DNA from: Hydrolagus affinis
Taxonomy: Eukaryota
NCBI GenBank assembly: GCA_012026655.1
Contig: JAAILG010000006.1
Span: forward strand, 62,001-126,000
Reading direction: 5' to 3'
DNA: 64,000 bases
Shown here: positions 1 to 64,000 of the stretch, piece after piece
Layout: every line of letters begins with the position of its first letter
Numbering within the stretch: position 1 is the stretch's first letter
Notes under the pieces: generated by a model
Database searches by the model: none
Seen by the model: the letters and a program-made list of their open reading frames with translations, nothing else
What the model was told of the DNA's origin: nothing
Program-made: the position numbers and the translations under genes

Positions 1-58
1 TGTTATATCGGCAACTGATCTGAATCAGCTCCAGCCCCATGAATAAGAAGATTAGCTC

Positions 59-399
59 GTGGAGCTCCTGTAGCTTAGTGGTTAGAGCACTCGTCTTGCA
101 AGCTGGGGAGACCAAGCTGGGGAGACCTGTGTTCGAATCCAGGCAGGTCAGGGCGAAACCTTGGGCAAGTTTCCTCACTCCACACGCCTAATAATAATAC
201 GTCTAAAAAATACCACAATAATAAAATTGGTCGTTTCAATCCACGACTGTTTGTGGGACATTGCTGTGCACAATTGGCTGCCGCGATTCGCCCACAAATA
301 TACAGTCAATTCACTTTACGATACATTCTGTGAAGCGCTTTGGGACGTCGATAAGATGTGAAAAGCGCTATATCAAATGCAAGGATTATTATTATTATT
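59..399 (+). mobile_element. Full-length tRNA-derived SINE (young subfamily; Deu-like centre, L2-type tail)
   Basis: Has the Pol III A-box TAGCTTAGTGG and B-box GTTCGAATCC. The centre reads GACTGTTTGTGGGACATTGCTGTGCACAATTGGCTGCCGCG and the 3' end GTGAAAAGCGCTATATCAAATGCAAGG(ATT)n. A near-identical inverted copy lies at 59363-59710. Confidence 0.92.
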
Positions 400-1224
400 A
401 GACAATTGATTTGAATTTTGGGGGTAGATTTGTGGAGACTAATCTCATGCCAAAGGTATGTTAAAATTTTGAATGCATATGCATTTGATTTTGCACCACA
501 AGTGAGTGAGGCTCTTAACTGCAGTGTAAGGCCACTGGGAAGCAAGTCGATTTCACCTCTTCTTTCCATTGGTTTTGTATGCAGTTCCCAGTGTGTGCTC
601 ATCCAGAATATGTTAGAGTTTTTTTTTCTCTCTCCCACCTCATCTGCTTTGTTTTATGACCCAGTAACCCTACTCAGAAATCTGCTTCCCGTGGTTAATT
701 TGCAAGCCGGTAACAAGCCTTTAGATTCTGTTTAAGATGCTTTCATTTAAGTGTTTAGCAAAAGATATATTGCAGCAATGTTATCTTTCTTAAAACCTTA
801 TTCTGGATTGTACAATAGTTGAATGTCACTGTGAAGGTAAAAACATTCAAAAGTAATGTATCTAAAATAGACATCTCTGCTTTACTTAATATCCCAACAA
901 CCTCTTTGTGTGATAAATGAGAAAAATATCCTATTTCTGTCAGTGCAATCTTTAGCATGTCTAATGCATCACCGACCTCTATCATTCTTCAACCTAACAA
1001 ACTAATAGTAATGCCATGTTATGTGGTGCACAATTCCACTATCTTTCAAACCCAATATCAATGACTTTTATGAGGTGACACAGTGGCGGAGAACAATGCT
1101 GTTTCATTGTCGAGGTCCTTCGAGTTAACGCTCTATTGCACAACATGGGATCGTATCATTTCTGTAAGATAGTCAACAGTAATTTGTGCAGGATAGCGAC
1201 TCAGAGCACTTAACAGAGTGCCTT

Positions 1225-1400
1225 ACATCGAGCAGGGGGAAGGTGACCGTAGGTACGGTCCAACAGCGAGGACTTCAGGTATAATCCGAAAATGAGGAAA
1301 GAGGGGCAAGAGAGGGAGAGAGTTCCAAAGTTTTGGGGTGCAGTGTCTTAAAGATCGGCTGCTGATGGTGGAGCAGAGGGGACAAGGAATAATCAGACCA
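1225..1400 (-). mobile_element. Degraded L2 LINE 3' fragment
   Basis: Minus-strand translation ...RSLRHCTPKLWNSLP matches the L2 ORF2 C-terminal motif RAFS..AP.LWNSLP. Confidence 0.65.
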
Positions 1401-2321
1401 TTTTCTGATACTTTCTTCACACAGCAAAGTGTAGAGTTATGAAGGGTATAGGTGGAGTTAGGGGAAATCAGAGTGTGGGTTAATCAACGATTTCTCTTAC
1501 AGGGTTTAAGATCAACGTTACTGGAGGTTTTAGTATAGCCTTATTATAATAAATATTAATAATCCATGCTTTTGATGTTCCAGGGTTCACGTCAGGAAGA
1601 TGTCTCAAAACACTTCACAGGATAAACTGTAAAAAGTGTAATGATCGTGAATTTTGTCGGTGTAAATGTTCCTTTCTCTAGCCCAGGGCTTATTGAAGCC
1701 AATTGTAGCCCTATCTACTTCCATTGCTAAGATGAAAAGCCTGAAATTCCACCTTGTTTTAGCCTGCAGGATCTATTTGTCTTAAAATTAAACGATCTTT
1801 CAGAATTGAGGAAATAAAATCCTGCATTCAGTCTGAATTTGAAAGTCTGCTCCACCTAAGAACTGCAGGAAATTGCCTGCCATATATTCTGAAATATTCT
1901 GAAATTTAGAAGTTTTCACAAATCTTCAACTTTAAGGCATTATGGTTTTGCAATTTAACAATGTCTAAAATCAAATATTTGCAGTCGATGCGGCAATTAT
2001 TAAATCATTATGTTTTATGGGAGAATCTCATGAAGTGAGAATATATTAAACATCCCATATTTCTAGTTCTGTGAGTTAAACACAAGGTTTCACAGGAGAT
2101 GTAGTACTGTACTGTCCTAACTACAAAGCTCTCAATCCTGTGGTGCAACGGAAAACGAGGAAAACATTTGACATGAGTATCGAGTAGAGTCCTTTAAATC
2201 ATAGTAGCACTTATAATGTTGGCTCCATTATTTTCCTCAAGCGATCATTTTTCACATTTCAGCCTGGAAACAGACCAGGAGTCTGTTTCACCAAGGAGTC
2301 AGTGCTGAATCTGACATATAT

Positions 2322-2600
2322 AACAACAACAACTTCGATTTATATATTGCCCTCCACGCCAGACGGAGTCTCAGAGCATATTTCCGATATAACAACAACT
2401 TACTTTTATATAGTGCCCCTGATTCAGGCTGATATCTTGGATTGCTGCACTGTGGCTGTTTGGGTGGTGAGCAGGGGAGAAAGAGGTGGGGAAGGGCCCT
2501 TTAGGCATGGTGAAACTAGAGGTAGTTTAATAAGGTGGGATTTAAAGATAGATAAAGATGAGGATGTGATGAAGGGATTGAGGGAGGAGTAGGATGGACT
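2322..2600 (-). mobile_element. Two short L2 3'-tail insertions plus an L2 body fragment
   Basis: (ACA)n-ACTT..TTTATAT..GCCC tails at about 2322 and 2391, followed by purine-rich L2 antisense sequence (minus translation SIFKSHLIKLPL). Confidence 0.6.
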
Positions 2601-3072
2601 GGACCAAAGATAGACCACTGGGATATTCTACCCCACCACCCCCACACCATCTGTAACCACCCCCCACCCCTCCACACACTTTTTTTTATTAGCTGAGGGT
2701 AGATGCAATCTGTCCTCATACTCTATCACTATCACCCAGGCTGAGATCAGTACTCCCTGGTGTACATCGTTATGAAGAATCCCTTTCTAGGCTAGCTTGG
2801 CTTCTCACCATATGCTATTGTTTGTTACAAATCATTAATGAAAAAAATGTATTATAGTAAACCGTAAAAAACATTTAATTGTCCAGTCAAGAAGACAAGT
2901 GTTGTAAAAAAAAACCAGTATACAATATTTCAATTCATTTGCTTTATTCATTCTTTTAATGAAATGGGCCATGTTCACAACTAAGTGATAGCCGGCAGCA
3001 GGCAGTAACGTCACGATTGATTGATTGCATTCAAAGTCGTGTGCTTGTGCGTTTCATTGTCTAGTATGTGCA

Positions 3073-3340
3073 GAGTCCTGTAGCTCAGTGGTTAAAGCAC
3101 TCGTCTTACTAGCAAGAGACCTGGGTTCAATTCCAGGCAGGAATTTCACATTCCTGATAATAATCGCTCAAACAAATGAATAATAAATTGGTAATTTCAA
3201 TCCATGACTGTTTTTGGGACACTGCTGCCGCGTTTCGCCCACAAACATACAGTCAATTAACTTTTCAGTATATTCTGTGAAGCACTTTGAGATGTCTAGA
3301 AGACGTAAAAAAGCGCGATATCAAATGCAAGGATTATTAT
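3073..3340 (+). mobile_element. tRNA-derived SINE, near full length
   Basis: Head GAGTCCTGTAGCTCAGTGGTTAAAGCAC with B-box GGTTCAATTCC, a partially deleted centre and the tail AAATGCAAGGATTATTAT. Confidence 0.88.
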
Positions 3341-4344
3341 CTTCCATTGTGAAATTGAAAGAGGAATTCATTGAGATTTCTGGAGGTAATGGTTTTGGGA
3401 ATGGGCTGAAGTTAACTCATTCCCATTCTAGAGTAACTACTGTTAGTCAAATGAACTTTAAGGGTTTGTTGGGTTGCTGAATCTTTGATAGTGCCCTATC
3501 CCTATACCCGCCTACCTGTTACCTGAGTAACAAGCATTTTTGAGCTATTCAACTTTCTGTTTACAACAGTGTCCGTATGAAAATCAATATTAAGCGCAGC
3601 ATTGGTAGTGGGAAATAGAACTGAGGTTAGCCTTGCACTCTTCCACTCACTAAAACAAATTTGCCAAATAGGAATTTAGAAAGATAGTAATGCCTCTTTC
3701 TCAAATGTCTTTTTCAAATCTACATAGAACATTGGAACATGAAAGTGCAGGGGTTGGGGAAGATGACTGAAGGGTACAGTGACTATTGCTATAGCCACAA
3801 GCTATTGTAAGATTGAAGCAAGGCTAATGCTCAGATACTCAGGAGGCAGGAATGATGGTAGCCCCTGAAAGAACCAAGATCAAATCATTGTGTAAAGTTC
3901 AGGGGTGGTCACAGATAAAATGCCACACTGTTTGAAGCGGTGATGATTGTTATGGTGGTGATTTATAAATCAATGATAATGAGTGCATTATTTATCCACC
4001 TTCCTCTCTGTGCAGGTTGTGCGTTACACACAATGGATCATATCTATGTTGAAGGACCGATGACTGTGAATCAAAGACCAACAAACCTTGTTGAAGAAGT
4101 GGAGTTAACAATGATGATAATCTTGCCATTTGATATTGCAACCAGAATATCTCCAAGTGCTTCACAGTTTCTGTGAAGCATAAGTGACTGTGTTGGCTGT
4201 TTGTGGTCCTGCTATGTGCTGGAGTGTTTGACTATCCAGTGACTATATTGGACAGCAATTGCCTGTGAAGCACTTTAAGCAATTGATGTACAAGCACTTG
4301 ATAAAATGCAAGGAATATTATGGCTATTAGCATGGCCGTATTGT

Positions 4345-4590
4345 CACAGAATCAGATAGGAGAGCCTCCGATGAAAAATAACCTCTTAAATCCATTTGAT
4401 CCCATCTTTCCAAAATACCAACACTTTAGCATTGCACTAACAAGCCAATTTGTAAAATGAGTGCAGCGTCCTAGCATCCAAATATACTTCTCAGGAATCC
4501 AATCCAACTATTGATCATCCTCAGTGTAAAGAAATACGTCCCATATCTGTGCTAAACTTGCCTTTCAGAACCTGAAACCTGTGCCTCCGA
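4345..4590 (-). mobile_element. Degraded CR1 LINE 3' end
   Basis: Antisense CR1 3' features (TCCAA..ATTGATCATCCTCAGTGTAAAGAAATAC; AACCTGTGCCTC, equivalent to RGH.FK). Similar to the sense copy at about 20850-21170. Confidence 0.55.
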
Positions 4591-6940
4591 GATTATATGT
4601 AGATCTACTGATATTTCTCTCCTAACACAGCAGCTACTGTAGTTGATGCACTAATTCAACAATCAGTCACTGAACTATTGTTTCGCCCACATCCATCACT
4701 CTAATGCATTTTCTTTTCGAGCCTGCAGCTTACTGGTTTCAATCTCTGTCTCGCAGAGTAAAACAACATATAAAGATATATATTTACATATCAACACATG
4801 GCACTTTGTATTGAAATACACACACTCTTATACTCTTTGTAATAAAGTACTATACACACTGTACTCTTCAATAAGGTACCTGGTAAACCACGAGCAATGA
4901 AAAAATAATGCGGACATTTGCTGAGCACTTGGGAGGAGATGGTAGGAATAAGGAAATCATTTTTAAAAGCCCTCAATGATTAAGACTTCAATAGAAATTG
5001 GTTTCAAATTGATCGTTAAAACCGCAAAGGGTAGAAGAGTTAAGATTTAGTACAACATTCAGGAGTCTGAGTGGGCTCTTCATGAAGAGATACAATAAGC
5101 AAATTCTCAAATAAGTTTTCCCCATTGACTGTAACCTTAGGTGAGCGCTTTGAATGTGAAGCACTTCCCCCTCGGTGAGGTTCTGGGTGACTTTTCCGTT
5201 TAAATTATGCACTATACTGTCTTTGGAATCCGTATATGAACAATGGCTCCTGGAAACTATGAAGAAATCAATTGAATTCAAGCGGAAGTCAAACAGGCAG
5301 AATATATTGACACATCAGTGAAGAGGATCCCCACAGAGTAGAAACACTACTGCAGTACACTGATGTGCTTCAACTAATCAGGAGCCACTGGACTTTCCTT
5401 TTTCATTAGTCCCTGACAAGGTTTCATTGTGTTTGCTTTCAAAAAAAAGATAAGGTGGGATTTTCATCCAGGTTTAGAGGGCTTTCTGTTTCATATCCAC
5501 AAATTTATCAGCTGAATTCTACTGCACTGAAACCAGACATCAAAACAGTGTCACTCAAGGCTATGGACGGAATGGTAGGACAATAAACATGCCATAAAAA
5601 AAAGACACAACGATGTTCTCTTCTGACAACACTCTTCAGCACAAAGTTTTATTGGTGGAGCAATCGGCAGGACTTGCTGGCAAGGAAATATAATAGCAAA
5701 AGAACGATTTTTCCAGGAACCGAGAACCTTGCGTTCGAATGCAGCCCCAATTTCTTTGCTGGTGTCTGGAGGGCACCCTTTATTCACCCACCCAGGGAGC
5801 ATACCATTAATGTGAGGAAGAAAATAGGTTCAAAAGAATTTCTCAATTCATCAAACGTAGGTCAAACTGCAACCAGTTTTATCTGCATTAAACATTTGAT
5901 ACCTGAAAATATTCAGTTTTCCAACGAACGTCATTTAAAAAAAATTAAAATGTCCTTTGAACTGACTGTTTCATTGTCGCTACTTAAATAAAGCGATCCC
6001 TTGCGCAAGTGAAATATCACAAAAGTATTACAATAGACAGCATCTACCCCTCCACAAAAATGATGTGACAGAAGCAGTGCTCCTGTTGAATTGCAGATTG
6101 CCAAAAAGACCACATTGTTGGATGTAGTCAGACAACCCAAGTGTGCTGACACAAGCTACTTCTTTTCATAAAACACTACTTCCAGGAGCAGATAATGCTG
6201 AACATTTTGTTCTGTGCATACAAGTGAATGACAATGTTGATAAGGGTGCACATTGCTGGAAAGGAATTCAATTGACTTGCATATTACATGTTCCCGTGGA
6301 TCACAGTGCTCGTTACATTTTATTGAAACAACAGCAAATTGCTACATCAGCTGGAGAGCAAAAGAAAAATATTGCACACTGTGGCTTTTATATTTATTAA
6401 AAGTGGATTGAGGTTCAGATTTGATTCATTATTAATCAATACAGTTGTTTATAAGCTAATGTGGGGGTTCTAAACTTTCTCACTTCCTTTTGGAACTTAT
6501 TTCCCAGGACTGGAGAAATTCTGTGGTTGTCACTGATGGAGGGTTCAAACTGCACAAATTTCAACGCTGTTGGACTGAATTCAATTTACCTGTTATTTAG
6601 ATATCAAGACCAGGGAATGGAACACATTTGAACAGGATGTTATGAGTCTCGGGGATGATTCTATAGTCGTTACACTTCCACGCTAGCAATTCTGCCAATC
6701 ACTCCAACTTGAATACGAGCCACTGATGATTGTTGTCTGCTGTACTGGTTCTGCTTGATGGCACTTTTATTGCATATGGTTCCACTGTAGACTTGAGTGA
6801 CTGTATTGATGGTTGTGTTTAAAGTGCGGTTGAGTCCTGTTATTGCTGCTCTGAGTTTGCCTGACAAAACGACGCCAGGAATGAAAGACAATATCGGGGT
6901 TCCTTATGATATTCTATTTGTTCCCCTCGAATACCATCCT

Positions 6941-6981
6941 CCACACACTCACACACACACACATACAAAACGCACACATAC
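6941..6981. repeat. (AC)n microsatellite, imperfect
   Basis: ccacacactcacacacacacacatacaaaacgcacacatac. Confidence 0.85.
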
Positions 6982-9009
6982 AAATGTTTGCAATATCCAT
7001 TTGAGACCTCAAAATTATTTTCATTCCGCGCAGAGAATTTTGCAGACATTTAAATCTCTTTCTCCTCTTGCATTTGCTACAGCACTTTTCATGTTGGAAA
7101 GGCACATCAAAGCCCTTTGCAAGGTGTACTATAAAGTGGAGTGAATGTATTTTTCTGATACTATTTGCTCATTTCAATGAATCATCTTCCAGCGTGTAGC
7201 AGAATCCTTTCATTTCCACCGACACATATCGATAGGAACTGGGGAAAAGAAGTAATAATTCTTGACACTACTACCTGCCAGCCCTAGACCAGCTCACACA
7301 CCGACAGATGACCAACTGATTGATAGAGGGGAATGAAAGAACGCTCTCACGTCTTAAGCTATTCCTTTTTTGTTTCTTTCCCCAAATCATTGTGTCCAAT
7401 GGAGTATTAGTTCAGCCCAATCTGTACCCAATCCTATTTCCTTCATACTTTGCTCAAACAGATATTTATCCAAATGATCAATGAAGGCATTGACCATGCA
7501 GCAGTGTATTTTCCCTCTTCGTTTCCCCCAGAAATGTCCATTTCTCTCTTATCCTTCAGATCAGGGATAATAAGATACCAATATGATTCTAGATCTCTGC
7601 CTAAACTCTCTGTCTAAGCTTCCCTCATTGATACCCTTGAATCCTGAGCCATGATGCCCACACTACTCCTGGAAGGATAAATACAGTGAAGCTCTCCCTT
7701 ATAGTACTGATTAAGTAGATTGAGCAATGTATTTTTTCATGGTTCATGGTAAGTATGTATTTCTAATTTGGGTCAAAATGCTAATGCCTGAAGTGACAGG
7801 TCCGAAGTTCAAGTATTGTAAACAGAATCCAATGGGTATATGCAATCAGTCTCCAATTTGATACGATTTTACAAACAGTTCTGGTTTGATATCAAATATC
7901 ATCGTGTAATATAGTATCGAGCAAGTGACCTTATCTAAGTAATTACTTGTTACGAGGCTCAAAGGTTAAGAATGAAATTAAAGAGTCAAATCTGTTCAAT
8001 TTTGCAAAAGTGATGCATTTCAATGATTTACTGGTTGGGTGAATTCCACTGCCAAATGTGAGGAAGGATCTTCATAGCATGCAATGTTGTACATTTTGGA
8101 GTCAAATATGGTAACACATTCTTTGCGATAATTATCGCATTTACCACCAATGGTAAATGTTGTGATATCATAATAATCCTGGTTTTTGATACAGCACTTA
8201 TAGTACTATAGTATCAGAGCACTTCACAGACTCTATTTGCAGGCAAATGGAACAGCCATTTTGCGCAAAACAGCCAGTTATTATCAGGGGTGGGAGTTGC
8301 AAGTTGTCAGTAAGAGAAATGCCCTTTCTTTGTAAAGTGGCAATGGGATCTTTCAACATCCGCCTGAACTGGCACACGGAATTTATTGCGTCACCCGGGA
8401 GGATGATTTACAAATGTTGCCCCATTATTTGTTTTCCGCGGAGTGCATTTTGGATTACGGTGACCCGCGTATCCCCTAGTGAAATGTTGTATAACATTCT
8501 CCGTTAGTTTGGAGGAGTAATACATTTCATTTCAGGGCAGCCCCCGGTCTCCCTTTCACACGGGACCTACTGATCCCAACTCTTTATTTTGTTTGATTGT
8601 TGCAAAGGCGCACCTCCATGAAAAATTTCTAGAAGATAAATCACATCTTCCTAACAGAACATGAAATGTGCAGCCTAAATGAAAGAATTACAAAACAGTA
8701 ACATCTGCTGCCAATTTCAGGAATCCCTGCAGGATCAACTCTGAATGAAAATGCAAGCAATACATTCTCCAGCAAGGATCTTGTTGTAATGACAAACCCT
8801 GTAACTGGATATAGAAGCAAACAGTTACACATATTACATGCACCCTTGGGTTAAATTTCTTTCTTGGGCATTTCACCAACCCTATATCATGCCATCTGGC
8901 CAGTTGTTTTCCCCGATCCACAGTCCGGTTTCTTCTCATCTTCTGTCCAGTAGTTGAAGGGCACAGGTCTGCTCCATGCCATTGGTAGTTGAACTTTCAG
9001 CCTTTCTGT

Positions 9010-9362
9010 CTGCCTTCATTCGCTGGATCTCCGTCCCAGAACTCATTCACCTCGCCCCCTCCCTTACAACCTTCAAAGCCTGTTTTCAAGACCTTCTTCT
9101 GAAACGGTCCCATCGGTCACCCCAAATCCATCCCTTTTCCTCCACCCTCCCCGTCCCTGACCCCAGCTCGGGTCTGAAACAATAACTGTCCAGCACCTTG
9201 ACGTGAAAGGCGCTATATAAGTGTAATTTTGTTATTGTTGTTCCTCTTTGACCATGCCTTTGGTCACCCTTACACCTCCACACCCTCTTCACTGACCAGT
9301 GCCTTGGGATGTCCTCCCATCGTGAAAGGCGCTTTATAAATGCAATTTGTTGTTGTTGTTGC
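9010..9362 (+). mobile_element. L2 LINE 3' end with a second tandem L2 tail
   Basis: Translation APSLTTFKACFQDLL and a 3'UTR CCCCAGCTCGGGTCTGAAAC shared with about 58260. There are two GTGAAAGGCGCT(A/T)TATAA..TG..ATTT(GTT)n termini. Confidence 0.8.
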
Positions 9363-9974
9363 TGTCCAGTCAGACCCAATACTTCTCTGATAGCAGCATG
9401 TAAATCTGAATTGCAGTAGGAACCTACAAAAATTACTGTTTTATATTCAGATCAACTAACTTTCAGATGTTCTCACTGATCAGGGCATTTCTCATGGTTC
9501 TATAATTTCCCTTCCATCATTGCCTCTAGTTGTATGAAAAAAATAATATGTAATATCTTCAATGATTCACATTCATGGACCAAGAGTGCACAAAAGAGAA
9601 GACACAAAATTCATATTGCCTTGGGCAGGATAAATTCTGCATGTCCACTTCCACTGAAACTTTTGTTTCAGAAATAGAAGGAAGCTTAGACGCAAACCCT
9701 CTTTGCTGCCAGTTCACCAAGGAAACAAAATCCATTTGTCCTTTTCCCCAAAACAAATCATTTCAATTGGAAAAACATTTGTTTTGTAAACGGCTCTGAT
9801 CTAAATCCATTACTGCATTTTAAAGTACATGTATGTAGGAAATCAATTCATTGAAAGAACAAAACAACAACAACCTTGATGGACAATCTTGACAGAACCT
9901 GAACCAAAGCAATTTACCAATCTCATAATGCTGTATTACGGAATACTGTGAGTTTGAGCCAAATGCTGTTGTAT

Positions 9975-10390
9975 TATAATAATCCTTGCATTTGATATAG
10001 CGCCTTATCATGTTGTTGAGAGATTTAAAAAAGTTGATTATATTTTGTGGGCGAAAAGTGATAGCATTTCGCACAGTAGTGTCCCACAAATAGTTGTGGA
10101 TTGATGGACCAAATTATTTATAGATTAGTTTGTCTTTTGGGGGTGGGATTATTATCCCTGTAAAGCAATGTGCCAATTGACTAACAAACAGGTTCCTACT
10201 TACTGTTCGGTAAAAAGAGGAATGTAGAGCAAGAAAATTTGTCTAAAATTCACCTTGTCCAGGAACCGGAGTCCTCTTACTTGTGAGGTAAGTGCTCCAA
10301 CCAATACTCAACAGACATGACTCACAGAAAACAGATTCACAGAATATACTGTAAAACGAATTGACTGTATGCTTGTGGGCGAAACACAAT
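9975..10390 (-). mobile_element. SINE, long subfamily, plus an adjacent 3' fragment
   Basis: Antisense tail ATAATCCTTGCATTTGATATAGCGCC, the extra central block GCCAATTGACTAACAAACAGGTTCCTACTTACTG, and a decayed tRNA head ending near 10303. Confidence 0.8.
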
Positions 10391-11717
10391 GGATTCTTGG
10401 GTGGAATGCTTGTATCCTTGTACAACTCGGAGGGTAGACACTACTTGCTTATATAGTCTCTGCCCCTCTTTTATTTGGTTGCACATCACCAGAACCGACA
10501 ACTATGCTTGGTGACTTTCTCAGAGGCATCAGTCCATCCCTGTATGGCCAACTCCACTGGATTCTTGCTCTGTGAAAAGATTAGATGGCATCAATACAAA
10601 TATACACATGATCCATTTGGGTACTTCCTTGCAGAGGTCCTGATGACATAATCATTGCATAAGGGTTGTATTGGCCAGAACCATTGAACTGTCAGCTCCT
10701 TTGTAATTGATTGAGCTTTACTGCAATCTGTTGTCTATTGCTTCTGCTGCAACAATAATTCCATGAAAATTCTCCATCCTCACTGAGTGAAAAAACAACC
10801 TGAGCATCCAAAAATACATGTGCCTAGTGCCATTTAAAAGGCTCAGCCTTTTGTGTCTTGATAGTTGAAGCACAACAGTAAAATACAAATCTGGGCTGAA
10901 GAAGAAATGACTGCTGGCACAGTAGTAAGTCTTCCCTACACAAAATAGCTGGAATCTGTCCAACAAATCAACCGGTCTTGCACTCGCTGGATGGGTACAT
11001 TAGGGTCCCTGCAGTTCATTTCAGGGCTCAGTTTGTCATCCTGAGGAGATAAAGTGGGACACTTCAGTCTTCAGAGAAGGTGACCCAGAGGGGACTTCAT
11101 AGAAGTTCAAAACATGATAAATGGGATTGAAAACCCCCACATCAGTACCTTAGGACAGAGAAGATGACCTGAACGTAGAACTGATCCTACCCTCCTCCAG
11201 TAACACCGAAACCTTTGCAACCCAAGAAAAATATGCTCGTCCTCATCTGCACTTATGTACTTTCCAATGCCATGCCCAGATTGTACCTTAGCTCAATTTT
11301 TTTTTCAATGAGTGAATTGGTGCAGATTTAGTTGGGAGGTTGCTCCATTTGTCTGTTGGTGGATACGATGCTCAGAATCACACACATACTTTATCATTCC
11401 AACAGATTGCGATGCAAGATTCAACTGTAGTTTTTGAACAATTGATCTTTGAAATCCTTGCGTAACCTCCGATCGAAACCAGTGCCGCTGACCTGCAACG
11501 AAGCAGAGAACGGTACAGCACCAATTGTAGAAGTATTCATTCAGCAATCCAGATGCCTTTGCTGAATTGATCTTGTGGTTGTTGAACTTGGGCACAGTTA
11601 TCATTATGTTACTGGTAGAACACTGTGATAAAACTCTTATTGAGGAGTTCCATAATAAAAATACATACTGCCTAACAACAGTATCAGATCAAGATGTTTG
11701 TACGATGGCCCCGCAGA

Positions 11718-11856
11718 TTGCTGTACGCAATTGGTTGCCGCGTTTCGCCCACAAATATACAGTCAATTCACTTTACGGCATATTCTCTGAAGCTTTGAGA
11801 TGTCTAGAAAATATGAAAAGTGCAAAATCAATTGCAGGGATTATTATTGTTATTAG
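11718..11856 (+). mobile_element. SINE 3' half
   Basis: ATTGCTGTACGCAATTGGTTGCCGCGTTTCGCCCACAAATATACAGTCAATTCAC through to the tail, matching 260-399. Confidence 0.85.
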
Positions 11857-14800
11857 ATTACATGCGTAGTGACACCCTTGTAAATGTAGGGAGATTGCCA
11901 GGCAGTAATATTGCAATCCACCAATCCACCTGATTCAGCTCCAATCTGCTATCCTATGTGAATGATGTTGTATAAATATAAGGTATTGGTGATGTGGTTT
12001 GCGCAACAACAGGTTTTTATGATTTCAAGTGCGGCAAATGTATTTGGATAGCCCTGTGTCAAGATTTTGGATATTTAGGTAAGAAAATGTCAGGGTTCAA
12101 TGCCAAATAAGCCCAGTATGGTGTAATATGAACCATGTGCTAACTATTCTATAGATTCACCGCAGATTATTTTGAAATAAACCTATATATCAATCTTCGT
12201 AAATCACTCCTACTCGTTTTATACAATAATCACAAATACAATACAATGTGCATTTGTAATGTTGGAAGCTTTATCGGGACAAATTAAAAACAAATAAATA
12301 GGATATTGCTTTATCTACAGTTTGGTACACTTTGCAAAAGTAGACCTCAGTTTCTTTAAAGACATTTTGTACCCGTTTGTTACCTTATTTTTGGGAGCCA
12401 GCAAATATTCTTTGATGACCTTTCGAGAGACAGGTAGTCTTTAATTAACTGGCAAAGATTTATGAAATAAAGGGTACTTGTCAGTTGCGCTGTCTTGTCA
12501 ATGGTATTTGTATGCATATCAGGAAAATACCATTTTGCATTTATAATGTACAAAATCTTCAACTCAGTTACAATGAAAGCCATTTCAAGCATAGACTTTA
12601 TTAAACACACAGAAGTGATTTAATTTGTGATGTTTAACAGCATTTCTAAAAAATCCTTTAAGTTACTATAGTGCCGCAGGAACTGAGGTATTCTGAGGTA
12701 GATTTCATTGCAACAGAGTTCCTACCTGGATGACAAGAGGTACTTCTGAATTCCAGAAGGAGTCTCCATCTGCAAAACTCAATTCCTTATTAACAATGTT
12801 ATAACAACAACAAAGGTGCACACGTAGCACTGTGCCCAGCAATATCAGGAAGGGAAAGATAAATTGACCATCCGATTATTCCATTACGATTTCCTGTAAT
12901 TTAATCCCCTTGGAATTCCCATCCTAAATAGCGGAGTCAGGCCTTTCTATAATGGACCTGGCTATTCAATAATGTGCTTCATTTTACCTAAGAGCGCGTA
13001 GGTTGAGATTAGCCTGAAAGAAACTGCTGACTCCAGAACCCACCGAGCTATGAATGACCAAGTATCATAACATTGGTCCATCAAAGAAACTGAACTTCTC
13101 CTGAAGAGGCAGAGCTCAATAGAAAATGTGCTCATCAACAACATCCCATCCTATCTGTCACACATCACATTAACCCTTCCAGTTACTCTTCTTTCTTGAA
13201 GGGGAGGGAAGTCTAGGGAGAATTCATTTTTATTAAATGTACTCCCACATCTCCGCCCTAAAAGTGGAGTTTGGTGACAGTGACTTGCACGGAATGCATT
13301 ATTGATTTCAAAGCCTTAGGTCAACTCACCCATTGCTTTTCCCTTCTCTATTCAGTCGCTGCATGAAATAGATGATGCTCTTAGCCAGACTGTATCCTGG
13401 AGCGCTCCATTTATATAATATTATTAATAATACATTCATTTGATGTAACCCCTTCACATTTCGTCAAAACATTTCAAATTGCTTTACAGGATTTATTGTA
13501 AAGTGTAGTGATTATGTATTTGTTATGACTGACAAACCGCACTCATTCATTATCATGGAAGAATTAACATGTGATAATGTAATGAGAGTTTCCGGCATTT
13601 CTGTCTCAACGCACTAAGGAATGACTGGTTATTTGAAGCACATTTAAATGGAGTATTGGACTCTTTAACTACAAGATGATCTTATGGGGATTTAGTAAGC
13701 GAGTTATTGAGTGCCTCTAATCACATGCAATTCAGGAACTGAACTCAGCAAGACACAAAGTCAGCCTGTTTCAGCTCAGCAAGTCATCTTAAGGTGAACA
13801 TTGAGATGTGCAATAAGTTAAATTAATACCACTTTTACCTCCCCGCAACCCAATATACTGTATCATTTGTCCAAGAGCCTCTCTTGAATGGGGTCAAGAG
13901 CTTGTCAAGATGAAAGCAGACACATGGAGGAAATAAAACCAATTAATTTTACCTCATCTTTAATGTATTGAAAACGACTCCATTGAACAACAACAAAAAT
14001 ACATTTATAGAATGCTTTTCACGTCGGGAGGATGTCCCGAGGCACTGAGGTATCTCATTCACCCCCAATCTGTGAACTCCCTACCCCTAGCTCCTCCTCC
14101 CCGACTTTGACCAGGTGGAATTCAAGCCCTAAAAAGTAAAAGGTGGGTGGAATATTTATAAGATGAATCTAATGTTTGTAACCACCAATAAAACAAGTCC
14201 ACGAAAATTGCAAGAATGCTGATGTCAATCATACGATATTGTCTCGGTAGTAAAACAACAAACTGCAACTAATTAGAGAACAGTCTCTCACCTCTTGCTT
14301 AATTAGCTCTTCTTCTACAGCAAGATAATATTTGCTCCATCACTCATTTTACTGTCCTTATTGCGCTGCGGTCCAGCATACAATGTGTGAACGTTTTATA
14401 ACAGAGTAATTCTAAAAGGCAGAGTGTTACTTGCAGTCAGGTTCAGCTCATTCCCCATTAAATACTGTCAGCCAAAACGTATCCAAAGCCCTACGAGATG
14501 ACTTGGCCTTAAATTACATTATCCTGCATTCCCGATACAGAAGTACCGCTCAGTACAAGCTGCTGAACCAATGGGGAACAATAAATTTACTTTCACCTGA
14601 CAACAGAGGAAACCAATTTTTCAGTGAGACTTTCATTCAGCTGAAGGTCAGCTAATTTAATCTGAGAGGGGACTGCCACTGATTTCTGGTCTGTAAATGT
14701 CAAATGTCTACAGTTACAGATTAAATATGACAGGAAATTGGCCTTTAATAATGAAATCTCAGGTGATTTTGAAGAATGTGAATAAGAATCCGAAATATTT

Positions 14801-15511
14801 ATTCTATGGTGTGGAAGAAGCAAACTTGTCCTGGAGGATGAGAGTAAATTGGGCTGAGCCATCAAGCTCCAAGCACTAGGTTTGAATGAGTTTACTTTGT
14901 GTCATTTTACTATATACAGTACCAGCTGCATCTGTTGCAGCTATGTTTACAACCAAAGGATTCATTATGGAATGTAGATTGTGGTGCAGATGGACACACC
15001 TTGAAAGGTTTGATTTTTGCTTAGGCACCTTGATAATGGTAAATACAAATGTATAATGTATAATCACTGGGACGTCCTCCAGACATGAAAGGCGCTTAAA
15101 AAGTGTAAGTTTGTTGTTCTTGTGGCTTAGCTTATCTGTCTTCTTTATTTGTTCCCACTGCCTCCTGGCCACATGTGTGCTCTGTGGCGCAGGATGCTAC
15201 AGAGTCACTCTGACTTGGCAGCCACCAAGTATAACTGCAGCGAGAGATGAAGGTTGAGAGGAAGAGCTTTAGAGGGGTTATTTGTGGGGATTTCAGCATT
15301 GGCAGATCAGGTTCAATAATCTTTCCAGTCATTCCTTGGACTGAAATACTGATAGCTTTACAGTTGAGAGCCTTGACATGCCCCTCGTAGTTCTCCTGCT
15401 TTACTGATTTCCTTTCGGTTGATGTTTAAGTACATGCATCCGTAATGATGGTGTGGGGACATCGGCCAATGATCTTACCTTTTGGAATGGTCACAGATCT
15501 GTAGAGAAAAA

Positions 15512-15800
15512 CATATACAAAACACTGCAGAAGCTGCAAATCTGAAACAACAACAAAAAATTCCTGTAGGCAGTAAAAAGGAAAAGAAAAGAAAAACATC
15601 CTTCTGGTTCTCTCCCTTTTAATGGAGAATGCACTATACCAAATGCAAGTACAGTATTATTGTTTATTATCAGACTATGAATTCCACAATCTATGGCAGA
15701 TCCCAGGGTAGATGAAGCAAAAACAAAAATCTCTGGGAACACTCAGCAGGTCAGGCAGCATCTATTGAGAAAGGAAAGTGAGTCAAAGTTTTAGGTCCAC
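15512..15800 (+). mobile_element. Two partial left arms of the Penelope-like fold-back element
   Basis: ACAAAACACTGCAGAAGCTGCAAATCTGAAACAA at about 15517 and AAACAAAAATCTCTGGGAACACTCAGCAGGTCAGGCAGCATCTATTGAGAAAGGAAAGTGAGTCAA at about 15720, matching 51978-52100. Confidence 0.75.
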
Positions 15801-15996
15801 CACGTAGCAATTGCTAGAAACATTTCAAAATGACACACAACATGTTGTGAGGAAATCGGATATTTGCAACTGCCAATGCCATTAACAAGATCATTCATAT
15901 TTTCAACCCTAAGGAAACTCAGCATGTGAGGATTGTGAGTGTGCACTCATTTCCACTAGAGTGCTATCCACCAAATGCCTGCTACTAGGATGTGAA

Positions 15997-16815
15997 ATAA
16001 GATAATAAAAATCCTTGCATTTGATATAGTGTTTTATCACAGCTTCGAGATGACCCAAAGCACTTCACGGAAGTGTAAAGTGAATTGACTATATATTTTG
16101 TGGGAGAACTGAGTTCCTACTTATTGCTAGGTGAACAGGGGTGAGTGTAGAGGAAGGGAACCTGCTTAGCGTTTCACCTTGCCTGGGAATCGAATCCAGG
16201 TACATTCGTTTGCGGTATGCGTGCTGTAACCAATAAACTACAGGACTCCACATCTATAAATGTGAACTTAGACCTTTTAGAATGAAATGGGGCTGATGCC
16301 CAGAGCACTCTTCTCTGCTCTTGCTGAATGCTCTGGCGAAGGTATGTGTGTATATGGGGTGAGGGGAAGGGATCATAATAATAATCCTTGCATTTGATAT
16401 GGTGCTTTTCACGTCTTCTAGACGTCTCAAAGCACTTGACTGAATATACTGTAAAGTGGATTGATTGTATATTTATGGGTGAAATGTGGCAGCTCATTGC
16501 GCACAGCAGTGTCCTACAAACAGCCGTGGATTGAATGATGAAATTATTATTGGTTTTTTTGAGGGATTATTATTTAGATGTGTGGAGTCAGGAAATTTGC
16601 CTGCCTGGAATTGAACCCAAGTCTTTCGCTTGTAAGTGGATGCTCTAATCACTGAGCTACAGGACTACGAGGAAACCACAAAAAAAATCATAATAATCCT
16701 TGCATTTGATGTAGCGCTTTTCATGTCTTGTAGCTGTCTCATAGCGCTTCACAGAATATACTGTAAAGTGAATTAACTGTATATTCGTTGGTGAAACACA
16801 GCAGCCAGTTGCACA
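15997..16815 (-). mobile_element. Cluster of three same-orientation SINE copies (about 15997-16245, 16374-16666, 16688-16815)
   Basis: Three AATCCTTGCATTTGAT tails. The middle copy has a tRNA head (CACTGAGCTACAGGAC) and the first carries the long-subfamily block. Confidence 0.88.
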
Positions 16816-16869
16816 AGAGCAACATAAGCACAAAGAATGTAGAGATGAAGAAAGGAACGGTGAGGTCTT

Positions 16870-16980
16870 GTTAAACTGGGGAGTGGGATTGAATTGTTGT
16901 TTTCAAAGACTCGATGGTACAGACTCGATGGTCCGAATGGCCTCCTTTTGTGCCGTAAGATTCTATGATTCTATGATTTT
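16870..16980 (+). mobile_element. CR1-type 3' tail
   Basis: GACTCGATGGTCCGAATGGCCTCCTTTTGTGCCGTAAGA followed by (TTCTATGA)2, the typical CR1 terminal octamer repeat. Confidence 0.8.
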
Positions 16981-19379
16981 GACACATTCTTCCGACATGA
17001 AATGCACTACACCAAATGCAAGTATTATTGTAAGTGGGTCTAATTGAAATTCATTGGCATTGTAGAGCAGGCTGTCTTTCTATCAAGGTACAATTCTTTG
17101 CACGCACTCCAGTTATTTGTTGATGGAACATTGTCCTGTGTGCACAGTTATGTTCTCTTAATTTCCCAACTCATTAGCATTTACTTTTGCATTTCATTTG
17201 CATTCACCCTTCCCCAACACACTCCAGAGCAACCAGTAAATTTGTGTCCTAGAGAGTTTGTTGAACTGTCAAAATAATTCACAGTTTAACAAGACGTTTG
17301 CATATTTCCACCCACCCCCTCCCCATTATGCACCTTCGTGAATAAGACTAAAATTATGACTTTAATTGCCTTAACTACAATAAAGCCTAGAATTTTGTAC
17401 AGGATTCAAACCTTATTGGCTCAAGTTTTCGAATCCCTGTGGAACAATTAGATCTCCACAGTAAAGGAAGCGATGAACAAGGAGACAATGTGGTGTTTTA
17501 TAGGAGCAGTAAAGCTTCACGTACAGAGCACACAGTGATGTTCCTGCAATATTAATGTCAGACTGCACTCTGTGGATTGACAAACAGTACTCGAGCAATG
17601 CAGATTGCAAATGAGGGTCATAAAACATAGGATCAGAACCAAAAAAATCAGCTGGAACTTTCAATATAATAATTCTACCGAGGAAAATGCTTATACTTTG
17701 TAAATATTGACGCTTGACACCACACTAAACATTTTAGGCCTCAGTTAAAAAAAAACTTCTGCTCTTAACTGCTGAGCCTGTAACTCTGATTTAGATGACA
17801 AGGAATTAAACAGACTTATAAAATCCTAGCATAATGATGCGATCGACAAAAAGTAATAGCACCTGGAGACTGTATCCATGGTAATAAACAAAACTGCTGT
17901 AATGTTGTTTACTGGACAAACAGGAGGTAGCTTCAGTGCTCATTAATAGGCTGAGAGTCATTGTATGGGAGAATGCTTTAGCATTTACCTTGGTTAGAGG
18001 TCGCGGTATTGGCATTCGTGGATTGGAAGAACGTACATGCCTTATCATGTTGAAATGTCTCAAAACATTTCGCGAATTGAATCTTAGATCCAAACACAGC
18101 AGAGTTTTACACCAGCAAGGTCCACACAGTCAATCAATCTGGAGGATTGCTGTCCAAGACACCAAGAATGTCCCTCTTCCCCTTTACAGATGGAACCACC
18201 ACAGTGCTGGACTTCAATATAAGCCGAGAGCCATGAGCTCAAGTTTTGGTGTGAGGCTTGAACCAACATCAATGTTAAATATTAATAATATTGTAAACTT
18301 ATGCATTTGGTGCAGCCCATTTCATACCAGGAGGTCGTCAACAAGTGCTTCACAGGATACATACTAAAATGGAGTGACTGGTCATTTTGTAGGTGAACCT
18401 CTAGACACATCGGCGAGATTCCTGTTAACTGAGCCAGACCAAAGTATTGGATAGATCCATTCTAGGAGTTCCTTTAGATTTTACTTGAATTATTTGCATT
18501 TAGATTGGGGGGGGTTGTGAGCCCTAGACTATCTTGTATACCAAATAAAGCTGGTTTCATTATAATATTCTCCTCTTCAAATGATTTTCTGAACAATAAC
18601 AGAGCATTGCTGGTGCTGCATGCCGGATGAATAAGTAGTTGAAAAAATGGAAACAGTAGCTACCCTTCTTCTTTCAGATACACATCTGAGCAATGTCTTT
18701 ACCTGAAGTACAAGCTGTTATTTACAATATATTTTACACGACCAGCAATTTCAGATTTTATTTTTTCAAATACACAGCATCTGCAGCCTGGAATTTACAA
18801 TGAGTTTTCCTTAGGGCTTGATGCATGTCAATTATGAAAAATTATTTGTTTTAAAAACCAATCATTTGCAATTTCACTTCATAAATAAATAACTGTTGAT
18901 ATCTTCCAAGGTTTCATAAGAAATTGGGGACTTGCTAGATTGATCCTGATCTATATCTGATATGGCAGCAGTTTTGGGGACTAGTTTTCAGACTACCTCC
19001 TTTGTCAGACATCTCCTTGTTGAATTTTAATAGCATTTGTATTGAATTCATGTCAAGTGTGACACTTTTACTTTTTGTCCACGAATGCAAATGAATTCCA
19101 GTTGGCTAATATAATATCTTGGTATATGGGTATATAATATCCTATTATATAATAATCTCTTGGCAAGAGATAATACAGGGGATGTCTCTAAAGATTTCCG
19201 CAGCAGGCGGAACTGACAAACCATACTTCTGTACATAATTCCAGAAAAGATCGCTCAGGCTTCCTCTCAGAATAATGTAATTCAATCAGCAACTCCTATT
19301 GGTTCCATTGTTGAAAAGAAATTTAATTTGATTGTTCAGGATGCATTTGGGTTAGCCAGTTAATTCATTGGTACTAAAA

Positions 19380-19575
19380 CATGGCTCAGTTACCACTCTC
19401 CCCTCAGCTGATACTCCAATGCAGTGCTGGGGGTGTGCTGCACTGTCAGAGGTGACATCCTTCTGATAGGATATTAATCCAAGGTTCTATCCTCCTGTTT
19501 AGATGGATATTAAGATACCAACACACTGTTGGAAAAGAGAAGGCACATCCTTCTGGTGTCCTGGCCAACAATCCC
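19380..19575 (+). mobile_element. Older Deu-domain SINE fragment (SacSINE1/AmnSINE1-like)
   Basis: GCTGATACTCCAATGCAGTGCTGGGGGTGTGCTGCACTGTCAGAGGTG...CCTGTTTAGATGGATATTAAGATACCA...GGTGTCCTGGCCAACA resembles the Deu domain. Confidence 0.75.
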
Positions 19576-20829
19576 CGACAAACACCTTTTCATTTCACAA
19601 TCTCAGCTCTCGTGTCCAACTAGCAGGATCTCCTGGCGTGAAACATACTGTTCATGTGTAAATCTTATGCATGTAATAAGTAGGGGGGTCCAGAAAATTA
19701 AAACAAAATTGAAAGAAAATACAATCTACTTTGTGATAGTTGAATTAATGCTACGGTTGTTCAAACTTTAACTGTACCATTCAAACCTAATGGATACAGA
19801 AAGTGTACAAAAGAGAAGATATGAAATCATTTTTCCATGACCCATTTGTTCAGAGCTATTGCCCGTTTATGGATTTCTAGACTGAACTCATCTCGATCTG
19901 GCAGATCATGGAATGCTAAAAGCATATAGTGCAGCCAACACATATATTGGGAACACTTTCCTTCAACTCTCTAGAAGAAACCAATGTTATTTTTGTTGCA
20001 GAGAATGAAAAGGTGTAATAATAATATAATTTAACACTCCTTAAGCAACCTCCCTCCAATTTTTATTATGTGTTACCAATTCCCCACATGCTATTATTTT
20101 ACACATTAGAGTAACAGTAACAAACATTTGAGTTCAGTGTCTGTGGTAAGATTATTACTACCCAGATATTTTCGGTATATAGTATATTTATAACTTTTAT
20201 CCTCTGGGTGAATTAAATCCTTTTGCCAATAGGGTCATTAACGAGAACCTTCATCTTTCTTGGGAGAACCATTATACAGTACCTAGTTATAAGCTGAAAG
20301 GAGACCCAAGACAACTTACTGCACCCCTGAGTTTAGGAAAGCAAGTTCCAATTAGCTTGTTTTTTTTGTTGATTTAAGATGAAACATTTCAAGGCTGAGA
20401 GCAGAACAATTTTCGACTTTAGATGCTGTGGGATTGGGATCAGGTAATCCAGGTTCATTACAATGCACGGGAAGATTATAAACGGGAACTCATTCCACTC
20501 TGCCCAAATAAAGAGCCGTAAAGGTTTTCTGTTTACGGCTGAAAACATGTATAGAATACCATGCAGATTTGCATGATCCTTTACAAGTGAAATCATTTGT
20601 ATTATTATTGCTCGCATGTTACCAGTTCCTTGCAGTAAAACAAAAGTCTGCCTAGGAATTTATTGCAAAAATATCTGAGGAACACACCTACTGAGCTGGT
20701 GAATTTTCCATTTCCCAGGAGACATCTTATAAACCTCAGAAAGACTGCCAACGTCCTGGCAAATCCCTTTGTATTGTGGACTCATAACAAGTTATTTACC
20801 TCCTGTCAGTGGATAAGGGCTCTATAATC

Positions 20830-21172
20830 AAGCTGGCATCTCACTGAGGAGATGTCCTGGGGGGACTTTACAGCCGTGTATCAAAAATTCAAATGGGATT
20901 GAAAACGTAGATCCAGACCAATACTTCTGGATGCTCTAAGACAGTAAGAGGACATAGGTTTAGAATTGCAAAGAGCTATTTCTGGACAGATACCATGAAA
21001 TTTAGAGTATAATTAATATTTGGAACAGTTTGTCAGGAAATGTGGTTGAAGTCAGGCCACCAGACTTATTACAAACAGCTCGATGCTGTGATGGAAAGTC
21101 GGTAGGATGGATATTCTAAAAGGATGGAATCAAATGGGCCAGTGGGCTTTCTTCATCCAAACCAATCTTGTG
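20830..21172 (+). mobile_element. CR1 LINE ORF2 C-terminus and 3'UTR relic
   Basis: Decayed motifs GDF..VY, RGHRFRI and RVINIWNSL....VE, followed by GGATGGAATCAAATGGGCCAGTGGGCTTTCTTCATC. Confidence 0.7.
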
Positions 21173-22914
21173 ATTGAGACCTGATACCAGTGTTTGTAAA
21201 ATGTGGACAACTAACAGGAAGACTATAATGCACTTAATGTGTCAACAAGGTTACTTGTCCTTCCTCTATCCTTCAAAGTTTGAATGGAAGGGAATGGAAG
21301 ATTTCCATAACTGAAAATGTGTCTGGCTCAATTATAGAAATGACTAGGTTGACAGCTACTGAGGTAAAGGATTTGATGAGAACTTCCTGCAAGTTTTAAA
21401 TTCTTTATTTGGTTATCAATGTGGAAATTGTGCATTAAAATAAATAAAGGATCCTCTTGAGGAACTCTGAAATCCCGAGAGAACAAATGACACCATAACT
21501 CATGAGTCACCAAATTATGAGGTTGTCTTTATTAGCAGAACCATAATTAGCATTCCTTCTATACTGCAGAAGGAATCTGTGCATTCTATAATGATAGTTA
21601 TTCCTTAATTAACAGTTATTTTTAACTACAAGTGAAACAAGTGAAATATTGATGAGACGTAAATTGTCAGATGTCACAGATTGTTGAAAGTGATACTTTT
21701 TACTAGCCAGAAAGTGGGTCAACAACCATATTAATGTAACACTGTCATACTGCGTAACTCACCATCCTTGCATTCTCAAGGGCAGGTGACTCTGAATACA
21801 TCATCAAAGGTTCTGGACCAAGTAATAAACGGTAATGAACTGCGCTTATTCTCCTCAGCACCACACAAAGAATTTAATCAAATATAGACATAAACAACTA
21901 GCACATCTGACATTGTGTGTAAAAATCTAATATAGTCCACTATGTCATCTCTCAATCCAATTTTTTAGAATATGAAAGTGATATGGACAGCCAACCCTGT
22001 CAAAGAACTTCATGGAATTGAAGGGGGTGGTGGCAATATTTGTATGGCATTTCTCTGACACACTCAAGCCACCATAAACCTGTTTGTGAACAGATTATCC
22101 TTATGAATCTAGCTCTGATCAGAATATATGAATTTCAGTAGCATGCTCAAGATAAAATCTGCAAGCCGTAAATTGGGAGGAGAATTTTGCAATCTGAATT
22201 GGGGATGAAGGCTGGCTGGAATCTCACATCTGCACGTACTTTCCTATCTTGAGTAATGTAGAAGTAAATACCATTCTAAATGTCTCAGGTAATTTCCCTA
22301 GAGCATTTGCTTTATTATCCATTCTCAAGTGGAGCAGAGCTATAAACACTGAGAACTTATTTTTCTCCTTGTAGAGAAAGTTGCTGAAAAAAACATTAGA
22401 GCAGGGGAGTTTTTGTCAGGCGAAATGTACAATTTTCTGTTCTCTATTCTATAATCTGGGCCTTGGGGTGTTGTGTGGAGGTGTATAAAGAACATTCTTT
22501 CACAGAGCTCCAAAAGAGAAGATTATTTTAAACAATTTCCTAAAGTGTCAAAGTCTTTGTTTGAAGGTTCAGATTTTGCAGACATCTGTTTTTTGTGTGT
22601 GCATCAAAACCATGGAATTAATCTCCTCGAATCTGATTTATCTGTAGAATTCAAAACATGACTAGCTGTAATCACTGCATTTGTCAGATCCATCTCTCAG
22701 TTTCTATGTCGAATTACCTAAATAGTTTTCAGACCATTTTCAAAATTTTCGAAATCAAAATTCTCAGATTTTTTTCCCGTTAAAATGCAACGCTAGTTTT
22801 TTTTTCAAATTTACAATGGTCAAAGTTTAATTTGCAATTGTTGAAAACTGCATTTCTTGCATTGATCAGAATTTCTGGTTCAAAACATTGTAGGTGGTGA
22901 GTCCAAAACCCTAA

Positions 22915-23235
22915 GTCATTGAAATGGAAAATAATATTTGCTCACAGTAATGTCCCACAAACAAACAAACAGCCTTGCTGTAAACAAACAACTTTATCTG
23001 GGGATTGTTGGCTAGGATCCTGTAAGAAACCATAGATTGGATCTTTACCGGCCACTTAAACGGGGAGATGAGAATATGGGTGAATACTTCAACTGATCCG
23101 AAATGCACACCTCCAACAATGCAACACACCTCCATAACAGCACTGGAATGACCAACTAGACTATGAGTTCAAAGCTCAATATGGAGTTTGAATCCACAAC
23201 CTTCTGACTCAAAAGTAAGCCACCAACTAAATCAA
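22915..23235 (-). mobile_element. Older Deu-domain SINE
   Basis: Antisense CACAGTAATGTCCCACAAACA, TGTTGGCTAGGA, CTCCAACAATGCAACACACCTCC and GAGTTTGAATCCACAACCTTCTGACTC (tRNA head). Confidence 0.7.
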
Positions 23236-25284
23236 GGAGATCCTCTTAACAAAATGACACCCCACCAAGTTAACCTTTTTCTCTTTTGGGCCTATAAATC
23301 TATGAATGTTTTCCTTCACGGGACAAACTATTATGATCCTTAAACTGTACTTGTCCCAACCAGAAAGTGTTCTGCTCAAACCTTTATCTGTACTGGGACG
23401 GAATGGGAAAGTGTATGTCAGTCAGTTGGACAACAATGGGATTGGAGTCAGATACAGTGCCCCATGTGGTCAAGTAGCAACAGACGGTGAGCGACCACTC
23501 TGAAGTCATACCAGAGAATACGGAAAACAAGTTTTTAGAAGATGACTAGAGATGGTAATTGTATTGGAATTGTCAGGAAAAAAAATTCTACCAAAATGTA
23601 ATTTGGCTTGATATCATTAGGAAGTTAGCTATGTTGCCCAATTTGGATGCAGAAAATGCAAAGTACTGCGTTCAATGTCAAGTATAGCATATGTTGTAAC
23701 CAGCAAGTTGCACGTACACCAGGTTTTTATTAAGAAAGATGCAACGCGGGTCTGTTGGCCTCTAAGGTTTGTGTCTAATACTGTTATTCTTTTCCCCTGG
23801 AACAGAGTTGTACATCACTGCAACTAACTGCTGATTTTATTTATATCAACAGTGGGTGGTAAAAAAAACTGCTACAACTGAGCTCACAACACGACAAATA
23901 ACACTTCCTTCACCTTTACTGAGTTTATTCTGCTCCAGATCTGTCACATATTGTTGCAATTGCATCCATTATCCTCTCCATAGTCCAACCGTAGCCTTCC
24001 TTCCAAAATGAATGACTTTGGAATGAAAAGTGTAGCTTGTTTACTCCAATTTACTGACACTTACATGTGCCATTGCCTTTCATTAGTTCCAATATTTTAG
24101 GAAACCTTATCAATATTCTGGACAGCAACATAAGGCTAGTTACCTAGTCATACTTGACGAACCAATAACTAATAGATTAAAATAGATGCCTTTCATGAGC
24201 TAGTTTTGTAAGGTACAGCATGTCTATGCTGTCATTAAAATGCTTAAAAATAATTAAGTGGTGCGCAAAAGATAATAGATAACTAGGCATCAACTTCCCT
24301 TTTAACTAACTATACTGAATCTATTACAGTACATTTATATTTACCCTATTGTCCATTCAAACAAGATGTAATTAGCTTAATTCGTTAAACACATAAGGTG
24401 AAGGAAATGGAACGGTATGAGACTGGAAGGAGTGTGTGAAGCCTTGTGTGGAGAATAAACACAAGCACTGACTAGTTGCGGGTAAATAGCCTGTTTCTAT
24501 GCTGTACAGTCTATGTAATTCTGTGTAAACTGAAGAACGGTAAAGCTGTATGAGTCAGAGTGGCACATACTCTGAACGCCACTGAATGTGCTGAACTCAA
24601 CCGTATGGATAAAATCCCTGTCAGGTGTCCTGACTGAAACGAAAGACAAAACTACCACACATGCACTATTGGTGGAGGTTTATAAAACATATTGAGATGG
24701 TAGCTGTCAAAAGTGGAGACTGGGTTTAAGAAGGAGCATGCAATGTTATCTGTCAGGCTTCATAATCAACAGAGGCTTAATCGGGAGGCAGAGATTTAGG
24801 GCTGGAGCGTGGAAGAGAGGAGACTTGCAAGGCATCCAAAAGAAACCTTAAAATTGATGGCATGGCGAATCACTGTAGTCATGCTAATTTAGTACTCATT
24901 GATATGCTTTAGGATGTCAGGGAGTCCAGGATGAAAGATTACTTACAGCAGATTTGAAGGAAGTCAATAGCCATATAATTTGACTGACTCTGAGGCAGGA
25001 AATGTGGTCAGAGGATACCAGGCAACAGCCAAATAACTTACGGATTTAACCTGTAAATAAATTCTTATGGTTTCCCCAGAACGAAAAAAGCTCCTGCCAG
25101 AGGCAAAAGAATTTAAAAGCAAGTGATTTAAAAGCCAAACAAATTTTGATTTAGCCAGACATCAAGTAAACAGAGCGGGCAATATGGCCGACAGGCAGTT
25201 TGATAAGAGTAACAGTAGCTGCATGTTTAAGGGATCCCATATTAGTTCCACAAGCACAGCTCACCTCGATATGCGTGCTTCTCT

Positions 25285-25540
25285 CTACTGAAAACAAGCT
25301 GGGGTTGGGATTGAGGAGGGTGGAGGGAAAGGAGGGGAAGGGGGTGGTGACCGATGGCATGGTTGAAGAGGAGGGTCTTGAAACGGGACTTGAAGGAGGC
25401 TAAGGAGGTGAGAGGTGGAGGGATTGTGGGAAGGAATTCCAATGGTTGGAGGTAGAATGGCTGAAGACTCTCTCGCCAATGGTGGGGTGGGTGTGTCAGG
25501 GGATATTGAGCAGACTGGAGCCCACTGAGCGGAGGTGAAT
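25285..25540 (-). mobile_element. L2 LINE 3' fragment
   Basis: Minus translation LTSLASFKSRFKTLLFNHA is the L2 ORF2 terminus (FKS.LKT.LF..A). Confidence 0.8.
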
Positions 25541-25867
25541 TGTGAATTGTCCAGTAAAGGGAAAAAGTGAGAAAGGACTCAGTTCCTTTTGTAGCTTGAC
25601 TTTAATTGGTCTTTCTGGGATGTTTCATTTCTCCCTGCCTTCCGTTTTGAAATTAGTGAGAAAAAGGAATCCAGGTCACCTCCTGATGGCTGCAAGAAAG
25701 ATTTAACTGCAAGATCCTTCTGGGCAATACCAGAGAAGCAGCTCAAGTGAAAGCTTGTGCACTTTAAAGTTTCTTGTCATGGTGGGCAGACTAGACTCCC
25801 AACTGAACTATATCCCATTATTAGCAGCTGTCATTAGTTGTGGAGTACTGTCAGAGAAAGTGTGCTC

Positions 25868-25898
25868 CCTCCTCCTCTCTCTCTCTCTCTCTTCTCTC
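25868..25898. repeat. (CT)n microsatellite
   Basis: cctcctctctctctctctctctcttctctc. Confidence 0.85.
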
Positions 25899-25995
25899 AG
25901 TCATGCAGAATCGAATAAGGACAAGAAGGCTCAACATTCATTAATGAAAAAGCCACAGAAATTCATATATAAAGTGCAACAGTAGGACAACCCGT

Positions 25996-26230
25996 AACAA
26001 CAACAAAAACTTGCACTTAGATAGTGCCTTCCACACCGGGCGGTATCTCAGAGCACGTAACAATGGTGGTGCCCGATGCCAGGGCAGGCCATGTAGGTGA
26101 TATGCAAGGTGATATATTCACCCAGAAATATACAGTTATTTCACTTTACAGTATATTCGGTGAAGTGCTTCTAGACATCTAGAAGATGTGAAAAACGCTA
26201 TATCAAACGCAAGGATTTTTTAATCATTAT
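25996..26230. mobile_element. Short antisense L2 tail (about 25996-26057) and sense SINE 3' fragment (about 26118-26230)
   Basis: (ACA)n-ACTTGCACTTAGATAGTGCC, then CACTTTACAGTATATTCGGTGAAGTGC...GCTATATCAAACGCAAGGATT. Confidence 0.75.
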
Positions 26231-26634
26231 TTGTAAGATTTGGTAGGAATCATTATCACCCTCTCTGATAAGGTTGATTGACTTTACTGTTCTTTCATTT
26301 TTTTTGCTTCAGATCAGTGGTTAACTATAGAGTATTTTGCTAAACTAATAGCTGACATTTCCAGTAAGTATAACTACTCAAGTTGGATAAAACTGCTCAA
26401 GATGGAGCACAATTATCTTTCAAGTATCAGTGACAATCTTACACTTGCAGCTTTCTTGAGAACATCACTGGTTGAACACTTCTATTAGTGGAGAGACATT
26501 TATCACGGAACTCCAATACTTTTCCATGCCTCTTCAGTTGACTGTTCCGGTAATATGCGTACAATGCACTCTTACATTTTCACAATGGAATTAAGACTCA
26601 GAAAGCTTTTGTTGAAGGTAGTAGGTGTGGATTG

Positions 26635-26990
26635 ATAACAATCCTCGCCTTTGATATGAGCACCTTATTGAACATCGAAACATCTCAAAGTGTTTCACAC
26701 AGTTTTCTGTAATGTGTTGTGACATTGTATTTAGAGCTGAACACAACAACCAATTAATTCACAGCAATGTCCGACAAACAGCCACGAAGTGAATGACCAC
26801 CACATATTGTAACTGAGGGATTGTTGACCCTTGAGAAATTTATTTTGTTAATAGTGCCATAGAAACTTTAACAGCCACATGAAAAGCAACCTTAATTAGT
26901 GTCTCATCCGACAATGCAGTTTTCCCCTATTATTGCACTGGAGTGTCAGCTCAAAGTACCAATACGGGACTTGGATCCATAATATCTGAC
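26635..26990 (-). mobile_element. Older Deu-domain SINE, degraded
   Basis: Antisense tail, CACAGCAATGTCCGACAAACAGCCA, AATAGTGCCATAG and GCACTGGAGTGTCAGC. Confidence 0.7.
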
Positions 26991-27289
26991 CTACTCTTTC
27001 ACTATCTTATGAATTGCTTTACAACCATCTATAATACTGGAATTATGCTGCATTTCTAGTATGTGATGAGGCGTTATATTAAATGCAAGGATTACTATTA
27101 TAATCTTGATCTAGAATTGTTCAATTTGGTCCGAAGTCAGAACACATCTTGAGGATAGTGAATAGTCATAAAACGACTATAGACCTTAAACAATACGACT
27201 AAGCAAATCATAGCATTAGTGTAGAAGTTTAGCTTCTACACTAAGTAGTGGCAGGACCTAGGATAATTAGGAAGACAAGGCAGGAGATT

Positions 27290-27960
27290 TGTGTAGAGCT
27301 ATGTGGGAGCTAATCACTAACCTGAAGCTCCCAACAGACTGCAAACGACAAAATGTAATTCTCACATTAAGGAAAATGGACAGCACCATAACTGGAGACT
27401 ATAGACCTACTAACCTGACCTCAATAATTGGAAAAATATGTAGGCAATCATCAGAAAGGAAATGGAAGATTACTTCGATAAAATGCTCTAAGAAATGACA
27501 GCCAACAATGGATCAGAAAGGGTAGGTCTTGGCTGACCAATCTCAGACTTTTTTTTGAGGAGGTGGCAGCCCCAAATTGACTGTGGAATGATCTAGACTT
27601 TCAAAAGGGCATTTGACAAAGTACCAGCTTCGTAAATTGAGGTCACTGGGTATCAAGGGCAGGAAATGGACATGGCCGTGGATTTGAAATGATCTGGAGG
27701 GAAGGAAGCAAAAGGGTATTTCTTCGGTCAAAAGTAAGAGATAATAAGCAGGGTGTCTCAAGGGGATCTGTGATGTGATTAGTAGGTCTACAAATCAGGG
27801 CAGAGACATCAACACCTATCACAAAGTACATTTTTAAATGCAAAAGAGTCATGATCAATTGAGCTTAGTATACGTGCAACTTAACAACGAGAAGTATGAT
27901 ATCATTTGAAAGCAGTACACTGCAGCAAATGAATAGGACCAGGCATAACAATGATCAGCA
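27290..27960 (+). mobile_element. CR1 LINE ORF2 (reverse transcriptase) relic with stops and frameshifts
   Basis: PTDCKRQNV...GDYRPTNLTSIIGK (consensus P.DWK.ANV...GNYRPVSLTS..GK), then RKGRSWLTNL..FFEEV, DFQK/AFDKVP and GVSQ/GSV. Confidence 0.85.
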
Positions 27961-30154
27961 CACTGAGATAATGTAATTCAGAGAATGGGAAAGAGGAATG
28001 CAAATTGAAAATTGAATGGCAGATTGGAAGGCTTATTCATTTCAAGGGGAAAAAAAAAGGCATTTGCTGTGGATTATTCCTTGAGAGTGAAAGTAATGCG
28101 GAGCAAAGAACACCACAGCATGTGGTGATGGAACAGTTCATTCAGCAAGGAATGAGTTGCAAATCTAATTAGGCCTTACCTTTTAGTGGCTAAAAGATGT
28201 ATGTATTTTATAATCTGCATCTTACGTGAAATATTGTGGAACTTTATAAATTTAATGCTAAAGTGTTTACTTACAACAGTCCCACAGAAAAAAATCTATA
28301 AACATTTCAGAATTTTAAATATTTATGATAGAGAGACACACCAGTTGGGATTTTATGAAAAATGCATGTATTACAGATCTTTCACAAAGACAAACTTTCC
28401 CCCTGGTCCATGCAAAAAAACTCGTGTTATACTCGGTAGAGGTAACTGCTTTCAGATAAAACTCAGATGAAGTAAATCTAGCCGGTCCCCATAAGATTGA
28501 AGAAATGAAATTCAATCACACACCAAGCAAATCTCTTGCAACTGGTCATAGCTTTGAGTGATGAGTTGCTGCATTTCGCCAATCTGCAAGCTCCAATCTT
28601 ACAAGTGTGCACACTGGCGGTTTGGAACATGTGATCTTGCTGAGCCTTTGGATTTATCTTGCTCAAGCGCAGCCAAGTGCCTTTCATCGCCGAATTAACA
28701 ACCAATGCAAAGGATGCCATATGATACTGGAATCCTCCACATCCGTTACTTATGGAAGCAGAAGCAATAATTTATTTCTTGAAAACTGGCTCCCACTGAG
28801 AGGTGGCTCTGAGATCCATGATGCCTCCTTCGCCATCTCATAGGTTTGTGAAGTGTTCACAATGATCGCAAGCGTAAGAGAGGACAACAATATCCCGAAA
28901 TCGACCTCACCCCCCGAAAAAAGGAAAGAAGCTCAAATGAGGAAAAAGGGAAGGAAATAAAGTTTGCTGCTGTTATTAACGCATGGGCGGTTAGAGGAAA
29001 TTATTAAGAACTGGCTGCCAGTTACTCCTACAAAGCACAGAGACACTGCCACGTTATACTATATCTTGTGGAGCACTTTAAAATGTCTTCCTGACAGGAA
29101 AGGCTCTGAATCAAATGTAGTTATTAGAGATTCAGGACAGAAGCCCTACTCCTGGAGCTCCCAAAAATACATACAGCTTTGACCCGCTCCCTGAATTTCA
29201 GTTAGCATATGCAGCGTTGTATGGTATTAAGGAATTTTCAGTGCAGAATCACTTCATCAAAGCTAACTGGAAATTCAAATCTATCATGTGTGCTGCTGCA
29301 TAGCTCGAGCAGGCATAATTCTAGCATATTTAAATTTGATCTTCAATTCACATTTCAATGAATTTAAAATATATATATAGCGGGAGATGTGATCTCGGGC
29401 ATTGTGATTGCACCTGTGTGACAGGTGGAAAGAGGTGTTTTCATGCAGTCTGCGTAGTATGCCATTGATTCGCAAGGTATTGACATTGGGCAGAACTGGC
29501 AGAATGAGGGCAATGATCGAGCAGGGTAGAGAAGATCGGAGGGGAAATCCGAAGGTGCAACAGCCTGTCACACTTCCTAACAACCAGCCACGATCTTGAT
29601 GTGGACGGTGACATTAAATGGAATTGACAGTTCTTCTTTTACTTGAGGCCATTTTCTCTCTAATTAAGATTCCTCATAGACAGTCACAGCCCTGATGTGC
29701 CTGAGCTAAAGCACATGGGTGATAATCCACACTGAGGCTGAACTGCCCATCAAAAACCCTTGCTCACCAGTCTAAATCAAAACCAATTCGATATGCTTCG
29801 AGCTATATTTCTTCAAATTAAAAAAAAGTTAACAGAGGAATGATGATTCCACCCTCCACCCCACCTCCAACCCCCACAGCTTCAGATTTGGTAAGTCTAA
29901 CTGTTCGATAATAATTACATGAGATTAAAAACTACTGTGTGATAGACATCGCAGAAATGCAAGCTAATGTAACAGCAGGTCAAATAATTTGCTCCTTCTT
30001 AGCGACATGTTGCCTGAAATCTAACAGGAATTGACAATAGATTTATAATATTTTCCTGTGATAATTAGTCCCCTCCATAATCTTCTCACTTGCTGATGTA
30101 TTGGTCCACTGGCAATCCCTCTCTGTGCTGAATTCTCCATCTCTGGGCCATATA

Positions 30155-30295
30155 ATTATAATTATAATAATAATAATGGTTGCATTTGATATAGTGCCTT
30201 ATTACATCTCCAAGACGTCTCAAAGCACATCACCTCAAGTACTGTAAAGTGAATTGATTGTATATTTTGTGGGGAAAATGCAGCAGCCAATTTCT
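30155..30295 (-). mobile_element. SINE 3' half
   Basis: (ATA)n-TTGCATTTGATATAGTGCC...ACTGTAAAGTGAATTG...GCAGCCAATT. Confidence 0.85.
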
Positions 30296-30479
30296 ATCGC
30301 CACTAAGATACAGGATTTAAAAGAGATAACTCAAGATATTAGTAAAAATCTCCACGTTTTATGTGCAGAATGTTGAAGCTCCCAATGTTTTCTATTGTAA
30401 TACTGTATACAGATGACCATTCTCAAGCCATTTGAACAGCTGTTAAAATATACAACCAAGTTGCAGTGTTCTTCTATAC

Positions 30480-30656
30480 GTCATTTAAATCCATGACTGT
30501 GTGTGGGACACTGCTGTGAGCAATTGGCTGCCACGATTCGCCCACAAATATAAAGTCAATTCACTTTACAGTATATTCTGTGAAGCGCTTTGGGACGTTG
30601 ATAAGATGTGGAAAGTGCTATATCAAATGCAAGGATTATTGTTATATTATTATTAT
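30480..30656 (+). mobile_element. SINE 3' half
   Basis: High identity to 230-399, ending ATCAAATGCAAGGATTATT. Confidence 0.9.
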
Positions 30657-33034
30657 AGTCTATACTAGCAGAGGGTCAGATAGAAGTGTCAGTTCCAATG
30701 GGTCTCTGCTATTATTTAACATGAGTCTAAAATGTTCACTTTAAATTAATTGCTCAAACAACAATTAGCTCAATTGCTACATGTGGACATACCACCATTG
30801 TTATTCCATTGATAGCAAAGGCTGAACCTTGATGTTGTTGAGGAGACATCACTTTCACTAGTTGTGTGCGGCTGAAGACGACTTAATTGAACAACACAAA
30901 GGGAAGGGGCGAGGAACTCTTGTTTGCTAAGATTTAGCAGCTATAAATAGCACATTGGTTTCACATTATTCAAACCAACATATTATTGAACACAATTTGT
31001 AGATAAAAATTTGTAGATAAAAAGAGTCCTGAAAATGTGTCTTTGTTTGTACACATGTTTAGTCACTGAGGGAAATTCAGCAAAAAAAGCTTTTAATGAA
31101 ACATAGGAATGACAGCAAGACGAGTTAATCGCTGTTCATATATAATAAGCAGATGATAAGCTGCATCAATGCCTTGGGATGTCCTCCTGACGTGAAAGGC
31201 ACTGTACAAACGTAATTTCACGTTGTATTGTGGAGGAATGTGACTAACATTAATAAAATACTGATCAGTTGTGGAAAAGCAACACATCATTGTGAAGTAC
31301 TGTATTTGGTTGGGTTGACAGTGGCTTCAATTTACAACATATCAATTGAATAATTTAGGCTGCATTGTTACAGCGGATTTGGCGACAACTCACAACCATT
31401 TTGACAGCGATTTGTGCGAGTGTGTGCGGCATAGTTTGTTATCTATAACCTCTGGTCATATCTGTCTTACAGTACTATATAGTAAATTATTAAAACATTT
31501 ATTTATAAAACTTGCTGACACTTGTAAGATTATTTTGAAATATCATTTATTTCTTTATCAACAGTACAAGAAAGTCACAATTCCTTTTATAGGGTCATCT
31601 TAATAGATCAAAAAAGGTTCAGTAGAAGCACTTAAAATGATTTTAACCAAATACTGTATTGTGTTTGATAGTCATAATAAAGTAAGGTGTGTCAGGGCAA
31701 AAATGAAATTAACACTTCAAAAGTGATGAATCAGAGGAAATGTGTCTAACTCTTGCCCACAAAATCTAAGGGTGTAAACATTTACAATTTATCAACTCTG
31801 GTAACACTACAAAACAACAGTAAGATATTCCTGCGTTGCGACTGAGGATGGTAACAAACACAACATGTCTTGTAAAAAAAAGTCCTTAGCTGGAAAATAC
31901 CAGCAAGACAATAGTACAGTCCTAATTATCCAAGGATATGGAAGTGAAATACATTATGGCAACAGGAAGAAAGCATTAATCTTTATCATGTGCAGCAAAG
32001 TCAGTGGTACCACAGTGGCTTTTTAAATCTTTATATTTACGTGAAGCTGAACAAGCATCTCTAATTGTGTAATGTCTATCATTGCTGTTGTCGAAAAATT
32101 ATCTTGGGTAAGAGATGAAAAGCTTGTTGCTTAATGTATAGTCAATCTGCAGGTTACTAAGGGATATTACAAGGTTTCTTATTCCCTCTACATTAAGCAA
32201 TGGTGGTTAATAGATGATTGCACTGCTAGAGTCTGGATTGAAGGCAGTGATGGGGATCTCTGTACAGATCTAAGTTAGAGAAGTTGGTAATTACAACAAA
32301 TGCCTGGGGCTGAGATTTGAATGTTTTGGGGGATTGATAGCGACACCTGAAAAAAGGGCTTCAACTTCACTTTGGCAACACTGATTTGAAGACTCTTCCG
32401 GATCACAAACTAACGTAGAGAAAGCAATGCCTGAGAAAATATTGATATCCTGTTAAAGCATATGCATTGTTGGTTCATTGGTCAATTTCCCTACAGGTAC
32501 AAATAATAAATTTTCTGCTGAGTCCTGTGCTTGTAAAATAAAATGGTCTTGATTCCTACATTCCACTTGACCTTGAGGGAAGGATGATCTCAAATGAATC
32601 CTCTAATCTCTCGATCACTTGCCACTCTTGTGGGCAGATTGTGTGAGCGCTCCGAGACACTGCCCTATATATATGAGTTAGGGCTCCATATAAATGTAAG
32701 TTGTTGATATACAAGTAACTTGTCGAACAGCAGCTGAGGGAGGGATTGATTTTTAAGAAGGAAAGGTTTATATCCAGTTTGTGTCACTGAGAAAGTCTAA
32801 TGCCTGTGGGATTTGCAGCCAGATTCTGAGCCAGGCAGAGTTTATCAGGGAGTACAGTTGACAGTCTTATGCATTTGGTAGCATTAAGTGTCATGGCTTT
32901 TGCCGGTGACTTGCTTGCACATCATGATGGATATGGGGCAGATGGAGACAGGTTGAATTTGATACCATCCTCCACTCATGACTATGCAAAAGCTGCGTTG
33001 GATCCGCCCTGCTTGTTGGCAGGAAGGATACATC

Positions 33035-33092
33035 TAGGATACATCCACGCCGTCCGGCGTGGAGGGCGCTATATAAATCAAAGTTGTTGTTC
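33035..33092 (+). mobile_element. Very short 5'-truncated L2 tail insertion
   Basis: GCCGTCCGGCGTGGAGGGCGCTATATAAATCAAAGTTGTTGTT. The same terminus occurs at 45693-45731. Confidence 0.7.
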
Positions 33093-36000
33093 TTGTATCT
33101 ACGCTTGCTATGGATCTGTGGTATTTCACATGTCAACCTGGGGTATTAGAATATCTACTTTGACTTCAATGCACACTTGAATTTTAAGGATTCCAAAGAC
33201 CAAGGTAGACTTACTGTTTCTCAAACAGTAAACAACCAGTAGAGTTGAGTGAGAGCATGCAAACAGCTTTTTGTTAACCTATGCTTATCCACCAAGCCAT
33301 CGGAGGAGTCAAAACAAGCCAGACATTGAGCCAGATGGACACTTTATAAGGACAGTAGGTTTGGTTTGTTGACATTATTTGTTTTAGCATGAAAGCATCG
33401 CTGCAAAAGTGGACTCAACTTTATTGTGATTGCCAAGTAGTTGGTTCCAAGAGGATTTGATTGTTTCTCCAGCTGTAATGTAACTATCATTTCATTTGAA
33501 ATTATCAGTGGGTTGCAATTTGTTAAATTCTTTTAGCCAATTCCAATTTGCAGTACTTAAGATGAAAGAATCTCAGAGTCTTGGAGGATATGTCACTCTA
33601 TGTAGATTTGAGTCTGAAGCTGAACAGATAATGAGTTGCATAAAGCTTTGGCATCATCTGTTAGAGTGAATAAAATTGCCAGCCCCGGATGCTGCAATTG
33701 CAAATCACTGTGGAAGTGAATACTGGCATTTTCTGTACCCAGATAACAAATGCATACCACAGGTGGCACAGAGATATCCAAGCTTATCAAGCCTCCAAAT
33801 TGGAGTTCAGTCGTTATTCAGCAGATGGCCACATTGTATCCCTGTCTCCGGAGACTTTTGAATGAATTTGTATTCATTGATAGGAGTCCAGATAAAAGCA
33901 GGGTTTTTCCTATTTGAAGAATATGACTTTTAATAAGGTTGTGGTTCTAGTTTTTCTTTTTTGGGGGGGAGAGGAGGTTTCAGCTGGGTGCCTGACACAT
34001 TTGGAAACCCATCAGCATGCTTTAGAGTATGCAAAACAGACTCGGAGTTCCACGTATGCCAACTAAACATGGACATTTCCATGTTGGCTTCAGGTACGTG
34101 ACTGAAACAGTGAAAAAGTATCTTAAAATATTCCATTTGAGTACATCAAGCAATACACCTGTTCTACGCAATCCCTACACTTTATATTAAATAATGTGAA
34201 GCATTTTGAAACACTTCAAAGTCATGATAAGGTGCTATATTAAATGCATGGACTATTATATTTGTGAATAAGTTTACAGTAACATTAATAAACTCCCACG
34301 AGCAAACAAAAAACACTAAGTTAGGAATTACAACTGTAAATCTCAGCTGAACATTACCAAAGTTGTGCTCAGTATTAAACTTGCTCTATTTTATGACTCT
34401 GTCCTTCAACAGCTCTCAACTCTATGAAGCACAGCTCTAGCTAACATATCTGGTAAGTCTTTTCTACTATTCTCTGGACAGTATATTATAAAAGGACAGT
34501 ACATCATAAAAGGTTCAACATAGCCATCAACTGTTCAGTTCCAAACCCTGGCATTAAGGACAAGACACAAAAAGACCACAGTATTTTGGCTGGTAATGAA
34601 TACAGCTAGTGAAAGTTATCACATCATACATCACATGTAGAAAAATAAAGTAAACCTTGCATGTGATATAGCACCTTTTACATCATGAGGACCTCGCAAA
34701 GCATTTCAGAAGATTTTCTATAAAGTGTCTATTTGTAAGTAAACGCGAAAGCCACTTTGGGCACTGCCCTTAAGTGAATGACCATCTTTATCTGGGGGAT
34801 TATTGGCTAGGACACCAGGAGCAAATCCCTTCTCTTTTTAAATTGTGTCTTGGGATCTTTAATGTCCAATTAATTCAGTGTGTTGCATCGATTGAAAAAA
34901 AATAAATTCGCACAAATTGCATTAATTAAAACAAATGTACAATAAGGCTATTCATCTATTTGTGAAAGGTGGGCTTTACAGAATAGAACAAACTGATTAT
35001 AATGATAAGTAACAATGTGCATTTGAAGCTTCTAAGTTTTGTTGTCAACTAAATGGAAGAAACCATCGACATGTGATCAGTTCAACACAATGTGTGGTGG
35101 AATCCATAAGACCTGAGATTTGGATCATTATACTCAGTGATACATGACTGCATGCACTTCTAAAAGACTCTCCACAGAACTCCAACTCTCAGCGAATTTA
35201 CCAAGGTTAATTTATTGTTGGTCAGCCCATCCAAGTAGGTGTGGGCAATTCCCATTATAAGCTCCCACTGGCAAGACCAGTAAATTAACTTTCCGGCAGA
35301 CAATAGTCATCTTGCTGTTGTGAATCTTCTGCTGTTGAATTCAGTTAAATTGTTTGGAAGATGCTGTCCTTCTCTTCGCACTCCAATCCATTATATTCCC
35401 ACAGAAACACAGGCACGCTGGAACCTTATCAAGCCTCATTCAGTTCCAATGATGGGCACACATTTTAGTGGGTAGAGAAATGCATTTCATTCCAATGGAT
35501 TTACAATCCATGTCACTTTCTCTCCCTCTTCAAAATATCTTAGTGAAAATACATTGACGCAGATTGCAATTCTGTGGAATTTAATTGTATTTTTTTTCAT
35601 CAAAACATTCCGTGATTGTCACTAGAAATAATAGACTCATAGATCTGTCAAGTGATATGTTATTCCACTGATGTGCCTTGGGAACATTGACTATTATCAA
35701 ATTGATCTCCTTAAGCAAATTTTCAGATGATTTAACCTCTACACATTAAGAGGCAGGTTAGACTCTTGTGCTTGGAATAGCCAGTCTAACTATCGTGCAA
35801 TGCTATCAAATTCGGAGCTGAGGCTATTAACAAAGACTATTCCTGCTTCGAAAATGTTGTCTTCTTCTCTGTGAAACTGCTTGACGTCCACTGATGGCCC
35901 CGGAGAAATGCCCCAGTTTGACAGAACTGAGATTGAGAACGAGCAGTTTAGGGGAGTGACATGGGTCGTCATATACTGGCCCCAAATGTTGGAGTTCCAA

Positions 36001-36585
36001 CACCAATTTCACCATGCCACCTAGGTAGTGTGTGTTAAATACCACAGGAGATGTCTCGCGAAAGACAGGTCACACACTTTTTGCAATTATGTCAACACAA
36101 CTTAGTGTGACCAGAACATATGTTTGTAACTAATACTCTATTAATAGGCTAAATAACCACATTCACAAATGTGTAAACCTTAAAGAGTACAATTGGATAG
36201 TTTAGCTGTTATCTTAATTATGCTAAGTAACATTTTGATGGTCTTAATGGTCACATAGGAGCATATCGGATTACCTTATAATTGTGCCATTAATAATAAA
36301 TACCATATTCCTGTTGAACCTCATTGAAATTCTGCAAGTAGCGCTCAAAAAATTCTGTGAACAAATTCTCAAAACCCTCAGCAACCGAACAATTGCATAT
36401 TCATAGCATAGTCATTGAGATTCCAGTCAGGGCACTGACATATAAAGTTATTTCAGATCAATTATAGTCAGCACCTGCTCACCTACATCTTGGCCAAATT
36501 CATCCAACTGCTGTATATAAATGCTTGATTAAGTATATGATTTATCTTTAGTTAAGAGCAAAGCAATTATTCTTATTCGTATTCT

Positions 36586-36950
36586 AATAATAATAATAAA
36601 TAATAATAATAAAAACTCCTTGCATTTGTCCTAATGGCTTTCACTTTGGGAGGATGTCTCAGAACTTTACTGTAAATTGAAGTCAGTGTGTATTTTTAAG
36701 CGGATGCAGCATCTAATTTGCGCACAACAAAATGTCCCCAAAACAGCCATGATTGGAATGATCAATTTTATCTGGGTCCTTGTGGACCAGGACACTATGA
36801 GAAACTCCTGTCTCTTTTTGAATAGTGCTATGGAATCTTTGACATCCAACTGAATAGGCAGACAGGGCCTCAGTTTGATATCACACCCAACAAACGGTGC
36901 ATCCGACAGTGCACACCTCCCCAAACACTGCACTTGTGTGCTCGTTACCA
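36586..36950 (-). mobile_element. Older Deu-domain SINE with an (ATA)n tail
   Basis: (AAT)n at 36586-36612, then GACCAGGACAC, GAATAGTGCTATGGAATCTTTGACATCCAACTGAATAGGCAGACAGGGCCTCAGTTT and TCCGACAGTGCAC. Confidence 0.8.
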
Positions 36951-37489
36951 ATTTCCTCAAAAGAAACACAAGTGTACCTTGCGCACAGAACCCCAAATAC
37001 AGTAAATCATATAATTTAATAGATCTAACACATATTATAAAGACATACAGAGACATAAGAAATTAGAGATGTACTAAATTAATTTTATTTGTACAATAAT
37101 CAAAAACATTTATTCATTGTTGTGGGACCAATAAACCTTCCTTTAAATAATATTTTGCACCCTGTAAAATCACAATTAATTTGGTTTGAGACAGATCAAA
37201 ATAAATCCTATCCTCCTATGATTTATAATGAAGCTTTCATTGAGTCAGGCAACATTAAATTACTTGGTTAATGGATGAACAGACTATTATTTTGTAGCAG
37301 GATGTTCAAGGCACTTACACTACATGATAAATTCATTTGGAGGTGTGTAATACAAGCTGAAGCTGATTGAAGAGGAGGGAACTAGGAACCTTCCTATCAT
37401 TTGGACTGAGTCATTGCCAGCCATGGTGCTTCACTTTCATAAGAACTGGATATCTATAGGATATAAATATTAAACTCTCTCTCTTTAGT

Positions 37490-37790
37490 AAATACATTTA
37501 TATTTATACAGCACCTTTCATGTCAGGAAAGTGTTTGCTGTTTGGATGTCCAAGTTGGGGATAAGGCGGGGAAATATTCAGCTAAAGAGAAAAGTTTTGT
37601 GACATGCCTTATACGAGGAAAAATTTTACAAGAGCTAGAGGGACTCCAGGTTGGAGTTCTTAACAGCGGAGGCAGATCGGTTGAAAGTTTGCCCGCCGAT
37701 AGTGAGGTAGATAAGGCAGGCAACATGAAGCAGGCCGGTACTTGCTCAGTGAAAGGAACAGTGTGGTTGAATGAGAGTGTGGGGGCAGAG
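37490..37790 (-). mobile_element. Degraded L2 3' fragment
   Basis: Antisense tail ATTTATACAGCACCTTTCATGTCAGGA and GGAGTTCTTAACAGCGGAGGCAGATCGGTTGAAAG, an antisense AFS..AP.LWNS region. Confidence 0.6.
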
Positions 37791-38619
37791 TGATTATCTA
37801 ATCATTAGTAAGTCATTAACCTTGGAGCACGTCAGAATATTCACTGATCATTATGTTTCGCTAACCTTGGCATCAGGACTTGTAACATACTTGATATATA
37901 TGACCAGTTTCCAGTCATTTGACATGAACCAATTTTGTGCTCTCCCAACAACAGATTTCAACCATCTCCACAATTCCAGGTCATCACTGAATTCCCTCAA
38001 TTGTCCTACATTTGTGGTCTGTGCAGGGTTGAAATTGGTCAAAAACAAACCATGGTGACTGATCTAAATCACAGAAGTAATGATACAGATTTTTTTCCCC
38101 ACCCTTTCTGCCGCTGCATCAGACCAACCTTGACAGAAAGCGCTTGATGCCTTGAATAAATGCATGCAAACGGCAGTACAGGCAACAGCAAAGACAGAAA
38201 TGATCCCAGGAATAGAGTCCCTACGGCAAAAGCATTGTGATGTATCATTCATTTGGGAATACAGACCATTAGACACATCAATGTTTTTTTCATTTGCATA
38301 ATGTATATCACTGTATGGACTGGGATCAATTTTTTGCTCCATCTGTTTCCCAGGAAACTTACTCTACGGGCTCAGTTATTGCTGTGAAAATTGTGTATCT
38401 TAATAATTTGTCACAATGCTAGTCTGAAGTTCTAGGCGTGTTAACACACTGATACATGAAAACAAATGGTTTGAATCTCATAGTTGTGGAAAGAAGTGAA
38501 GAGGGAATTTATTTGCAAACAGCAGCGTAGCATTACAAGTCACTGAGGCTGTCAATGTGTTGATGTGATGATATGAATGATATTCTAAAGACACGTGGAC
38601 TTGACAAAACCAGCTTTAT

Positions 38620-38892
38620 AATAATATAATAATCCTTGTATTTGATATACCATTTTTCACATCTTCCAGACATCTCAAAGCACTTCACAAAATGTATTGT
38701 AAAGTGAATTGATTGTGTATTTGTGGGTGAAAAGTGGCAGCGAATTGCACACCGCAGTGACCCACAGATTGAAGTGACCAATTTATTATAGTTTTTCTTA
38801 AGGGATTATCAGCAGGCTTGTGGGTAAGAAAACTTGTCCAAGATTTTGCCATGCCTGGAATCAAACCCAGATATCTCGCTTGCAAAGTGAGT
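38620..38892 (-). mobile_element. tRNA-derived SINE, near full length
   Basis: Tail, centre and antisense head GCCTGGAATCAAACCCAGATATCTCGCTTGCAAAG. Confidence 0.85.
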
Positions 38893-38996
38893 GAAGGGCA
38901 CTGTATGAATGGAAGTAGTCGAATGAATCTGCCATTGTTGAAAAACAAAGCAAAATTAACTTTCTTTAAAGCTTAAACCAATTGGAGAATCCGAAG

Positions 38997-39183
38997 AAAA
39001 CGCAAAATACTGGAAGTCTAAAACAAAAACAGAAATCACTGTGAACACTCAGCAGGTCAGGCAGCATCTAAGGAGAAAGGAAAGTGAGTCGAAAGGAACA
39101 AAGGAAAGTTTGACTCACTTTCTTTTCTTCATAGATGTTGCCTGACCTGCTGAGTGTTTCCAGCAATTTCTGTTTTTGTTGTG
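38997..39183 (+). mobile_element. Penelope-like fold-back element, internally deleted
   Basis: Inverted arms AACAAAAACAGAAAT...CTCAGCAGGTCAGGCAGCATCTA and TAGATGTTGCCTGACCTGCTGAG...ATTTCTGTTTTTGTT. Flanking near-direct repeat GAATCCGAAG / GAATCCTAAG. Confidence 0.8.
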
Positions 39184-39239
39184 GAATCCTAAGGCTTGCT
39201 GGGGGAGAAAAGGCTTGCACAAAGTGACCTATCATTTTT

Positions 39240-39510
39240 TGAGTTTCTTTCTATGATGTTTACTGGAATTAATTGAAACTGAAAGCAAACGGGATTTTGA
39301 AAAAATATTATTGCTTCTACTCACAGTGAATGCTCTCGATAATAGGCTGCAACATATTTTTGTCACAATAAATGTCACGTTAACATGTTTATAATTCACG
39401 GGATCATGCTTCTGACCTTTCCGAAAGCTTTTTAGCAATTTCATGATCTCCTGTGAACATTTCTGTCCACATTTCTTGGCAGAGGATGTTATTTTTGTCA
39501 AGATTCTCCC
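39240..39510 (-). mobile_element. CR1 ORF2 relic
   Basis: Minus ORF FRKGQKHDPVNYKHVNVTFIVTKI matches FKKG...DPGNYRPVSLTSIV.K. Confidence 0.65.
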
Positions 39511-39924
39511 TTCCTCTCTTAACGCCTGTGACCTGAGCTAAGATAGTTTCTCAGAAAATGGCATTCTTCCAGTGCCTCCATCACACACGCATTCAGACAA
39601 AGAGCGCTGAAAGACTAATAGACCAAGAGAGTTATCACAGCCGAGTCTAAAGCTCCTCTCACTCGATGTCCACCCCACAGCTCTTTCCATTTTAATTGCT
39701 TTGTATTCATGCTCAATAGTTGCCTCACTTTGATGTAGTCCATTGTGTGAAGACCTTCCAGATATCTTAATGTGAAAAACATTTGGGTTTCCAAGTTCGT
39801 ATATTGCAGTATAATGCATTCTAAATTATTTTATTGATGCTTCATGCAAAACAAAAGGTGCACATGTGATACCTTTCACACGTTGGACAACATCAAGAGA
39901 GCATGTAATATAAATTATTTCACC

Positions 39925-40400
39925 TCTATAACATAAGAGCTTCAGAAATTTTTTACAGCACAGAAGAAAACTGTTCAGCTGGCTTTTCATGAAAGAGCAA
40001 TCCATTCACTCATTTCGCTCACTCCCTGCCCTCTCTCAAAATACATCTCAAAATGTACTTGTTTGACCATGCTTTCAGTCAGCTTTCCCCTGCTCCCCAT
40101 TCCTTTTGAATCTCTCCCCCAGCTCGGGTGCCTAACCAGCACTTTCACTGTGAAACATTTTGGGACATCCTCTTGACATGAGAGGCGCCATATAAATTCT
40201 ATTTTTATTCAGTCCAATTTCAATACCTTTTCTGCATTCCCTCCAAATGATTTGCATTTAGATATCTAGCCATTTCATTCTTCAATGCTAATATAGATCC
40301 TGTCTTGTACAACAAGCCTGGAATTCCACATTCTGACAACTCCCTGTGTAAAGATAAATCCTGCTATTCTACCCTTTGCTCCCTTGCTATATTAAATTGA
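39925..40400. mobile_element. Antisense CR1 3' end interrupted by a sense L2 3' end (about 40015-40208)
   Basis: AACATAAGA...TACAGCACAGAAG and GAATTCCACATTCTGACAACTCCCTGTGTAAAGA (CR1 antisense) flank CTCAAAATGTACTTGTTTGACCATGC...CCCCAGCTCGGGT...GAGAGGCGCCATATAAAT (L2). Confidence 0.65.
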
Positions 40401-41261
40401 CCCCCTCCAGCCACTGGTTCCCTTCCATACTTTAGTTTTGTAAGTGAAACCAGCCTATAAAGCAATAAGCTGGTTTATAGTGTTTGATTGGAGTTATTCT
40501 CCAAATTCCACTACTGACAAACTGCGGAGTCATGTGTGCCACAAGGACATGTTGAAATTAATTAACATAATATTGTTTTTAATGATCAACTGTAAAACAA
40601 AGACAGTGCATATAATGAAAGGTTACAACTTCCCGAAGGGATGTGTTTTTGCTCGGTCTTTTACTCGGTCCACCCAAACAAAAGCCTATGGTAAGGAAAC
40701 ATTTGCATGGTTGAGTGAACATTTACCGGCACAGTAGGTAGCTGTCTCTTACTGTGTTGTGGATAGCTTTTATTTAACGCACTGGAGTTGAAATCTTTGC
40801 TGAGATGCCTAGGGACACAGTTCATTATGCACTGCAGTCTACCGAACGTGTGGTATGCCATTGTTTGACGTGTGGCTCATTCTATCCTGGCTACACACGT
40901 CAGTAAATTGTTTGCGCATCAGTGCATTTTGCACATATGTAAATGAGACATTTCAGCACATAATACATTTCTATTCACAGAACCTTTAAGTATCCAGTCT
41001 CCCTGTCATAGTTTAATCCAGTGTATGAAATGAGAACGCACAACTTGAATCAATAGATGCTTGTCTGTTTCTGTGGGTAAGGGTCATTCATATTGCAGAA
41101 GACACATCCCCAAGGATTTGCAGGTGTGAAATCAATTTCATCAACAGATACAAACTTGTTTACAAATTTAAATTTTAGGATGGATTCGGAGATATTTATT
41201 CTTTTGAAAGCAACATAGAAAATTACTTTGGTAAAAATGCATTGCATGAATACTTATTACA

Positions 41262-41658
41262 GTATAATGATCCTTGCACTTGATATATCACACCAAATTC
41301 CTGAAAACGCTTCACAGGATTTCCTTTGGTGTAGTGACTACTATCTGGTAGGAATGAATGTGGCAGCCAGTTAGTTCATAGCAATGTCCCACAAATAACC
41401 AAGAGCTGGCTGACCAATTTGTCCTGGGTGGGAAACACCTCTCTCTTTTCAAGCCATGCCATGGGATTTTTAACGCCCACCTGAGTAGGCAGATGGAAGC
41501 TTGGTTTAACATCTCATCTGAACGATGAAGCAATCCTCCAGCACTGTATATCAGAGTGTCAGCCTAGCAGTGTGAACTCAAAAGTCCTGACATGGAACTT
41601 GAGCCCAGAAACCTTCTGACCCAGAAGTGAGAGTGCTACCAACAAGCTACCAAGCTAA
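41262..41658 (-). mobile_element. Older Deu-domain SINE, near full length
   Basis: Tail, AGCAATGTCCCACAAA, TGCCATGGGATTTTTAACGCCCACCTGAGTAGGCAGA and head AACCTTCTGACCCAGAAGTGAGAGTGCTACCAAC. Confidence 0.82.
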
Positions 41659-41761
41659 TGCAATTACAGACTCATTCGTGTTCATGTATATATATATACT
41701 TCAGATTAAGAATGACTGTCTCCTATTATTCGTTTTCTTACTCGTTCCTTATTTGTGTCAG

Positions 41762-41928
41762 CCTGGGTCATTTGGTGGGTTGCATCAGGAAAATGACAGC
41801 TGGGTCAGCACTTCTGAATGGCCGTGTTATTCTGATACTCAGAAAGCCGGCGGGTCAGTCGTGAGCACGCTCACAAGTGTTTCCAGCGTTGCCATGATTT
41901 CCAGAACTCGTCTCTGGGGCCAGGGGCA
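41762..41928 (+). other. Candidate internal exon (167 nt), product not recognised
   Basis: Pyrimidine tract ttttcttactcgttccttatttgtgtcAG and donor CA|GTAAGT. One frame is open throughout and GC is higher than in the flanks. Confidence 0.25.
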
Positions 41929-43084
41929 GTAAGTCAGCGCATCAGCACTTCTGTTTGACTACAGGATCAAGGCAGACTCCAAAGTATATTATAACAGGAC
42001 TCTGACTGCAGTATTGTTGTCTGCATCCGCCTCCAACTGTGCTTTGCAAGAAGATAAGCTGTATTTGGAGGTGTCTTCCGCGTCTTATTATGTTCACGCC
42101 TGAATATCAAGTCAGTGATGTGACCTTGTTAAATGCTTTTATGCTGTAAGAAGATTTAAATTTGTTAAAAGATGAAAAAATAAAATCTGCCACAAATGTC
42201 TTCACTGTTAATTCAGAGCATCCTTTTATCTTTCCCATGGGTTAGGTATCTGTTTATTGCCTTTTGCTTTAATATTCAGCACAGATCAAGATACTGCAGT
42301 GAAGATTTTACTGCGCTGAGTCTGGTCTGATCCACCACACAAAAACGATTCTTCTGTATTACTTACCATCTATTTGCTTATTGAAGCTCAGAAATCTTAT
42401 ACCTGGATTTGTTCATAATAACTATTAGCAGAGATAAGACCTTATCCTCTTTATATCTCGAGGAAAATTTACAAATTTGATAGACAGCCATTATCAAAAG
42501 ACGTTTTGTTTTTGTGACAATGCCTTGGGTAATTTTACAATCTGCTCGTTTCACTGGAAACGGCACTTGAGTGACCTGCAACGCTGCCCTTTCGCACCTG
42601 TGCCATTTCCCTTCCACGAATAATGCACTGAAGTCTTCAATGTGTTCGACATAGGAATGGCATAAAAGAACCAAATACCTGACCAGGGTACTGATGGTCA
42701 CCCAGCTTGGGGCATGTAATATTTGCACAGTGTACACTCTTTAAATTCAAATGCGTCTGTGACATTTACATGAGTTGCTTCTGCGCTTGTTAGGATGAGC
42801 GATAAAGGTAAGCACGGTTTTGACTTTTTAGATTTCATTACCAACTGGTTTGTTGAGAAGCAAGCACATTATTTTTTTTTGTGCAGTGTACACACACTAT
42901 GAACAAGTTGGCGTATACACACTGTAACTGCTTATTCATGCTTTACTCTTACGGTGCCAGCGAGGCAGTATAATTGGCGCTGCAAGCCGGCAATTTTATA
43001 ACTAAACTGAAAAATAAGAGTGAGATTGTTCGATGGGTGCAGACACTATTCAATAAATCCATGGGACAGCTGATGCCTTTAACA

Positions 43085-43420
43085 TGTGCCATCCTGGCTC
43101 AGTTGGTAGCACTCGCACCTGAGTCAGAATATTGTGGGTTCAGGTCCCTCAAGGGACTCTAAACTGAACAGCCTAGCCTTTTTATGTCTACCTGTTCAGG
43201 TAGACATAAAAAGAACCCATGGTGCTTTATGAAAAACAAAGTTTCTCCTGATGCCTTGCCAATAACCCCCAAGTAAATTTGTCATTCAGTTCATGGCTGT
43301 TTGGGGGTCATTGTTGTGAGCAAATTGGCTGCTGGGTTTCTTACAAAAATACACACGTCACAGTAAATCCTGTGAACCTTGGGCTTTGATGCATTTTAAG
43401 GACATGATGAGGTGCAACAT
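43085..43420 (+). mobile_element. Older Deu-domain SINE
   Basis: Head TGGCTCAGTTGGTAGCACTCGCACCTGAGTCAGAA..TGTGGGTTCAGGTCCC, then CCTGTTCAGGTAGACATAAAA and CAAATTGGCTGCTG. Confidence 0.8.
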
Positions 43421-45574
43421 GGGCTACAAATGCGCAGTCACTAGACATCAGACTAAAATCCTGCGAAATACTTTGAACATGTTAATGACATGATAAGGTG
43501 CTATATCAAACTCAAGGATTATTATTAGTATAACTAATGCCTGTTCCAACTAAAATGTTCATATCACTAAAGCCCTATCTCAGTAATATTATCAAAGCTT
43601 TGGATAAAATTGTCTTGCATGTACTTATGTGACAGAGACTATTAGCACTCAACACAATGTAATTCTTTAGTGCTAAATGTTCTTTGACCATGACTGCTGA
43701 GTTCCTCTTTATATTGTGAATTAATCACAAGGATTAAGTGTTAGCACATAAGACGGAAACCAACGATTAAACTGGTAATTAATGAATGGACTGGATAAAA
43801 TTAAGCACCTATTATTTAATAAGAATTATTTAGCACCTAACGGACCAGTTTTGTACTAAGAGTAGTTGCAATTGGGTTAAATGGCAAATAATTTATACCA
43901 AACTTGTATCAACCAGCGTTCAATAATTGAATTACTTATCAGAAGTGGGAAGATCTTAATTTTGTCAGTAGCTGCCTTATTTTGTTTTGCCCACAAAATA
44001 GTCAATTCACTTTGTAGTGTACTCTATGAGGTGTTTTGGGATGTGATAAGGGGCTATAACAAACATAAGGATTATCATTATAAAAACTGGTGGATAATAG
44101 GAGAAGTAGTAGAATGCACAGACTGAACCATTCCCCTCCGTGAAGAGTATACCAACAACAACTTGCACTGATATTGCGCCCTCCACGCAGGGTAGCATCT
44201 CAAAGTAATTTAGCCTGAACAGAACAGTTATATCTGAGTGGATTTTAGGCACGTTCGCAGAATAACACCATCAAACCTGGTATTGCAACTGTTTTCACCA
44301 TATCTGAAAGATCACTGTTGCTGAAAAAAAAGGTAACTATATTTAACACTAATTACCCATGGGATTGTTTGAGGTACTTTGAGGCAAAACAGTGCTGTAA
44401 CATGTAAGTTCTTTCTTCTTTAATTGGTGCTTATGTCGTTAGGTGTCAGCCTGGCTCAGTTGGTAGCATTCTCTTCTTCAAGTCAGAAGGCTGTGGGTTC
44501 AAGACCCAAGTCAGGATTTTGAGCTCAAGGCTGATAGACACTCCAGTGTAATGTACACAAAGTCAGAATGTTGCCTTTTGGATGTGAATTTGAATCCAAG
44601 ATTAGTTTTTGATTGCCTTTTGAATGAGATTTGTTGATTTAAGTGATGCAATAAGCATGTTTACAAAATAAGTCACATTTATATGATAGTGCCTTGCTCC
44701 ATAACTCCTTTCACCATAAAAGCATTGAAGCAGTTCAAAAATTCAAATAATTTGAAATCAATGTTATTCAATAGTCAAACGCAATAGCTAAAACAGCAAT
44801 GAGGCATGTAGGTAAGTTATTTAATTATTTTCTTATTTGCTTGAGGGGGAAATTTAATAAGAATTATTATTATTATAATATTCCTGTCATTAGGTATAGT
44901 GCCTTGCACATCAGGAGAACATCTCAAAACATTTTGCAGAATACTTTGCAAACGATAGTTGCTGGCTTTTCGTAGTGTATTAGCCAGGACAATTGGGAGA
45001 AACTTTTTGAGTTCACTGAAACCACAAGGCATGTGAGACCTTGGCTTTAATGATCCATCTGATGAATCGGAAATAGCTTTTCAAACTGGAGCTAGAGCAT
45101 TGGGAGACAATGACAACTTAATGCTCTATCCAATGTTATTCACTAAATCCAATCAGCTCCATTGAGTTCATTTGGCACTTTTGTCCTTGGGAATGATAAT
45201 TAAAGTGTAATCATAAATTTACATTTAACATTATTTACAAGGTTAAAAAGACAAGGATGAATAAATTCACATGAAAAAAATGGACTATGTGCAGTGGAAT
45301 AGCTCCCCAGGTGCAATTTGTATTATTTGGGTCTGATTTTCCAAAGAACTCTGATGGAAATAGCATCAAGTTTCTTGGACACGGAATTCCCTGTGGCTAT
45401 CTTTCTAAGATCAATGCAAGGGATTAAATGCAAGCAAATGCGCTGTAGTGATTTTATTCATCATCTTGCACCCACAAGTAGGAACCCTGTCATTAGTCGA
45501 TTGGCGGATAGCGTTTCCAAGGGTAATAAGGGTTTTACCAAGGGCAAAAAACTAAATAAATAATAAGAAGAAAT

Positions 45575-45805
45575 AGGACACTTCAATTTATGATTGTTAG
45601 CGGGACACTGCTGTGCGCAGTTGACTGACGCGTTTCGCCAACAAAATACACAGTCAATTCCCTTCACAGTACATTACAGTACAAGCCATACAGCGTGGAG
45701 GGCGCTATATAAATCAAAGTTGTTGTTGTTGTACATTCAGTGAAGCGCTTTTAGATATAAAAAGGCACTATATTAAATACAAGGATTATATTTATAATTA
45801 TTATC
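45575..45805 (+). mobile_element. SINE 3' half with a nested short L2-tail insertion
   Basis: The SINE centre and tail are interrupted by GCGTGGAGGGCGCTATATAAATCAAA(GTT)n, with GTACATT on both sides. Confidence 0.8.
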
Positions 45806-46809
45806 ACTACCTGTCATTCAAGCTAAAATAAAGTACAGTACATCTCATATTAGAAAGTATGGTTCAAAAGATATATTCTCCACTAATCTATTATGACTAC
45901 AGTTTAAAGGCATAAAAAAGAGGAGTTTTGCTCAGGGCTAGATGTACTCTATTTTTGTAGTTTTTTTTTAGAATATCTGGAATTTGACATCTTCTAATAC
46001 ATAGCTTTAATTTTGAAACCATTCTTTTGTAAGTTCTATTAAGAATTACTGAGAAAATAAGTTTGAAAGTTAAAGCAGAATTCAACAATTTTCAGGCTCA
46101 TGCTGCAATTATAATGTAAATCAAGATCCAGGTGGAATTTCTCCCAAAAGGTATTTGGATTTGCAAATAATGCTTTATTTCAAGGGGTTTGAAGGTTACA
46201 GTTCATCCAGAACAGTATTAGAAAACAGAGGAACACACAAAAAAAACACTTTATGGCGTTTATAGATTTGCAAATATATTCAAATTCAATATTATAAATA
46301 CACATTTAAAATATTTTAGATCTGTGTAGCATTTTGTCAGCTTTCATCAAGACTAATTAGATTTTACTTTTGAAATTAATCTCTGTCTTTCATTTTCTTT
46401 ACAATAATTTGATACATGGTTAGTTTGAGAATCAGTGGATGCTGCCATTTTCAATTAGCTTTAATCTTTTGCCTGCTCTTACTTGTCACTCTCAATGGTG
46501 CACTGTTTCTTCTTCCAGAAAATTCCACACTGTCATTTTTATTATTTTTTATTGCTGCGATGTATTCTGTTCAATCTTTTCCAGTCTCGCTCCACAATTT
46601 TGTCTGTCTTTTGCTTTGATCTCCTCCATTGTTTCACAGAACTGGTAGTCTACATCAAACCCTGAAAGGAAACTCTACAAAGGTCACATTTGTTACTCTG
46701 TTTGTGCAAAAGGTGGGCCTTTTGTCATCAACCAATATCATTTACATGGAACCATATCCTAAATAATGGGAACCAACATTTATTTCCTTGTTATCAATCT
46801 GCAACGCAA

Positions 46810-46872
46810 AGCGGGCCGTGCAGAAGAGAGCAGCAAGGATGATTCCCAATGTAAGAGGAATGAGCTATGAGC
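46810..46872 (+). mobile_element. Short CR1 ORF2 fragment
   Basis: AVQKRAARMIPNVRGMSYE matches CR1 VQRRATRMIP.L.GLSYEE. Confidence 0.7.
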
Positions 46873-48329
46873 TGCTCCAACAGAAAAGTGCTGACCCACT
46901 ATTTCCGCGGAATTCGCTACAAACGCCCTCCTTCTCTACAAATACCCCCCCTTCCACTGAACACCTGTACAGACAGTGTACTAGGCCCTGGGTCTCTGCG
47001 CGCTGTTTGCTCAACGCTGCTACTGTGAGCGGAGCTACTCTGGTGGCGTGTGCCTGGCACGGAGAGTGTTGGGATCTTAAAAGTGCCGTGAGTGTGAAAC
47101 AGGCTTCACTCGTTAGCGAGTGAACCATGACAGAAATACCAGCCGAGTGACACGAATGCCATCTATTTGCTCGATGCCCGGACTAAATTGAGCTCCTGCG
47201 ATGGATTCTTGATAAGTTCAATACTATTCAGATAGCTACCCTACAAATCAGCTTGTGTTTTTGATCCTCACAGGTTAGCAACACTGGATGCAGAAAAAGA
47301 CTTATGCCGTGTTGTAATTCCTGCCCTTTCAGCTGTTTCAAACTTTGAATTGCATGCCCGCAAAACAGCTGTAGAAACTACAGAATAGCAGCATGATGCT
47401 GTTTGGCCTGAGCCACGCGTGAAACTAAAGCTGCAAGAAGGTACATTTGGCTACCAGTGAGCACTGCTGATATGGAAAGGTCTCTTTCAGTGTATTCATT
47501 CCTCTGTTTTCAGCTTGAGTTTTTGTACCGTGTTGGATTTAAAATGAAGCAATAAGTGTTAATTTTCATATTCTAGACCCTAAGGCATTTTTCACTGAAT
47601 TGATTTCGACCCGAGGTGAAAGGCGCTGTATCGAATGCAAGGATTATTATTTTCGGGATCGAAAATGTGATCTGTATTTGAAAGCACCATGAGCATAACA
47701 ACACCCATTTATACCCTGAATCTTTCTCTGTCTCCAACTCGCCTTACTGACCACAGTTTTCGTCTCTCTCTCCCCCACCGCCACCTCTCTTTCATGTTGA
47801 TAGTTCCACGATTTTTGTCCCTCAATGTTTTGTGTTTCACTCCCGGCTCTACGCCTCTCACCTTATCTCAGTGTTGCCCTTTTGTTCCTCCCACCTTCAG
47901 TATTCTCTATCGTCATCATCATCATCACAGAATTGGCAGACATTGGATCAATTCAAGTAGTGAATTGTACCCATTCTATCAATTCTCTCAGTTCTTCGAA
48001 AGCCCGCTGAGGCTTTTGGGGGTGGAAGAGCATTTCAATTCAAAAAACAGCTGGAGTCATCAGATACAATGCTGTGATCTTTATTTGAAAGGAAAGTACC
48101 TTCATGATAAGTATTTGGCAAGCCTTAAGATATCAATGTGATGATCTAAATCACGTTGAATCATATGATCGTGGCAATAGGCATGAACTGTAACGATGAA
48201 AATGGTATACAGTTTTTCTGCATCTCTTTCCTTAAAACAATACATAGAACATTAATCCCTCCTCTAACATCCGTCATGTTAATGCTCGGACTGTTGAAAA
48301 GTTAAAGTTTGGTTGTGTACTAAGAAGTA

Positions 48330-48680
48330 CTCCAAATGTAGTCTAACTAAGTTTTTAAGATAAATTTAACATGACCTTCCTCCTCCTATGCATTTTTTAT
48401 GGCCTTGTCCACCTGTGCTGCTATTGTAGATCCCTGTAAATCTGAATTCCCTTGTTCCTCTACTCCTTTATACTTCCTGCCACTTAACATTTACCTACAC
48501 TATATTTCAAGTGCCACCTATCCGGCCTACCCACCCGCTCTCCAAGCCCATGCATTAATGCATATCTTCCTGCCATCATCTACATCATTTACTGCTGCCC
48601 CCCAGTTTGGTGTCTCCTATGATTTTTGATTATGACTGAGCCCTAATAATTTATGCACATATTCTATTTGTTAGGGAGGA
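48330..48680 (-). mobile_element. CR1 RT relic
   Basis: Antisense CCCCAGTTTGGTGTC encodes DTKLG of FADDTKLGG, within pyrimidine-rich CR1 antisense sequence. Confidence 0.55.
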
Positions 48681-50504
48681 TCAAGGAGCTTGAACAGAGG
48701 TTATGTTTTAACGATATAGCAATTTGCTTGTGACAACACACTAAATAGAAAATGTCACCATCAAGCTCGTCTATACAACCACACATTATTACCCTGAAGA
48801 ATACATTTACAGTGACATGATAATGTTTTATCGTTATTGAAAAGCTACCGACCTTTCAAGCGTAGTAAACCCTAAAGTCGGCATGTCACAATTGTGCAGC
48901 TTTTAATGAGCGAAAACAGAAATAAAAATCATTGATTAATAAATTGGGAAAATGGATTGAATATTTTTGTTTGCTGCATTCCTAGTCACTTTTGGTATAT
49001 TCAATAAATTTAGTGGAAATTTGAACTTTTAACAGAACAAATCTTTACCCATAAGGCTGCTGAGGCAAAATAAATTGGTATGTTTAAAACGGAGGTAAAG
49101 TTGTTCAAGAGATAGAGAGAAGGGCATTTAATGGATATGGGGAAATGGGGATAAAAGATATGTCATTATCTAATGAAGTCGTGAATTGGGCTTGATGACT
49201 GACATCCTTCTGTGTTTATGTTTCTGTAGAAGGCTTTGTGATGAGGGTTGAAGCAAAATTCTGCCATCAAAATATGATACTCTGAAATGCTTCAGTTAGG
49301 GGAAAGAAATCTTTAGGATTAACACTTCATAGCACAATCTGCAGTTGCTTCACTCAAAACATAAATATACATCTCGGATTTACTGCAGCCACTAATTTGA
49401 TGATAACTACACGCGTAGCTGCTATAACACAGCCTTTGAGCAAAGAGCGGGGTTGGGGGGGTGCAATTCAGATGAAAATCTAAGGGTTGAAATCGTTTGG
49501 ATATGTTTTCATTCTCCTAAGAATCTTGTTCGCTGTTATTGAAAAATCACCCTGCCATAGTACAACCTCCTTTCATTAGGCACAGGCACTTAGACAGATC
49601 AGTGTGTAGTCCGTATCAGTTAGTTGATCTGAGCTCTCCACGTTTTTTCCACATTGATCAGTTAATTAATCCTTCGTGGAAACAATGGAAGCTGCTTTAT
49701 GTATTTGAATACCAACATCAATCTCGTCAGAACAAGGCACTAAATTCTTCGGGAATGTGTGCACATTTTAAATTGACGACATCTGACTGAAATATCTGAT
49801 TGTACTTTGCTGTTTGATAGTGTACAATAAATGTAGACTGCATTGATACTAGGCTTGCATCTTATTTTTTCTGAGAAAACATTTCATTTTTTTATGAGAT
49901 ATGGAACGTCGGGTCACCCAAGACCAAATAAGATCTCTGACCTCCCATTCCCGACTGCGATCATTATAATTATCTTATTCCCCTCTTCTCCTCCCTCTCC
50001 CCTCAGCCCCAGAATTGGCAACTCTATCCAACTCATGTTTGCTCTTGATTATCAGGTCCATATATTCACCACTTTCTGTGTGCAAAGTAGTTTTAATCAT
50101 AATAATAATCGCTGCATTCGATATAGCACCAAAGCATATCTCAAAATGCTTCACCTAATATATTGTAAAGTGAATTTATGTGTATTTGGGATTTGATTTA
50201 AATCTACCATCATCATCTTCCTCCTGGGATGTACCCTTTAGATTTCTACAGTTCCATGCAAATTGTTTTTTGAGATCCTATTTTCCCCCAAATGCTAATT
50301 ATCGCTCCTCATACCTCCATTTCAGGCCACTTGCTATCAAACTGTCCATTTTAAACAACCCTTATCAGTCCGACTGTTCATCCTGATCTCTCGATCTCCT
50401 TATCGGCCACAAAACAATAACGTAACGTTATTTCCTGTAAAGCGGTTTGAACCCGAGCAAGTTTGGTATCATCTGGAAAGTTGGACAACTTAGCTGCTGT
50501 CCCC

Positions 50505-50628
50505 CAAAAAACACAAAATACTGCAGATGCTGGAAATCTGAAACAAAAACAGAAATCGTTGGGAACACTCAGCAGGCTTGACCTGCCGCCTAACCTGCCG
50601 AGTGTTCCCAGCGATTTCTGTTTTTGTT
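50505..50628 (+). mobile_element. Penelope-like fold-back element, short form, with a 15-bp TSD
   Basis: Arms AAACAAAAACAGAAATCGTTGGGAACACTCAGCAGG and CCTGCCGAGTGTTCCCAGCGATTTCTGTTTTTGTTT. Flanks are TTAGCTGCTGTCCCC (50490-50504) and TTAGCTACTGTCCCC (50629-50643). Confidence 0.85.
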
Positions 50629-50659
50629 TTAGCTACTGTCCCCACTTCCAAGTCAACTT

Positions 50660-50990
50660 ACCGTAATAAAAACATTAGAGGTCCCAGCAGTGAGCTTTCA
50701 GTCCTGTTACTAATTACAGTAGTTCTTTTCAATTTGTGTTCATGGTCTACTTTGTAGAACACATACAAGTCTATGACCACTATAGATGCTCCCTTTGCCG
50801 CATATTCAATGCTTTTCAATATCGTGGAGAAGTGTCTCACATGGCGCTAAGCCAGTGATTTTGCTAAAATCCATATTTGTGTAGCACAAAGTTACCATTT
50901 CTTTATAAAACTCCCATAGCATGTCAGTCGTGACTTCATTCTCATGAAGCAATTTGGACTGCCTCTTATCACTTCATATTTCATTAGGTG
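50660..50990 (-). mobile_element. Highly decayed CR1 RT fragment
   Basis: Minus-strand remnants EFYKEMV, VIDLYVFYKVDH (compare VYLDF.KAFDKV.H) and SLLGPLMFLL (compare GSVLGPLLFL). Confidence 0.5.
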
Positions 50991-51977
50991 CTTCATTACA
51001 GCCTCCTTCAGTCTTTCAAAGTCTAAATCTCAGACAGCCATGTCTTTTCGGTACCCAGAGTGGTTCATGTAAGAAGAACAGGATTTTGAGTTTCCATGGT
51101 GACAACCAAAGTTAACCCAGTTCCGAGGAATAATAATTTGATGGACACAAGGACAGAACAACTCCTTTCAGAATTGAACTAACTCAACACAAATGGGCAT
51201 CTGGGCTAAAATTCAACGAGTATGAACTGGTTTTAAACTTTTAATAACTTCAGCAAATATATCGCATAATTTACTGGAACGTTTAACCACTCTTCATTTT
51301 GCAGATTTCCCAGAAATGCGTGTTTCTTTCGCAAGTGAAAAGCTGTTGCGTTAAAACAAAACCACCCTTATAAACTACGGTATTATGCAGCTATAAGGGA
51401 ATGATTGATCAAGTGTGGAAATTAAGAAGATATCAGCGTATGTCGTAGAGATTAAATGAATTTGTTATAGATAGACAACGCTGACAATGAGACATACGGG
51501 TCTTAAGTTTTCCAAATGCACTCTATTAGTTTAACAATCTGCTTGCCTTGACTGTTGATAGTGGAAAGAAGCCTCCAATTACACACACAAGACACCAGAG
51601 TCTCCCTTGACTGGATGCAATTTGGTAATCCTGCTATAAATGCTATTAACAAATATCTTAAAACACAAATCTAGGAAGCTCCGATGTTCAGTAATTATAA
51701 TCCTTGCATTTGATATAGCACCTTATTACATCTTTGAGACGTCACAAAGTGACTCACAGAATATATTGTAAAGTCAATTGACAGTAAATTTGTACGCACA
51801 GCTGTGTCCCACAAACCATCACGGATTGAGCTTCATTGCTATGCAAGAAGCTGCAAATTTTTTTTTTTTTTAATTTTTAATTGTTTTGTTTTTTAACCTC
51901 TTTTTTTATCCCTGGAAAAGCAACCTAACAATTGACTAACAATCAGGTACCTATTGACTGTTAGGTAAATAGAGGCA

Positions 51978-52269
51978 AAACACAAAATACTACAAATGCT
52001 GGAAATCTGAAACAAAAACAGAAGTTTCTGGGGAAATTCAGCAGGTCAGGCAGCATCCATGGAGAAAGGAAAAAGAGTCAACGTTTCGGGTCTACAACCT
52101 CAAACTCGAAGCCCTAGTTCTGACGAAGGGTTGTAGACCCGAAACGTTGACTCTTTTTCCTTTCTCCATGGATGAACACAAGAATTAGGAGCAGGAGTAG
52201 CCTGCCCCGCCATTCAATAAGATGCTGCCTGACCTACTGAGTTTCCCCAGCAACTTCTGTTTTTGTTTC
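51978..52269 (+). mobile_element. Penelope-like fold-back element with a perfect 15-bp TSD
   Basis: Inverted arms of about 90 bp (52007-52099 versus 52129-52271, excluding the insert). TSD AGGTAAATAGAGGCA at 51963-51977 and 52270-52284. Confidence 0.88.
52116..52152 (+). ncRNA. Minimal type-I hammerhead ribozyme motif (Penelope-like-element type)
   Basis: Stem I AGTT/GACT, core CTGACGA, stem II GGGT-tgtag-ACCC, GAAAC, the palindromic AACGTT stem III region and the NUH triplet GUU. Confidence 0.65.
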
Positions 52270-53289
52270 AGGTAAATAGAGGCATTTGGAGTAGGAAAAC
52301 TTGTCTAACATTTTGCCCTGCCAGGAACCAAACCCAGGTTTCTCACTTCTGAGGCGAGTGCTCTAATCACTGAGCTACAGGACTCACGTGCGATGCGTGC
52401 AATAAACAAATGTCTTACACACAAATCCACAAAGCTCTGTTGTTCAATGCTTACAATAAACAAAGAATAATTTGACATTCGTTTGTTTGGGACTGTTGCT
52501 AAATAGCTTTTGGGGGAAGATGGTTAAAAGAAAAATGCTTAAAAACATTACATCAGAAAAGTGAATAGATCTTTAGTGAGTCAGAAAATAACTGATATTT
52601 ACACTGCTCATTTGGGAACAGGGTGTACTGTACATATTTTAATGACTGTCTTAGGTCTAGCATTAGTAATGAATCCCCAAGGATAATTACACATCAACCA
52701 TTACTACTGTAGCTTGGCATTTACAGGTGTCCTGAGTCTTCATTTAAGAGCTGCTGTTCACTAACAACATAGTTTTGACAGCTAGTACAGAGATTTATTG
52801 CTACAACTGTGCTGTTTGGGGTTGCGCAATAGCGTCCTGGTCTCAAAGGACGCATTCTGATAGATGATGTTTCAAGTGAGGACCCTGAGTTTTTGTTATT
52901 CTCAGCAGCTTCTTGCATAGTAATGAAGCTCTTCAAAGTGCGCGTTGTGCAGTTCGGTAAGGTTTGGAAACAGTACATAAGGCACACCTCCATGCTGCTA
53001 TGTCGGATTCATTTCCCTCAGCAATTAAGAGCTTCTGTTTGAGAAACAATAAAACAGTGTAACGTAATTGTAAGTTGAAATTCAAAATTAACCCTGCTCA
53101 CTAACATACACATTCCCCCATTTACCTTGCAGAAAGAAGTGCTGTAATATAAGCCTGTACAGATGTTTAGTGCTCCATAAGTAAGCTCGGAAGATTAAAT
53201 ACAAGAATTTTTGTCAATTTAAAATGCTGTTACAAAAAATCTGTCAAAATCTTACTGCATGAAGTTCACTGTTGAAATGCATATCCAGT

Positions 53290-53575
53290 GAATAATATTA
53301 ATAATTCTTGCATTTCATAAAGCGCCTTCTCACATCATTGAGACATCTAAAAGTGCTTCACAGATATAATTGTAAAGTGGATTGACTATGTATTCATCGG
53401 TGAAACACGGCAGCAAGCAGAAAGCAGTATCCCTCAACAGTCATGCATTGAGTGTACCCCTTTTCTTTTGAGGGATTATTATCCCCAAGAAAGCGATCCG
53501 CCAATTGACTAACAATTGAATAAGGAAGCGTGTGCCTAAAATTTTGCCCCACCCGGCAATCGAACCCGGATTCAC
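53290..53575 (-). mobile_element. SINE, long-subfamily remnant
   Basis: Tail, GCCAATTGACTAACAA block and antisense B-box GCAATCGAACCCGG. Confidence 0.75.
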
Positions 53576-56500
53576 CCACCACCCAACCCACCACCCATCT
53601 CATGGTTTCAATACGAGATCAACCATAACAGGTCTTAGGCATACAGCTATTGGATTCGCCTATTAGACTGCAAGTTAACGGGATGTCAAACTAATTCTGA
53701 TTTTGTTTGTTTCGTTAAGCTAAATGCCACAATGCATGTACTGGAAGTCAGAAGGAAGTGTTAAGTCTTCTGCATATCCTGCACACCTAGTCAGTGTATT
53801 AATTATCATAGGACTACCTTACTTCACTGCAAGTAGCATCATTAGCATTATAGGTGTTGACAACAACTTTTGCTCAAAATTTTGCTCTGCACAGCTGGAT
53901 TAAACAGACTTGCTGTATTTATGAGCCTCCATTGGTCCATGAAGACACTGTAAACACTCATCGTTTCACATGCTGTTGTTGTGACTGCTGCTCTTTCTTT
54001 AGTGGTTACAACATCTTCAACAGTGCACTGGGGACTGAGGAATTTTGACTGCAATTTTGTTACCGTACATTCAGTGAGTTTGTCAAAATGCCCACTGTTT
54101 ACTCACAGAGATAACTTTGCCAAGCGGCGTTAGCAATCTGTAACAGCATTGGTGTACATTTAGAATGAAAATGAATGAATGAAAAGTACAGCACGATAAG
54201 TTTACTGACAACAACACATGATAATGTCAGGAATTTGGAGCTCCATCTCAACATGCTAGCTAAACATTTCTCAATAAAACATATTTTACCATGTTCTCCT
54301 GAAAAAAATATGGATTTCAACTTATCAGAGGGTGCTTACAGAAAGTGACATTTTGGCCAGAACTATATTTAAACTCCTCGCTCCCCTTTCTTACACTGTG
54401 CAGTTGCACAGCCAAAATTCAAGGGCATTCTGCCTTCAGTTAACACGATGCAGTTGGCACTGAAGATCTTGTTAAGAGAGGTCAGCAATTTGTTACACTG
54501 TCATTGCACTGAAGAGGTGCGAGTGTTATTCAAGCCAGTTTGTGGTTCCCGAGAGGATAGATTCAGCCTCAGAAGTTGAACAAATTATTCTGCGGGGAAG
54601 CATTTAAGATGGTTGTCCTGACTATTACCATTCGGATAGAACTTCCAGGCAGTTGTTTGAAGTGACTTATAGTGTAAGAAGGCACAAGATCATGAGGTCC
54701 CTCCATTTGAGGATTTATTATTCCCATTGGGTTATCACATGGGCTGCAGGCGTATTCTGAGACCTGAGGCAACTAAAAAGATATGCTGAATTTTGAGCGA
54801 GTAACAATAATACTTGATCAATAATAACTAATTCCTGTTCCATGAGGTTCTGACTCAGAATAATAAATGATAATAAGATTGCCAGTGTGAATGAATGGGC
54901 CATTGGAGAAGGCCAACCTGAGGTTTTCTCCCCTTTTGCTCGTTCCTGAAACTTTGTAGGATAATTCACAAGGGTCACTATGTTTCTCAGCACTTCTGCT
55001 TCTTTGTTAAATCTTCTTGCCTATGTTATGCATCATCAGAGTGGTACACTTGAACATTTTACTAAATCCTGAATCAATTGCCATTGTCTTGGACATCGCC
55101 ACCAATTTTTACAAAGTGCAGTACTCTGCACGTCTAGAAAAAAACGTCCTACCTTATGATCTTTCACCAAAATTATTTTCAGGGCTATCAGAGTATCTCC
55201 CAAATACCTCCATCTGTGCTGTGCTTTACCTGCCTCTTTTGGTGACAACTCGGAGATTCCTCAGTGTTCTTCTCTCCCTCCCACGTTGTTCATTTTCAAT
55301 GTAAACAATTTATTTCATCATTATACAAATCTACTCTGTTCTGCACTGCCGCCCTTCCACCTTGCAACGTAACAGCTTGCGTGAAGTGTTTGAGGTGTCT
55401 CAATAACGTGATCAGGCGCTTTATCGAATGCAAGAATTATTTTTATTATAATTCATTCTCTATCTCTCACTGTGCTGAAATCAAAATGGATCGTTCAAAT
55501 TCATTCTTTTTCAGGACCTCAAGATTGTGACTCTCCTCACCTTTCTTCAGTTCTCCATTTCTCAGACAGGCCTTTAACCCCAAATTTAATGCCACCTAAA
55601 TACTTTGCTACCACCCCTAAAGGTGTTTTTGAATTACTGTATACTAAAGATATTGACTGTTTGACTCAGATTCTCACTGCTCAGAAAAGCTATATTTAAT
55701 ATTGTTTTCTTTTTTTTATCAAACCCCAAATCTTGGCTGCAGCCTTGCAAGCGTGTGAAATGTGACGTGAATTTGTACTTGGGAACATTCAGAACGAATA
55801 TATAATTTTGGCCTTGATGTGTCATCTATAAATGAATAGACTTTCTGTACTTTGCATTAAAACAAGCACCGAAGCCTTAATTTCTACAGTTCAGGCTACG
55901 CCATGCCTCGCCATGCCCTTGGAAATCAACCTGATGTTCATTTGGAATGCATTGTCATGCACCTGCAATAACTCAGAAGCAAAAATAAATCCCACATGTT
56001 GCCTTGCAAATTTCCAAATGCTTCGATTTCTTAATTCAGACAAAAGGCAGTGTTTTTATTAATGCTATATGTTTATTTGTGTGGTGGTTGGGGGTGGGGG
56101 GTCGGGGTGCGTGGAATGTGGCTAGCATGCATTCTGAAATGTGGAATAGCACTTCAGCTCAGCAAATAAAAATATAAAAACACACTATTATTATTTTCTT
56201 TATTTCCAGAAACCAAACCGATAACTAGAGAAATGTAGAAATGAATTCCCAAATATTGCTTTCTAACAGCCATAAAAGAGATCTAGTAGTAATAGAGATT
56301 TGATTTCAGATCCAATATGAAAGAGAAACAATTTTTTGTAAAAAAAATGCTTTTGAAAGATAATAATCAGCATTTCTGAAAGTAGATCGTTTCCACCCCC
56401 TCCCCCTCCCCCACCCCCAGCCCCTGCAAAAAAAAGTAACCCGACATTCATTGGAAAAGACTATTTCATTATGAACATTGCAATCTGTAGTGAGTCTATT

Positions 56501-57679
56501 CCAGATCACATCAAATATAGGTTGGTCAAATCACAGTGTCGAATTACTAAATGCTTCAGCCAGGTGAATGGATTGTAAGTAGCAGTCTGGCTCGATTGCT
56601 AGTAGTCTGAGTCAAAAGGTTGTAGGTTCAAACCCTACATCAATACTCTGAGCTGACATTTTTGATCAACACTCCACTGCAGTGCTGGGGATGAACACCC
56701 TGCTGACATACGACACCAAATGCAAGAATTATTTTTATTATTTACGCAAAAATTTCTCATTAGGATCTCAAAGCACCTTTCACTTCACTTTGTCTTGTCT
56801 GATTGATAAATGAAACTACGTGTCACCCAATAGGCATTTCATTAGCATTGTTTGACACATTCTATTCTACCCATGTGCAATGTAGGCTTGTGCCCCTTTA
56901 ACAGGGGGGAAAATACTGTATATAAATTCATTGCACAAATTCAATCAGCTTCTCCTTTAAGCAACAACAACAACAACAAAATTACACTTATATAAGCAGA
57001 TTCCTCTACACATGGTGGTGTGAAGAGGTAGAGATTTCCAATATGTATCAACTGCAGTATTGCCCACTTACCAACATCCAGCATACTTCCAGTTTGATCC
57101 ATCTTTACTTAAAATAAAAAACTCAACCTCCCTAAAAATGTTTTTGTTTTAATGCCAGTTTATGTAATAATGGAAAGGTAAAATAGAAATACTCTATGAG
57201 AGCTTCGTGCACTACTTCGTCCTCTGAAGTCTTGTAATGGAACAATGTGCAAGCAGGTTGCATGAATCATCTTGAACCAATTTTATTATTGCTGCCGCTT
57301 CACAGCCTAGTGTTTAACCAGCTGGTATCTTGCATGAAAAATCAGGTTGTCTTTCTGTCACAATGGTTCTGTGTTGCCAAAGCTGCACAATTCAATACAG
57401 TGATCCCTGATGCATTGACGGCAATGACTCATGTGACATTATGCTCATCCTTTTCAGATGAGGTCACTGGTATCACAGAATTCACTTGCTCCATGCACCC
57501 TCCCTGCCTGCTCCACTATTAAGCATTTCTGCTCCCACCCCATTCAATCCTGGAGCCCCTACACCTTGCTACCTCCCATGCCTTCTTCAAGGCCCATCTC
57601 CAAACCTTCCTTTTTGACCATGCCTCATAGTTTTTTTGTCAATTTGGTGCAGAGCTCCCCCATATCCATGCCATGATCC

Positions 57680-58355
57680 ACTTCGTCTTCCCTCACCTCC
57701 ACAACGTTGCCCGAGTCCGCCACTACCTCACAGCTCAGGCCACTGAAACTCTCATTCATACCTTCGTCATGCCCAGGTTCGACTATGCGAACATCCTGTT
57801 TGTCAGCCCTCCCAATTCCTCACTCCATAGGATGCAGAACATCCAGATATCTGCAGCCTGTGTCCTCCCGCAGCAAGCTCTGAGAACGTATTCACCCCTA
57901 TTCTCGCCCGACACCACTGGCTTTCATCACTCAAAGGATTCAATTCAAGATCCTGATCCTCACCTTCAAAGGCCTCCATGGCCTTGCCCCACCCTACCTC
58001 TGTGACCTCCTAACTGCCTACAAACCTATCCGCGCTCTCTGGCCTGCTGCAAGTCCCCCGACCAATCCACCCGATCATCGGTTGGCTAGCCTTCAGCCAT
58101 TCTGCCCCCCCCACTCCCAACCTCTGGAATTCCATTCCGCTATCCCTCCACCTAAACCCCTACCTAGCCTCCTTCAAGTCCCCAAGACCTTCCTCCTCCT
58201 CTTCCATGCCATTTATCAATCCCCTTCTCCTCCCTTCCATCCACCCTGCCCAATCCCGACCCCAGCTCGGGTCTGAAACTCTGACTGTTCAGGGCCTTGG
58301 GATGTCCTCCGCGCGTGAAACATGCTATACAAATATAATTTTGTTGTTGTTTTTG
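57680..58355 (+). mobile_element. L2 LINE 3' portion (ORF2 C-terminus, 3'UTR, tail)
   Basis: HLHNVARVRHYLTAQATETLIHTFVMPRFDYANILF...LHRMQNIQISAACVL matches L2 HLRNIARLR..L....AETLIHAFVTSRLDYCN...LQ.IQN.AAR.L. It ends GTGAAACATGCTATACAAAT(GTT)n. Confidence 0.92.
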
Positions 58356-59034
58356 TTCATTATATGAGAGTTCACAGAGAGAGCTTTGTACTTCTTTCCA
58401 TTTTATACTAAATGAGAGGAATTCAAACTCCTGAGGTTTAATTGGTTGCTGCATTACAATGACAATGTAGTAAACGATACAATGATTAGGAAATGCTCTG
58501 ATGTTTTGAAATTTGATGATAAGAATTTTAAGATGGAACATGAGTACATTAAGATGAGAAAGTGTTCTAACAAGCTGGATAACAACAGCATAATTGTATA
58601 AAAACCTGGCTTGGAAGAAAAAGCATTTAAAGGTAGTTTGGCAATTTTCCAGCTGGACCATTTCACCAGCATCCAGCTGAATAAAATGAAATTGCTATTG
58701 GTATCATTAAGTTCTACCCAGATCGTATTTGATTTCCAGCATGTCTTCATTGTGGTATTATTGCAGAATTCAAGGGCATTGCTCCACTTTCCCACAATAT
58801 AAAATTCAGCAGTTGCGGTTCGCAACATAAGGCGCCTGGAGACAAGTCACCCAAACTATGGTTTCCCAGATCAATCTGTTTCCAACACATAGATAGCTAC
58901 TCAACCACCATCAAAACCCCAGATCCCTGCTTGGGCTTGGCTTTGCTGGGTCTGCAGAAACAGTTAAACCCAAGGTTTGGTCATTATAAAAATAAGTGAT
59001 AAGAATAATTTGGTCTCTCAATCCATGATTGATT

Positions 59035-59350
59035 ATAATAATTAATAATAATAATCCTTGCATTTGATATAGCACTTTTCACATCTTCTCAAAGCGCTTC
59101 ACAGGATACACTGTAAAGTGAATTGACTATATTTGTGGGCAAAACGCGGCAGCCAATTTTACATAGCAGTGTCCCACAAACAGCTGTGGATTGAAATGAC
59201 CGATTTTAGTATTTTTTGGGGTTTTGCACGTTGGCTGAGACATTTTGCCCACAAAATATAATCAATTAACTTTACAGCGCATGCTGCAATGCACTTTGAG
59301 ACGTCTTGAAGACGTGCTAAGGCTCTAGGTCAGATGCAAAGATTATTATC
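59035..59350. mobile_element. Two SINE 3' halves in opposite orientation (59035-59225 minus; 59243-59350 plus)
   Basis: An antisense tail and centre, then sense GCCCACAAAATATAATCAATT...AGATGCAAAGATTATT. Confidence 0.85.
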
Positions 59351-59362
59351 ATTGTATCTCCT

Positions 59363-59710
59363 ATAATAATACTAATAATCCTTGCATTTGACATAGCCCT
59401 TTTCACATCTTATCGATGTCCCAAAGCGCTTCACAGAATATACTGTAAAGTGAATTGACTGTATATATTTGTGGGCGAATCGCAGCAGCCAATTGCGCAC
59501 AGTCGTAGCAACCCACAAACAGTCGTGGATTGAAATGACCAACTTTATTATTGTGTTTTTTTTTTGGAGGGATTATTATGAGGCATGTGGAGTAAGGAAA
59601 CTTGCCCAAGGTTTCGCCCTGACCTGCCTGGATTCGAACACAGGTCTCTCCAGCTTGGTCTCCCCAGCTTGCAAGACAAGTGCTCTAACACTGAGCCACA
59701 GGAGCTCCAC
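59363..59710 (-). mobile_element. Full-length tRNA-derived SINE (young subfamily)
   Basis: Reverse complement of 59-399, including the 14-bp head duplication. The ORF track gives near-identical pseudo-ORFs (161..361 and 59403..59609). Confidence 0.92.
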
Positions 59711-61809
59711 ATACTATGGTTCCTTCAACTATACCCCCTTCACCAATAGCAGGCGCATGGGCTACTCGCAGATTCTCCAAGAGTATAGATCTTTGCCAAC
59801 AATAATATCCAATTATGGTTATTTCAATAAATTTTTCACTTTCAGAAAAATCTATTACAAGTCTTTAGAGTCAACTTACTGTGGTTGGTTTCGGCTCTAT
59901 CCAATCAATCCTTGTTCAGACTAGGCTGCATCTTTGCTATGATCTGAAGCTGCTATTGTCTGCAAAACAGTTGCAATGGGAAATCATTCAAATATCATCA
60001 ATGTTGGATGCATGGAACACTCTAAAACATTCCAAGTTATGAAAGGTTTATGAAAAATAACCAATTTATTGTTATTTTTTATCTGGCTTTCATAGAGAGT
60101 CGCATTGTTTTCTGGATTCATTATCTCATTTAATCCAATTCTAAAAAGAAAGAAAACTACCTTTTAGGAAGTACAGCAACAATAACAACTTGCATTTATA
60201 TAGCTCCCTTTAGACGGATATAAATATTGTCCATTCACTTCATGGCTATTTGCGGGAAATTGCTGTGCAAATATTGGTTGCTGAGATCACCTACATAATA
60301 TATAGTCACACAGTAAATCCCACGAAGCACACTCCTGACATGAAAGGTGCTGTATCAAATGCAAGGAATATCTTTAATATTAATTATATAATACCCTTAG
60401 ATGGATTACATTTCAATTCTTTCTAGTAATATTGGAGCATTGAAGGTTACTTGTGTTAGAAAAGCAATGGATGCAATTATGCATGACTAATATGATTTCT
60501 CTATCAGGTGCTAATGCTTTCTTTAACCTCCATAAATATAAGACTTCAACTGCAGGATTTCACCCTCCCCCTTGCATTAAATAGACATTTTTAAAATGTT
60601 ATTGAAGTGAAGCTTTATTCCTTTAATTGTCTTGTAGTCATTCAGTCCAGGATTTGAATTCAGCATGCACTGTGGGGTGACTTACATTTAATTTTTCGAT
60701 ACGCTTCCTTATTCATCTCTTAATTTCCAGCTTTCTGTGAATTCTCGTTGGATTGTTATAAGATGCGAAAATTAGCACTGCCAATAGACCCATGAATTTT
60801 TCATTGTGACTCGACTAAGGAAATTAGAATGAAATTAATACAGTGAGAAAGACAGACTCCACCATCCATGGAAAACAAGATGTAATTTTAGCAGCATTGA
60901 CATGGCACACCATTTTTCATCCAGCTCAATTTTGGAATAAAAATTCAAAACTCATCACTTCAGACACAGACAGCACAGGAGACACATTTCAAAATAAGAC
61001 ATCACCTTTCACGTTGAATTTATATTGAATTCCTTTGGCTTGAATTAATTTCTATATTTCTGGTGAAATTATTTCTAGTTCCCCTGTGTTAATTATGCCA
61101 ATGAATAGCTGTATTGGAGCAATGATCACTTCATTCTGATACATAGAATTTGACAGGTATGGCTTTCAGCTGTTTCTTCATTCAGTTCTGCTGGAAGCTG
61201 AGGCAAACAGAGTTATAACTAAACTGATTATATCTTTTAGCTGTGTTGACACACGTTTCTTCAAGCTATGGGGGAAAGTGTACATCCACTTGAAAGAATA
61301 TATATGACAGATTTCCACTCACATGGGAAAGAAGCACTGGAGATTTGTGAGGGTATACTTCACTAAGTGCCTTTTCTTACTAAGATAGTGTTCCAAGTTT
61401 TAGTTGTCTGTGCTGGATTAACAGAGAGAAGGAGGAACGGTGAAATTAATTTATTTCTTGAGGGTCAAACAGTATTTGATTTCAAAACATTCTTTAACAT
61501 GGCTTTCATAGCTATTGCTGAGTTTGAAAGAATGAGTTGGAGTAAGGTACAGGGAGATGCATTTTCATTTCAACCCAGCATAGATTTAGTTTAGAGGAAG
61601 AGCATTTTAGGAAGACATATTAGGAGTTCAGGAAAAGAGAAAGAATGATGAGATTGTTCTTTTTTTTGTCCTTGAGTGAAGGGGGCATGATATATGTTTT
61701 GGATGAACTTTAACTCAATACGTGTCAACCTTCCTTAGTTGATACCATTCTGAATCCACTGTTGTTGTGGATTCAACAATAATGTCAGAACTCTGAATTC
61801 ACTCTCTAG

Positions 61810-62118
61810 GTTGACAGAATACTGGGAGAGTGCTACATTGTTGGGGATGTTATTGTTCAGATGAGACATTGAAGCAAGGTCCTATTTGCCTGTTCAGGTG
61901 GAGTTTAAAGATCCCATAGAACTATTCAAAAAGAGAAGGGAGTTTCCCCAGAGATCTTTGCCAACAATCCCCCAGAAAAAACTGCCATTCACTTCATGAC
62001 TGTTTCTGTAATAGTGAACAAATTGGTTGCTGTGTTCACCTGTGAAAGACACAGTCACTACATTGCACATTAAATCCCGTGAAGTACTTTGAGCCAACCT
62101 CCTGAAAGGTGCTATATC
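61810..62118 (+). mobile_element. Older Deu-domain SINE
   Basis: TACTGGGAGAGTGCTACATTGTTGG...TGCCTGTTCAGGTGGAGTTTAAAGATCCCATAGAACTATTCAAAAAGAG...CAAATTGGTTGCTGTGTT...TGAAAGGTGCTATATC. Confidence 0.8.
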
Positions 62119-62149
62119 ATACTACTTTTGTTGTTGTTGTTGTTACACA

Positions 62150-62800
62150 GGGAGAAGAATACTTTGAGGAGAAGTGATCTTGAACTATCTTGTAGGTTGC
62201 CTTAGCAATGGAAGGGACGTGAACATTTAATTTAAGATCAGAGAAAGAAGTGAAGCCAAGAAAGTCGATAGGTGATGAGTCAGGTTTAGAGCCATCATAG
62301 GTAATAGGTGGTAGCTGTTGACAAGCCATAAAGGAACCGTGTTTGGGGGCAATTGAACGGTAGATTATGATTCCGCTATCAAAAGGTGAGTAATAGATCA
62401 ATGTATAGTGATTCAACCATTTCAATTGTGAGAGGAGTGAACATTCCGTACATTAATGTTATACCACCTGATGACTACTGATGAACGTAGAATGTAATCT
62501 TCAGAAAAAAGGGTGGCTAAGGTTGGATGATGAGTCGAGAAGGTTATTGGAATGGAGAAGGAACAAAGTGGGGGAATGGACAGTGCCCGTGAGAATCCAT
62601 AAGTTGATGGGAAAAGTGCCAGCAGATGAACTAACACAGATTTCAGATGAAACCAAACAGCCAAGAACATAACAATAGAGAATTAAAGAAAACGCTGTAG
62701 CCACTGGAAATTCTATAAGGATATAAATTACTGCAGAATCACATTCAGTCGACCTCTCTAGGAGAGTGTTCGATAGATCTTTGGCTGTGAGACTTTCTTG
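62150..62800 (-). mobile_element. Decayed LINE reverse-transcriptase fragment (CR1/L2 group, distinct from the dominant families here)
   Basis: Read across frameshifts it gives FPIN.G...GTVHSPTLFLLHSNNLLDSSSNLSHPF/SEDYILRSS (RT motifs GVPQGSVLSPTLFL..INDL...FADD) and FLGFTSFSDLKLNVHVPSIAKAT (LG...SDL.W..H...IAK.A). Confidence 0.75.
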
Positions 62801-63434
62801 GCATGTGTGGAATAATCTAATTGTACTCCTTGGTAGATTCAGTGCCATATGTACACATTTTCATGTGAAAGTAATGTTATGATGATACCCCTCATCTCTC
62901 TTATCTCTCACCATGAAAAATGCGGTATGACCACATGCCCTTGTTTGCATTAAGAAGCATGCAGCATTCTAAAAGTATAACAAATCACGTTTCTTTTCCC
63001 ATGTAGTTTGAAACTTAATTTTGTCATATACTGCTGTTAAATATTCAGAATACCTTCTGATACTTCTGTTAACTCCAAGTCTTTCTACTTCTATTTTACT
63101 TTTACACAATTCTGAAGGGGTCTCTTTTTGTTCATTATGAATTCAGGGAGAAAGGTTGGTATTGGAATATTGCACATTGATTGCCGACTGTTCAGTACCC
63201 TGGGACATCCTCCCGACCATGAAAGGTGCTTTACAAATGTAATTTTGTTGTTGTTGATACATGTCAGAAGACTTCAGGTGGAAGGCATCAGACAAACTGC
63301 CTAACAAGTGCAAAGACTCCATCTTCCAACTGAAGGGGTCTATACAAGCGTAATTTGTTGTTGTTGTTGCTTTGACTCCGTGCTCTTGTCTAACAGTAGC
63401 ATTGCTCCAGTAAATTTGAGATAGCGCACATGAA

Positions 63435-63700
63435 AATCTCCAACTTGTATTTATATAGGAGTCTTCATGTGGGGAAGTGCCTTGGAGTGCTTAAAGGTGG
63501 CGAAGCTTTACACCAAGCCAGGGAGAGAGGGAAGGTAACAGTAGCCACTGTCTGAGAGGAAGGTATCATCAGAAGACAGACAGGGAAGAGGCAAGGGGGA
63601 GTGATTTGGCAGAGTTTCGGGTGTAGTGACTGAAAGTTGACAGTGGAGCAGAGGGGACAAGGATTGAGAGGTATGGAACCATTTCCATGATAAGAGGCTA
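63435..63700 (-). mobile_element. Degraded L2 3' fragment
   Basis: Similar to 1225-1400 (shared GGAGCAGAGGGGACAAGGA), with antisense tail CAACTTGTATTTATATAG. Confidence 0.65.
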
Positions 63701-64000
63701 AAGGATTGTTGACACAATCCATTTAAAGCTTATTAGCGGACGAGAACAAACCAAATCAACTTCTTTGAAATGCTTGTGAGCAAACAAATTACAGAGAAGC
63801 CCTTTAAAAACCCTTCTAATCGTACACTATGCTTCAAACCAATTTTGTGAGACATATAAGGAGAGCAAGCACTTACAAAAACAACAACAATTACATTTAT
63901 AGAGTGCCATTCACGTTGGGAGAACGTCCTAAGGCACTTACCCCAACACCTACCTTCCCCTTGAAGACAGGACAAAATGAAGAGTCAATCCGACCTGCTG

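What the first reader, a model, noticed from the sequence alone, without database searches (positions are those of the whole stretch)
52116..52152. Hammerhead ribozyme core at the apex of a fold-back retroelement
Seen: AGTT-CTGACGA-A-GGGT(tgtag)ACCC-GAAAC-GTT-GACT, containing all hammerhead core nucleotides, with stems I and II and a palindromic AACGTT in place of stem III. Established: Penelope-like elements carry minimal type-I hammerheads that cleave as dimers through a palindromic stem III. Inference: the 3' two-thirds of the ribozyme is complementary to the element's left arm, while CTGACGA sits in the loop. A transcript through the whole element would therefore sequester the ribozyme, and one lacking the left arm would release it. 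This could act as a built-in conformational switch.
Basis: partly seen in the sequence, partly recalled or inferred. Interest (0 to 1): 0.7.

Follow-up and report, generated by a model that had tools for sequence, protein, structure and literature searches.

The report
Penelope stub with hammerhead, no switch
This is a real miniature hammerhead-ribozyme motif inside a short, broken copy of a Penelope-type jumping gene with thousands of relatives in this genome; the hairpin around it is likely a by-product of how such copies are pasted in rather than a built-in switch, and the relatives' ends pile up at the ribozyme's front edge, likely marking where the element's RNA begins.

Summary
The motif is real: a minimal type-I hammerhead (52116-52152), with 324 exact copies in the genome against 0 in the control. 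Long copies run into an RT/GIY-YIG ORF with a Neptune-type CX4CxxC linker, so it is the ribozyme of a Penelope-like element (PLE). The 293-nt fold-back has a 14-bp target duplication and a tail on one arm only, the published PLE insertion anatomy. The switch is not supported. Folding confirms that the left arm would sequester the ribozyme (38 kcal/mol), but this geometry occurs in 5 of 100 exact-ribozyme copies, and arm ends vary from copy to copy. The family holds a more useful signal. 45 of 95 arms end at -1..+11, the ribozyme's front edge (2.8 expected), and 1 ends at the cleavage site. The edge is sharp at 0/+1 in an initiator-like CCAGTTC. All 43 fold-backs carry exactly one tail. Likely reading: RT runs off the RNA's 5' end and copies uncleaved RNA. 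This scan noted the same pile-up before in other genomes; my literature searches did not find it in print. Cleavage and the start site are untested.

The parts
51963..51976 (.). left target-site duplication (14 bp)
   Evidence: identical 14-mer at 52270-52283
51977..52006 (-). 30-nt 'tail' extension, present on the left arm only
   Evidence: matches the optional tail of family copies; absent from the right arm
51977..52099 (-). left arm: inverted, 5'-truncated copy of the element's end, stopping at ribozyme position +14, so it lacks CUGACGA
52100..52108 (.). junction between the arms; likely a degenerate piece of the upstream pLTR with a 3-nt insertion
   Evidence: compared by eye with family copies; inference
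52109..52269 (+). right arm: sense copy from at least -6 to the first RT start site, no tail
   Evidence: 100% identical to other copies over 52109-52174
52116..52152 (+). minimal type-I hammerhead ribozyme motif: stem I 52116-19/52149-52, core 52120-26, extra A 52127, stem II 52128-40, GAAA 52141-44, palindrome 52143-48, predicted cut 52148|52149
52114..52120 (+). initiator-like YYANWYY (consensus recalled) at the position where family copies end; putative RNA 5' end at 52115/52116
   Evidence: sequence; pile-up; start site itself untested
52175..52220 (+). 46-nt piece of a different genomic repeat inserted in the right arm only, flanked by a 4-nt GATG duplication
   Evidence: matches in several unrelated loci
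52270..52283 (.). right target-site duplication (14 bp)

Best explanation
The motif is the minimal hammerhead of a Penelope-like retrotransposon with a Neptune-type linker, sitting in a short non-coding insertion whose fold-back was likely assembled at integration from two separately primed cDNAs, so the ribozyme's partial burial is likely accidental and not a switch. Shown: the parent unit runs ribozyme, leader, tail, ORF (RT, CX4CxxC linker, GIY-YIG), 3'UTR, ribozyme, tail; every fold-back examined has one arm with the tail and one without; arm 5' ends pile up at the ribozyme's front edge and not at its cut site. Inferred: the endonuclease nicks both strands about 14 bp apart; RT primes at each nick, once from each of two neighbouring RNA start sites; the two cDNAs are joined head to head. 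Also inferred: the main template is uncleaved RNA that begins at position 0/+1, so copies primed near the RNA's 5' end run off there after about 105-137 nt, while copies primed at the 3' repeat truncate at random. In the parent RNA the ribozyme would cleave slowly, as a dimer or with help from the element's protein. At this locus it would be inactive in any transcript that includes the left arm.
For: Parent element: GIY-YIG E=2e-4 and RVT_1 E=0.0018, both just under or below Pfam cut-offs; DKG and YIDD motifs read in the ORFs; CX4CxxC in 4 of 4 aligned copies; 3'UTR-ribozyme-tail-leader read-through in L231 and ribozyme-tail-leader-ORF in L186/L196/L232. Anatomy: 14-bp TSD; 43 of 43 fold-backs (42 independent) have exactly one tail, while 24 of 45 solo copies have it (about 2e-13 if arms chose independently). 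This anatomy is described in PMC8557442 and PMC3846280, and two RT start sites bounding the tail in PMC11167929. Geometry: window type in 5 of 100 and 5 of 44. Run-off: 45 of 95 arms end at -1..+11 against 2.8 expected, none at -12..-2, 1 at +33..35; 36 of 100 exact-ribozyme copies end at 0/+1, 16 at -1..-9, 48 run on 12 nt or more. Long copies with a 5' repeat begin at +2 or -1 (three independent cases). Internal ORF-to-ribozyme or leader-to-ribozyme jumps land at -1..+1 in 5 of 8 independent junctions seen. Related subfamilies show the same edge by eye. PMC11167929 found unprocessed RNA to be the main substrate in vitro.
Against: No direct RNA 5'-end data: polyA reads from a related organism showed no molecule starts at +1 (library unsuited). 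The pile-up is smeared to +11 with a second peak at +9/+10 (11 of 95), which run-off alone does not explain. A cap-derived G before +1 is not clear (7 of 17). In D. virilis Penelope the start site lies 46 nt upstream of a 75-nt intron (PMC2377424) that ends at helix I (PMC4209133), and CCCCAG at -3..+2 also looks like a splice acceptor. The window copy's own right arm extends past the edge, so it is not a run-off copy. Genome-wide, 14 copies begin at the cut site against 5 at a control site (p=0.03), a small excess. No intact ORF was seen in the copies examined.
Confidence: 0.75

Rival explanations
1. One reading: the left arm is a designed antisense lock, and transcripts lacking it release an active ribozyme.
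For: Sequestration is computed at 37.9 kcal/mol with the arm and 4.0-5.3 without. If the promoter is internal, a transcript starting at +1 would indeed lack the arm.
Against: The geometry is present in 5 of 100 copies. In fold-backs the partner covers the whole core in 24 of 44 cases and misses the ribozyme in 14 of 44. Each junction inspected is different. There is one intact ribozyme at the locus, and the 6-bp palindrome duplex is only -3.5 kcal/mol. A single S. mansoni min-HHR showed no cleavage (PMC4209133). No Pfam-recognisable host ORF was found among 114 in the window.
Confidence: 0.04
2. The pile-up marks a splice acceptor: the template is spliced RNA whose intron ends at CAG|TT (+2|+3), and RT falls off or jumps at the exon junction or in a very short first exon.
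For: Pyrimidine-rich run ending in CCCCAG directly before +3; precedent in D. virilis Penelope.
Against: No shared upstream exon is seen at the junctions of the 43 copies ending at +1..-3. 25 of these 43 have C at 0, and by the way they were selected all keep the AG. Internal jump sites in the ORF were not at an evident GT donor in the one case inspected.
Confidence: 0.12
3. The pile-up is an RT property: the enzyme stalls or is displaced just after copying the ribozyme fold, on a longer RNA.
For: Smear from +18 to 0 with a second peak at +9/+10; half of the copies that reach +1 continue (48 of 100).
Against: Structure should stop RT on entering a stem from its 3' side (+37, +25; general knowledge), where the rate is background. 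The edge is sharp: 19 copies at 0 and 2 at -1.
Confidence: 0.12
4. Self-cleavage products are the templates, so the genome records the ribozyme's cuts.
For: 14 copies begin at +34 against 5 at +29.
Against: 2094 matches read through the site. 1 of 83 arms reaching the site ends at +33..35, with 1.1 expected. 7 of the 14 are preceded by TCA, mostly the run-in of an antisense ribozyme copy sharing GA with the +34 sequence; without them the count is 7 against 5, p=0.39.
Confidence: 0.05

Closest known systems
Minimal type-I hammerheads (min-HHR) of metazoan PLEs (Cervera and de la Pena 2014, PMC4209133; parts 1-2 of 4 of the text read)
   Same: Short helix I (4 bp), extra nucleotide between A9 and G10.1, G10.1-C11.1 pair, palindromic 15.2-16.2 with no loop 3, located in the pLTR, thousands of solo truncated copies.
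   Different: Stem II is 4-5 bp, not the 7-8 bp of S. mansoni. The cut triplet is GUU in 166 of 167 copies; GUC and GUA are given as fastest in PMC3138052 (passages).
Complex insertions of EN+ PLEs: inverted 5'-truncated copy, one-sided 30-40 bp tail, TSD (PMC8557442 Fig. 2 and PMC3846280; passages read)
   Same: Head-to-head inverted arm, 30-nt tail on one arm, 14-bp TSD, microhomology at junctions.
   Different: Here no ORF lies between the arms. The passages read do not give the 43-of-43 one-tail count or a pile-up of ends at the ribozyme edge.
Poseidon PAc of Anolis (Frangieh 2024, PMC11167929; parts 1-2 of 4 read)
   Same: Two RT start sites bounding the tail, both strands nicked and extended, uncleaved RNA used as template, ribozyme just upstream of the RT start sites.
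   Different: PAc is Penelope/Poseidon clade and its ORF starts in stem II. Here the linker is Neptune-type and the first in-frame-looking ATG lies about 175 nt downstream of +1 (read by eye).
Penelope of D. virilis (PMC2377424; passages read)
   Same: Internal promoter in the pLTR upstream of the ORF; tandem and inverted forms.
   Different: Its start site is 46 nt upstream of a 75-nt intron that ends at helix I; here the inferred RNA end coincides with helix I and no intron was shown.

Membership tests
Type-I minimal hammerhead ribozyme of PLEs | Core C3 U4 G5 A6 N7 G8 A9 / G12 A13 A14 A15.1 / U16.1 H17 | tested here: met
   Complete in the window copy; majority base at every core position in 167 copies, whole core intact in 86 of 167.
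Type-I minimal hammerhead ribozyme of PLEs | Stem II with G10.1-C11.1 and an extra base after A9 | tested here: met
   pairing was not imposed in the search.
Type-I minimal hammerhead ribozyme of PLEs | Stem I closing the 5' and 3' ends | tested here: met
   4 bp, pair probability 0.54-0.78 in the isolated 37-mer.
Type-I minimal hammerhead ribozyme of PLEs | Palindromic stem III allowing a dimer | tested here: met
   AACGUU self-duplex -3.5 kcal/mol; the unconstrained two-strand fold did not give the dimeric hammerhead.
Type-I minimal hammerhead ribozyme of PLEs | Structure-preserving variation across the family | tested here: met
   Wobble pairs change to Watson-Crick (stem I: U.G 122, C-G 24; stem II: U.G 141, C-G 20, of 167). 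First stem II pair A-U 12, A.C 3, G.U 30, G-C 55 in the first 100 of 366, counted by eye, Fisher p=0.0016. This is one subfamily, so one evolutionary event.
Type-I minimal hammerhead ribozyme of PLEs | Self-cleavage after H17 | not testable with these tools
   Genomic footprint at +34 is weak or absent; RNA lays inconclusive.
Rfam hammerhead families | Covariance-model score at gathering threshold | tested here: not met
   No hammerhead family at gathering or E<=10; likely because stem III is absent.
EN+ Penelope-like elements | Single ORF with RT and C-terminal GIY-YIG | tested here: met
   In long copies, not in the window copy: DKG, YIDD and GIY-YIG-type motifs in order; Pfam hits just under or below cut-off; all copies seen are broken.
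EN+ Penelope-like elements | pLTR with hammerhead in tandem arrangement; inverted 5' copy, tail, TSD | tested here: met
Neptune clade | CX2-5CxxC linker between RT and EN | tested here: met
   CX4CxxC in 4 of 4 aligned copies; definition from PMC8557442 passages. Nematis also has a Zn-finger-like linker.
Neptune clade | RT phylogeny groups with Neptune references | not tested
   No reference PLE proteins were fetched.
Riboswitch-like conformational switch | Conserved alternative pairing of comparable energy across copies | tested here: not met
   5 of 100 copies; 38 kcal/mol gap.

The most novel reading that the evidence does not exclude
The element's mRNA starts at the first nucleotide of the ribozyme's helix I, so the hammerhead is the very 5' end of the transcript and its cut would remove a capped 33-34-nt leader, acting as a slow off-switch or unit-length processing step rather than making the template. 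The thousands of stubs are run-off cDNAs, and each fold-back is made by one complex that uses each of the two RT start sites exactly once.
Probability: 0.5. Interest if true: 0.55.

Novelty: new member of a known kind. Interest (0 to 1): 0.33.

Why it matters
As a locus it matters little: one of thousands of dead stubs. As a family it bears on two open points in PLE biology, how the inverted and tailed insertions arise and what the hammerhead is for. The genome gives countable predictions: an RNA end at 0/+1, uncleaved template, and strict one-tail-per-fold-back coupling. Each is testable by CAGE and by the in vitro system already published for a related element.

Tried and rejected
Rfam at two thresholds: no hammerhead model hit; the miRNA hits are generic hairpin matches below gathering scores. 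Host gene: 0 of 114 stop-to-stop frames of 75 aa or more matched Pfam; short exons would be missed, so a host transcript is neither shown nor excluded. Sequencing runs: no RNA holder listed. PolyA single-cell reads of a related organism (one sample, most reads 90-95% alike or less) cover the family on both strands, 67-82% run on into unlike sequence, and show no pile of starts or ends at +1 or the cut site; uninformative for RNA ends. Cap-derived G: 7 of 17, inconclusive. PDB sequence search with the RT piece: no match at E<=1. Longer stem II families: 180 matches against 84 control, mostly indel variants of the same families. The sigma-70 promoter scan is irrelevant to a eukaryote. A type-III fold using an upstream AACGTC was considered by eye and dropped because no stem I follows. 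A DPE-like spacing was considered and is one base off (consensus recalled). Lunse 2017 on dimer cleavage is not held and is known here only through a review passage (PMC6765202); it and the supplements of the papers read, which I did not open, may bear on whether this motif or the pile-up is already described. One literature search returned only shark biology. The sequence look-up in earlier findings gave one unrelated hit.

Full report
Observation. The sequence at 52116-52152 is as described. It has a 4-bp stem I, CUGACGA, an extra A, a 4-5-bp stem II, GAAA, the palindrome AACGTT and a predicted cut after GUU at 52148. It lies in a fold-back whose arms are 100% and 94% complementary (z = -20). 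Rfam has no model that scores it. It is far from chance. The exact 37-mer occurs 324 times in the 1.11-Gb genome against 0 for the control. The core with its 14 middle bases left free occurs 4234 times against 18. Positions below count the first A of stem I as +1 (window 52116).

What it belongs to. Long copies extend upstream through a pyrimidine-rich 3'UTR into an ORF with DKG, YIDD, a CX4CxxC linker and a GIY-YIG-type domain. Pfam gives GIY-YIG E=2e-4 (21.9 bits, cut-off 22.6) and RVT_1 E=0.0018 (below cut-off). Other copies show ribozyme, leader and tail running into the ORF start, and one (L231) reads from the 3'UTR through ribozyme and tail into the leader, which is the tandem junction. 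This is a Penelope-like element with a Neptune-type linker; no phylogeny was run. All ORFs seen are broken. That the host looks like a cartilaginous fish is recalled from the repeats, not tested.

Is the fold under selection? Copies decay neutrally, so only differences between subfamilies count. In 167 ungapped copies (loci chosen by identity to the window ribozyme were left out) the two wobble pairs change to Watson-Crick pairs: stem I U.G 122, C-G 24; stem II U.G 141, C-G 20. In the first 100 of 366 matches of a related pattern the first stem II pair is A-U 12, A.C 3, G.U 30, G-C 55, counted by eye (Fisher p=0.0016). The cut triplet is GUU in 166 of 167.

Anatomy of the window copy. A 14-bp target duplication (51963-51976, 52270-52283) bounds it. 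The left arm is an inverted copy from +14 to the end of a 30-nt tail. The right arm runs from at least -6 to just before the tail and holds a 46-nt piece of another repeat. An inverted 5'-truncated copy, a one-sided 30-40-bp tail and a TSD are the published PLE anatomy (PMC8557442, passages; PMC3846280, passages). The tail lies between two RT start sites in the Anolis element (PMC11167929, parts 1-2 of 4).

The switch. Folding agrees that the left arm buries the ribozyme: forcing the hammerhead costs 37.9 kcal/mol in the whole element, 5.3 without the left arm and 4.0 from +1. The geometry is not a family trait. Among the first 100 of the 324 exact copies, 24 have an inverted partner within 300 nt and 5 are of the window type; a 1.5-kb look at the first 30 found 12 with a partner. 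A second sample was anchored downstream of the ribozyme (first 100 of 2230 matches). It gave 88 insertions after merging pairs, with about one place lost to filters: 43 fold-backs and 45 solo. Of 44 ribozyme-bearing arms in the fold-backs, the partner covers the whole core in 24, misses the ribozyme in 14, is of the window type in 5 and ends at +6..+12 in 1. The locus has one intact ribozyme; the palindrome duplex is -3.5 kcal/mol, and a single min-HHR did not cleave in PMC4209133 (parts 1-2 of 4). No host ORF was recognised (0 of 114). The switch is best read as an accident of where one cDNA stopped.

What the family records. First, all 43 fold-backs (42 independent; two are a duplicated insertion) have exactly one tailed arm, whereas 24 of 45 solo copies have the tail. 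Independent choice would give about 2e-13. The two arms are thus made in a coupled way, likely one from each RT start site. Second, 5' ends are not random. Of 95 distinct arms (from 96 of the first 100 places; 4 were fetched later and used only), 45 end at -1..+11, none at -12..-2 and 25 further upstream. The background rate of 0.0044 per nt predicts 2.8 (both arms of 11 fold-backs are counted, so arms are not fully independent). The edge is sharp: of 100 exact-ribozyme copies 17 start at +1, 19 at 0, 2 at -1, 14 at -2..-9 and 48 run on. It lies in CCAGTTC, which fits the initiator consensus YYANWYY (recalled). Long copies that include the 5' repeat begin at +2 or -1 (L186/191/192/195, likely one event; L196; L232). 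Internal jumps land at -1..+1 in 5 of 8 independent junctions seen (L182, L183, L186/195/198, L196, L055; not L181, L190, L013). Third, the cut site is nearly silent: 1 of 83 arms ends at +33..35, with 1.1 expected. Genome-wide, 14 copies start at +34 behind three mismatches, against 5 at +29 and 2094 that read through. The excess (p=0.03) goes when the 7 TCA-preceded junctions, mostly microhomology to an antisense ribozyme copy, are removed (p=0.39); they could still be true cut-site starts.

Mechanism. Shown: order of parts, TSD, one-tail rule, pile-up. Inferred: both strands are nicked about 14 bp apart; RT primes at both nicks from two adjacent RNA sites; the cDNAs join head to head; the template is uncleaved RNA starting at 0/+1, with read-through RNA giving the copies that run on. 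Rivals for the pile-up are a splice acceptor at +2|+3 (precedent in D. virilis; PMC2377424 passages) and an RT stall. Against my reading: no RNA-end data (inconclusive), an unexplained peak at +9/+10, no clear cap G (7 of 17), and the window copy's own arms (+14 and -6 or beyond) are not run-off ends.

Novelty. Ribozyme and anatomy are known, so this is a new member of a known kind. The pile-up was not found in three searches of the held library nor in the passages read; Lunse 2017 and the supplements were not seen. I reached it before consulting the scan's notes. Those notes report it in other genomes; they are unchecked AI notes and no support. Two of them report cut-site starts, which prompted and were not borne out as a major class here.

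Noticed in passing
window 52313-52384 (-) and 3074-3145 (+): tRNA-like heads (Rfam tRNA 46.9 and 40 bits), likely tRNA-derived SINEs; the first lies 30 nt from the insertion.
   Followed up: no
window 50508-50635, 39005-39180, 15713-15803: Three older relatives of the same PLE end, about 80-87% alike: two fold-backs and one solo copy, none with an intact ribozyme. The left arm at 39005-39090 stops aligning at the position of the cut site, in degenerate sequence.
   Followed up: partly
window 52175-52220: 46-nt internally deleted piece of another abundant repeat inside the right arm only, flanked by GATG; either a later insertion or a template jump. Likeness to a CR1/SINE 3' end is recalled.
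   Followed up: partly
L182, L183, L186/L195/L198, L196, L055: Internally deleted copies in which a piece of the ORF or leader is joined to the ribozyme at -1..+1, likely template jumps after run-off.
   Followed up: partly
L036 and other long copies, about -42 to -35 from the ribozyme: An upstream TTAACGTC could pair over 7 bp with the ribozyme's ACGTTGA and carries a GUC, but no stem I follows and no ends pile up there; absent from the window copy.
   Followed up: no
L232, L196 leader: Two acceptor-like AG sites in the leader, one at the tail start and one just before the likely start codon; no donor identified (read by eye).
   Followed up: no
window 50100-50176, 51692-51782, 53296-53386, 55389-55449: Copies of another dispersed repeat at about 1.6-kb spacing; similar sequence flanks many PLE stubs in the fetched loci, possibly a preferred AT-rich target.
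   Followed up: no
window 51828-51854 / 52905-52931: 27-nt inverted repeat, 96% complementary, 1050 nt apart, enclosing the insertion and the tRNA-like head.
   Followed up: no
L231:1150-1700 and L196:1150-2200: PolyA reads of a related organism carry family copies on both strands, including strand-switch joints that fit transcribed fold-backs, so such hairpins likely enter host RNA.
   Followed up: no
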